DNA from: Dictyostelium discoideum
Taxonomy: Eukaryota
DNA length: 64,000 bases
Direction: 5' to 3'
Assembly (NCBI GenBank): GCA_000004695.1
Contig: CM000150.2
Span: 2,304,001-2,368,000, forward strand
In this document: piece by piece, positions 1 through 64,000 of the stretch
Position numbering within the stretch: the first letter of the stretch is position 1
How the letters are laid out: each line of letters begins with the position of its first letter
Notes under the pieces: model-generated
The model's input: only the letters and a program-made list of their open reading frames with translations
What the model was told of the DNA's origin: nothing
The model's database searches: none
Position numbers and translations under genes: made by a program

Positions 1-382
1 AAATAATTGTTCCATTGGTGAGTGGAATCAAAAAAAGAATGTTCATCTTATCTAAAAATAGTAAATGAATGGTTTTTGTTGAGAAAATTCATTGGGGAAT
101 TTTGAAAATCCTTAAGATTAAGATGGGATTTGTTCGTAATTTATTGCTGTGCATTTGAAATTAAATACCACAGAGTTATTTTTATTTTATTTTTATTTTT
201 ATTTTTTTTATTTTTTTTTTTTTAACAATAATAGTTTTTAGTATAAATAGTTTTGTTTTTGTTAAAGCTCAACACCAAATTCAAACAGTTGGAAAAAACA
301 AATAAATAAATTAAAATTTTTTTTTATAAAAAAAAAAAAAAAAAAAAAAAAACAATACATATATATATATTTATAAAATAAA

Positions 383-1729
383 ATGAAATTATCATATACA
401 ATCTTTTCACTATTTATAATTTTTAATTGTTTTTATTATTTTTCAGAGTAAGTTTAAAAAACTTTTAAATAAAAAAAAAAAAAAAATAGTATTTAATTAA
501 TAAAATTTAATTATAAAAAAATATTAGAGCCCAATCAATTACTTCTATTAGTAGCATTTATAAAGGAATAACTCAAAATGTAACATTAACCGGTACTGGA
601 TTCACACAAACAACAAATCTTACACTTAAAAATACTTTTTCATTTTATGGAGTTGTAATTCAATGTCCATCAATAGTTTTTAGTAAGTTTTTTTTTTTTT
701 TTTTTTTTAAAGAATTTCAATATTAATATTTTATATATAAAAAAAAAAAAAAGTTAATTCAAATAGTATGCAATGTGAAATTCCTTTAGCATGGGCATCG
801 GATTATACTCAAGTTGCAATTAATAATACATATAATTCAAGATATCTTACAGCCATCTCTACCACAATGGATAAAGTTGAAATTTTATCATCAAGAATTG
901 TAAAAGTTACAGGTGATGCTTTATTACCAGTAAATTCTACTTTCCAACTTCAAATATACAATAACACAAAATATAATCTTACATGTAAATCTGAAACATT
1001 ATACAAGGTTTATTCATGTGAAATTCCATTTGATAACTTATTAACCAACTGTTTTAGAATTAATTATATTGATTCTTCAAGTTCAACTTATGAATATGTC
1101 TATTTAGGTATGTAGAAAGTTTATTTTTTAATAAGAATGATATTTTTAAAAAATAAATTACTAACATTAAATTTATATTATTATTGAAAATAATATTAAT
1201 AGGACCAACATTAAATTCAATTGAATTATTAGGAAATTCATTGAAATTTGATGCAGATGTTCATTGCCCAACTACAGCTCCATCTTTAAGTATTATTATT
1301 AACTCTATCCCATTCTCAAGTAATATCCAAAATTCATTTGGTAATACTTATTTATATCAACCAACATTCACTCTTTGTACCGACTTTTCCAAATTATTTA
1401 ATATTTCCATTACTGCCTCCTTTTCTTATTCTTCTTCAATTAAGTTTACTTCAAATATGATTAAATTTGATTGTTCCATTGGTAAAGCTACTTCCTCTGA
1501 TAATGGAACATCCACTCCTGTACCAACTTCTGAACCTTCCTCCACCCCAACTCAAACTCAAACTCAAACTCCAACTCCAACTCAAACTCAAACTCAAACT
1601 CCAACTCAAACTCATACACCAAAACCAACAATCCCAAATGAAACAAGTGAATTTTATGATTCCTCTGCATCAAATCTCTCGATTACTAGCACTTTCTTTA
1701 TTTTATTAATGATTGCTTTATTATTTTGA
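383..1729 (+). CDS. Secreted, probably GPI-anchored, surface glycoprotein with a (TQTQTP)n Thr/Pro/Gln stalk; 4 exons join(383..447,528..682,754..1107,1203..1729), 366 aa
   Basis: ATG at 383 followed by a hydrophobic signal peptide (MKLSYTIFSLFIIFNCFYYFS). Donors GTAAGT at 448 and 683 and GTATGT at 1108; acceptors AG at 526-527, 752-753 and 1201-1202. The phases are consistent and the four exons total 1101 nt (367 codons). ORFs 768..1115 and 1184..1729 are exons 3 and 4. The product has many N-x-S/T sites, a (TQTQTP) repeat and a hydrophobic C-terminus (FFILLMIALLF) typical of a GPI signal. The exon 3 acceptor is the least certain junction. Confidence 0.55.
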
Positions 1730-1839
1730 ATAATTAACAAAATAACAAAAAAAAGATATATAAACAAACATCAAAACATAGATGTATAAATAAATATTTT
1801 AATTAAAGAAATATTTAAATAAAATTTATTTTTATAATT

Positions 1840-1915
1840 AAAAAATAAAATTAAAAATAAAATTAAAATTAAAATTAAAATTAAAATTAAAATTAAAATT
1901 AAAATTAAAATATAA
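1840..1915. repeat. (AAAATT)n microsatellite of about 10 units in the 3' intergenic region
   Basis: Direct reading shows aaaattaaaatt repeated. Confidence 0.9.
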
Positions 1916-2168
1916 ATATAAATATATTGTAAATCCACTTGAATTTAGAAAATTATTAATATTTTTAATTATTATAATAAATATATAATTTTTTTTTTTT
2001 TTTTTTTAAAAAAAATTTATTTACAAATAATTAATTACAATAATTCTTATAATAAAATAAATATTTTTTTAAAAATCCAACCACTTTGTTGATCCCATTA
2101 TATGGTGAATTGTAATTTCGAAATATTGCGCAAATTTTACAAAATATATTTATAAATAAATATTTAAT

Positions 2169-2684
2169 TTATTGATTATTTTCTTTTTCTTTTTTTGGTA
2201 CATTTTTAAATTTAATTGTACCATTTTCAGTTACACCAACCTCAAGACCTAAATCTTTAAGTTCATCATTATTTGCAACACCTTTAACTTTCAAACTTTC
2301 AATTAAATTTTGATTCTCTACATTATCTTCACAAAGATTTCTAATTGCAAATACTGACCATTCTTTAATATCTATATAAATTATTAGTATTATTATTATT
2401 ATTAGGAAAAATCATAATCTTAGTAACTTATTTATTTATTTATTTATTTATTTTAAATTATTATAATAATGATTATTATACATACATGGATTATTAACAT
2501 CAAAACGACAATGATTTAAAATGATTTCAATACCACCTAATTCACGAATTTCATCTTGATTACCTCTATTTTTGTAAGATAAATTACCTAAAATACGAAT
2601 GAGTTCAATTTTGAAACCTTTATCTTGTGATTCAATATTTTTATTAAACCCTTTTGATGTTACAGTTTCACCATCTGTTGTTGT

Positions 2685-2720
<36 letters not shown>

Positions 2721-4216
2721 GTTTGTATCACTACCATAATTACCATGTAAAGAACCAATACAAATAGCAACTAAACCTTTTTTTCTTAATAAAGTATTTA
2801 AATCGAATTTTTTAGAAGCAGATGGATCAATTGCACTATCCTTTGAGAATGGATCATTTAGAATTTGATTAACTGGATCCTCTTCCCCCTCTTGTTGTTT
2901 AGTTGGTATTTGGTTTGGTTTAAATATTGATAATGATAATGATAACATCTCTTCAGTGTATGATGTAATATTTGCAAATATTTTAATAAAGAAAAAGATT
3001 GCATCGAAATCTGATTGATTTAAACTTGTTGTCAATTGTTGAGTTTCAACTTTTAAATCTTTACGAGCGAAGTCTAAATTATATAAACTTGCCAATTCAT
3101 CAATCATGAAATAACAAGTCTTTAAATCAATTATTGAATCTTTTTCAATATATTCTTTAATATTCTTCTTATCACCATCATGTATAATTGAATCTAAAAG
3201 ATTTAATAATTTAACTTGATTTTTATTTGTTTTACCTGTTGTTGTTGTTGTTGTTGAATCTGTTGTTGAATCTGTAGATTCTGTTGTTGTTGATTCAGTT
3301 GTTGATTCAGTTGTTGATTTAACTAATTCAGTTGAATATTTATTATCTGATAATGATTTATATAAATCAATGAATAAATCATTGATAAATAAACTTTTGG
3401 AAATTAAATGAATCCAATGAAAATTTTGAGTATTATATTCGTGATCGAATGTATCATCTTCTTTAATTAACTCTATAATTAATTGAACTAATCTTTTATT
3501 ACAAACTAAATCTTTCATTCTATCTTTACTATTTAATATACAATTATAAATTAACATTAAATTGGTTGGTAATAATTTAAATTCATCATTATCTTTATAT
3601 TTTTCAATTAATATTCTAAATGTTAAAAAAATATATTATATGTTAGTGTGTGTATTTATATATATATATATATTTACATATATGTTTTATCTCATGAGAA
3701 TATAAATATATATAATTACATTAAATTATTTGGATAGATATTTGACCATAATAAAGATTGAGTTTTATCATTTAAAACAATACCATTAATTAATAATTGA
3801 TATAATGATGTTAGGATATTTTTTTTATTAAGAGTTATTTTAATATTATTATTTTCATTTATTAGTTGATTTATTATGAAATTTATAAAATTTGAATTTG
3901 AAATTATAATATTTTGATTCTCTGAAACATTTGCGCATAAGTTTCTTAAAAATCTAATTGATGTTAAATTGAATTTAAATAATTTTTCATTATTATCACC
4001 ATTTGCTGTTGTTGACTTTATTATATAATTCATTAAGATATTTAAAAATTCATTATGTTTATTTGATATTTCTTTTCTAACATCAAATTCTTTTGAAAGG
4101 TTAAATAATTCTGTGATATCTGTAATCATTGTATCCTCATCCTCTCCATTACTAATTTCTTTTGATAAACATTCTAATAATGATTTTATTATTTCTGTTG
4201 TTGAATTTACTTTCAT
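2169..4216 (-). CDS. atxn10: Ataxin-10 homolog (armadillo-type N-terminus plus Atx10homo_assoc C-terminal domain); 3 exons complement(join(2169..2371,2486..3615,3720..4216)), 609 aa
   Basis: ORFs 3716..4216(-) and 2448..3557(-) are joined by a 104-bp intron (donor GTAATT as the reverse complement of 3714-3719, acceptor ...catttag before 3615). A third exon is reached through a GTATGT donor (reverse complement of 2480-2485) and a tttatatag acceptor, and encodes ...YIKEWSVFAIRNLCEDNVENQNLIESLKVKG..., the signature Atx10homo_assoc motif. The N-terminal LRNLCANVSENQ is also ataxin-10-like. Exon lengths are 497+1130+203 = 1830 nt, in frame, with stop TAA at 2169-2171. Confidence 0.8.
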
Positions 4217-4242
4217 ATTTTTATTTATTTGTGTTTTGTTTT

Positions 4243-4297
<55 letters not shown>

Positions 4298-4575
4298 TGA
4301 TTTTGTTTCGTTTCAGATTTCAAGCTAATTTTTAAATTTTTTTTTTTTTTTTTTATTCATTTTTAAGATAAAAAAAAAAAAAAAAAAAAAAAAAACCAAA
4401 AACAGAATGGTTACATTCAGTTTATTATATTTTTTTATCATTTTGTGTATATTTGAGTTCTCCATTATAATATAATTTTTTTAAAATTAAAAAAAAAAAT
4501 TAAAAAAATAATTTTGGGGTGTTTTTTTTTCACTTTTTTTTTTTTTTTTTTTTTTGTATTTGTTTTGTGGTAGAT

Positions 4576-4977
4576 TTATAAACTATCAATTATTTTTTTA
4601 TTATTTATTTTTGCATTTGAAATTTTTAATAAATGGTAGTAGTTAATGGCTTTTAATTCATTTATCCTATTTTTTTCATTTATTTGTTTTCTTTCTTCTT
4701 CAGTTAAAATTGGATTTGTAATTCTCAATATTTCATTTGATTTCGATTTTGAAGAACAACAACAACAACAATCATCGTCATTAATTATATCAGAAGAATA
4801 TTTTAGTAATCGACTACTATCATCTTTTGATAAACCTATTTTTGAATTATTCTCTAAATGATTTTCTAAATCTAATTTTAATTGTTCTTGTCTCCCAAAT
4901 TCTAATATTTGTTCATTTCTTTCTTTTTCAATTGCTTCATGTTCTTCTATTAAAAATGCATATATTGAAGTATCCAT
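4576..4977 (-). CDS. Hypothetical 133-aa protein with a CCCCC run and a Lys/Glu-rich, probably coiled, region
   Basis: Uninterrupted minus-strand ORF whose codon usage is typical of the surrounding genes. I recognise no homology. Confidence 0.35.
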   Translation of the reverse strand: MDTSIYAFLIEEHEAIEKERNEQILEFGRQEQLKLDLENHLENNSKIGLSKDDSSRLLKYSSDIINDDDCCCCCSSKSKSNEILRITNPILTEEERKQINEKNRINELKAINYYHLLKISNAKINNKKIIDSL

Positions 4978-5357
4978 TTAATATATAAATAAATATATTA
5001 GTTATTTATATATTTATATTTTGGATTTGTTTTAAATAAAATTAAAAAAAAAAAATAAAAAAATAAATAAATAAATAAATAATTAAAAAAAAAATATAAA
5101 CAATTTTAAAATAATTATAAATATTATTTGAAAATAAAAAATTACTAATATTTATAATTCTTTTTTATTTTTATTACTTTTTTAAATAAATATTTTTTTT
5201 TTTTTTTTTTCATTTTTTTTTTTTTTTATTTTCTTCACTTAAACACAACCCCTTATTTTGACATCGAAATAAAACTCACGCCACTATTTTTTATTATTTT
5301 TAATTATTTGTTTTTTTATTTTTATTTAAATTATTATTTTTTTTTTATTTTTAATTA

Positions 5358-5388
<31 letters not shown>

Positions 5389-5453
5389 ATTATTATATTT
5401 TTTATTTTCAAAATTAACACTAATTATTTTTTTATATTATTTCAATTTAAAAG

Positions 5454-6009
5454 ATGAGTAATAGTGGAAAAACTTTAAAGTTTTTAGCAAATAGTGTATG
5501 GAGAGGTTCTTTAAATGGTTCTGGTATGACAACTAGTGGTGGAAATGCATTTAAAAAAGGTATACAAATATAAATATTAAAATATGTAAAATAATATTTA
5601 GTACTAATAATTAAAAATAATAAAAAACAATTAAAAAAAAAAAGGTCTACCATTAGAAGTACCATCTTTAGCGAGAGGTTTACCAGATTCAAAACAAGAT
5701 GAAAATAAAACTAACCCTGAAGAACTTGTAGCCGCTGCACATAGTGCTTGTTTTACTATGACTTTAAGTGCTATTTTAGGTGCACATAAGTTATCACCAA
5801 AGGAAATAGATACCAAAGGAACTTTAACATTGGAAAAAAGACCAGATGGTTTCAAAGTTTCAAGTATTCATTTAACTTGTAGTGGAAATGTACCAGGTAT
5901 TGATGAAAATAAATTCAAAGAATATGCCAACATGGCAAAAAAGAATTGTCCAATGTCAAAGTTATTTAATAATAATTGTGATATTTCATTAGATGCAAAA
6001 TTAGTTTAG
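5454..6009 (+). CDS. OsmC/Ohr-family peroxiredoxin-like protein; 2 exons join(5454..5559,5645..6009), 156 aa
   Basis: Exon 1 runs from ATG at 5454 to ...NAFKK plus G, with donor GTATAC at 5560 and acceptor aaaag at 5643-5644 (phase 1 on both sides). Exon 2 encodes GLPLEVPSLARGLPDSKQDENKTNPEELVAAAHSACFTMTLSAILGAHK...CPMSKLF, and the E-L-(L/V)-A-A-x-x-x-C-F block is diagnostic for OsmC/Ohr. Stop TAG at 6007-6009. The minus-strand ORFs 5447..5692 and 5631..5855 are antisense artefacts. Confidence 0.85.
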
Positions 6010-6967
6010 GTCTAAAACCAAAACCAAAACAAAACAAAACAAAAAAAAAAAAAATTATTTGTAAAAAGAAAATAAAAAAAAAATAAAAATTAAATTAAAA
6101 AAAAAATCTTTTTTTTTTTTTTATAATAATAAATATTAATTTCAAATAAAAAAAAAAAAAAAAAAAAAAAACAGAGTATCTATTAATTCAAAAAAACAAA
6201 AAGTATTAAGATCAGGATTATCATATTTTTAATTTTTTTTTTTTTTTTTTTTTTTTTGATGATTTTATTAAATTTAATTAATTTTAATGTTTTTTTTTTT
6301 TGGATTAAAAAAAGAATAATCTGATTAAGGAATAATTTTTATTTTTATTTTTATTTCAAAATTTTTTTTTTTTTTTTGTTTTTTTGAAATTTAAAAATAA
6401 TTTTTATTAGTAATTGTTTTTTATCATAAAAATGATATTAATAAACATTAATTGAATATTGTTGGCAATGAGGTCTTCATATTAATATTTAAAAGACGCT
6501 AAATTGGGGGTTGATTTTTATTTATTGCTAATGTTTTTTTTTTATTTAAAAAAAATTTAATTTAATTTAATTTAAATGAATAAAAAGAAAATAAAAAAAA
6601 AAAAAAAAAAAAAAGTAATAAATAGTATGTTTATTTTACAAATTAATTTGTTATAGATTTTCACACTTTTTTTCCTCACTCTATAATTTCAAACATCAAC
6701 AAACATATACACACACAATTATCCATGTAGATAAAAAAAAAAAAAAAAAAAAAATAAATAAAATAAAATAAATAAAAAAAAAAAAAAAAAAAAAAGAAAA
6801 ATAATAGTAAAAAAAAAAAAAAATCAAATATATCACACATACAACCACTTTCAATACTATAAGTAGTAGTGGATATTTTTACACTATAATTTTTAAAAAA
6901 TATTTTTGAATGTGTCTGTAAATATATGTCTTGAATAATAATATTTGAATATTATCAGTGTTACAAT

Positions 6968-7009
<42 letters not shown>

Positions 7010-7231
7010 AAATAATAAAACATAAAATGTAAGTATTACAAATAATAATTTAAAAATTAATATTTACTCTTTGATATTAATATTAATATTAATATTAATT
7101 TTTTATTTTTTTTTTTTTTATTTTTTTTTTTTTTTTTTTGTTTCTATGCAAAAAAAAAAAGAAATTATACTTTTATTATTATTATTATTATTGTTATATT
7201 ATTTTAAATAATAATAATAATAATAATAAAA

Positions 7232-10200
7232 ATGGTATCAAAAATATTACCAGGATTATTAAAGAAAATATTAGGTAATTACATTGAAGGATTGGATACA
7301 TTGTCAATACCATGGTGGAAAGGTCAAATTGTTTTAGAGAATTTAAAATTCAAAAAAGAGTTATTTTCATCCAATGAATTACCATTTGATTTATTAAGTG
7401 GAGTTGTCAAACGAGTTGTAATTACAATACCAATTTTACATTTTTTAAAAGATCCTATAGTGGTTAATATTGATGGAGTATTTTTACTATTTGGTCCAAA
7501 AGATATAATTAATACATTTAGTAATTATGGTAATGATAAATCTAATAAAAAAGATATCGTTATTGATGATAATGATGGTGGAATTTCAATCGATAGTAAT
7601 AGTAATAATAATAATAAAAAGAATGCGCCATCATCATCTTCATCTAATGATGATTTTTTTAAAAAACCAAATTTAACAAAAGAAGAATTAAAAAAAATTC
7701 AAATTCAAATTGATAAAGAACAATCGAAAGAATCAAATGATGGTTATTCAGCTGATAGTGAAAGTTTTAAATTTAGGATGATAAAGAAATTATTGAAATG
7801 TATTAGAATTCAATTAAATAATCTTCATATTTGTTATCAAGATGATTCAACATCACCAGGTGAAATATTCTCTGTTGGTATTACAATGGAGTCATTTACA
7901 TTTCAAACTACAGATTCGCAATGGGTACCATTATCAAAGAATACTTCAACTCATCAACAACAACAACCAACTTTTAATCCATATGTTGGATCACAACAAC
8001 AACAACAACAACAACCACAACAAAACACTGAAATTAATTATGAAAATGATAGTGAACATAATCCATTCATGAATAATAAAAATAGTGATGAAGGGATATC
8101 ATCATCATCATCATCGTCATCATTTAATAATAATAATTTAAATATACCAACATTAAATTTAAATGATAATTATATGGATTCTGAAGCATATACAACAAAT
8201 ACACAACCAACACCAAAAAGTGAACAATATCAACAGCAACAACAACAACAACAACCATTAGGTCAAATAGTTGATCAAATTATAACATATAAATTGGCAA
8301 GTATATTTAATTTTTCAATTTATTGGGATTCACAATTTGGAAAGACAAGAATGGTAACACCAGAAGATATGGATGTATTGTTAATGCATTCAATACCAAG
8401 GCAAAAAGCAAAGATTAATCATAAATATATACTTCAACCGATTAGTGGATTTTTAAAGATTTGTTTAACTGAAGATTCAATTGAAAGTGTTAATAAGGAG
8501 GGTGTATTCAATTCTATTGCAAATAATTTCAATGTTTCAATTGGATTGAAACAAATTGATTTACAACTAATGGATATTCAATATAGGGATATGTTAAATT
8601 TATTATCATTTTATCAAGATTGGCGAAGAGTTTTAAGATATCATAAATTTAGACCCCATTGTAGAGTTAAAGGAAATGCTAGAATTTGGTGGCATTTTGC
8701 ATTCCGCTCAATCATTTCCGATTTTAGATCAAAGAAAACTGAAATGACTTGGAAGGAAATTGAAGATTCTAAAAGAGTTAGAGAATGTTATATTAAACTT
8801 TACACAGAGAAATTTATAAAAGGAAAGTTGGGTAGATTGGATCAAAACCTTATCGATGAAATCGAGAAAAAAGTAACCTATGAAGATATTGTATTGTTTA
8901 GAACCATCGCTGAAAAGGATTTAAAAGTTACAAAAAGAAAAGATTTAGATCAATTCACAGAGAGTTCAGGTTGGTGGTTAGGTGGTTGGTTAGGATTTCA
9001 ACATCATCATCAAAATAATAACCAAGATAAAATAACATTAACCAATGAACAGTTAACATTCTTGGAACGGTATTTAAAGGTTAATCTTAAAGTTTTAGCT
9101 GGTAAACCTCATTCATCAGTTTCATTGATTTTCTTTTTAAATGTTAAACGTTTGTCAATTTCAATTTTAGATTGGCAAGAGAATCATACAGTTGTACCAT
9201 TAGCAAACATTGATATAACCGAAGTTAATTTACAAATGGAACAATCTCATAATACAAAATTAAAATTCTCTGCTGAATCTTTAGATATTTTCGATAGATG
9301 TTCACCAAATACAAAATTTGAAAATATTATATTAGAGAAATCAAGATTTAATTCTTCAAATATTAATCCAGATAATAGTGCTAATAGTATTGGTTCATTC
9401 ATACTTGATCGTCAAATTTCAAATTCTGAATTTCTAAATGGTGTTTATACTGGTGTTAATGGTACTAATAATAATAATAATAAGAAATTTATTGATATAT
9501 CAATTGTATTAAATCCACCAGAGGATACAACAGATTATTTCATTTATTTTAAATTGGAGCCATTTTATTTCATAAATTCAAAACCATTCGTTGATACAAT
9601 GATACCATTCTTTACACATGCAAATCAAGAAGCATTAGATCGTTTGAAATATTCATTCATAAAGAAAATTAAAATACTTCAAGAATATTTAATAAATGAA
9701 TTAAAACATTTAGTTAGAAATCAAAAAGTTGCAGATATTAAATTAGATATAGCAATACCAGGTTTAGTATTCCCAGAATCTTATGATCGTGAAGATACTA
9801 TGGTATTGGTTTGTAATATGGGTAATTTAATATTAAAAACTCAACCACACAACAGTGAATGGGATTCAATGGATTTCTCTGAAATTAATGAACAAGATGA
9901 AACTGATGAAATTTTCGTACGTTATTGTAATCTTTTAAAAGATAGAGTTAAATGGTGGTCTGATAATTGTCCAATTAAAAAAATTAATGAACCAATTGAA
10001 AAACAAAGTTATATAATAAATTATGTTCAACAACATAGACAAACAATTGAAAATCTTGGTACTGGTAATGGTATAAATAATAATAATAGTGGTGGTGGTG
10101 GTAATGGTGGTAATGCATCTAATTCAAGTGAAGATGATGGTAAATATCCAGAACAAGATGATTTAGATGATAGTAAAGTTGAAAAAGAAGGATTTGATAG

Positions 10201-10882
10201 TTGTGATACAGATTGGAATAAAGTTTCAGTTAATATAAATAATGCTCAGTTTTATGATGGAATAGTTTTAACAATTAGTGATATCTATGTTAAAGTTTGT
10301 GATTGTACACAAATTAATAATTTCAATTATTTAATATCACCTTTTAGTTTGGATATATTTTTAGAGTTATGTTCAAGACCATACGATTTAAAATTACCAC
10401 AAATTAAATGTAAGGCAGAATTATCAGAATTGAATCTACAAGTTTCAGATAAAGAATTATATGAAATCGCAAAGATTGTTGGTAAAAATGGTATTTTAGA
10501 ATACTTTATGGATATGGATAGAAAATCATCAAAAGAATTAGCTGATATGTATGAAATTGTTCAAGTGAAAAAACCAAAGAAAAAATCATTCGAAGTTCAA
10601 TTCTCATTATTCTCTGATACAAAATCAATTTTAAATTCAAGAAAACGTACAAAAGAAAGGTTAGTTAAAACTACACTATTAAGATTCTTTTTCACTAGTA
10701 ATGCAATCAATATGAAATTGAATTATTTAGACTCTTGTACTTTATCATTAACAATGGATCAAATTCGTTGTAGAAGTTTAGTTAAATTTATGCAAATGAA
10801 TATTCAATTCGATATTTCATCAATTGAAATTAAAGATTCAAATTCAATAACACCAGTATTATCAATTTTTCCATATAATTTA

Positions 10883-10952
<70 letters not shown>

Positions 10953-13622
10953 GAAATTTAAATAATAATAATAATAATAATAATAATAATCAAAAACCTG
11001 AATGTTTAAATGAATTTCCAATTTCAATTACAGCGAAATCAATTAGTAAAAATTCATTAGATTATGATTATATTGATTTTGTATTAACATTAACAACTCA
11101 ATATATAAGAATTAATTTTCCAAAAGAATGTGTAATGGCATTAATTGCAATCATTGGTACAGTTGTTACAAATACAACCAATTTCTATGAAACTAAGAAA
11201 TCCATTCTTACAGTTGAAGGTTCATTTTATCAAGGTAGAGTTGGTCAATTTACTCAATCAAACACAACAACAACCACTTCACCACGTTATCATCATCAAA
11301 ATCATCATAATCATCAACATAAAAAACAAAATCGTCATAGATTATCAACAAGATTAGAAACTAATGAATTTGATCCAAATGATTTGAAATCGAAAATTAC
11401 AATTAATATACCAAGTTTTGGTTTAACGCTTAGTACAATTGAAAATGATTTAGTTGCATTCCAATTTGAGGATATTTCAATTGATGGTATTTTTCAATTA
11501 CCTTTAATAGATTGTGAATTAAAGGTTAGAGATATGAAATTCATTGATTATACAGGTTCAGATGGTCCATATCCATATATGTTGATTACACAAAAATCAC
11601 AATCACCAATGGTACCAGTTGTAAGAATGCATTTAGTTTGTCATTCAAATAGTAAAACTCAAGAATGGGGTTTTTCACGTTTAATCAATATAGCTGTTGG
11701 TAAAATTCAAATCACTTTTCTATTACAAACTATAAATTTAATACGTTTATTCATTCATGATATTACTTCATCATTAAAAGAATATTGTCCATTCTTATTT
11801 AAAGTTATGGCAATTGTTGATGATAATAATAAACCATCATCAAAAGATAATAATAATAATAATAATAACAATAATAATAGTGACAGTGATAGTGATAGTG
11901 ATACTGATAGTAGTAGTAGTAGTGAAAACAATTATAATAATAATATTGATTTAAATTCACCAGTTGTTGAAATTGTTAAAAAGAAAAAGAATTTAACAAA
12001 TTTAGAGATTGAAATTGATAATAATGTTGTAATAGTTCCAAAGAATAGTAGATCAAGATCAGCAATTAGATTTAGTGTTGGAAGAATATTACTGGGGTTA
12101 GATCAAATGGATCCAACGGTTGATGCAGTATTTGTAAAGATTTATGGTATTAATATGGCATCGAAATATGAAGATTCAATTGATCCAATCATTTCAGATC
12201 CAATTAAAATGGATATTAGATTCATTCATATGTTTGAAACTTCTTTAAAGGATAAATCAATTGAAGTCATTATTAAAATTGATAAAATTCATTTAAAGTT
12301 ATCTCAATACCAATATAATCTATTATACAATACATATCAACAAAATATTAATCAATCAATTGTACCGGCCCCACCCTCAAATTCATACTCCACTGTCGAA
12401 AGACAAGATATTCTATTGGATATTAGGTTAGAGTTTAAAGATTTTGTTGAATTAAATTTAGAAAATGAAAAAACCAATGATTCAAGATTCTTTTCAATGT
12501 TAATTCAACGTCCAATTATTTGTTGTTCAGTTTGGAATAATGGTGATTCAGATTTCTTGATTAAAACAACTGGTATAAGTGTACGTGATAAGAATAAATT
12601 AGTGGTTGTACCAAATGGATTTCAAGAGATGATCAATATTACACCATATGATTTAGATGTACCAATAAAGAATGTTATTAATCAATCGATTAATGAAGTG
12701 TTTTTTGATATAGTTAAAATGAATATCGATGACAATGGTATTGATATTAATATCACAATAGAATATTTAAGTATCTTTTTCGATTTACCTTGGGTTTCGA
12801 AATTAATAACATTCTTATCACCAATTATTGATGCCGATTATATTGGTAATAGTTGTTCAAATTCAACTAATAAATCTTCAACAACAATCAATACTCAGTT
12901 ATTACCCCCACCGCCTCCACCACCACCAATCTCATTAAATAAATCTGGTGTGAATTTAACAAATCAACAACAAAATGAAGAATTTAATTCAAAATTTAAT
13001 AAGGATTGGAAAATATTCTTAAAAGTTGAAGTATCTGCAAAGAATGCAAATATTATGGTTGGTGATTTAAATAGTAAGAATGAATTAGTATTATTAATGA
13101 ATTCATCATTATTGATTAATTCACAATTTGGTACTGAAGGTTTAATGAAAATAATATTAGAATATCAATGTATTAAAGGTTTAATTGGTAATAAAACAAA
13201 AGATCCAATCTATTCAACTAAAAATCCAAGTGCAACTACAATGTCTTTTATTTCAGCTAGCAGTCGTGATTTGGGTGCTCAAAAGAATACAACTCATTAT
13301 CTTTGGAAAGAATTAAAGAAATCTTCAAAATTATTTTTAGAAACTTTTAAAACTAATATTCAAGTTTGTTTAGTACCTGAAGGTAATCAATTCTATTTCT
13401 GTGAATTAAATGATCTATCATTGGTATTCTCTGGTAAAGCATATAAATATCTATTAGATATTTATGAATGTGTTTCTGATATAATCTATGGTGTTAGTAA
13501 ATCAAAAGATATTACAAATAATAATTTAGTTCAAAAACATAGTCGTTCATCTTCAATTAGTACAGATTTACCAATACCAATTAATTTAAGAAGAAGTTCT
13601 ATAATTTCAACAAATTTAATGC

Positions 13623-13699
<77 letters not shown>

Positions 13700-16600
13700 A
13701 ATAATAATAATAATCAAAATAACCAAGCAAGTAGTAATAATAATAATAATAATAATAATAATGTAAGTGGTAATACAATTAATAATAAAAGTGTACCAAA
13801 TGTTCATGATAAAACAAAGAATCAATTTTATCAAATTAAAACTAGATCAGTTGAGATGTTAAGAGCTCATCAAACTAGAGTTACAGAGAAATATCAAGCA
13901 TCATTACCATCAAATGGAAAAATAGCAGAAACAGAAGAGAATGAAAATGGAGATCATACATTTACAAGTGATGATGATGATGATGAAGGTGAAGATGAAG
14001 ATATTGGTGAAGGTTTTTCATTAGATCATAGTACATCAAGTGCACCAACATCAAGATCAAATTATAACAATATAAATGAACCAATGATTGATTTAAAGAG
14101 TAGTAAGAAACAAGATGATTCAAATATGGTTACAAAGATTCAATTCTCACAAATTTCAATATCAATTAAAAATCTGAATATCATTATAATGGATGATCTT
14201 AGTAAACATAAAATGAATACACCCATTTTCAATATGAAATTAAATTATGGATTTATGAAAGCAGTTTTAAAGACAACTAGAATTGAAGTTGAATTCGATT
14301 CAGTATTTCAAATGAACTATTTCAATAATAGAATTGCATATTGGGAACCATTCATTGAACCTTGGTTATTTAAATCAATGATGACATTGGGTAAAGAATT
14401 ATCAATCGATATATACAGTACAGATTTATTGAATATTAATTTCACAATACCATTAATGGATAATATAAGTCTTTTCCTTAGAACTTATAGTAAAGAATTT
14501 GGTTATCCTTTCAATTTAATTTGTGCACCATCCGATAGTAATAACACTGATAATAGTAGTAATAATGGAAAGAAATCTCATTCAAATCGTCATTCTCTAA
14601 TTGGACAAATTAAGAAAATTAAAGAAAAAAAGACAAAAACTTCTTATTCACCATTTTTCATTAGAAATAGAACTGGTTCACGTTTAAGATATAGATTGGA
14701 AACTCAAGACGGTAAACCGGTTGCAGGTGTAAATCATAAAATGGAAGGTTCAACAGTTCGTGTTGTAAATATTGAAAATTATGGACTATTTTTTGAATTG
14801 GATTCTGGTGATTGTTCACCAATTAAATTCTTACCTGATGTTCAAATTAATTTAGAAACATTTAGTCAATTGGTATTGGCAGTCGAGTTATTGGGTGTTG
14901 AAAAATCAATTTCAATTCCATTGGATAAAATTAAAATCTATGACTATCAAGTTTATTTGGATAGTTCAACCAGTACAAAACTTTATGCAAATATTGGTAT
15001 TAAAAATGGTACGAAATTAATCACAATTCAATTCCCTATAGTTTTAAAGAATTTAACATCATTCCCAATCGATATTGCAACGGTAACTAGTGGATTTGGT
15101 GATACTCAAATGCCAAACTATTCAACTACTATTAGAGTTGGTCAAGCAAGAGCACCATTACCAATCAATCGTATGAGAAATGTACAAATTAAATTTAAAC
15201 CATCAGGAGACCAATACAAGTGGAGTACTGAAGCATTGGATGTGAATAATGTTATTGAAGGTGAAGATAAATTCTCTTGTATTTTAAAGAATGGTGAAAA
15301 AATATACTACATCAAAGGTTACATTTTCAAAAAGAATCAATGTTTTATCATTAAACTTTGTCATATGTTAAAGGTTAAGAATCTATTACCTTATCCAATT
15401 CAATTCAAATTGAAATCTCCAATTGAAAATATACCACTATTAAAACGTGAAACTCAAGCAACCGTTCAAGATCAAGAGAAAACTGAAGTTTATGAAATTC
15501 CATTATTGGATAAATTTAAAATTCAAGTTAGAATCGCTGATAAAGATGGTACATTTGAAAAGAGTGAATGGAGTGAAATTCGTTCAATAGTTGAACGTGA
15601 AGATAATAATGAAATTGGTGTTATAACAATATCGGATTCAAATAATCTAATTGTTGATTATCTTCATTTAAATGTAGAATTTGAATCTTATAAAGGTGAA
15701 AAAAAGATAGTTTTCTATAATCAATATTGGATTTTTAACAAGAGTGGTTTGAATTTATACTGTAAGAAATCTTATCATTCAAAAGATTATTCAGAGAGTC
15801 AAACTCATTTTAATCATCCACTTCAACAATTAGATTCATCAAATACAAACACAACCATTAAACCATCGGATGCCATCATTGTAACACCTGATCAATGGTA
15901 TTCTCATCAATTAATAAAAGAATCACCATTGTTATTCTCTTTTAAGAAATTAAAAGATATGGAAAATTCAATAAGAATTAGAGTTGGTGATTCAAAATGG
16001 TCTCATAAGATATCAATCGCTGCAATTGGTGATCGTGGTACAATTGTAATTGATTCATCAGAGAAAAGACATTCACGTTCTTATCATTTAGGTTTATCAG
16101 TAGATTTAGCACCAAATTTAAAAACAAAAATAGTTGTTTTCACACCAAGATTTGTATTTCATAATCTTTTTCCATACACAATTTTAGTTCAACAATGTGG
16201 TGCAAACACTGATTCCACTACTATTAGAATTCCTCCATCATGTTCTGTACCATTTTATTATTTCATTAATAACACTGGTGAGTCTTCAAAACCAACATTG
16301 AAATTCAAAATTGATTATCAAGAATTTGATTGGTCTCCTCCATTTTCAATTCAAACATTTTCAGATTTTACATTTAATGTATTCAATAATAATAATAATG
16401 ATAATGTTGAAAATTATAAACAACCTGATATTCATTGTAATCCATATATTAGAATTAAAACCTGTTTAGAAGTTGCAACCATTTTAGTTATTATATCAGA
16501 ATTAAAAGAACCACCTTATAGAATATTAAATAATACAAAGTATCAACTTTCAATTCAACAGAAAAAAGTTGGTAAAGTTTTAACGGTTGAACCATCTTCA

Positions 16601-19600
16601 TCAATTCCTTATGTTTGGGATTTACCATTGGAAGATCATATTTTAGAGGTATTAGTACATATATCAACCAATCAAAGTGAAAAGGCATCTTATAAGATGG
16701 ATAAAATTAAAACTTTTAGACCAATGGAATTTAATGATGATCATAATCCTGTGGTTATTAAAGCGATTGTTGAAGCTGATGAATCAACTCGTGTATTAAC
16801 ACTCTCTGATAAGACATCATTTCAAATTAGTAAATATGAAGAAGAGAATTTACGTCAATCATTTAGAATTCATTTCACTGGTATCGGTATATCAGTTATT
16901 AATGCAAATCCAACAGAACTTCTTTACGTTTCAATTCATGATATCCTTTGTGAATATTTCATTAGTAGTTTTCTTCAAAAGTTAGAGATGAAAATTACAA
17001 ATATTCAAGTTGATAATCAATTATCAAAAGTTACACCCTATAGTCATCCAGTTTTATTATTTGCAGATAATCTATTACCAAATACACCATTCTTACAAGT
17101 TAGAATAGTAAGATCAATGAAAATGAAAAATATTGATTACTATCATCATGTCTCTTTGAAAATGCAAGAATTAAACATTAAAGTTGAAGAGAAATTCCTT
17201 TACGTATTATTGGATTTCTTTAATAGTTTAGATTTCTCATTTTGGACAGGTAATAAAAAGACAAATACTCTACATAATATGGATATGTTAACTCCAATGT
17301 ATAATGAAGATATTGGTGAAGGATTTATAGATGAAATGGTAGCTCGTGCTCTACCTTCAATCTATGGTAAGAAAATGTATTTCGAATCATTGGATATTGA
17401 ACCAATTAGTATGTTTTTAACATTTGATCTTTCAAATAAGTCTGGTTCAATCGCAAGTTTAGAACAAGCTCCAATGGTAAAAGCATTTAGAAGAATAGGT
17501 TTCGTTATTGTTAGTTTTCAACATGCTCATATATTTTTACATGGTTTCTCATTATCTCATGCATTTGGTTCGAATGAAGAATTGCTTGCACCAATTTTCA
17601 ATCATTACTTTAGTGAAGGTTTATCTGAAGTTTATAAAATATTGGGAGCATTTAATTTGTTTGGTAATCCAGTTGGTTTGGTTACAAACTTTGGAATTGG
17701 TTTTAAAGAATTTTTCGTTAGTATGGGTAAAGGTTTGGTAGGAAATAGTTTTACTGATTCATTTGGTCAAGGTTCAAAAAGTTTAGCAAAACATTCAGTC
17801 TATGGTATATTTGATTCGGGTGCAAAACTAACAGGTTCTGCTGGTAAAGTATTATCAACACTTTCAATGGATCAACGTTATATTCTAGAGAGACAATATA
17901 TCATTGGTGAATCACCAAATACATTTATGCAAGGTTTAATATTGGGTGGTAGAGCTGCAAAAACTGCTGTTTATCGTGGTTTCTCCGGTTTCGTAAAATT
18001 ACCTTATGAAGGTGGTAAAGAAGCAGGACCAAAAGGTGTTGTCAAAGGTATTGGTAAAGGAACTGCTGGTCTTGTGCTAAAACCAATTGCAGCTGGCTTT
18101 GATTTTGCTTCAAAAGTTTCAGAGGGTATTAAAAATTCAACTCAATTAAGTATAGAAAGAAAGAGAATTAGATTTCCACGTCCACTCTTTAGTGATTCAC
18201 CATTAGAAACATATGATTCAGCTGAAAGTTATGGTCACTTTTTATTCCTTACCTATATTATCACCGCTGGTAAACTTAGAAGAATCTCTGCTGATCAAAT
18301 TAATTTACCATTAATGGAAGTGGTTTCAAAGGATGAAAAATATGTTTCTCATTTAATCTATAAAAATAGAAAAACCCTTCTTTTTACCAATAAAAGAATT
18401 ATCTATCTCTATGATACCGATGGTTTTAGAACAAAATTCGATATAAAATATACAAGAATTCATGGTGTTTCTGAAAAATCAGATCATATCGATATAAAAA
18501 TAGATAAAAAACATAAACTATCATTCCTCTACAATGAAAAGAATAAAAAGATAGACTATAGAATCAAGTGTGTTGGTGAAGAGAAATCCTATATCTTTTA
18601 TAGAATAATAGAAATGATTAAAACTTATAAACCATTTGCTGATGAAGAGTTAACTGTCAATGGTTTAAAGGCTGACCCAACTACAATGATTCCAATTCCA
18701 CCACCACCCCCACCACCACTACAACAACAACTATTATATGGTTCAAATATTATTCAACAACAGCCACCAATTCAGTATTTCAATGATGGTAGTAGTAGTA
18801 GTAGTAATTTAACTGGTGGTAGAACAATTCAACCAATTATCTTTACAAATGATGCTGGTCCAATGAGAAATGATTTAAATCCAATACTTGAGAATTTATT
18901 AGCTCAACAACCAAATAAGAATATGGAGATTCCAATTTGGATTTCACAAGGTTTCAATCCACCAAAACCACCAGATACATTAATTCCACAAAGATTTAGA
19001 GACCCAAATTTAATTAATAATAATAACAACTACTATTATCCAAATGGTTCTGGTTATGTTTATTCCCAACCACCACTATATGATCAATATGGTAATCAAA
19101 TTCCACCTCCCCCACCACTTCCATCACATCCATTAGCTATTGATCGTCCAACTACAACTACAACAACAAATACAACCACAACACCCTATCAATCATCTCA
19201 AAATATTCACTCAACACCATACCCAACTGAAACTCCTCAATCTGTTGTATTAAAAGAAGATATTTCAAAAGCAATTCATACTCCATCTGCTAGCTCTTTA
19301 AAGAAATTAAAAACCCCTCATCATTACAATGTAAGATTTGAACCATCAAGTAGTTTAGGCCCTCAAGATTTTGATATTCATACAATTCGTTTACAAAATC
19401 AACAATATCAACACAGTGGAAGTGGAGCACCCCCACCCCCACCAATAATAACCACAACAACTAATTCAACCATTCCACCACCATCTTCTAATATAAATCA
19501 ACGTCAATTACAACATCAATTCTCTAGTAATTCGATAATAGAAACACCAAGATATAAAAGCATGGCTAGACAACAACAATTTCAACAACCACCACCTCCA

Positions 19601-19957
19601 CCTCCATTACCATCCAATAACAGATTATCATTAACACCAAGTGGTAGTGGCAATATAAATTATAGTGATAAATTTGAAGTGGCATTGAACACAATTATTC
19701 AAATTCAAAAAATTCAATCTCAACAAATGTCATCACTTCAAAAGAATCAAAGAGATTTACAAAAATTATTATTTCAACAACAATCAACCGAATTTGATAC
19801 ATTAAGAAATCAACAAGAACAAATTCAAAACATAATATCACAATATCATCCATTAAGCCCTTCAAAAGCTTCTTTAGTTTCAAAACTATCCAATGAACTT
19901 GAGTCAACAAATAGTAATGTTGTAATTTCACCTCCAACAGGTGGTGCTTCAAATTAA
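7232..19957 (+). CDS. VPS13-family bridge-like lipid-transfer protein (N-terminal Chorein_N domain), 4241 aa, single exon, with coding poly-Gln and poly-Asn tracts and a Pro/Gln-rich C-terminal tail
   Basis: One uninterrupted 12.7-kb ORF. The N-terminus MVSKILPGLLKKILGNYIEGLDTLSIPWWKGQIVLENLKFKKELF...PIVVNIDGVFLLFGPKD matches the VPS13 chorein-N consensus (LL.r.LG.Yve.ld..qL....w.G.v.L.NL.lkk..l), and both length and organisation fit VPS13 rather than ATG2. Coding (AAT)n lies at 10880-10990 and (CAA)n at 13621-13700. Which Dictyostelium vps13 paralog this is cannot be decided from the sequence alone. Confidence 0.88.
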
Positions 19958-20196
19958 AAATATAAATAAATAATTAAACAATTAAACAATTAAACAATTA
20001 AATTAACAAAAAAAAAAACAAATAAAATAAATATAAATATAAAAACAAATATTATTACATTGTTTTTATTATTTAAATAAAAATTAATTTGACCTTTAAG
20101 AGTTTATATATTTATAATAAATAAATAATTAAAAAAATAAAAAAAATAAATATTATAATTATTTATATATAAAAAAATATTAATACATTGTTTTTA

Positions 20197-26890
<6,694 letters not shown>

Positions 26891-26902
26891 CTTTTATTAT
26901 TA

Positions 26903-26935
<33 letters not shown>

Positions 26936-27039
26936 AAAAAAAAAGGTATGTATATGTAATATTACAAAACTAATAAATAAATAAAATACAAATACACACT
27001 ATAGTGTGTAATAAAAAAGAAATATTTATTGTGGTTTTT

Positions 27040-27081
<42 letters not shown>

Positions 27082-27467
27082 GGTGCAGGTTATACCACAA
27101 AAAATTATTATATGACTGTGGTTTGTAAATAAATAGAAAAAAAATAAAATAAAATAAAAAAATTAAAAAAATGAATTGATCAATTTAGAGTGGGTGTTTT
27201 TTTTTTTTTTTTTTATTTGTGTGTGTTTTTATATGTTATTGAAACAAAAAAAAAAAAAAAAAAATAAAAGAAAATTTTTTTTTTTTTTATTTTGATTATT
27301 ATTTTTTTTATACAATGATTATTTGAAAATAACTTTTTAAAATTATTTAATATATAAACAATGGTGATGGACAGACACACTAAAATTACAGATTTATATT
27401 AGGGAGCAAAGAGTTTTTTTCTTTTTTTTTTTTTTTTATTTTTTTAAAAAAAAAAAAATTAAAAAAA

Positions 27468-27498
<31 letters not shown>

Positions 27499-27720
27499 AT
27501 TTTTTTTTTTTTGTCTAATCGAGATTTCAAATAATTAGTGTGCATGAGAAAAAAAAACGACGGGTGAAAGTCAAAAATGATTTTTGATTGTAATGTATTA
27601 TAACATTTTTTCGTTATAACTGTATTTTTTTTTATTTTTTTATTTCTTCTTAACTGACATAAAATAAATAAAATAAAATAAATAATATAAAAAAAAAAAT
27701 ATATAATAATAAAAAAAAAA

Positions 27721-27820
<100 letters not shown>

Positions 27821-27886
27821 CAGGAAAGGGTTTTTTTTTTTTTTTTTTTATTTTTGGATTTATTTAAATGGAAATAATAATAAAAA

Positions 27887-28531
27887 TTAAAAAGAGGATG
27901 ATGGACAAGCTTTAATTTCACTGCAAGCTTTTTCAGGTTTTTGATTGTATGATAAGTAATTTACCAATTGGGGTACATATTGATTTACATAAACTACGCA
28001 TTCACCAGCATAACCACCACCAAATTTATTACAATCTTGATCTAAGAAATATTCAATTTCAGATTGTGTTGCATTAACTTCAATATAACTCTCAACCTTT
28101 TGGACAATGAACTCACAAATTAAACATCCTACTGATGGGAGATCTGATGATGATGATGATGATGATGATGAAGAAGTTTCTTGGATGGTATCAAAGTTTG
28201 ATGATGAAGATGAAGATTGTGAACATAATCCAAGTTGATCGCAAATTATTGTTGGGGTTTCATTATTTTCAAAGGATTTAATAATTGAATCAATATTATT
28301 TTCAATTAAATTATTACATATGGTTTGATAGTTTGATGGAATGTAATTACATAGTTTCATTAATTCTTCACTAATATTAGTTTCAACATTACTATTTGCC
28401 AATTTATCTTCTAAAAATGTGGTTACCATTTCACAAATTTCGCAACCCACTTGGTTGTTGGCTTTAACAAATAAATTACTGGAAAATAATATTGTAATAT
28501 TTAATAAAATTAATAATATAAATAATTTCAT
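27887..28531 (-). CDS. Secreted saposin-like protein with two saposin-B-type domains (amoebapore/saposin family), 214 aa
   Basis: Signal peptide MKLFILLILLNITILFSSNLFVKA. Two units show the saposin Cys pattern (CEICEMVTTFLEDKL...LCNYIP...CNNLIENNIDSIIKSF...ICDQLGLC and CLICEFIVQKVESYI...DCNKFGG...CVVYVNQYVPQLVNYL...ACSEIKAC), separated by a Ser-rich linker. Confidence 0.75.
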   Translation of the reverse strand: MKLFILLILLNITILFSSNLFVKANNQVGCEICEMVTTFLEDKLANSNVETNISEELMKLCNYIPSNYQTICNNLIENNIDSIIKSFENNETPTIICDQLGLCSQSSSSSSNFDTIQETSSSSSSSSSSDLPSVGCLICEFIVQKVESYIEVNATQSEIEYFLDQDCNKFGGGYAGECVVYVNQYVPQLVNYLSYNQKPEKACSEIKACPSSSF

Positions 28532-28712
28532 TTTTAAATAAAATAAATAATTAAAACAAGTAATAAAATAAAATAAAATAAAATAAAATTAAAAAAAAAA
28601 AAAAAAAGGATTTTTTTTAAAAAAAAAAAAATAAAAAAAAAAAATAAAAATTAAAAAATATCTTTTTTTTATTTTTTTATTTTGGACAAACCATAAAAAA
28701 AATAAAATTTAA

Positions 28713-28743
<31 letters not shown>

Positions 28744-29198
28744 AATCATTATTAAATACAGAGCCAGAAGTATTTAAAACAATATTATTTTTTATTTTCC
28801 TACAAAAAATTATAGGATTGCATAAAAAAAAAATAAAAAAATAAAAAAAAATCAAATTTGAAATTTGAACTTTTCAATTTTAATTATTACCATTTTCAAA
28901 ATATATAAAAAAATTTAATCATCCCCTGAAATGGATTTGTTTTTATATTATTTTTATTTATTTTTTTTTAATTTTTTTTTAAATTTTTTAATTCAAATTC
29001 CCTCAAAAAGCAACCCTTTTCTTTTTTTTTTTATTTTTTTTTTTAAAAATTTTTATTTTTTTTTTTTTTTTTTTATTTTTTTATTTTTTTTATTTTTTTT
29101 ATTTTTTCTCAGAGTTAATTTAACCAATTTTAATAAATAATACCAAATAAATAAATAATAAATTGTAATAAAGTAATAATAATAATAAAAAAAAAAAA

Positions 29199-31088
29199 AT
29201 GGAAAGATTTTTAATGCAATCATCTTTATCAACGTCATCATTAATATATCCACATGGTAGTTATGATAGTTCATGTAATTATTGTGATGCTGGAGAAGAT
29301 AAAAAAGGTAGAATTTGTTATGGTATGGTTGCAGATCAATTAACTTGTGAAGATTATCAACTGTTAATTGATCAGGGTTGGCGCAGATCAGGTACATTTT
29401 TATATAAACCTAATAACTCTGATAAAAAGACTTGTTGTCCACAATACACAATTAGATTAGACACTTCATCATTTAAACCTTCAAAAGATAATAAATCAAC
29501 AATTAAAAAATTTAATAATTATATTTTAAATAATATTATTAAAGAAAAAGATTCATCAACTACTTCCACAACTAAAGATATCATTAATACTACACAAATT
29601 AAATCAAACACTAAAAATAATAATAATAAAACCAACGATGAAAATATAATTAAATTAAATAATGATATTATTGAAATAATTTTAAATAATGAATTTATTA
29701 ATAAATTTAATGAACAAGATAAAAAGATTTTAAAAGAGAATTTAAAGATTAAAATCAACTCTAATAAAATGATAAAAGAAACTGGTAGTTATTCATTATC
29801 ATTTGGTATCTTTAATAAATATAGATCAGAATTGAATCAACACTCAATTACAATTGATCAAATTATTAATTTCACAATTTTAGAATTTAATAAAACTATA
29901 AACAATAGTGATTATCAATTTAATTTAGAGAAAGGTCAAAATAATCATATCAATTTTAAAATGATTAATTCATCACAAATTCTTAATGATTCTACAAAAA
30001 CAAAAACATTAAATATTCAAAATAATAGTAATAAAAATTCAACAACAACAGCAACAACAGCAACAACAACAACAACAACAACAAATGAACCAAAACATAA
30101 ATTTGAAATTTCAATTCATAAACCAAAATGTACAGATGAAGTATTCTCTTTATATTGTAAATATCAAAAAATAATTCATAAAGAAGATGATGAAAAAACT
30201 AAATCAGGTTTTAAAAGATTTCTTGTTGACTCACCTTTAATACCAATCATTCATCCTGATGAATCTTATGACGACTATGTTTATGATGGTAAAGATGATG
30301 ATGATGATGATGATGATAAAGATGAAAAAGAAGATGATGAAGATGAAGATCAAGAAGATGATGAGGATGAAGATGATGGAAATAATGAGGATGAAAAAAA
30401 AATAACAAAAGAAAATAAAGAAAAAGAAATTAAAAATCATATTTATAAAATTGGGAAAAAATCAAAAACATTAAAAACTAGAAAATTTGGTGAAATTAAA
30501 ACACCAAAACCAGGTTATGGTAGTTTTCATCAATACTATAGATTGGATGGTAAACTTGTTGGTGTAGGTGTAATTGATATTTTACCAGAATGTTTATCAA
30601 GTGTATACTTTTTTTATGATCCAGACTTTAACTTTTTGTCACTTGGTAAATATTCAGCATTGAATGAAATTGAATGGGTTCAAAAAGTTAGTCAATCAAT
30701 ACCACAATTGAAATATTATTATATGGGTTATTATATTCATAGTTGTCAAAAAATGAAATATAAAGCAAACTATCAACCATCTCAATTACTTTGTTTAGAA
30801 ACTTTTAAATGGGTTGAATTTAAAAAAGCAATATCTTTTTTACAACCAGATAAAAAATATTCAAGATTTTATTTTGATGAAAATGAAAATAATAATAATG
30901 AAAAATTAACTTATTTTGAAAAGGAACCAGAATTATTAGAACGAGTTAAATTTAGACAAAAGAATTTCACCTTTCACTTTTCTGATGTTAGTGTTAGATT
31001 TCAAAATTTATTAAAGGACCAAGTGATTGATTATATAAATCATGTAGGTCCTGAATTAACAAAAGAATTAATTTTCTATTTTAAATAA
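29199..31088 (+). CDS. ate1: Arginyl-tRNA--protein transferase (ATE1; ATE_N and ATE_C domains) with an internal poly-Asp/Glu insertion, 629 aa
   Basis: N-terminus CNYCDAGEDKKGRICYGMVADQLTCEDYQLLIDQGWRRSGTFLYKPNNSDKKTCCPQYTIRLD matches the ATE_N consensus (CGYC...Y..L.d.GWRRSG..lYkP....tCCP.YtIRl), and C-terminal YYMGYYIHSCQKMKYKANYQPSQLLC matches ATE_C. The acidic tract lies at about 30290-30400. Single exon. Confidence 0.9.
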   Translation: MERFLMQSSLSTSSLIYPHGSYDSSCNYCDAGEDKKGRICYGMVADQLTCEDYQLLIDQGWRRSGTFLYKPNNSDKKTCCPQYTIRLDTSSFKPSKDNKSTIKKFNNYILNNIIKEKDSSTTSTTKDIINTTQIKSNTKNNNNKTNDENIIKLNNDIIEIILNNEFINKFNEQDKKILKENLKIKINSNKMIKETGSYSLSFGIFNKYRSELNQHSITIDQIINFTILEFNKTINNSDYQFNLEKGQNNHINFKMINSSQILNDSTKTKTLNIQNNSNKNSTTTATTATTTTTTTNEPKHKFEISIHKPKCTDEVFSLYCKYQKIIHKEDDEKTKSGFKRFLVDSPLIPIIHPDESYDDYVYDGKDDDDDDDDKDEKEDDEDEDQEDDEDEDDGNNEDEKKITKENKEKEIKNHIYKIGKKSKTLKTRKFGEIKTPKPGYGSFHQYYRLDGKLVGVGVIDILPECLSSVYFFYDPDFNFLSLGKYSALNEIEWVQKVSQSIPQLKYYYMGYYIHSCQKMKYKANYQPSQLLCLETFKWVEFKKAISFLQPDKKYSRFYFDENENNNNEKLTYFEKEPELLERVKFRQKNFTFHFSDVSVRFQNLLKDQVIDYINHVGPELTKELIFYFK

Positions 31089-32356
31089 TAATAAATAGCA
31101 ATAAAATAAAGTCTCAATAATAAAGGGTGTGACGAATTTTGGATGTATTGGAAAAAATTCAAAAAAAAAAAAAAAAAAATATCTTTTTGTGAGTTGATTT
31201 TATTTTATTTTTATTTTTTTTTTTTTTTTTTTTTGTTTTTTCAAGACCAACTGTCAAGGGGTGTGAAAACATTATAAATTGAATATTTGACGGAAAAAAA
31301 AAAATTATAATTATTTAAAAAAAAAAGATAAATTTCCCAAACATAATAACATTAACAGTAATTGTTCAATTGAAATAATCCAAATTCCACCAAATCATAT
31401 AAAATTCTCAAACTCCAACCAATAGTAATTTTTTTTTTAAAAAAAAAAAAAAAAAAAAAAAGAGGTAGTTAAATTCCCAAAGTATATTTTGAATTTTCTT
31501 AATTAAATTTAATTCAAAGCTGAAAAAAGTTTCATTTTTTATTTTGAAATTTTGGGTTCTGTTTAAAAAAAAAAAAAAATCAAAAAAAAAAAAAAAAAAA
31601 AAATCCTTTTCATACCTATTTTTTTTTTTTTTATTTATTTTTAAATGTTTTTTTTTTTTTCCAATTTTCTGATTAATTCTAATAATAATAGTATAAAGTT
31701 GAATCTTTTTGTGTGACCTCTTTTTGTGAAAGTTTAATTTTGAATTTTTTTTTTTTTTTTTTTTTTTTTCTTGATTTTTTAACTGTAATCATATGACAGG
31801 TTTTTTTTTATTTTTTTTTTCTGATTTTTTTTTTAAAAAAATTTTGGAAATTATATACGATTAACTAACTATTTTTATTTTATCACCACTTTTGATTTTT
31901 TTTTTTTTTTTTTTTTTATTTTTTATTACTATTATTATTATTATTATTATTTTATTTTTATTTATTTATTTTTTTAATTATTTTATTTTTATTTTATTTT
32001 ATTTTATTTTATTTTATTTTATTTTTATTTTTTTTTTTTTACTATAATCACTTCAATGAATCTTTTTATGATAATTATTTAAATTTTTTTTTTTTGATTT
32101 GAAATTTTATCAATTTTCAAAAAAACCGAAAAAATATCTTGAATTTTAAAATTAAATATCAAAAAACGTTGTTGAGAGATATTTTTAAAGTTTCTATGAA
32201 TTAGAAAATATTTTTAGGTTTTTTATTAAATTATTTTTTTTAATTTTTTTTTTTTTAATTTTTTTTTTTCTATTTATAATTAATTTTCAATTAATTTTTT
32301 TTTTTTTTTTTCATTTTATTATCAAATAAAACAAATTATATATTATAACTTTGAAA

Positions 32357-33109
32357 ATGTTATTTTCCAAAATTTTATTGGCCTTAGCCTTAATTATCTC
32401 AGTCGTTTATGTTAACGCAGTTCCAGACATTTGCGTACTCTCTTCTGATTGCTCAAACACTCAATATTGTTCAGGAGGTTATTGTGTTTCATGTAGATCT
32501 AAAAACGATTGTGGATTAAGTAAGTAATTAATTAATATATAAAAAAAAAAAAAAAAGAAATATAATTTAAAAAAAAAAAAAAAAAAAACCCTCCAAAATT
32601 AAAATATCAATCTCTAATTTTTTTTTTTTTTTTTTTATTATTTTTTTATTTTTTTTATTTTCTTAGACGAGTTCTGTTCATCAAATATTTTCGATCTCAA
32701 TGAATTTGGTTCCTGTAAAAAATTCGATAAGGATGGTGATGATTGTATTGCTTACAACAACGTCGAAGCTTCTAATCTTTTAACCTCAAATTCAACCAAA
32801 TGTGCATACATGTATTTCAACTATGCTTATGCCAATTACCCAGCTGGTCAATTAAATGTTGACTATCAAGGTACTTGTGTCAATGGTAAATGTAGAATTT
32901 GTAATTATGCTAACGGTGGTTCCTACACTGCTGAAGGTAAAGGTGCCCCAAGAACTTGTGTATTCCCAGGTAAATTCGCAACTGTCCACTCTTCAAGCTG
33001 GTCTGCTGGTAGATACTATGAAGAACCAATCCAAGTTTGGTTAGCAATTTTCTTCTGTTTAATTGTTTTAATTTTAGCTTTCCACGTCATGGGTTTCTTA
33101 AAGAAATAA
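32357..33109 (+). CDS. Cys-rich secreted/membrane protein with signal peptide and C-terminal TM helix; 2 exons join(32357..32519,32667..33109), 201 aa
   Basis: Exon 1 MLFSKILLALALIISVVYVNAVPDICVLSSDCSNTQYCSGGYCVSCRSKNDCGL plus A. Donor GTAAGT at 32520 and acceptor tcttag at 32665-32666, phase 1. Exon 2 encodes (N)EFCSSNIF...CVNGKCRICNYANGG...WLAIFFCLIVLILAFHVMGFLKK*. No family recognised. Confidence 0.65.
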
Positions 33110-33164
33110 TAAATATCGATTTGTAAAATAGTATTTCTTTTTTTTGTAATTAATACTATATAAA

Positions 33165-33197
<33 letters not shown>

Positions 33198-33235
33198 TAT
33201 GTATACTTTAAAAAAAAAAAAGATTTATTATTTAT

Positions 33236-34318
33236 TTATTTTTTTATTCTTTTAAACAATTTTTTAAAATTAAAATTTCTATCACCAATAGGTGTTGATA
33301 TTACAATCAAAGAGAATGTTCCTATTATATATGAAATGATTATAATTAATGATTTCCAAATATGTTGATGCGAGAATGGTAAATCTTTAATCATTATACC
33401 ACGTAATGCTAAACCACTCCATTTTGTTGGAACCAAATTTGATATCCATCCAAAAGTTATAATTGCTTCAGTTGGCCAAATGATACCAGCCATACAAAGA
33501 GAACAAATGAAAATTGCTAAACATAATTGAACTGCATCCACCTCAGCTTTACTAATAAGGCTGATTAATATACCTTGACACATACCAACTGTATTAATTA
33601 AAATAAAGAAAAGATATATTAAAACTATATTTCCTTTTATTGGAACACCAAATGCAAAAACTGCAATTAACAATTGAATTGAAAATTGAACTAATAATAT
33701 TGGAATATGAGCTAAAATGTGACCCAACACGTTTGAAACTGGTGAAACACCATATAATAAAATTCTATCTCTAGTTCCATCATTCTTTTCCCTTACAAAT
33801 GTTATTGATAAGAAATTCATACAATGAACATATGTAATAATACAAATCATTGCTGGTGCTAAAAACCAATTGAAGTTTGCATTTTGGTCACCATAAACTG
33901 CATGAAAATTAGTTGGTAATAATTTTATTCCAGAGTCATTAGCTATTTTATTAAATGCTTTTTGAAATTGAACATCAACCATTAAATTCATTTGAAAATT
34001 TGACAAATCCATATAAATTTCCATCTCTGAATTTTCAAATGATTTTTCTAATGGGTTAAATAATTTGTTAATCATACCATTAGTAAAATTAACAGGAATA
34101 TCTATTAAACCCCACAGATCACTAGATTCTATCATTTGAATTGCATTTGAAGTATCATTTATTTGAATAAAATTGAAAATATTATTTCCATCTGATAAAG
34201 CATTTATAAAATCACCTGATAAACTGCCACTATCTATATTTTTAATACCAAATTTTAAATCATGTGGTACATTACCTATTGCTAAGAAAAATAATGTTAT
34301 TAAAAGTGAAGGTGACTA

Positions 34319-34353
<35 letters not shown>

Positions 34354-35585
34354 AATATTAAATATTTTTTGATTCAGTTTTTTTTTAAATAATAAAATCA
34401 TTTTAAAATCATATTACAATAATTTCAAAAACTAAAGGAAATTTTAATCTATACATTTGAGTTAACTTTCTTATAGAAATTGTTATTGAGTGTGAAAACC
34501 AAATTTGTAATTTATTTTTAAAATCACTCAACCTCTCTTTATAGATTTTTGCATCTTTTTTAATTATTGGCTTGTTTGTATTTGAAATTAAAATATCATC
34601 ATTATTAATGTTTGCACCATTTGATATAAATTCAAGCGGTATTGAAGTATTGATATCTCTATTAATTTTTTCATTGTTTTTTGAATCTATTAATTGTAAA
34701 GAAATTTCTTCATCACCTCTACATAGTTTATAATATACATCTTCTAATAATGAACATTCATATTTTGAAAGTAAATAATTGGGTGGTCCACTTTCAAGAA
34801 TTCTACCATTTCTTAATAAAAATATATTATCACACGACCTACATTCTTGTAAATAATGTGTAGTAATTATAATTGTAACACCAAAATTTTTTGTTAAAAA
34901 AATTAAATGTTCCCAAATTTTTGAAGATACCAATGGACATACTCCAACTGTTGGTCTTAAAAAAAAAAAAAAAAACTTTAATATTTAATTATTATTTAAA
35001 ATCAATTAATTTAAAATAAACATACTCATCTAAAATCAATAATTTAGGAGAATGTATTAATGCAGTTGCAAGTGAAACTCTTCTTTGTTGACCTCCGCTT
35101 AATTCAGATATGATTTTTGATAGACTTGGTAATTCTAAAATTTCCACTAATGAATCTCTTTTTTTAATATATTCATCTTTTGGCATTCTATGAATAGATG
35201 CAAAAAATGATAAAGTTTCTTCAATTGTAATTTCATTATATAAACAAACATCTTGAGGTGCATAGCCAACTGATGAACCAGGTATTTCACTACCTTTTCC
35301 ACATGGTTCCTTTCCAAAAACCTGAACTATTCCATCATCTTGTTTTAGTTTTCCTAAAATTGTCTTTAAAAAATTTTTAAATAATTAATTATTGATTCAA
35401 TCCATATTATATAAAAAAAAAAAAAAAAAAATTACTTTCAAAATTGTTGTCTTTCCACTACCTGACGAACCAATTAATGAATTTATGGTACCTTTATTGA
35501 TTGTAAAATTTAATTTTTCAATTACTTTTACATTACCATAACTCCTTGAAACATTATTTAAATTTATAACTATATTATCACCCAT
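33236..35585 (-). CDS. ABC transporter half-molecule (N-terminal ATPase domain followed by an ABC-2-type membrane domain); 4 exons complement(join(33236..34315,34418..34955,35026..35363,35436..35585)), 701 aa
   Basis: Walker A GSSGSGKTTILK in exon 1; signature LSGGQQRRVSLA and Walker B LLILDE (split by the intron) followed by PTVGV in exons 2 and 3; H-loop TTHY; then hydrophobic ABC-2-type helices (LLITLFFLAIG..., VPIKGNIVLIYLFFILINTVGMCQGILISLI). Donors GTAATT (reverse complement of 35431-35435), GTATGT (reverse complement of 35020-35025) and GTAATA (reverse complement of 34412-34417); acceptors ttttaaag, tttaag and attag. The phases are consistent (150+338+538+1080 = 2106 nt). The exon 3/4 junction is the least certain. 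The signature is not the ABCG type (no SGGE[RK]KR). Confidence 0.72.
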
Positions 35586-35824
35586 TTTAAAAATTAAATA
35601 AATAATGAATAATTAAATTAAATATTTATTTAAAATGAAGATTTAAAAATAAAAAAAAATTATTAGATTTATTATTATAATTTTTTTTTTTTTATTTTTA
35701 AAAAAAAAAAAAAAAAAAAAAAAATTTAATCTCTTTTACATTTTTATTTCAATTTTGTAAACTGATTTATCTTTAACTAATTAAACAAATCTAATGATTA
35801 AATTTGTTGTTAAAAAGAAAGGTG

Positions 35825-35860
<36 letters not shown>

Positions 35861-35947
35861 ATTTGGTGGTTATAATATTTTTTTTTTGTAATATTTATTT
35901 TATAATTCTATTAATAATTATCTAATTATGATATTCAATATTGATAT

Positions 35948-36211
35948 TTAATTTGATTTTTCACCTTTGTTATTTATTACAACAACAACAGGTTTCTTTC
36001 TATGAAATGGCCAAAGTGATACTTCATTATTTCCAAACGTATTGCCTTCTAAAGTTGTTGATGATACCAATAGCGAATTTTCTTGCAACCCTTGAGAAGG
36101 TGCACTTCCTAATTTTGTTAAAGCATCTAAATTTTTTAAAAATTTATGAATTAATATTTGTTTTAAATTTTTTTTAATATTTAAATAAATTTATTTACTT
36201 ATTAATGTCAT
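35948..36211 (-). CDS. Possible small 2-exon gene complement(join(35948..36126,36199..36211)) encoding a 63-aa protein MTLINALTKLGSAPSQGLQENSLLVSSTTLEGNTFGNNEVSLWPFHRKKPVVVVINNKGEKSN
   Basis: A 13-nt first exon (ATGACATTAATAA) is followed by GTAAAT, and a 72-bp AT-rich intron ends aaaatttag. The local G+C rise and non-AT codons (GGG, GCA, CCT, TCG) inside an AT desert suggest coding. No homology recognised. Confidence 0.35.
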
Positions 36212-36588
36212 TGTTATTGGTGTGGGGCGTAAATAAAAAAAAAAATAAAAAAAAAAAAAAAATTTTATTTATTTAAATAAGTAAACAAAATTATTAAAAA
36301 AAATAAAAAATTTTAAAAAAAAAATAAATTAATTAGTTGATTTCTCAAAAAAGAAATTTGATCTAGGTATAACAAAATAGTCAAAATATATGAAAGTTAA
36401 AAAAATAATTTCAAAAAAAAATAATTGTTTAAATAATCGAAAAAATCAAATTTTCAAAAGAAATAATGAAAAAAAAATCAATAAAATAAAAGAAATAAAA
36501 TATATTTTTTTTTTTTTTTTTATTTCTAATTTAATATTAAAAGGAAAAATCTTTATTTAATAAACAAAAAGATAATATAATAATTTTA

Positions 36589-36744
36589 TTATTGCATTCC
36601 TGGTCTTCTTCTATTATTGATAATGATAATGATTGGACCTCTACCACCACCACTCATTCCACCACCACCACCCATACCACCACCACCACTACCCCAATTT
36701 GTAGAATTATTTTGGCCAAAGTCAGAAGATTCACCAGCTTCCAT
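36589..36744 (-). CDS. Possible small Gly-rich peptide (MEAGESSDFGQNNSTNWGSGGGGMGGGGGMSGGGRGPIIIIINNRRRPGMQ), or the 3' exon of an unresolved gene
   Basis: The minus-strand frame is open from a ttttataaataaag acceptor at about 36790 to TAA at 36589-36591 with GGT/CCA/AGA-type codon usage. The plus-strand ORF 36617..36865 (poly-Pro) is its antisense image. Confidence 0.2.
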   Translation of the reverse strand: MEAGESSDFGQNNSTNWGSGGGGMGGGGGMSGGGRGPIIIIINNRRRPGMQ

Positions 36745-37272
36745 ATTAATGGAATGGGAGGTCTTTGAAGCTGAAGAAATATTTCCTAATTTTGTGAGAG
36801 AATCTTTATTTATAAAAAAAATAAAAAAATATATTGGTAAATATTTATTTATTAAATTTAAATAAATTTTACATTTATTTATTTATTTGTACATACTAAA
36901 AATTGTCATTTTTTTTAAAATTGTTAATTAAAAAAAAAAAAAAAATTTTAATTCAACTATTTATACTATTTTTAAAATAATTTTTAAAGGGTTTTTTTAT
37001 AATTTATAATAAATAAAAAAAAAAAAAAAAGATTTATATTTTTTTAATTATTATTCCTTTTTTTGGAAAAATGATCACCGATTTGAATTTTTTTTTTTTT
37101 TTTTTTTTTTTTAAAGGAAATTTCAAAATTAATAAATTATTTCCTTTAATAGGAAAAAAATACAATACTAAATCGAAAATAAATAAATATATATATTTTT
37201 AACTATTATATAGATCTATTTGTTTTTAATATAATTTTAATTTTTTTTTTTTTTTATTAATTTTTTTTTTTT

Positions 37273-37314
<42 letters not shown>

Positions 37315-37343
37315 CCAATTAAAAAAAGGATTTAATATGTAAT

Positions 37344-39042
37344 TTATTCTGAACCTTTTCTTTTCTTTACAGAAGAGGTTGAGGTTGAATTTGTTTTAGT
37401 TTCTTTAGTTGCAGCAGAAGATGCAATAGTTGCGCCGGTGGTAGTTTCTTCAATTGGTTCTTCTAAATTATCAAAAAAGTTTTTCATTGAAGAGAATTTA
37501 TTAAGTTGTTGTGATGATTGTTTCTTTTTATTATTTTCTTCTTTTTCTATATTATTATTGTTTTTAATTTCTGTATCTACATTGTTTATGGTATCTTGTT
37601 CTTTCTTTGTTGTTGTTGAATTTACTAAATTGCTTGAATTTACTAAAATTGAATCCATATATTTTTGATAAATATTTTGAACGCTTGGAATAATATGAGA
37701 AGCAGCACCAAACATTTCTTGAGTTGATGGTAATTGAGTGAAAATTTCATTTCCAATATATAAAGAATCCTTTGAAGTATTGTTATCTGTTGTGGTAGTA
37801 GTAGTTGTGGTAGTAGTTGAAGGAGATGTTGTTGGTTTTTCGATCTTTTGTCTTTTATTAACAGTTGTAGTATTTGTAGTATTTGTAGTATTTGTTGTTG
37901 TTGTTGTTGTTGTTGTTGGTATAATTTTATTTGTATCTTTAAAAGTTGAATAACCATAAACTAAAGTTTCATTTGTAATACAAAGAATACAATCATAGCT
38001 TTGTTGATCTTTTGAGAATAAAACTTGTTCAATTACTTGACTCTTTGGAATTGGTACTTGAGTTGTGAATAAGAGTTGATGAGAGGTACTAGAGAAAATC
38101 ATTAAACGATCTCTAGAAGTTGAAGGACAGAGAGAGTAATATTCATCACAAACTGAAATTGGTTTAATTGGGAAAGTGTAAACTTTGACAGGTGATTTCT
38201 TTTTAATATCCCAAACAATAGCACCGTTCTCTTTGTAGGATACTAAAAGTTCATTATCATTGAGGAATGATAATTCATTAGCGATATGACATGAAGAGAA
38301 TGATAAGATATCCAATGGTAACATTGATTCACTATCCCATAATGTAACTAAATGATCACAAGCAACAGCGAAAATTGAACCATCTTTTGAGAAAGCAGAA
38401 GCGGAACAAACTAAACCACGATATGAACCATCATAAATACAAGTCCAATAGGATTTAATATTTGTTTTATTATTATTATTATTATTATTATTGGCAGTAC
38501 CATCGATTGCTTCCATTGATTGTTTTCTCCAAAGTTTAAAATCCTTTTCAGATGTTGTTAAAAGGAGATTCTTTGTTGGATGGAATGACATTGATAAAAT
38601 ATTAGTGCTATGTGGTGAAGTGATTGAGAAAACACATTTACAATTATTATCATTTGAAGTTTCCCAAAACTTTAAGATTTGATCCTTTAAAACTACACCA
38701 CTTTCAATTTTATCTACACTTGAAAATGATTCAAATGAACAAAATAATGGTTTTGATGGATGGAATGCTAATGGTTCAACCAATGATTGTTCCAATGATA
38801 ATTTATTTGCATCAAAACCATTTTTTAAATTTTGACCTTTAGATTTCTTTGTACTAATATCTGTATTTCTTGGTGGTGATACTATAATCTCTCTTTCAAC
38901 TCTATCTTTTTTAATATTATAAAATTGTACAATACCATTCTTTTGACCACTAAATATTAAATTATTTGAAATTGGTTCAATAAAACTTGTAATTTTATTT
39001 TTATTATTATTATTATTATTGTTGTTGTTGTTGTTGTTGTTG

Positions 39043-39074
<32 letters not shown>

Positions 39075-40486
39075 TATACTATTTTTATTATCTTGTAAAC
39101 CAGTTATAATTGAACATGATTTATAATCTGAAATATTTATAATTTGAACTTTATTATTTGATAAGGTAATAGCTATTAATTGTGAAGCTGGATCACAATT
39201 AATATGAAGTATAGCACCACCTAAACGTGGGAATACTTTTCTTCTCATATTTGAAACTGTCCAAATTGCAAGTGTATTTTCATAACCACCTGTGAATAAC
39301 ATTGTACCATCATAATTGTAAAATGATGAAATCAATGGTGTTGAATGCCAATGATTATATGAATTAAAATTCCATTGACCATTTTCACTATTATAATTTA
39401 TAAAATTTAATCTACCTAATGTTGTACCAAATGAAATTATAATTTCATTATTATTACTATTATTGCTATTGCTATTATTATTGTTGACACTGATATTATT
39501 TGATTTTGGTAAAATTGAAAATGATGTAATTTGATATTCAGATTTATAATATTTACTTGGTTGAATTGTTGTTGTTGAAAGATTTAAAACTTGAATAAAT
39601 GATTTTGTACCGGTTACTAAGAATTTACCATTATTTGAAATTGAAATGAATTGTAAATTCTTTAATAATTCATTAATTTTAATTGGTTGAAAGTTTACTT
39701 TTTCATTATATTCACATAAATCACCATCATTATTTATAAAATAAATTTGATTTTTTTCATTTGGTGAAACTACAAATTTAACTATACCTTTGTTATAGAT
39801 TTTATTTGATAATGGTTCAATTGATTTATTTTTTAAATCAAATGTATAGAATTTACCCATCTCTGTTGATAAATAAATTGTCATTTTTGAATTTTTATAT
39901 GTTGATGTTATATGTGTAATAGTATCATCATTTGATTCTAATGATGTTTCTGATTTTAATCCACCTGTAATTGGATTATAAATTTTAATTGTATTATTAT
40001 TTGATAATAATAAATTACTAATAATAAAATTAAAAAAATAAAAAATAAAATAAAATAATTAGTAAGATATATATTAATATTTGAAGGAAGAGAAAAAAAA
40101 AAAAAAATTTACTTTGAATCAATTAAAAGTGGTGAATTTTTAGTAAATGAACCACCAGATTTAATTTTCATATTAAACCATTCTGTTTCATTAATTTTTT
40201 CTTCTGGTAAAGTTGAAACTGGACGTGTATATGGTTTCTCTTCAATAATTGGTTCTGGTTTTGGTGTTGATGTTGGTGTTGGTGTTGGTGTTAGTGTTGG
40301 TGTTGGTGTTGGTGTAATAGTGGTAACTTTTGTTGAGGAGGATTTAGTTGATGATTTTTCTTTTTTTTCTGATGGTACTACTTTTGAAGTTGTTGTTGCA
40401 ACATTTCCTTTTGATTTCTTTTCTGATGGTACTACTTTAGTAGTTGGTGTTGTTGTTGCTGTTGTTGTTGATTTTGCAACTACCAT
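37344..40486 (-). CDS. wdr75: WDR75/UTP17-like WD40 protein (small-subunit processome t-UTP) with a Thr/Pro/Lys-rich N-terminal extension; 2 exons complement(join(37344..40017,40113..40486)), 1015 aa
   Basis: ORF 40109..40486(-) ends ...SPLLIDS at a GTAAAT donor (reverse complement of 40107-40112). A 95-bp intron is followed by the acceptor ttattag before 40017. The frame of ORF 37344..39884(-) is open upstream to that acceptor. Blocks conserved with WDR75: KIKSGGSF-TKNSPLLIDSNNLLLSNNNTIKIYN versus RVVRCGGSELNFRRAVFSADSKYIFCVSGDFVKVYS; HWHSTPLISSFYNYDGTMLFTGGYENTLAIW...FPRLGGAILHINCDPASQLIAITLSNNKVQIINISDY versus HWHHDMVMDLAFSVTGTSLLSGGRESVLVEW...LPRLGATIEHISVSPAGDLFCTSHSDNKIIIIH. The C-terminus is K-rich (KKRKGSE, basic, NLS-like). 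Confidence 0.7.
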
Positions 40487-40799
40487 GATTTATATACTAT
40501 TATAACTTAATTTAATAAAAATAGTATTGTCAACCTTTTGTTGTTTTTTTTTTTTTTTTCTGAAAAACGACTATTTTTCGGTAATGCCCCTAAAAGAAAA
40601 AAAAAAAAAAAAATCAAAAAAAAAAATCAAAAAAAAATAAATTTCAAATGTTAAAATAAAAATAAAAAAAAAAATAAAAATAAAAATAAAAATAAAAAAA
40701 AAACGAAAACGAAAACGGAGTTCGTATTATTAAAAAAAAAAAAAAAAAAAAAGATTGTATGAATTTGTTTTAATCAAATTTAATAATTTATTTTTATTT

Positions 40800-40949
40800 T
40801 TAAAGTTGCTTTAAAATTTCAATTGTATTATTAAATTTAATTAAATCTTTTGAATCTTTTCCAACTTTTACTGAAATTGATGGTAAATTACTAATAAAAT
40901 AACAATAATAATAATAATAAAAAAAAAAAAAATTATTAGTAAATTATTA

Positions 40950-40980
<31 letters not shown>

Positions 40981-41556
40981 ATATTAAAAAATAATTATAA
41001 TTTACTTTATAATTGTATATAATGAAAATAAAATTGAATAAATTTCTTGAACTTTATCTTTCCAATCAGATTGTAAAATATCAATTTTATTTAACATTGC
41101 AAAGTGTCTAATTAATGAAATACATTCATCTTCGTTATTTTGTTGTTGTTGTTGTTGTAATTGTGAAAGTTTTGAAAAAATATATTTAAAATCTAATAAT
41201 TTGAAACATTTATCACAAACTGGTTTAATTGAATCCAAAGATAATGATTTATCAATAATATCAAATTTATTAATTACTGCATATTTTGTGAATTTATTTG
41301 TCATGATTAAATCATTTTTTGATTGGAAACAACTTGAACAATATTTTGAACTTTCAATATTATAAAATTTAACTTCTAATGCTTCTTTCAATGTTTCTCT
41401 TTCTTTTGAATCTTTAGTTAATGTTGTCAATTCATTAATACAATATCCTTTAGCTGATAAATTTGGTATTAACCCTTTACATCTTTTTTTAACTAAATTA
41501 TATAATTCTTGAAATTGTTCTTCTAAAATTTTCTCTTTATTATTATTATTTATCAT
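40800..41556 (-). CDS. Hypothetical 213-aa protein with paired CxxC motifs (zinc-ribbon-like); 2 exons complement(join(40800..40890,41006..41556))
   Basis: ORF 41002..41556(-) ends at AA|GTAAAT (reverse complement of 41000-41005). A 115-bp intron is followed by the acceptor ttattag before 40890. Exon 2 encodes (N)LPSISVKVGKDSKDLIKFNNTIEILKQL*. Cys pairs are CSSCFQ and CDKCFK. 551+91 = 642 nt, in frame. Confidence 0.55.
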
Positions 41557-41619
41557 TTTTTTTATAAATATATATTTTTAGTTTCACAATTTCGTTTTTT
41601 TTTTTTTATTGTAACAATA

Positions 41620-41667
<48 letters not shown>

Positions 41668-41861
41668 CCAATTTTTTTTTTTTTTTTTCAAAAAAACGAT
41701 GGAAATTAATAGGGCTTTTTGTTTAAATTTTTAATTTTTTTTATTAAAAAAAAATATTTTATTTTTACTATCATTTTATTATTGTTTTTTTATTTATTTT
41801 TTTTATAAAATCTCCCCACTCATTGTTTTTCAAAAATAAAAAAAATTACAAAAAATGAATA

Positions 41862-41892
<31 letters not shown>

Positions 41893-42147
41893 CAGAATGA
41901 TTACATTCATTTTTTTTTATATTTCATATCATTTTGTGTTTTTGTGTGTTCTATTTATCTATACTAAATTCATATTGAAAATAAATAAAATTAAATCATT
42001 GTTGTAAAAGAAAAAAAAAAAATGAAAATGAAAATGAAAAATAAAAATAAAAAAATAAAAAAAAAATTTTTTTTTTTTTTTTTTTGTGTCAATCCGAATG
42101 TTTTCATCTATTGACACAATCACTAAAGTTTTTTTAATTTTTAAAAT

Positions 42148-44735
<2,588 letters not shown>

Positions 44736-46136
44736 TTCGATAATCAATTGTTTTATTTTTTTGTTTTGTAATTTTTTTTTTTTTTTTTTTTGTTTATTAT
44801 TACGAATTAAACGGTTGGTTGATCATAAAAAAAGAAAAAAGAATAACAAATTTAGGCAAAAAAGGTGGGAAATTTTGAAAAACTGGCGATGTCGTTTGGA
44901 ATTCAGGTAATTGATCAAAAAAAAAAAAAAAAAAAATAAAATTTTTTTTTTTTTTTTTTTTTTTATTTTTATTTAAATGACGTTATTTGCCTTTTTGATA
45001 TTTTATTACTTGAAAAAAAAACAAAACAAAAAAACTAAAAATAATAAAAATCCGGCATCCATTTTAAAATTAAAAAAAAAGTATTGTGATGTTTGGAAAA
45101 AGTCTTTTGACTTTTTCTCTATTTTATATTTTAATTTTTATTTCAAATCTTGTCATACACCAATTTTTAGAATTAATTATTTTTTTTTTTTTTTTTTTTT
45201 TTTTCTATTGACTTTTTATAAAAAAACTATTAAATTCGCCATACAATTACAAAATGGTTGTTTTTTTTTTTTTGTGACCCATGGAAAAAAAAATTTTAAT
45301 TTTATTAAAAATATCTTTTCACTACCAATTTGTTTTGTCACTGCTCGGTAGTATAAATTATGTTTTAGTGGTATTTTTGCTTAATCATAAGTTTGGGTTT
45401 AAAAAACCTCACAAATTTTTTGGGCAAGCCTGCAACTTTTAAAAAAAAAAAAATAAAAAAAATTGAAATTTTATTCAATACCAAGCTTCTTTCCCAACAT
45501 TAATTATAATTGAATGGTGAAAATTAACTTTTTTTTTTTTTTTATTTATTTTTTTTTTTTTCTTTTGTTTTTATCAAGATCCCCAATTGAAAACAAGTTT
45601 TTTTTTTTTTTTCTATTCACTTTTTTTTTTTTAATGGTTTTTTTTTTTTTTTAAATAACTATTTAAAAAAATTTATTTATAATACCAGTGATTTATTTTT
45701 AAAACTTTTAAAAAATCTATAGTTTTAAAAAAAAAAACAATAAAAAAAACAATTATATATTACCATAACACTACCAATTTTATAAAAAAGTAAGTAGATT
45801 AAAAAATATTTTTATTTTTTTTTATTTTTTTTTTATTTTAATTTTTTTATTTTTTTTTTTTTAATGCCAAAATCATCGCACCGTTCCACCTATTATAATT
45901 TTAATTTTTCGGCAAGAGTGTTCGGTTGAATTAAAATTTTTTTTGATGGGAAAGATATTTTTATAAAATTTTAAAATTTTATCAACAAAAATTGTTTTTT
46001 TTTAATTTTTATTTTTTTATTTTTTTTTTTAAAAAAAAAAAAAAAAATAAAAAAAAAATTCCTAACACAATTCATTTTTGATCATTTTTGAATCAGTCTC
46101 CATTCATATTTATTTATTTATTTTAAAATTTTTTTT

Positions 46137-46171
<35 letters not shown>

Positions 46172-47765
46172 CCATAATTTCTTCTCGACTGTAAAATCAT
46201 TCTAAAAGCAAATTAAAAAAAAAAAAGATTATAAAAAAAAAAAATAATCAAAATTAAATAAAATTCGAAAAAAAAGGGTAATTAAATTCATAGTATTTTT
46301 TTAATATTTTATAATTTTTTATTGTAAAATTTTATAATCATATTATTTTTATAATTTTTTGTTTTTATTTTATTTTTTTTTTTTTTCTTTGCAAATATTT
46401 GTGAAAGTTTTTTCTTTTTTTTTGAGTCAACAATTGACAAAGCTGTGCACTTTTCAAATTTCCAAATATCCACCCCCTTAAAATTGTAATAATTATCTTT
46501 TAATAAAAAAAAAAAAAAAAAAAAACACCACCCAATACCAATAAAATAAAAAAAGAAAAAAAAATTATTAAAAAAAGATAAAAAAGATATTTTTCAATAT
46601 CTTGTCACTAAAAAATTTATCAAAAAAAAGTAAAATATTTTAGATTTTTTTTTTTTTTTTTTTTTTTATTGCCACTTTTATAAAATATCTTTTCAAAATG
46701 TTCTCTTGGCGAACAGCATTCTCGCAATAAAAAAACACAATGTCTTTTTCTTTTGTTTTTTGATGACGTGCGTACCAATTAAAATATCAAAAATAATTAA
46801 AAAAAATAAAAATAAAAAAAAAAAAAAAAAAAATAAAAAAAAAAAAAACTAAAAAGATCTTTTTTTTTTTTTTTTTTTTTTTTAATTCCTTATTTTAAAA
46901 CTTTTTGTGTAATGTATTTTTTTTTTTTAAAAAATAAATCAGAAATATTCCACAACAAAATTTAAAAAATAATAGTAAAATCATCAAACAACAATAACAA
47001 TAATAATTTTTTTTTTTACCCATTTTTTTTTTTTTTTTTTTTTTTTTACATTATGTATAAATAAATAAATAATTGTAATATTGGTTTGTGTTCTTTGAAA
47101 ATTTATTTTTAATTTTTTATATATTATTTTTTATTTTTTTTTTGTTTTATTTATTTATTTATTTTTTTTTTTAAAACTGTCCCTAAAAAGGATAAAATCA
47201 CAAAACAATCACAAATGTCCACAGATAGTAAAAAAAGATACTACAACCTTTATTTTTTCAAAATAATTTAAATCTTCATTTAATGTTTTTTTTTTATTAT
47301 TATTTTTATATTATTTTTTATTTTAAAACCACAAAATCTCCCTTTTTTGTTTATAATTTCTTTTTAATAATGGTTAACTATAGATTTAATTAATCAAACT
47401 AAAAAATAAAAATAAAAATAAAATAAATAAAAAATAAAAAAAAATAAAAATTCTTGATGGGATATCATTTTTTATAAATTCTTTTAAAAAAATCAATAAA
47501 AATTTCAAACTATTTGTGTGTGTGGCAGGTGGATTAAATAATTTTTCAAAATAGTTTCAGTATAACTATCAACTTCTATATCTGTTTTAATTTTTTTTTA
47601 TATATTATTATTATTATTATTTTTTTTTTTTAAAACAATTTCTTTTTACCTCCAATTTATATGTTCGTGAAAAAATTGGGCACAATTTAAATTCACACAT
47701 TTCCTATATATAAAAGATTTTTACTTTAAAAGGGTTGGTGTTGTTATTATTGTAATTCCAATTAC

Positions 47766-47801
<36 letters not shown>

Positions 47802-47849
47802 ATAATATAATATAATAATCATAAATTTTTTTTTGTATTGGTGTGTAGG

Positions 47850-47855
<6 letters not shown>

Positions 47856-47881
<26 letters not shown>

Positions 47882-47950
47882 TCTGCTTTATTGCATTGGA
47901 ATTTATATTTTATTTTATTTTATTTTATTTTATTTTATTTTATTTTATTT
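47856..47950. repeat. (GT)12 followed by an (ATTTT)n array
   Basis: Direct reading: gtgtgtgtgtgtgtgtgtgtgtg ... tttattttattttattttattttattttattttattt. Confidence 0.9.
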
Positions 47951-48791
47951 CCAAAAAAAAATCTCAAAAATATCATAAATTTCCTTTAATCTCTAATCAA
48001 CCACACACCTTTTTATTATTTTTATTTTTTTTTTTTGTTAATTAAATTTTAATTAAATTATTTATTTGTTTTTTTTTTTTTTTTTATTAATAAAATTAAA
48101 AAACCATCCTCCTACTAAATTTATTCTTTTGTATGTGGGTCTTGATTCACCCATTTTTTTTTATTTTCATTTTTTTTTTTTATAAGGAGTAAAAGGGGGT
48201 GGTGGGTGGGTGGGGTTTATAGATTTTAAAAATAATATTTTATTATTTTTTTAATTATTTTTTATTTTTTTGTAATTAGGAGAGATTTTGATATTTATCC
48301 TTTTAATCAAAATAATATTATATTCGTCTCTTTTTTATTAAATGTCCTTTGATTCAAATACCATTTTAAAATAGTTTTTTTGATTGATTTGGGTCATCAT
48401 TCTTTTTTAATTCATTAGTTTTAATTTTATGATAGAGTGGTTATGGGGTGATTGTTTTTTTTTTTCTTTTAATATAATATGTTGTGTGTGTGTAGTTTAA
48501 TTTTATATTTTTTTTTTTCTTTTCAAAATAATGTTATTATTAAAAAAGGTGTGTGTGAGCTCATAACAAGAAAAAAAAAAAAATAAAATAAAATAAAATA
48601 AAATAAAAAAAAATAAAATAAAATAAATTGATGTGAAAAAAGAGTTGTGTTTGTTGATCTCTCTTTATTTAATTTTTAAAATCTTTCAGATTGCAATAAC
48701 AACACACTCACCCATATTCACATTAAAAGTCAAACATATATCACCCACTCTCATTATAAAGATAATTAATAAAAATAATAAAAACCACCTC

Positions 48792-48829
<38 letters not shown>

Positions 48830-48900
48830 ATTATTATTGTTATAATATAAGCATAATAATATTAAAAATCCCCCACACAACCATTGAATTAAATTTAATA

Positions 48901-48904
48901 CATC

Positions 48905-48958
<54 letters not shown>
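48901..48958. repeat. A(58) homopolymer flanked by C/A-rich blocks
   Basis: Direct reading. Confidence 0.9.
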
Positions 48959-48959
<1 letters not shown>

Positions 48960-49412
48960 ACACCCAAATCACACAACCCCACATTAACTTCATTTTTTTT
49001 CATTTATATGTTTCAAAAACACCAATCGGTTTCATCCTTTTGTACATTCAAATTTTTAATTAATAATAATATTATCCTAAAAAAATAAAAAATAAAAAAT
49101 AAAAAAAAAAAAAAAAACCTATAAAAAGTTAAACTTTTTTTTTATTTTTTTGTTTTATTAATTAAAAATAATCCATCAAAAAAACAACTATAACAAAAAT
49201 AATAAACAACAATAATTATATTAATCAAAAATAAAATAAACCAACTCAATAATATTATTTTTTTTATTTTTTTTTTTATTTTCTTTGTATTTTATAATAA
49301 TAAATTTGTATAATAAAATCTTTTTTTCCAAAAAAATAATTTATTAATATTTTTTAACTATCTTTACTTCAATTAAAACAGAAATAAATATAATAAAAAA
49401 AAAAAAAAAAAA

Positions 49413-51776
<2,364 letters not shown>

Positions 51777-52138
51777 TTTTTTTTTAATAAAACACATATA
51801 TCTTTTTTTTCTTTTTTTTAAAAATATAAATTTACTTTAATTTTTAATTTTTTTTTTATCCGCCATTCATTTTTTTTTTTTTTTTTTCGATGCCTTTTTT
51901 CATTTTTTAAGGGTTTTTTATTTCCTGTAATATATTTTTTATTTTTTCTTTTTATTTATTTTATTTTATTTTTACTTTTAAATTTTATTTTATTTTTACT
52001 TTTTATTTATTTTATTTTTATTTTTAAATTTTATTTTTAAATTTATTTATTTTGTTTTTATTTTTAAATTTTATTTTTATTTATTTTTTTTTATTATTAC
52101 TTTTTTTATTTTATTTTTATAAATAGAAATAGGTGAAA

Positions 52139-52699
52139 TAATGAAAGATTTAGAACAATTTGATGATATGATTGGGATCTCTAATATTAATTTTTTTGAT
52201 TTATTAAAAAAGGTTGAATTTTTAATAAAAGAAAAAAAAGATAATAGAGGTCGAAACAAATTTATAAAACAAAAGAAAAATTATTTGTCACCTTATTTCA
52301 CATGAGGCATTATACAAGATTAATTGTTTTAAATAAGTTGTTATTAGTGCATCTACATTCACTAGGATATATGATGAGATATTGGATATACTTTTTCAAT
52401 TGTTTGAGAGAGATAAAGACTTTATATCAAAATTGGAAAAAGAAAAAGAATTTATATTAGGTGATAGAGGATTTGTTGGTATTGGAAGGTTAACTATTCC
52501 AAAAGGTAAAAGAGATTATGAACAGAAACAAACAGATATAGATCAAAAATCAATAAGAATAATTATTGAAAATGTGTTTTCAAAAATAAAAAGATTCTTT
52601 ATTACAAGTATGCCACTAAGATATAAATTTTCAGTAGGATCAATTGATATGGATAGTGTTCAAGAAAAACACAATAAGAGATCTAAAAAAAAATCTTAA
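52139..52699 (+). mobile_element. Remnant of a Harbinger/PIF (DDE_Tnp_4)-type DNA-transposon transposase gene: an N-terminal fragment (52139..52312, MKDLEQFDDMIGISNINFFDLLKKVEFLIKEKKDNRGRNKFIKQKKNYLSPYFT*) and a C-terminal fragment (ORF 52382..52699) separated by stops
   Basis: The C-terminal fragment FILGDRGFVGIGRLTIPKGKR...IENVFSKIKRFFITSMPLRYKF matches the DDE_4 C-terminal block (LlGDsgYp....ltP.......fN...s..R..vE..FG.lK.rFrilr.....). Upstream, 51950-52130 is a tttatttt(t/a)-type subterminal repeat landscape. The catalytic middle of the gene is absent. Confidence 0.45.
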
Positions 52700-52818
52700 A
52701 AAATGACAACGAATAATAAAATAATTTAATAATGAATTCAATGATTTTTTAATTGTTCACCATTTTTTTTTTCATATAAAATTAATATGAAAAAAAAATG
52801 AAAAAAAAAACAAAAAAA

Positions 52819-52942
52819 AACACTTCTGTGGATAATTGAATTAATTATAATTAACTCAGCGTATTTTAAAAAAGATCGAGTTATCACGGAATAAATTCAG
52901 TTGTTTCGAAATTGAAAAATTAATTCAATTATTCACAGAAAG
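52819..52942. repeat. Inverted repeat with 20-24-bp arms (ctgtggataattgaattaat at 52824-52843 and attaattcaattattcacag at 52918-52937, 1 mismatch) flanking a 75-bp spacer, 120 bp downstream of the Harbinger-like remnant
   Basis: The reverse complement of ctgtggataattgaattaat is attaattcaattatccacag; the observed partner is attaattcaattattcacag. Confidence 0.6.
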
Positions 52943-53126
52943 GTCAATTGGAAAATTCATTTTTTTTGTTTTTTTTTTGGTGGAATCCATTCCAGGGTCC
53001 CAAATTTATAAGTGAAATTACCCAAAATCCCAAAAAAAAAAGTTTTTTTTTCGAAAAAAAAAAATAAAAAAATATAAATATAAATAAAAAATAAAAAATG
53101 AAAAAAAAAAACACTTTGAAATCAAA

Positions 53127-53543
53127 ATGATAAATAAATTCTATTTATATCCAATTTATTTAATAATAATTATTTGCATTAATAGCAATAATAATAATAA
53201 TAATAATGGTGCCTTTGTATTAGGACAAGTTCAAGGAGTAACTTATTCAATTGATCAAAGTTTTGGTTATACCTATTTAAATTCATTTTCGGGTTCATGT
53301 CAATATTCATTTTCATTAAAAGTTTATAATAATCTATCCCCAGTCACTGAATTAAAATATGATGTAGAACCAGGACTAACAATAAAACCAATGATAATTG
53401 ATTCAGTTAATAACTATTCAATTTTTTCGATTAATTGTCCATTGACTGTAAATATTCCCAAGCAATTTAAATTTCTTGGGAACACTTTAAATCCACAAGT
53501 AAATTCTTTATCAAAAAACTTTTCAACTGATTTATATTGCCAA

Positions 53544-53610
<67 letters not shown>

Positions 53611-56600
53611 ATTAACAATTATAAAAAAAATAAATAAAGATTTTAATGTTGAAGGTTTAAATTTAGATATAAATAATTCAAGTTTGGTAGCTAATGATGG
53701 ATTTAATGGAATTAGTGGTTTATTAAGTATTAGTGGTTTAAAATATCCAATTAAAGAAATTACAGCTAGTTCAAAATATGCCCAAGTAAAGATATTCAAT
53801 AAAATTAATAATTTATATTATATAACTTTCTCTTCACCACCTCCAACTAATATTGGCGTTTGGCTTATAGATTTATTATTTCCAAATAAAAATTTAACTG
53901 TAGCATTAATTAATAATCTTTTTAAGAGTAGGTTTTATTTTATTTTTATTTTTTATAATAAAAAAAAAAAAAAAAAAAAAACTAAAAATTAATAATTTAT
54001 ATAGATACAAATAACTTAATTAGTGATTATAAAGTTTATGAACCATCAATTGACACTTTAAGATTAATGGGTACATTTACTCCACCATGTTTTACATTTA
54101 CATTGAATGACAATACAGAAGCATTACAAAGTTATCCATTCTTTTTTGTAAAATTATTTAATGATGTTACTTTGAATAATCCAGTTATCCAAGTATCATT
54201 TAATAATGTGCCTTATTATCTTGGAGATTTTTCAAGATTCAATTCAATTGATCAATATTCAGGTTCAATTCTCTCAACATTACAAAACCCAATTGCAAAT
54301 ATATCCTATCAATACAATAATAATTATGTTGATGCATTTCCCAAGAGTTTAAATTATTTGTGTAAGTTTTATTTATTTATTTATTTATTTATTTATTTTA
54401 TTTATTTATTATAATAATAATAATAATTATTATTATTGTTCTTATTTTAGATAAAAGTCTTAGTTTAAGTCAAGGTTCTACGGGACCTAGTAAAACCACA
54501 GATAAAATTACACTATTTCGAACTTCATTTCAAAAAATTTCACATACAAAATGTGAATTAAAAAATGATAGAAATATTACAAAATTTTTAGATTTTCCTT
54601 ACGGATATGGTATAGGTAGTACTAATTCATTCATTTTTAATTTTGAATTGTATGATCCGATTCGAACTCTAAGTTATAGGTTAGAAGTTTCTAGAACGAC
54701 TTTTTCTTCAAATTCTCCTCCAAACATAGGTAAGTTTTTATTTTACTAATTATCGATTGATTTTTTTTATTTTTTTGTTTATTTAAATAAATAATTAATT
54801 TTACTAAAAAAAAAAAAAATAGTATCAAGATTAAGATATTTTAAAATTGATAGAATTTTCAATAGATATGTTATGATTAGTGTTGGATTTTATCTTGAAA
54901 GTTCATCAAATTTTGATAATGTTTTAATTGGTAAACCAGGTGATGCAGATAAATTATTTAGATTCAATAGTTATAATGAAACTACTGGTTTATATCAAAT
55001 GTTTTATAAATATTCTAAAAATCCATTCAATAGAGATGATGATCGATTTTCATTTAGAGTTTTAAGTACAAATGGTGCAATAACTACATTTATAGAAGAT
55101 GAAGTGTTTATTGACCAATTTTCAAATAAAGGTACCATTTTATCACCTTCAAATTATTTTACAGAATTTAATAGTGAAGATATTGAAAGTATAACATTTA
55201 AAGAAAATGTTGTAAATACTACATTAAAATCAACATTGAATAGGGTTTATGTTAAATTAAACACCACCAATTCAAAAGTTATACCAAAAGGTGATAGTAT
55301 ACCAATTGGTTTTCAATTTAGAAATGGTAGAAGATTTACTAAAAATCCAGAATCATATCAAGATTTATTAGAAGATTCAGAGGGTAAAAAAGTTTATTAT
55401 TTAGATTGGAATAGTACATCAAAAGCATGGGAATCTGATTTTATAATACCAGCAAATTTAGTAACTGGTCAAATTTATTATTACATTCTAAGTTCAAAAC
55501 AATTACATAATAATTTCTATCAAAAATTCCCTTTAACAGTATTTTCAAATCAATTTGATCTTTTAGGTCCAATTATTTATAATCTTTCAAAATTGACACC
55601 AATTGAATCATCAACTGAAATTGAATTTGGTTGGGATATTAATATTAAAGATGAATTAAATGGTTTTAAAAGTGGTTTTATTGTAGTTAGAGGTGATATT
55701 GATAATTCAATTTATAATTATACATTAACATCAAAAATTGGTAATAATATTCTTATTGAAAATGATGTTATAAAATCAATTGACTTTAAAATAAGAATTA
55801 AAATTTCAAAAGTTCCAACATGTGTAACTCAAACTTATTCTATTACTGAATTGTTTTTACAAGATAATCAAGATCATATTACAAAATTTAATCAAGTTGA
55901 AGAAAAGTCACAACTTTATCCACAATTGAACCCATTTTTATTCTTTTTTAATTCATCTTTAATTATTACAACTAGTATTATATGTCCTTCAGCTGTTCCA
56001 TCACCAAATGATTCAAATGTACCAATAATAACTAGTCTTGCTTTAAAGAATAGTCAATTAATCGAATTTAATAATGATACAAAATCATTTGAAGCATCAA
56101 TAGTATTCACTGTTTATTCTTATTTTGGAATTAAAAATGAACAATATCCAACATGTTATTTAAATTCTGGTGATTTAGATTTTATTTATTCAAAAGCAAT
56201 TCTTGAATCATTTAATGATACATCCTATAATTATCGTTGTGTAATTCCTGTTAGAAGAGGATTTGGTTATCCAAATCAAATATTACTTTCAATCTTTGGT
56301 TTAATTAGTAATATTGGTTTATTTAATGGTTATACATCAGGTGTATTATTTAATACATTTGGTATTGGTATATTTCCAAATAGTGTTTCTGTTCCTACTT
56401 TTTCATTCCCAGTTTTAACAAATGTTTATTATTCAAGTGGATCATTTTGGATTCAAGGTTATAATTTATTCAATTTGAATTTTGTTATGGTTACAAATGT
56501 AACTTCTTCAACAAAAATTTATTATGAAATTGATAACACAATCGATAGTAGATTTCAAAATTTAATAAAATTAAATATTCAATCATTATCAGGAAACTTT

Positions 56601-57800
56601 GATTTTTTAGTTGTGGGAATTCAATATGATTCAAGAACTACAAATACACTTTTCTTTGATAATAGATTAATAGTAAATTATGAACCACCAACAACACCAC
56701 CAATTGTACCAACTTTAACACCAATTCAAAAATGTTCTGGAACACCATTATGTGGTGGTATTGATCATGGTTATTGTAGTCAAACGGTTGGTTGTATTTG
56801 TTATTCACCATATATTGGAATTGATTGTACATCACAAGTTATTGTAATACCTCAACCAAATATAACAAAACCAACTGATCCATCTGTTATTATTGAAACT
56901 AAACCTATTGGAGATAATAATAACCAAACATCAGGTAATCAAGTTTTATTATCAAGTATAATTTCAATTGCTGAACTTAGAGAAATTAATAGTAATAATA
57001 ATACAATTATAAAAAGATTTAAATTTGAAAAATGGGTTCAAACTACATTATCACCCACAATATCACAATATATTTCAAATGATGTATCGGATGGTTTAAT
57101 AGATCCACCAGCAATTGTAAATGTAAGAATTGAATGGTTTTCAAATTCAACCAATATCTCTTTTGCTGATCAATCAATTTTAATTAATCCATCAACTTTA
57201 AAATATACAATCACCATTTCACAATATAAATATCAATCAAGATTAAATAATCTTCAATTGATTATGAATGCTAAAGTTCAATCTAATCAAAGTGATAATA
57301 TATGCTCAAGTTATCAATTTGGTGAATCTTTTGATTATGAACATGAAAATAGTATTAACTTTATAAAATTACAAATTGGTAAATATAGTTTAAGAGGTAA
57401 ATATATTAAAAGAGCAATTATTGATTCTTCAAGAATTGTTACAATTAAAAATGAAATCTTATATGATTTAGATAATCAACAACAACAACAACAACAAGCA
57501 AATAGTACTCAATCATATGTTGGTATTACAATACCATACTTTTTAGATAGTGCAATATTAGATCCAGATTTTTCAGTTTTATTAGATAGTGGTGAAGCAA
57601 ATTCAGATTCTCCAAACTCTGTTTGTGGAAATGACTTTGAATCTGGTTTAAGTAAAGGTCAACTTATTGGAATTATTATTGGTTCTGCAATTTTTTTCAT
57701 CAGTCTTGTAGCTATTTTAATTTATTTAGTTTATAAAACTGCCATTTGTTTACCAGTTAGAATATTTTTATATAAAATATCAAAAAAATCAAAGGTGTAA
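53127..57800 (+). CDS. Large type-I transmembrane surface glycoprotein with an EGF-like Cys module, 1430 aa; 5 exons join(53127..53544,53667..53927,54005..54361,54451..54729,54823..57800)
   Basis: Signal peptide MINKFYLYPIYLIIIICINS. Donors GTAAAA at 53545 (with an A(59) run inside intron 1), GTAGGT at 53928, GTAAGT at 54362 and GTAAGT at 54730. Acceptors tttag at 53665-53666, tatatag at 54003-54004, attttag at 54449-54450 and aaatag at 54821-54822. All introns are phase 1 and the total is 4293 nt = 1431 codons. The product has many N-glycosylation sites, an EGF-like CSGTPLCGGIDHGYCSQTVGCICYSPYIGIDC, a TM helix LIGIIIGSAIFFISLVAILIYLVY and a short basic cytoplasmic tail. Its exon architecture and Thr/Asn-rich Ig/IPT-like ectodomain resemble the gene at 383..1729. 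Confidence 0.7.
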
Positions 57801-57965
57801 TTTAATAAAAATAATAAAATAAATAAATTTTAAGGTTCTTAAATTATTTTTTTATAATTAGATAGATTTTTCACTTATTAAAATAAATTAATAAATAATA
57901 AATAAACATCAAAAAAAAAGAAAATAATAAAAACGACTAAAATAACATTGCTTTCTTTTTATTTT

Positions 57966-57996
<31 letters not shown>

Positions 57997-58107
57997 CAAT
58001 TTTCCATTTTTTTTCATTAAATTTCTCGAAAAACAAATTTTTTTTTTTTTTTTATTTTTTCATTTTTTTTTTTTTCTAAACAAATAATTATATATTAATA
58101 AGAAAAA

Positions 58108-59016
58108 ATGGATTTATTTAGTCATTTAAATTGGTATAGTGGCGATTTTATGAATGAAGATGGCGAGCCAATAAAGAGTATACCAAGTGGAAAATTAATA
58201 TTAGTTTCAGATACATTAGAATCTGAAGGTTCATTTTTAATTCATTATTTTTTACAATCAATATTTAAAGCAACAACCTCAACAAACTCATCAACCAACA
58301 ATAATAATAGCAATAATAGTGGTGGTGTTGGTGGTGGTGCATGTTTATTAGGATTGAATCAAAGTTTATATAATTATTTTAATGTTGGTAGAAAATTAGG
58401 ATATAATTTAACAACAGAATATAATAAAGGTAATTTCACATTTATAAATGGATTATCAACACCATATAAATGGATAATTGAACAAAGATTACAACAATTA
58501 GAGGATCAAGGTATTGATGAAGAACCACAATTAGACTCAATCTCTCAAGGTTTTAATCCATTTCCAACTATTCATTTAATTGATAATAAGAATATCACTT
58601 CCTCCTCCTCCTCCTCTTCTTATTCAAACTCTAATAATAAAAATAAAAATAATAATGAATTAAAAGACATTTTATATAAAATTTATAATGAATTTATAAA
58701 TGATCATAAGAAAAGAGTAATGAATAATAATAATAATTCAAAGACTTTATTCATTATTGATGGTTTAAATTTATTAGAGAGTCATTATTCTACAAATCCA
58801 AGTGGTTCAAATATGGATATTTTAAACTTTTTACAATATTGTCATAATTATATCAAAGAGAATTCAACAACTTGTAGTATGATAATACTTTATCATAGTG
58901 ATTGTGATGAAGATTCAAAATTCTTTAATTTACTTCAATATGAATCCGATTTAACAATCAATATAACTGGTTTAAAATCTGGTTATTCAAAAGATATTGA
59001 TGGTCAAGTAAGTTTT

Positions 59017-59074
<58 letters not shown>

Positions 59075-59237
59075 GTCATTTTCAAACAATTTCTAATAAC
59101 TTTTTTTTTTTTTTTTTTAGTTAAATTTTATACAAAAAGATGAAAAAAATAATACATTTACAAGAGTTAATCCAATTCATTATCAAGCATTAGATAATTC
59201 AATTAGATTCTTCTCAATGGGTTCAAGAATTCAATAA
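58108..59237 (+). CDS. elp6: Elongator complex protein 6 (ELP6); 2 exons join(58108..59007,59121..59237), 338 aa
   Basis: KLILVSDTLESEGSFLIHYFLQSIFKA versus human ELP6 KLTLLCDAKTDGSFLVHHFLSFYLKA; FNVGRKLGYNLT versus SIVGQKLGVSLT; LTINITGLKSGYSKDIDGQ versus LILRAEGLATGFCRDVHGQ. Donor CAA|GTAAGT at 59008, a 113-bp intron containing T(42), acceptor ttttag at 59119-59120. Exon 2 is LNFIQKDEKNNTFTRVNPIHYQALDNSIRFFSMGSRIQ* (versus human FTYQYKIQDKSVSFFAKGMS). Confidence 0.85.
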
Positions 59238-59309
59238 AGTCTTTTTTTTTTTTTACAATTTATTTTTTTATTTTCATTTTTATTTTTTTTATTTTTATTA
59301 AATAGATTT

Positions 59310-59892
59310 TTAAAAGATAATACAGTTCGAGGTTTGATTATATTTTTCAAAAGGGTCATTAGCGATAGCCACTTTTACAGCTTCATCAAAAACAATTTTT
59401 AGACCTTGTTTTGTAAGTGCTGAACATTCTAAATATTGAATAGCTTTAATCTTTTTCATTAATGTATGACCTTGTTCATATGAGATTGGATTTAATTTAT
59501 CTTGTTTTAATTTATCTTTAATATCTTTATCATCTCTTTTATCTATTTTAGTGGCAACTAATATTATTGGTATATTTGGTGAATAATGTCTACATTCTAG
59601 ATTCCATTTATTAAGAACATTATGATGAAGTTGAAATAATTGAGAAACAAATTAAAAATACATTTACATTTTCATAATTTTTTGGTCTTAATAAATTATA
59701 TTCACTTTGACGTGCACAATCCCACAAATCAAGTAAAATCTGTTTCTCATTATCAATATTAATTTTCATTGTATGATTATCAATTATTGTTGGAATATAT
59801 TCATTTAGAAAATTATTAGTTGTGTATGTTATTAATAAACTTGGCTTTCCAACATATGTATCTCCTATTACTACACATTTTATTGTTTTCAT
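59310..59892 (-). pseudogene. Intronless Rac-like small GTPase copy with a +1 frameshift and loss of catalytic residues; probable pseudogene, unless the frameshift is a sequencing error
   Basis: ORF 59620..59892(-) [90 protein letters not shown] aligns to Rac1, but [11 protein letters not shown] has become GDTYVGKPSLL and DTAGQEDY has become DCARQSEY. In the +1 frame the sequence continues [104 protein letters not shown] (CaaX box CIIF) to TAA at 59310-59312. A single extra or missing base at about 59623-59626 (TCATCA-T-AATGTT) breaks the frame. There are no introns at the positions conserved in the neighbouring rac1 gene. Confidence 0.5.
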
Positions 59893-60110
59893 TTATTTTT
59901 AATGTTTTTTTTTTTTTTTTTTTGAATTGTTTTTTTTTTTTTTTTTTTTTTTATTTCAAAGAAAGGATATTTTAAAATTTTGATCAAAATAAAAAATACA
60001 ATTTATTTAAAAAAAAAAAATAAAATAAAAAGAATATACCTTTTTAAAAAAAATAAAAAGAAAAAGAATAATTGTATTTAATTTTTGATTGGTTGGTTGA
60101 GGAGATAAAG

Positions 60111-60114
<4 letters not shown>

Positions 60115-60198
<84 letters not shown>

Positions 60199-60211
60199 CT
60201 TTTTTTTTTTT

Positions 60212-60213
<2 letters not shown>
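60115..60213. repeat. T(84) homopolymer, then c, then T(14), abutting the rac1 stop codon; on the mRNA-sense (minus) strand it is a genomically encoded A(~100) tract that opens the rac1 3' UTR
   Basis: Direct count: T from 60115 to 60198, c at 60199, T from 60200 to 60213. The rac1 stop codon is the reverse complement of 60212-60214. Confidence 0.9.
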
Positions 60214-61103
<890 letters not shown>

Positions 61104-61531
61104 TTAATTTTTGTTTGTTTATGCCATTTGATTTAAAAAATAAAATTTAGTTTTTAAAGTAAAAAAAAAATGAATAAAAAAAAAAAAATTTTTAATTATA
61201 ATATGATATTTCCAAAATTAAAATGAATAATAAAATAATTAAAAAAAAAAAAAAGTCATAAAAATAAAATTTGAAATTTTTTCTATGAAAAAAAGGGGTT
61301 ATTTTTGGGATTATTTTTTTTTTTTTTAATAAAAATAGATTTTAATTTTATTTTAAAAGGGAATATATTAAAATTTTTCTTTCAATTTTAGTTTTTTTTT
61401 TTTATTACTATTGAATATTTTAATTAGGTATATATTTTTTAAAATTTGAATAACATACATTAATTTTTTGTTTTTTTTTTTTTTGTTTTTTTTAATTTTT
61501 TTTTTTTTTCTTGTTTTTTTTATACTAAACA

Positions 61532-61541
61532 ATGAAAGAAG

Positions 61542-61574
<33 letters not shown>

Positions 61575-62200
61575 AAAATACAACAAAAATAATAAGGAAT
61601 GAAGATGATGATTACGAATTAGTTAAAGTAATAATATTGGGTGATAATAAAACTGGTAAAAGTTCAATTTTAAGAAGATATCATTATAATGAATTTGAAT
61701 TAGGAGTATCATCAATTGGTGTTGATTTCATTAAAAAAGATTATGGTATGGTAAATGGTAAATATTATAAAATTCAAATTTGGGATGTAAATAGTTGTGA
61801 TAGGTTTAGATTATTAACCCACTCCTATTATAAGGGTGCACATGGTTTCATGTTATTATATGATTGTACTAATCAAGAATCATTTAATAATTTACAATTT
61901 TGGATCAATGAAATTATAAATAAATCACCAAATTCAAATAATTCAACAATTGTTATCATTGGTAATAAATGTGATTTAGTTAATGGCATTAAAATTGATC
62001 CAATTAAATCTAAACAATTTTGTGATTCAAAATCAATAACTTCATTTCAAAATGTTTCTGCAAAAGATTCTATCAATATAAATGAACCATTTGAAATTTT
62101 ATTTAGACAAATAATTAAAAAAGGTCATTCACAAACAGTTTCTCCAAAACATGATACATATGAAAATAATAATATTAATAAATCATGTAATATTTTATAA
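61532..62200 (+). CDS. Divergent Rab-family small GTPase (P-loop GDNKTGKSS; switch II WDVNSCDRF instead of WDTAGQE), 222 aa, with an N-terminal poly-Thr run and a C-terminal CNIL prenylation box
   Basis: The overall order G1, switch I (YHYNEFELGVSSIGVDF), WD...., GNKCD (the G4 NKxD motif) and SAK (G5) indicates the Rab/Ras superfamily. The catalytic Gln of switch II is replaced. Confidence 0.65.
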
Positions 62201-62789
62201 TTAAATTTGTTTTCGAAATAAAAATTTTGGGGGAATGATATGGTCATCTATTTTAGTGATGTTATAGTGAAAGTTTTAGAATTTTCTTCTCAACCTCAAG
62301 GAAATTAATTTTTCGGACTTTTACGTATAAAATTTTTAATTTTATCTAATTACTTCGTACTCTAAGTTTACAACTACCTTTTTTTGAATGGAATAACACA
62401 ATTTTTAGTTGCTTCTTCTTGAGATATATCTCATTTTATAAATTCTATTATTAGATATTACAGGTGCCTTTTAAGGTTTTATGGGTTTTTTTTTTTTTTT
62501 TTTTTTTTTTTAAAGTTGGGGGTGTAGAGTGTGTTTAGTGACGTAATATATTGTTGAGGTTTGATGGTAGTGGTACTGTGTGTAGTGGTGAGTTCCAGTG
62601 TTTGCTAAATCTTTCGAGTTGCAGGGAGATGATGTTTTTGAATTTTTTTATTTGTTCGTTGTTTGTTGCTTTTTTTTCTTGTCTGATTAGTTTGTATATG
62701 TTGTTTTTTGTTCTTTCCCAGGCTGCTGTTTGAGTTTTCTTTAGTTCGTGTACTAGTAGTTGTTTTCTTAAGTTTATGAATATGAATAA

Positions 62790-62900
62790 ATTATTTTTTA
62801 AAACTACCTTTTTTTTTTTTTTTTTTTTGAATTGTTTTTTTAAAACTACCTTTTTTTTTTAAAAACTGCTTTTTTTTTTTTTTTTTTTAAAACTACCAAT
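62790..62900. repeat. Tandem array of AAAACT(A/G)CC-T(11-20) units of 3 to 4 copies, ending about 35 bp upstream of the tRNA-Glu gene; one more copy lies at 62371-62386
   Basis: aaaactacc+T20, aaaactacc+T11, aaaaactgc+T20 and aaaactaccaatac read directly from the sequence. Confidence 0.8.
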
Positions 62901-62930
62901 ACTACTATTGGATTGAATTTTTCATACAAT

Positions 62931-63002
62931 TCCTCATTGGTGTAGTCGGTAACACTCTAGTCTTTCACACTGGTACCTCGGGTTCGATTCCCGAATGGGG
63001 AG
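62931..63002 (+). tRNA. tRNA-Glu (anticodon UUC), 72 nt, no encoded CCA, followed by a cttttt Pol III terminator
   Basis: The 5' acceptor arm TCCTCAT pairs with the 3' arm ATGGGGA. D-arm GTGTAGTCGGTAACAC. Anticodon stem CTAGT/ACTGG with loop CTTTCAC, anticodon TTC. T-arm GGGTTCGATTCCCGA carries the B-box consensus GGTTCGANTCC. Discriminator G at 63002. Confidence 0.85.
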
Positions 63003-63033
63003 CTTTTTAATTATTTTCCTAAAAAGATCGCAT

Positions 63034-63058
63034 GTTCGATGCCATGTTCGCATAACCC
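63034..63058 (+). promoter_or_regulatory. Two external-B-box-like motifs (GTTCGATGCC and GTTCGCATAACCC) 32-56 nt downstream of the tRNA, as described for Dictyostelium tRNA genes (ex-B box)
   Basis: They match the B-box core GTTCGA(N)(N)CC, and the position fits the known exB spacing. Confidence 0.4.
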
Positions 63059-63245
63059 GAACACTCCAAACCAATTCCATCATAATAAAAAAAAAAAAAA
63101 AAAAAAAAAAACAAGTAGTAGTAATCATAATATAACCAAAAATATCAACATATAACAATATAAAAATTTAAAAATTTAAAAATCTAAAAATTTAAAAATG
63201 TAATAAAATATAACAATACACCGCTTTTAGGTAAAAAAAAAAAAA

Positions 63246-63303
63246 CGATGCCATGTTCGATGCCATGTTCGATGCCATGTTCGATGCCATGTTCGATACC
63301 CAT
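63246..63303. repeat. Tandem array: 4 perfect copies of the 12-mer cgatgccatgtt plus 1 degenerate copy, preceded by A(12); the 12-mer equals the exB-box sequence at 63038-63049
   Basis: Direct reading: cgatgccatgttcgatgccatgttcgatgccatgttcgatgccatgttcgataccc. Confidence 0.85.
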
Positions 63304-64000
63304 GAAGGATGAAGATAATAAAAACAAAATATATAATACTTAAAAAATTAATTAATTATGATTATTGTGGTTAAATTATAATTCCTTATTAAGAATATTG
63401 AAAACTTAATGTTCATGTAATTTCATTACAAAACTGGGAGTGGCACAAGGATATAAAAAAGCAAAAATTTTACAATTAATTTTTTATTTTTTATTATTTT
63501 TTTATTTTAAAATTTTGAAAGGTTAATTTATTTAAAATTATACATTAGTTTTATTATTAAACATTTCCATTAAAAAAAAATCACCACTTTCTGTAACGGT
63601 ATACTCTAGAAAGACTAATATTTTATTTGTTTATAATTTATATTAGTATTTTATTTATTTATTTATTTATTTTTATATTTATATATCTTTAATAATTTAA
63701 TTTAATTTAATTTTATATAATTTTATTTAATATTTGTTTTATATATTTTATACTAGTTAATACGAGTCGACATAATATACTATAAGAGAATATTTAAAAA
63801 AATATACCAAATTTGTTAAAAATTAATTATTGAAAACACTAAATAAAGAATATATATCGAAACAATTGTTTCTGATTATAATGATATAATACTAAATAAT
63901 AATTATAGTAACGAAAAACTACTGGTTTCTTTACATTTCTAAATCACCATACTCACAATTCAAAAACAATAACGTCAGTATCATCACCATTTCTTAGAAA

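Follow-up and report, generated by a model that had tools for sequence, protein, structure and literature searches.

PIF/Harbinger elements constitute a superfamily of eukaryotic cut-and-paste transposons, whose transposase belongs to the Pfam family DDE_Tnp_4 and whose kin include HARBI1 and the bacterial IS5 group. A second ORF of the Myb/SANT-like type is typical of them, albeit not universal, and the 3-bp target duplication is usually TWA. Tourist-like MITEs, e.g., mPing, are non-autonomous derivatives of these elements. For Dictyostelium discoideum, Glockner et al. reportedly catalogued in 2001 the DNA transposons Tdd-4, Tdd-5, DDT-A/B/S and thug-S/T. By description only, Tdd-4, Tdd-5 and the DDT and thug elements resemble the one presented here in that they share the host, are low-copy and have inverted-repeat ends, some of them being non-autonomous. 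No report of a PIF/Harbinger or DDE_Tnp_4 element in Dictyostelium was found in the literature searched (the classical repeat catalogue lies outside this search), and searching the literature with the terminal-repeat strings given below produced no relevant match.

The locus described here lies in a 1.35-kb spacer of the window (i.e., the whole 64-kb stretch of D. discoideum DNA that was analysed), between an Asn-rich ORF of 787 aa (49413-51776) and an EGF-like surface-protein gene whose first exon starts at 53127. The window is of the NC4/AX4 type. Its ORF 54873-57800 matches a portion of the AX4 protein XP_647050 exactly. An earlier note, made from the sequence alone, had called the upstream ORF piggyBac-like. 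A match to DDE_Tnp_1_7 does exist, but it is sub-threshold (20.9 bits, E = 2.4e-4, cut-off 22.4) and spans only positions 29-90 of the 349 in the profile, about a fifth, and scanning the whole protein gave no match. Within the spacer there is a block (Table 1) that we consider, with a probability of roughly 85%, to be a dead copy of a dictyostelid transposon of the PIF/Harbinger-IS5 group (DDE_Tnp_4), truncated at its 5' end, internally deleted, carrying a nested MITE and polymorphic among strains.

Table 1. Parts of the relic and of the block that contains it, in window coordinates
Feature	Position	Strand	Basis
Strain-polymorphic block, containing all relic and MITE parts	51924..~52988	+	strain alignments
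T-rich low-complexity tandem array, periods 5-6 and 40-51	51936..52079		TRF; no homology to the reference
Remnant of the 3' end of the single intron of the transposase gene, AG at 52125-52126	52080..52126	+	77% identity to L001 5784-5833
Exon 2, 5' part, HTH_Tnp_4-type region with two frameshifts	52127..52401	+	tblastn, three-frame translation; 76% DNA identity to L001
Junction of the 279-bp internal deletion	52401..52402	+	L001 6105-6381 absent; 93 codons gone, including VVDGSEQ
Exon 2, 3' part, GDRGF and IIIENVF kept	52402..52699	+	Pfam DDE_Tnp_4; 83% DNA identity to L001
3' untranslated and subterminal region, ending in an A-rich palindrome arm	52700..52821	+	alignment to L001
Nested MITE, arms 52823-52846 and 52918-52941	52822..52946	+	homology to the 572-bp element in L011
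Stretch of ~12 bp between the MITE and the resumed element, resembling the MITE's subterminal AATTGAAAAATT	52947..52958		direct reading of the sequence
T-rich palindrome arm, then GGTGGAATCCATT, the right terminal inverted repeat remnant	52959..52991	+	19-mer, reference end

Transposase homology extends over 52127-52699 in three reading frames and comprises an HTH region and the C-terminal half of DDE_Tnp_4. The ORF at 52382-52699 scores 32.3 bits with the Pfam DDE_Tnp_4 profile (E = 9.1e-8, positions 63-142 of 158; curated cut-off, 24.8 bits), and the joined conceptual translation of the window copy gives a weak 13.6 bits with HTH_Tnp_4 (cut-off, 27 bits). Using as tblastn query the family protein P0029, in which the HTH and catalytic regions are complete (68.5 bits with DDE_Tnp_4, covering the entire profile; 29.4 bits with HTH_Tnp_4), residues 242-281, 282-310 and 313-332 were aligned to 52135-52254, 52254-52340 and 52343-52402, in frames 1, 0 and 2, respectively, with a joint E value of 1.7e-24. 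Residues 424-518 correspond to 52397-52675 with 82% identity (E = 1.6e-42). The changes of frame reflect two frameshifts, near 52254-52270 and near 52340. Residues 333-423 have no counterpart in the window. They include VVDGSEQ, a motif with the first catalytic Asp that is nearly invariant in an alignment of 12 family proteins, and thus the D-D-E triad of the window copy is incomplete, the second Asp and the Glu being retained. The true N-terminal part of the protein, ca. 390 aa encoded by exon 1, has no tblastn match anywhere in the window. The earlier note had read this stretch as two out-of-frame fragments, the N- and C-terminal ends of a PIF/Harbinger-type transposase without its catalytic middle. 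Both the family assignment and the missing middle are borne out by these results. The fragments are also real, but they fall in three frames with two frameshifts instead of one, and what was taken for an N terminus is the HTH located in the middle of a protein of ca. 690 aa.

The family is best seen in wild D. discoideum strains, where a 2.4-kb element, our reference, was found at L001 4480-6883 and L011 7307-10275, two different loci of one strain. Both copies are 98.4% identical over 2.3 kb (L001 4601-6883 versus L011 8000-10275), and their homology stops on both sides at inverted 20-mers, TGATAATTTTCACCAAAAAT and, in reverse complement, TCATAACTTTCACCAAAATT, that in each copy agree at 17 of 20 positions. 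The terminal inverted repeat, TGATAATTTTCACCAAAA... on the left and ...TTTTGGTGAAAGTTATGA on the right, extends to 46 nt at 85%. Palindromes of A-runs and T-runs adjoin both ends, the 3' one being L001 6784-6825/6828-6869. The element contains a single gene with two exons that codes for ca. 690 aa, a Cys-rich N terminus followed by HTH_Tnp_4 and then DDE_Tnp_4. A search with the joined translation of the window copy had recovered P0005, a wild-strain paralogue that keeps the catalytic middle, together with the AX4 gene model DDB_G0268906. The ORF directly upstream of P0005 (P0025, 346 aa) and P0005 itself fall in clusters of at least 90% identity with members from several loci of two wild strains, P0026-P0029, and since the longer of these models run from the upstream ORF into the transposase, both ORFs are exons of one gene. 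The L001 intron, deduced from the P0026 junction ...TRGNKH|IVEIMNDTEQ, is short, AT-rich and of the GT...AG type. Among the other members, P0012 reaches 78.9 bits with DDE_Tnp_4 over the whole profile and P0026 has 29.0 bits with HTH_Tnp_4, above the cut-off. With the complete protein as query, sequence searches of NCBIfam and PDB gave faint matches or none.

The reference family resembles PIF/Harbinger elements in its DDE_Tnp_4 domain with VVDGSEQ, GDKGF and IRIIIENVF, in the HTH_Tnp_4 upstream of it, and in being compact, with terminal inverted repeats of tens of nucleotides and internally deleted derivatives. It differs from them in having all its coding capacity in one two-exon gene, with an N-terminal extension of ca. 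390 aa, rich in Cys, that lacks a Pfam match (the 346 aa of P0025 match no Pfam family, Myb and SANT included), and in that no 3-bp TWA duplication, or any other visible target duplication, was detected at the L001 or L011 flanks. There is no separate Myb/SANT-like second ORF in the 2.4-kb element, and the ORF located upstream of a distant 259-aa relative had no Pfam match either that could indicate a Myb-like partner. Because neither a Myb-like second ORF nor a TWA duplication was detected, the reference element is filed at the level of the DDE_Tnp_4 group and not assigned to any finer subgroup.

By blastn and MAFFT, window positions 52080-52401 and 52400-52819 align to L001 5784-6104 and 6382-6825 with ca. 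76% identity. The best-conserved part is made up of the last 50 nt, 52772-52821, with 88% identity versus 59% for 52680-52771, as expected for a cis-acting end region. A 14-nt deletion at about 52679/80 has replaced the C-terminal HHKxWC...N motif, and a stop codon follows at 52697-52699. Beyond the nested MITE the element resumes with the 19-mer T8GT10 (52960-52978), whose sole other occurrence in the 64 kb is its complement at 52801-52819. It pairs with A10CA9 (52801-52820) and in this way reproduces the 3' palindrome of the reference, and the GGTGGAATCCATT that follows at 52979-52991 resembles the reference terminus GGTGAAAGTTATGA. This remnant of the right end is the only terminal repeat seen in the window copy, no left one being recognisable. 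Candidate terminal repeats of the relic sought among the many inverted pairs of T-runs and A-runs were rejected as low-complexity matches, and a search of the 64-kb window for further copies of either the relic or the inverted repeat gave low-complexity matches only.

Two parts of the region have just a background level of identity to L001, the T-rich field (47%) and the hairpin (48%). The field is a real array, with TRF scores up to 203 over 51936-52120 versus 168 or less for the next AT-rich arrays of the window among the matches listed, but of the same low-complexity type found in many intergenic regions of the window. Its similarity to the 5' region of the element is not significant, being equalled in 246 of 300 shuffles, and that to the L001 intron is marginal (12 of 300). 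Only in its last ca. 45 nt does the field match the element, at the 3' end of the intron. The subterminal repeat field of the earlier note is thus genuine as an array, but it lies mostly outside the homology to the reference and provides no evidence for subterminal binding sites. The same note had proposed an internally deleted, non-autonomous transposon. The 279-bp deletion supports the first part of this description, but the copy is also truncated at 5', without exon 1 and the left terminal repeat, so that a dead relic fits better than a non-autonomous element that could still be mobilised.

The inverted repeat next to the relic is well founded, with 22 of the 24 positions of its arms complementary and no match in any of 100 shuffles of the window. 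It had been thought to bracket the relic; instead, it is a separate element nested in it. In the second reference copy, L011, the transposase gene is interrupted just past the start codons by 572 bp absent from L001 (L011 7428-7999). This insert has ends GGATCTATCAGTGAATAATTGA... and ...TCAATTATTCACTGATAGGTCC that match at 21 of 22 positions, with arms that reach ca. 100 nt at 74%, and is flanked on both sides by AAT, present only once in the uninterrupted L001 (GTTAATGAAAGC). Window positions 52825-52911 match the first 87 nt of the insert (L011 7435-7521) with 91% identity, and 52919-52945 match its positions 546-572 with 93%, which makes the window hairpin an internally deleted member, ca. 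125 bp long, of the family of the 572-bp element. A diverged third copy of the internal part of this element was found at L011 14822-15156. In the ca. 200 kb sampled, the family was seen at only three places. Being short and non-coding, with terminal inverted repeats and kin to a longer element, the hairpin is a MITE. It is nested at the centre of the 3' palindrome of the relic and entered it later, presumably by transposition. No duplication is visible around the window copy.

Compared with Tourist-like MITEs, the nested element is likewise non-coding and short, with 125 bp in the window and 572 bp in L011, its terminal repeats also start with GG, and its L011 insertion has a 3-bp A/T-rich duplication. 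However, this duplication is AAT and not TAA/TTA, and the repeats (GGAYCTATCAGTGAATAATTGA) differ from those of the 2.4-kb DDE_Tnp_4 element (TGATAATTTTCACC). A likeness of the MITE ends to the ends of the 2.4-kb element was judged by eye to be coincidental. The small nest of transposon-derived sequence that the earlier note had envisaged does exist at this site, in the form of the relic and its MITE. Of the two further features suggested there, a second partner of the inverted repeat near 51790-51900 does not exist, and no 3-bp TAA/TTA target-site duplication of the relic could be found.

The whole block of ca. 1.07 kb is polymorphic among D. discoideum strains, some having it and others not. 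Besides the window, an AX4-like assembly (GCA_054883475.1) carries it; this assembly has no mismatches and two indels over 5 kb and is identical to the window across 51700-53200. In a wild strain (L008, GCA_054859355.1), a mere 8-20 bp or so stand in its place: positions 9373-9853 of that sequence align to window 51453-51923 and 9874-10600 to window 52999-53752. The genes on either side are separated there by only ca. 290 bp. A second wild strain (L010, GCA_054859385.1) shares this empty site; both have one junction in common and intact flanks. Homology of the flanks to the empty sites restarts at about 52988-52999, and the block breaks off on the right within a few bp of what remains of the right terminus. 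At the left junction there is only a weak TGTAAT versus the TGATAAT of the reference element, and microhomology at the junctions is limited to 2-3 bp (TC). Between strain types, the flanks have diverged by 8-12%. An insertion in the NC4/AX4 lineage and an excision or deletion elsewhere both fit this pattern. Comparison with both empty sites did not identify any target-site duplication for the block. A direct repeat, 51865-51892/52955-52982 (89%), was considered as a long target duplication and rejected because its first copy is ordinary flank, found at the empty sites too, and both copies are mostly poly-T. Having neither a target duplication nor a recognisable left repeat, we infer, rather than demonstrate, transposition into exactly this site.

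Two wild strains have five gene models, on separate contigs, that share at least 90% identity, and more distant members come from D. purpureum, D. firmibasis, Polysphondylium violaceum and Heterostelium album. In the AX4 reference strain the family was seen only as fragments among the annotated proteins, a second one being DDB_G0267216. The protein clade is small, an exhaustive search at E <= 1e-3 having yielded 562 cluster representatives out of 1.84 billion. Full-length relatives with the same architecture have 691 and 641 aa, and many others are 250-300 aa long and consist of HTH and DDE only. Comparing the window copy with L001 at the 154 codons that could be aligned gave a dN/dS of 0.12 (bootstrap 0.06-0.23) and a dS of 1.19, so that most of the divergence arose while both lineages encoded a working protein. 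The two lineages thus split long ago and were mostly constrained at the protein level, as expected of divergent subfamilies of a working transposon, and the frameshifts and deletions of the window copy are comparatively recent.

Several other explanations were weighed. The similarity could in principle have arisen by chance, in a region that is AT-rich and has simple repeats on its flanks. This is refuted by the Pfam score above the curated cut-off, by the tblastn E values down to 1e-42 and by the 76% DNA identity over 740 bp to a paralogue with a complete catalytic domain. The earlier note had named the lack of HMM support and of other genomic copies as what would speak for chance, and both exist. 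More serious is the possibility that the block is ancestral host sequence, such as a duplicated gene fragment, lost from the wild strains by an ordinary deletion, no transposition having taken place at the site. The microhomology at the junctions and the missing target duplication and left repeat would suit such an origin, as would the 24% divergence of the relic from the wild-strain family, larger than that of the flanks. However, the coincidence of the right breakpoint with the terminus of the element disfavours it. Homologous sequence elsewhere is multi-copy at 98% and bounded by terminal repeats, and the two empty sites share their junction and keep the flanks intact, all of which makes this origin quite improbable.

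At the same locus AX4 has an annotated gene, DDB_G0268906, whose 120-aa model removes the HTH remnant as an "intron" of 200 bp. It could be a real, domesticated short gene, in which the C-terminal fragment of the transposase has been kept for a host function and the HTH part has become a true intron. The annotation itself and the UniProt name (DDE Tnp4 domain-containing protein) point this way, together with the 105-aa ORF that remains open and the low dN/dS of 0.12 to the paralogue. However, low pairwise values are expected from selection before inactivation and are uninformative about the branch that leads to the relic alone. The intron of the model, 52215-52414, shows codon-by-codon homology to the stretch that encodes the HTH in complete copies, the deletion has taken away the first catalytic Asp, the whole locus is absent from two wild strains, and a second annotation pipeline (that of the AX4-like assembly) gives a different model of 156 aa. 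Domestication seems therefore very unlikely, and DDB_G0268906 is most likely an artefact of gene prediction over the relic. A similar question is posed by the inverted repeat (52823-52941), which might be a functional RNA hairpin, e.g., a microRNA or other small-RNA precursor derived from the MITE. Its stem is strong (-35.8 kcal/mol), with fold z-scores of -7.0 (+ strand) and -4.6 (- strand), and both arm mismatches turn into G-U pairs on the + strand only. In D. discoideum, microRNA loci are mostly intergenic hairpins, some of them derived from thug-S (PMC6161686, PMC4894637), an element that gives rise to small RNAs in this organism (PMC4894637). However, there is no Rfam match at E <= 1 across 51500-53400, the arm strings are absent from the PMC6161686 supplement and from the literature searched, a 24-bp stem with a 71-nt loop is atypical of a precursor, and that two transitions are both G-U on one strand has a 1-in-4 chance. 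We consider this function unlikely, if somewhat less so than the previous alternatives.

The dead transposon copy with its nested MITE remains the best explanation. By analogy with the family, the transposase would bind the terminal repeats and cut and paste the element. The window copy comes from a divergent subfamily. Its left terminus is gone, together with exon 1 and the greater part of the intron, and it carries the 279-bp loss with the first Asp, the two frameshifts and the 14-nt deletion. The unrelated miniature element of ca. 125 bp with 24-nt arms, derived from the 572-bp element that duplicates AAT, lies nested in it and presumably inserted afterwards. Given the lost coding parts and the missing left end, the window copy can neither make a transposase nor be moved by one. 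As the C-terminal ORF is still open, residual expression is possible.

This locus documents a DDE_Tnp_4 (PIF/Harbinger-type) lineage in Dictyostelium. Taken alone, the locus is a remnant without function, and pseudogene is probably the right status for DDB_G0268906. The block and the nested MITE provide clean presence/absence markers between strains, and small RNA may arise from the hairpin. More tentatively, and with rather more room for doubt than confidence, the relic may be the lab-strain fossil of an undescribed transposon family, still or recently mobile in wild D. discoideum, of a single-gene PIF/Harbinger type in which a fused Cys-rich N-terminal domain replaces the Myb-like partner, lacking the canonical TWA duplication, and accompanied by an independent family of MITEs that duplicate 3 bp, interrupt copies of the transposase and fold into long hairpins. 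Since only fragments were seen among the annotated proteins of the reference strain and wild strains have 98%-identical copies with terminal repeats, a repeat catalogue based on the lab strain may under-represent the mobile DNA of the species.

The AX4 gene model over the dead transposon, DDB_G0268906, looks like a prediction artefact, since the 200-bp intron that it implies (window 52215-52414) is homologous to sequence coding for the HTH in complete members of the family. At the same locus, the model in the AX4-like assembly GCA_054883475.1 is 156 aa long and unlike that of AX4.

In the complete 2.4-kb element of the wild strains, A-run/T-run palindromes (A9-10 C A7-8 ... T7-9 G T9-17) lie just internal to both ends. 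The 3' palindrome is retained in the relic, and its centre is the exact point at which the ca. 125-bp MITE has inserted, perhaps owing to a preference for targets that form hairpins or cruciforms. The related 572-bp element, of which the MITE is an internally deleted derivative, is flanked by an AAT duplication and breaks a wild-strain transposase copy (L011) directly after its start codons; at 14822-15156 of the same sequence, part of its interior recurs in diverged form.

Features of the relic, related elements and upstream ORF (L001 and L011, wild-strain sequences carrying copies of the 2.4-kb element)
Feature	Location	Remark
572-bp element, inverted-repeat ends	L011 7428-7999	Inside wild-strain transposase copy
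A-run/T-run palindromes, 2.4-kb element	L001 4494-4560 and 6784-6869	
3' palindrome arms in relic	Window 52801-52820 and 52960-52978	
Asn-rich ORF, 787 aa	Window 49413-51776	Partial piggyBac-domain match below cut-off

In the wild-strain gene model P0027 (ACTFIR_002183), the transposase continues into a fused tail that carries a Gag-like zinc knuckle (CLNCGKSNHKVATC), which suggests that a retroelement is nested within, or abuts, that transposon copy. As a separate observation, a reverse-transcriptase (RVT_1) gene of 1574 aa is located at 13420-18266 of L010 (wild strain GCA_054859385.1), ca. 2.8 kb downstream of the RabT1 orthologue.

The Asn-rich ORF upstream of the relic matched the N-terminal portion of the piggyBac transposase domain PF13843 with 20.9 bits (cut-off, 22.4), and the C-terminus of the ORF is Cys-rich and IBR/B-box-like. 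Three further strain assemblies have an orthologous ORF annotated at this position, the complete ones being 739 to 788 aa long. This ORF may be a host gene that derives from an old piggyBac element and is devoid of the catalytic core.

Around the block, the flanks at 51453-51923 and 52999-53752, which comprise gene ends as well as spacer, are only 88 to 92% identical to those of the wild strain GCA_054859355.1. This figure sets the NC4/AX4 type against wild-strain assemblies labelled D. discoideum, and is a high divergence within one species.

Follow-up and report, generated by a model that had tools for sequence, protein, structure and literature searches.

The ex-B box of Dictyostelium is a second B-box-like motif and is presumed to bind TFIIIC. 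It is found ~41 bp downstream of most tRNA genes, with GTTCRAnYC as a stricter consensus (PMC3159450). The same side of tRNA genes is used by TRE3, which inserts 40–150 bp downstream of them (PMC5911963), and TRE elements carry an oligo(A) end (PMC5911963; PMC5006619). Here, we describe a tRNA-Glu(UUC) locus on chromosome 1 of D. discoideum AX4, lying in a 64 kb stretch that was analysed in full and is referred to as the window, where an ex-B box forms a 12-bp tandem array that is interrupted by a poly(A)-ended insert. We read this insert as the scar of a retrotransposition into an ex-B box that had been amplified locally, and put the probability of this reading at about 0.65. Coordinates refer to the + strand of the window unless given otherwise.

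The tRNA-Glu(UUC) gene that an earlier note on this DNA had recognised at 62931 was recovered by ARAGORN (anticodon ttc) at 62931–63003 (+) and by Rfam RF00005 at 62931–63002 with a score of 56.3 bits. Its internal B box, GGTTCGATTCC, was located by motif scan at 62981–62991 (+), and direct reading of the sequence identified a T5 run at 63004–63008 (+) that is likely the Pol III terminator; a T-run was found after each tRNA-Glu copy compared. The alignment of tRNA-Glu copies delimits a conserved ex-B module, AAAGATCGCATGTTCGATGCCAT, at 63023–63045 (+), which ends in the first ex-B unit (GTTCGATGCCAT, 63034–63045, +), 31 nt past the tRNA. Across seven aligned tRNA-Glu(UUC) copies from four assemblies, the gene sequence is identical in all seven, and all seven carry the module as AAAG(A/G)TCGCATG(C)GTTCGAT(G/T)(C/T)CAT; the sequence beyond the module differs locus by locus.

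The sequence GTTCGATGC at 63034 (+31), past the T-run, supplies the GTTCRANNC core ~30–45 nt 3′ of the tRNA by which an ex-B box is recognised. It had been listed earlier as one of two B-box-like elements at this site, and it fits the motif, but its companion GTTCGCATA at 63046 fails GTTCRANNC and joins 5 nt from the beginning of the following repeat unit to the first bases of the insert. An ex-B-like motif lies 27–40 nt downstream of 10 of the 13 independent tRNA genes in the fetched loci, and none of the 13 has more than one. RabT-paralog loci from other genomes (L005, L006 and L007), which are not syntenic with the window, supplied extra control tRNA genes. On the minus strand of L005 at ~11590–11640, an ex-B-like GTTCGGTTT was seen after a tRNA-Ser gene, with an A29 run beginning 7 nt downstream.

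The 12-mer GATGCCATGTTC occurs exactly five times in the 64 kb, against 0.08 matches expected: once at the ex-B site (63038–63049) and four times in tandem at 63247–63294. Four perfect tandem copies had been claimed at 63246–63293, and their number and 100% identity held, with the span one base off. TRF delimited the repeat as 63246–63297, with a period of 12, 4.3 copies and 100% matches. The B-box motif GTTCGANNC, with an expectation of 0.45, is matched seven times in the window, and all but one of these matches fall at 62982–63299. The sole match outside the tRNA-Glu locus is a lone B-box-like GTTCGAATC at 54659–54667 (−), with no tRNA predicted nearby. From TRF and the motif scan, the remaining array (63246–63303, +) consists of a 9-nt unit tail, three complete GTTCGATGCCAT units (63255–63290) and a variant last unit, GTTCGATACCCAT (63291–63303, +), orthologous by position to the one ex-B box of other lineages. 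Hairpin-driven slippage was considered as an origin of the array and dropped, since the array folds no better than shuffled sequences (z = +1.8).

The insert (‘X’) occupies 195 bp at 63051–63245 (+), in place of the 63063–63240 given earlier for the intervening segment, and lies between two 14-bp direct repeats, CGATGCCATGTTCG. The left copy (63037–63050, +; direct reading, repeat family D4) spans the junction of units 1 and 2, while the right copy (63246–63259, +) follows directly on the poly(A). From its 5′ end, the insert comprises a 36-bp head (63051–63086, +), an internal A25 (63087–63111, +), a 121-bp AT-rich segment (63112–63232, +) and a terminal A13 (63233–63245, +), read directly from the sequence and abutting the right copy; the A-run noted before the array as A(12) is therefore present, as A13. 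The AT-rich segment contains AATAAA at 63202–63207, the end of which is 25 nt from the poly(A) tail, and its final bases are ..CTTTTAGGT. The insert starts 47 bp past the end of the tRNA and shares its orientation (+), with the poly(A) distal, and the duplicated target starts at +34. The insertion point thus lies 34–47 bp after the tRNA and 56–69 bp after the internal B box, at the near edge of the published TRE3 range.

Searches with the insert were uniformly negative. There is no second copy in ~200 kb of Dictyostelium DNA (the 64 kb window plus ~130 kb), its unique parts had no match in JGI metagenomes, and a 34-aa peptide from it had none among 1.84 billion proteins. Small ORFs across the tRNA and the insert had no exact match in the protein collection, and a spurious 74-aa ORF had no homolog there. 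A permissive Rfam scan returned the tRNA alone, and sequence strings from the insert and the TRE5 fragment occurred in no relevant paper among those searched. Two candidate relationships of the insert head were rejected: its homology to the flank of tRNA-Glu #2 was no better than that of shuffles, and the resemblance of one reading frame (..PNTPNQF..) to the ORF2 C-terminus of the TRE3-like element in L010 scored below background matches.

We fetched the locus from three other assemblies via cluster members of the neighbouring proteins: L009 (GCA_054883475.1), L008 (GCA_054859355.1) and L010 (GCA_054859385.1). L009 is 99.9% identical over 62200–64000 and has the 12-mer at the same five positions, differing by one substitution at the edge of a T-run (62485) and by one T fewer in a homopolymer run (62809). 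Because this independent assembly has the same structure, the five-copy layout is not an assembly artefact. L008 and L010 belong to the D. discoideum complex and are divergent, with gene order kept; the EGF-like neighbour protein is 95% identical at the amino acid level in the divergent genomes, and the DNA of RabT1, the upstream neighbour of the tRNA-Glu (ORF 61532–62200; 100% identical to the RabT1 of D. discoideum AX4), is ~87% identical between AX4 and L008. In both of these genomes, the syntenic tRNA-Glu beside RabT1 has one ex-B box (..AAAGATCGCATGCGTTCGATTCCATTAAGGTTGAAAATAATG.. in L008 and ..AAAGGTCGCATGTTCGATTCCATAAAGGTTGAAAACACAAAATATATAAAAC.. in L010).

Window 62921–63045 aligns to L008 19154–19279 (88%), and BLAST matched window 63291–63555 to L008 19268–19553 (72.6%, E = 1e-42). 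Local alignments to L008 from 19260 and to L010 from 11757 begin in the last array unit and continue into the flank, and the unique downstream flank (63304–63555, +) has its ortholog beside tRNA-Glu #1 of the other lineages. The single outgroup ex-B box aligns with both the left ex-B box and the last array unit, so that 63047–63290 is specific to the AX4 lineage, and the insertion and the array are shown to be specific to that lineage. Of the loci compared, only the window and the near-identical L009 have the array; it is absent at the two orthologous loci and at five other tRNA-Glu copies. These five, whose comparison the earlier note had suggested, carry the ex-B module and no array, which makes the array locus-specific. 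The earlier note's proposal that a poly(A)-ended insertion duplicated its target site is supported by the 14-bp repeat, the A13 and the empty site in L008 and L010. The outgroup loci are ~13–27% divergent, and the ancestral unit number in the AX4 lineage can be inferred only indirectly from them. A precise deletion in the other lineages, in place of a gain in AX4, is formally possible. The RabT1 reading frames compared (window 61532–62200, L008 18401–19000 and L010 10001–10642) have products of 222, 199 and 213 aa, respectively; either RabT1 is fast-evolving, or the L008 assembly (labelled D. discoideum) and the L010 assembly represent cryptic species.

The features of 63051–63245 that recall TRE3 are its position at 40–150 bp downstream of the tRNA, its tRNA-like orientation with distal poly(A) and the flanking target-site duplication. 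On structural and positional grounds, the insert shows the hallmarks of a 5′-truncated TRE3-type non-LTR insertion. A TRE3-type origin had been suggested before, and while the position and orientation are those reported for TRE3, the insert has no detectable similarity to the TRE3-like elements compared. Against three such sequences (L010 13011–18406, L005 12532–13034 and L009 23910–24206), nothing beyond A-runs was similar, and all three end in ..TTATATC/TAATATC before the poly(A), unlike the insert. We infer that the TRE3 machinery is the most likely agent; the insert itself could be the 3′ end of another TRE3 subfamily, or another poly(A) RNA copied in trans.

The control loci provide elements with which this anatomy can be compared. 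In L010, an apparently full-length TRE3-like element at ~13011–18406 lies 70 bp after tRNA-Glu #2. Its two overlapping reading frames are ORF1 (391 aa) and ORF2 (1235 aa), the latter with RVT_1 (E = 6e-32). A duplication of ~12 bp, AAAAATTTTTAT, flanks the element, and the 3′ end of the element runs from the ORF2 stop through A24 and 62 bp to A67. A related truncated copy lies downstream of tRNA-Trp in L005, where the 62-bp tail of the L010 element is conserved (12532–12622). In L009, a truncated insert of 297 bp lies 52 bp downstream of tRNA-Gln; it has an A17 tail and is accompanied by a duplication of 12 bp, TGAGAAAGGAAA. An internal A-run before the final poly(A), as in the AX4 insert, is also present in the L010 element and in an element at L009 22376–22436, showing that this arrangement occurs in bona fide elements; at the latter position, A15, 18 bp and A25 close a + strand element.

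Upstream of the tRNA, TRE5-type fragments with poly(A) ends are stacked in the opposite orientation at 62367–62898 (−; repeat families D8–D11, minus-strand reading). After each of them comes one and the same target repeat of ~9 nt, which reads GGTAGTTTT on the minus strand. On the + strand, the T-runs of the stack (62379–62385, 62486–62511, 62809–62828, 62851–62861 and 62870–62888) are bounded by this ~9-nt repeat in the forms AAAACTACC/ACAACTACC/AAAACTGC at 62370, 62800, 62842, 62862 and 62890. The stack looks like the product of repeated TRE5-type insertions into one target 33–41 bp upstream, several of them little beyond a poly(A) tail. Two parts match elements upstream of tRNA-Glu #2 in L008: 62469–62778 is 79% identical to L008 19878–20186, and 62379–62446 is 91% identical to L008 19690–19757. 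The latter part also matches sequence near tRNA-Ser genes in D. citrinum (L006).

In the AX4 lineage, a second tRNA-Glu(UUC) gene lies inverted 1.3 kb further on, at L009 21053–21125 (−), equivalent to window positions 64297–64369 and hence just outside the window. It is 92% identical to window 62881–63046, including the 5′ flank and the ex-B box, and has a TRE5 stack of its own, in which the target repeat is GTAGTTGTAAA. The two tRNA-Glu copies are in direct orientation in the ACTFIW and ACTFIR genomes, so that an inversion or an independent duplication separates the lineages.

When the insert and one copy of the duplication are removed, the sequence reads ..CGCAT (GTTCGATGCCAT)x4 GTTCGATACCCAT GAAGG.., giving five ex-B units against one in the outgroups. 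The earlier note had proposed that the duplication came first and the amplification second. On that view, the single ex-B box would have been duplicated as the target site of the insertion, and the right copy then amplified to four or five units. This order would account for the amplified units all lying to the right of the insert, it agrees with the single unit at the orthologous loci, and the 100% identity of the units indicates a recent origin. It is nonetheless not the most economical, and the reverse order is probable. In the tRNA-Glu alignment, the left copy of the duplication holds the junction GCCAT|GTTCG, which is absent from every single-unit copy; in those, GCCAT or TCCAT is followed by GAAGG-like sequence, GCGAG, GCTAG or GATGA. 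As the duplicated target spans a unit junction, at least two units existed before the insertion. The left TTCG is otherwise the insert's own 5′ end, identical over 4 nt by chance (1 in 256), and we consider an amplification that followed the insertion unlikely.

The preferred reading, a retrotransposition into units that were already repeated, can be set out as a probable sequence of events, the origin of the first duplicate included. The starting point would be the conserved downstream ex-B module of D. discoideum tRNA-Glu(UUC) genes (..GATCGCATGTTCGATGCCAT..), whose 12-bp core GTTCGATGCCAT would have become tandemly repeated at this locus in the AX4 lineage. A gene-conversion or duplication tract of the neighbouring inverted tRNA-Glu that ended inside the ex-B box was probably the source of the first extra copy, and such a tract would set two ex-B units side by side. 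Several features of the two AX4-lineage copies are relevant here: they are 92% identical over 166 bp (50 bp of 5′ flank, gene and ex-B box), their homology extends to 63046 and no further, a single base beyond unit 1, and the perfect array units equal the ex-B box of the second copy, in which the region reads GATCGCATGTTCGATGCCATG. In the last unit, a variant, the resemblance is to the orthologous GTTCGATTCCAT, and the flank that adjoins it is likewise the orthologous one. Further units were probably added by slippage or unequal exchange. Target-primed reverse transcription of an RNA with a poly(A) tail would then have placed a copy in the array, 47 bp past the tRNA and oriented like it, and the result would be the 195-bp 5′-truncated insert with its 14-bp target-site duplication.

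Other readings dispense with retrotransposition of the insert, with slippage of the array, or with neutrality. The insert might be filler DNA, captured during double-strand-break repair or unequal ex-B exchange, its A-runs being ordinary AT-rich intergenic sequence. The window has a G+C content of only ~20% (~80% A+T) with long A/T runs common, and no homolog of the insert was found in the Dictyostelium DNA and the TRE3-like sequences compared, both of which agree with such an origin. However, a pure A13 exactly abuts the duplicated target with AATAAA ending 25 nt upstream, orientation and distance fit the behaviour of TRE3, and neighbouring tRNA genes carry bona fide elements of identical anatomy, so that capture of filler DNA seems improbable. 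A similarly small chance attaches to the array being, in place of a slippage product, a series of ‘empty’ target-site duplications left by abortive TRE3 integrations that TFIIIC positioned on the ex-B box. Staggered nicks ~12 bp apart would be filled in without cDNA, each adding one ex-B unit and docking site, and the 195-bp insert would be the one attempt that went part-way. Neighbouring TRE3-like insertions have duplications of 12, ~12 and 14 bp, which the 12-bp length of the array unit matches, and on the upstream side of the same tRNA there are four reiterated target repeats with only A-runs between them. In a related proposal, TRE3 would have mobilised non-TRE poly(A) RNAs in trans, and the insert would be their chimeric retro-copy. 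We know of no description of trans-mobilisation by TRE3.

Selection for the array is the least probable of these readings, and we give it very little credence. Under it, the tandem B boxes would be a functional cluster of TFIIIC sites, acting as an insulator or ETC-like element or enhancing tRNA-Glu transcription. Five sites conforming to GTTCRANNC do lie within 270 bp, in other systems TFIIIC can be recruited by a solo B box (PMC5391098), and from their sequence the array units are putative TFIIIC-binding sites. The earlier note had offered an unusual cluster of TFIIIC-binding sites as its alternative. The cluster is, however, not conserved: the orthologous locus in two related genomes and five other tRNA-Glu copies are without it. 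It has also been broken up by an insertion, and the perfect identity of its units indicates recent neutral expansion, not maintenance. There is thus no sign of selection, and we favour the view that the structure is a strain-lineage-specific scar of ordinary tRNA-targeted retrotransposition and not a conserved regulatory element. The insertion landing in the ex-B box is the only, and indirect, hint of TFIIIC binding there or of ex-B use as a TRE target.

The locus therefore offers a clean natural example of a tRNA-targeted non-LTR insertion inside an ex-B box, together with an empty-site control, and demonstrates that an ex-B box can expand into a short tandem array within one strain lineage. 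Binding of TFIIIC to the array would make this a natural multi-site allele, with which the effect of B-box number on TRE3 targeting or on the chromatin of tRNA genes could be tested. Should the insert prove to be something other than a TRE3 end, this would be a sign that the TRE machinery mobilises other poly(A) RNAs in trans. Otherwise, it is an ordinary scar in a genome in which 61% of tRNA genes carry such elements. The locus is a lineage-specific variant of well-known Dictyostelium tRNA-locus features.

Compared with TRE3 (TRE3-A to -D and their 5′-truncated copies), the insert is alike in its poly(A) end, 12–14-bp duplication, tRNA orientation and position near an ex-B box within the published 40–150 bp, and it shares with the TRE3-like element of L010 an internal A-run before a short AT-rich tail. 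It differs in lacking similarity to the TRE3-like 3′ ends compared, in its terminal motif, in being only 195 bp long with no coding homology, and in lying inside the ex-B box itself, at the very near edge of the insertion range. L1-type processed pseudogenes and template-switch chimeric retrocopies resemble it in having, inside a single duplication, a head-to-tail pair of modules that both end in poly(A), a polyadenylation signal at the canonical distance and 5′ truncation; in contrast to these, no source gene was found, and the internal A-run may be intrinsic to the element. As an ex-B box, the site agrees with those described in Dictyostelium in its position 31 nt after the tRNA, its GTTCRANNC core and the presence of the module at all tRNA-Glu(UUC) copies, and departs from them in having five tandem 12-bp copies at the AX4 locus, where elsewhere there is one. 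The AX4 array units have G (or A) where the stricter consensus GTTCRAnYC has Y, and the ex-B boxes of other tRNA-Glu copies of the same type also depart from that consensus at this position.
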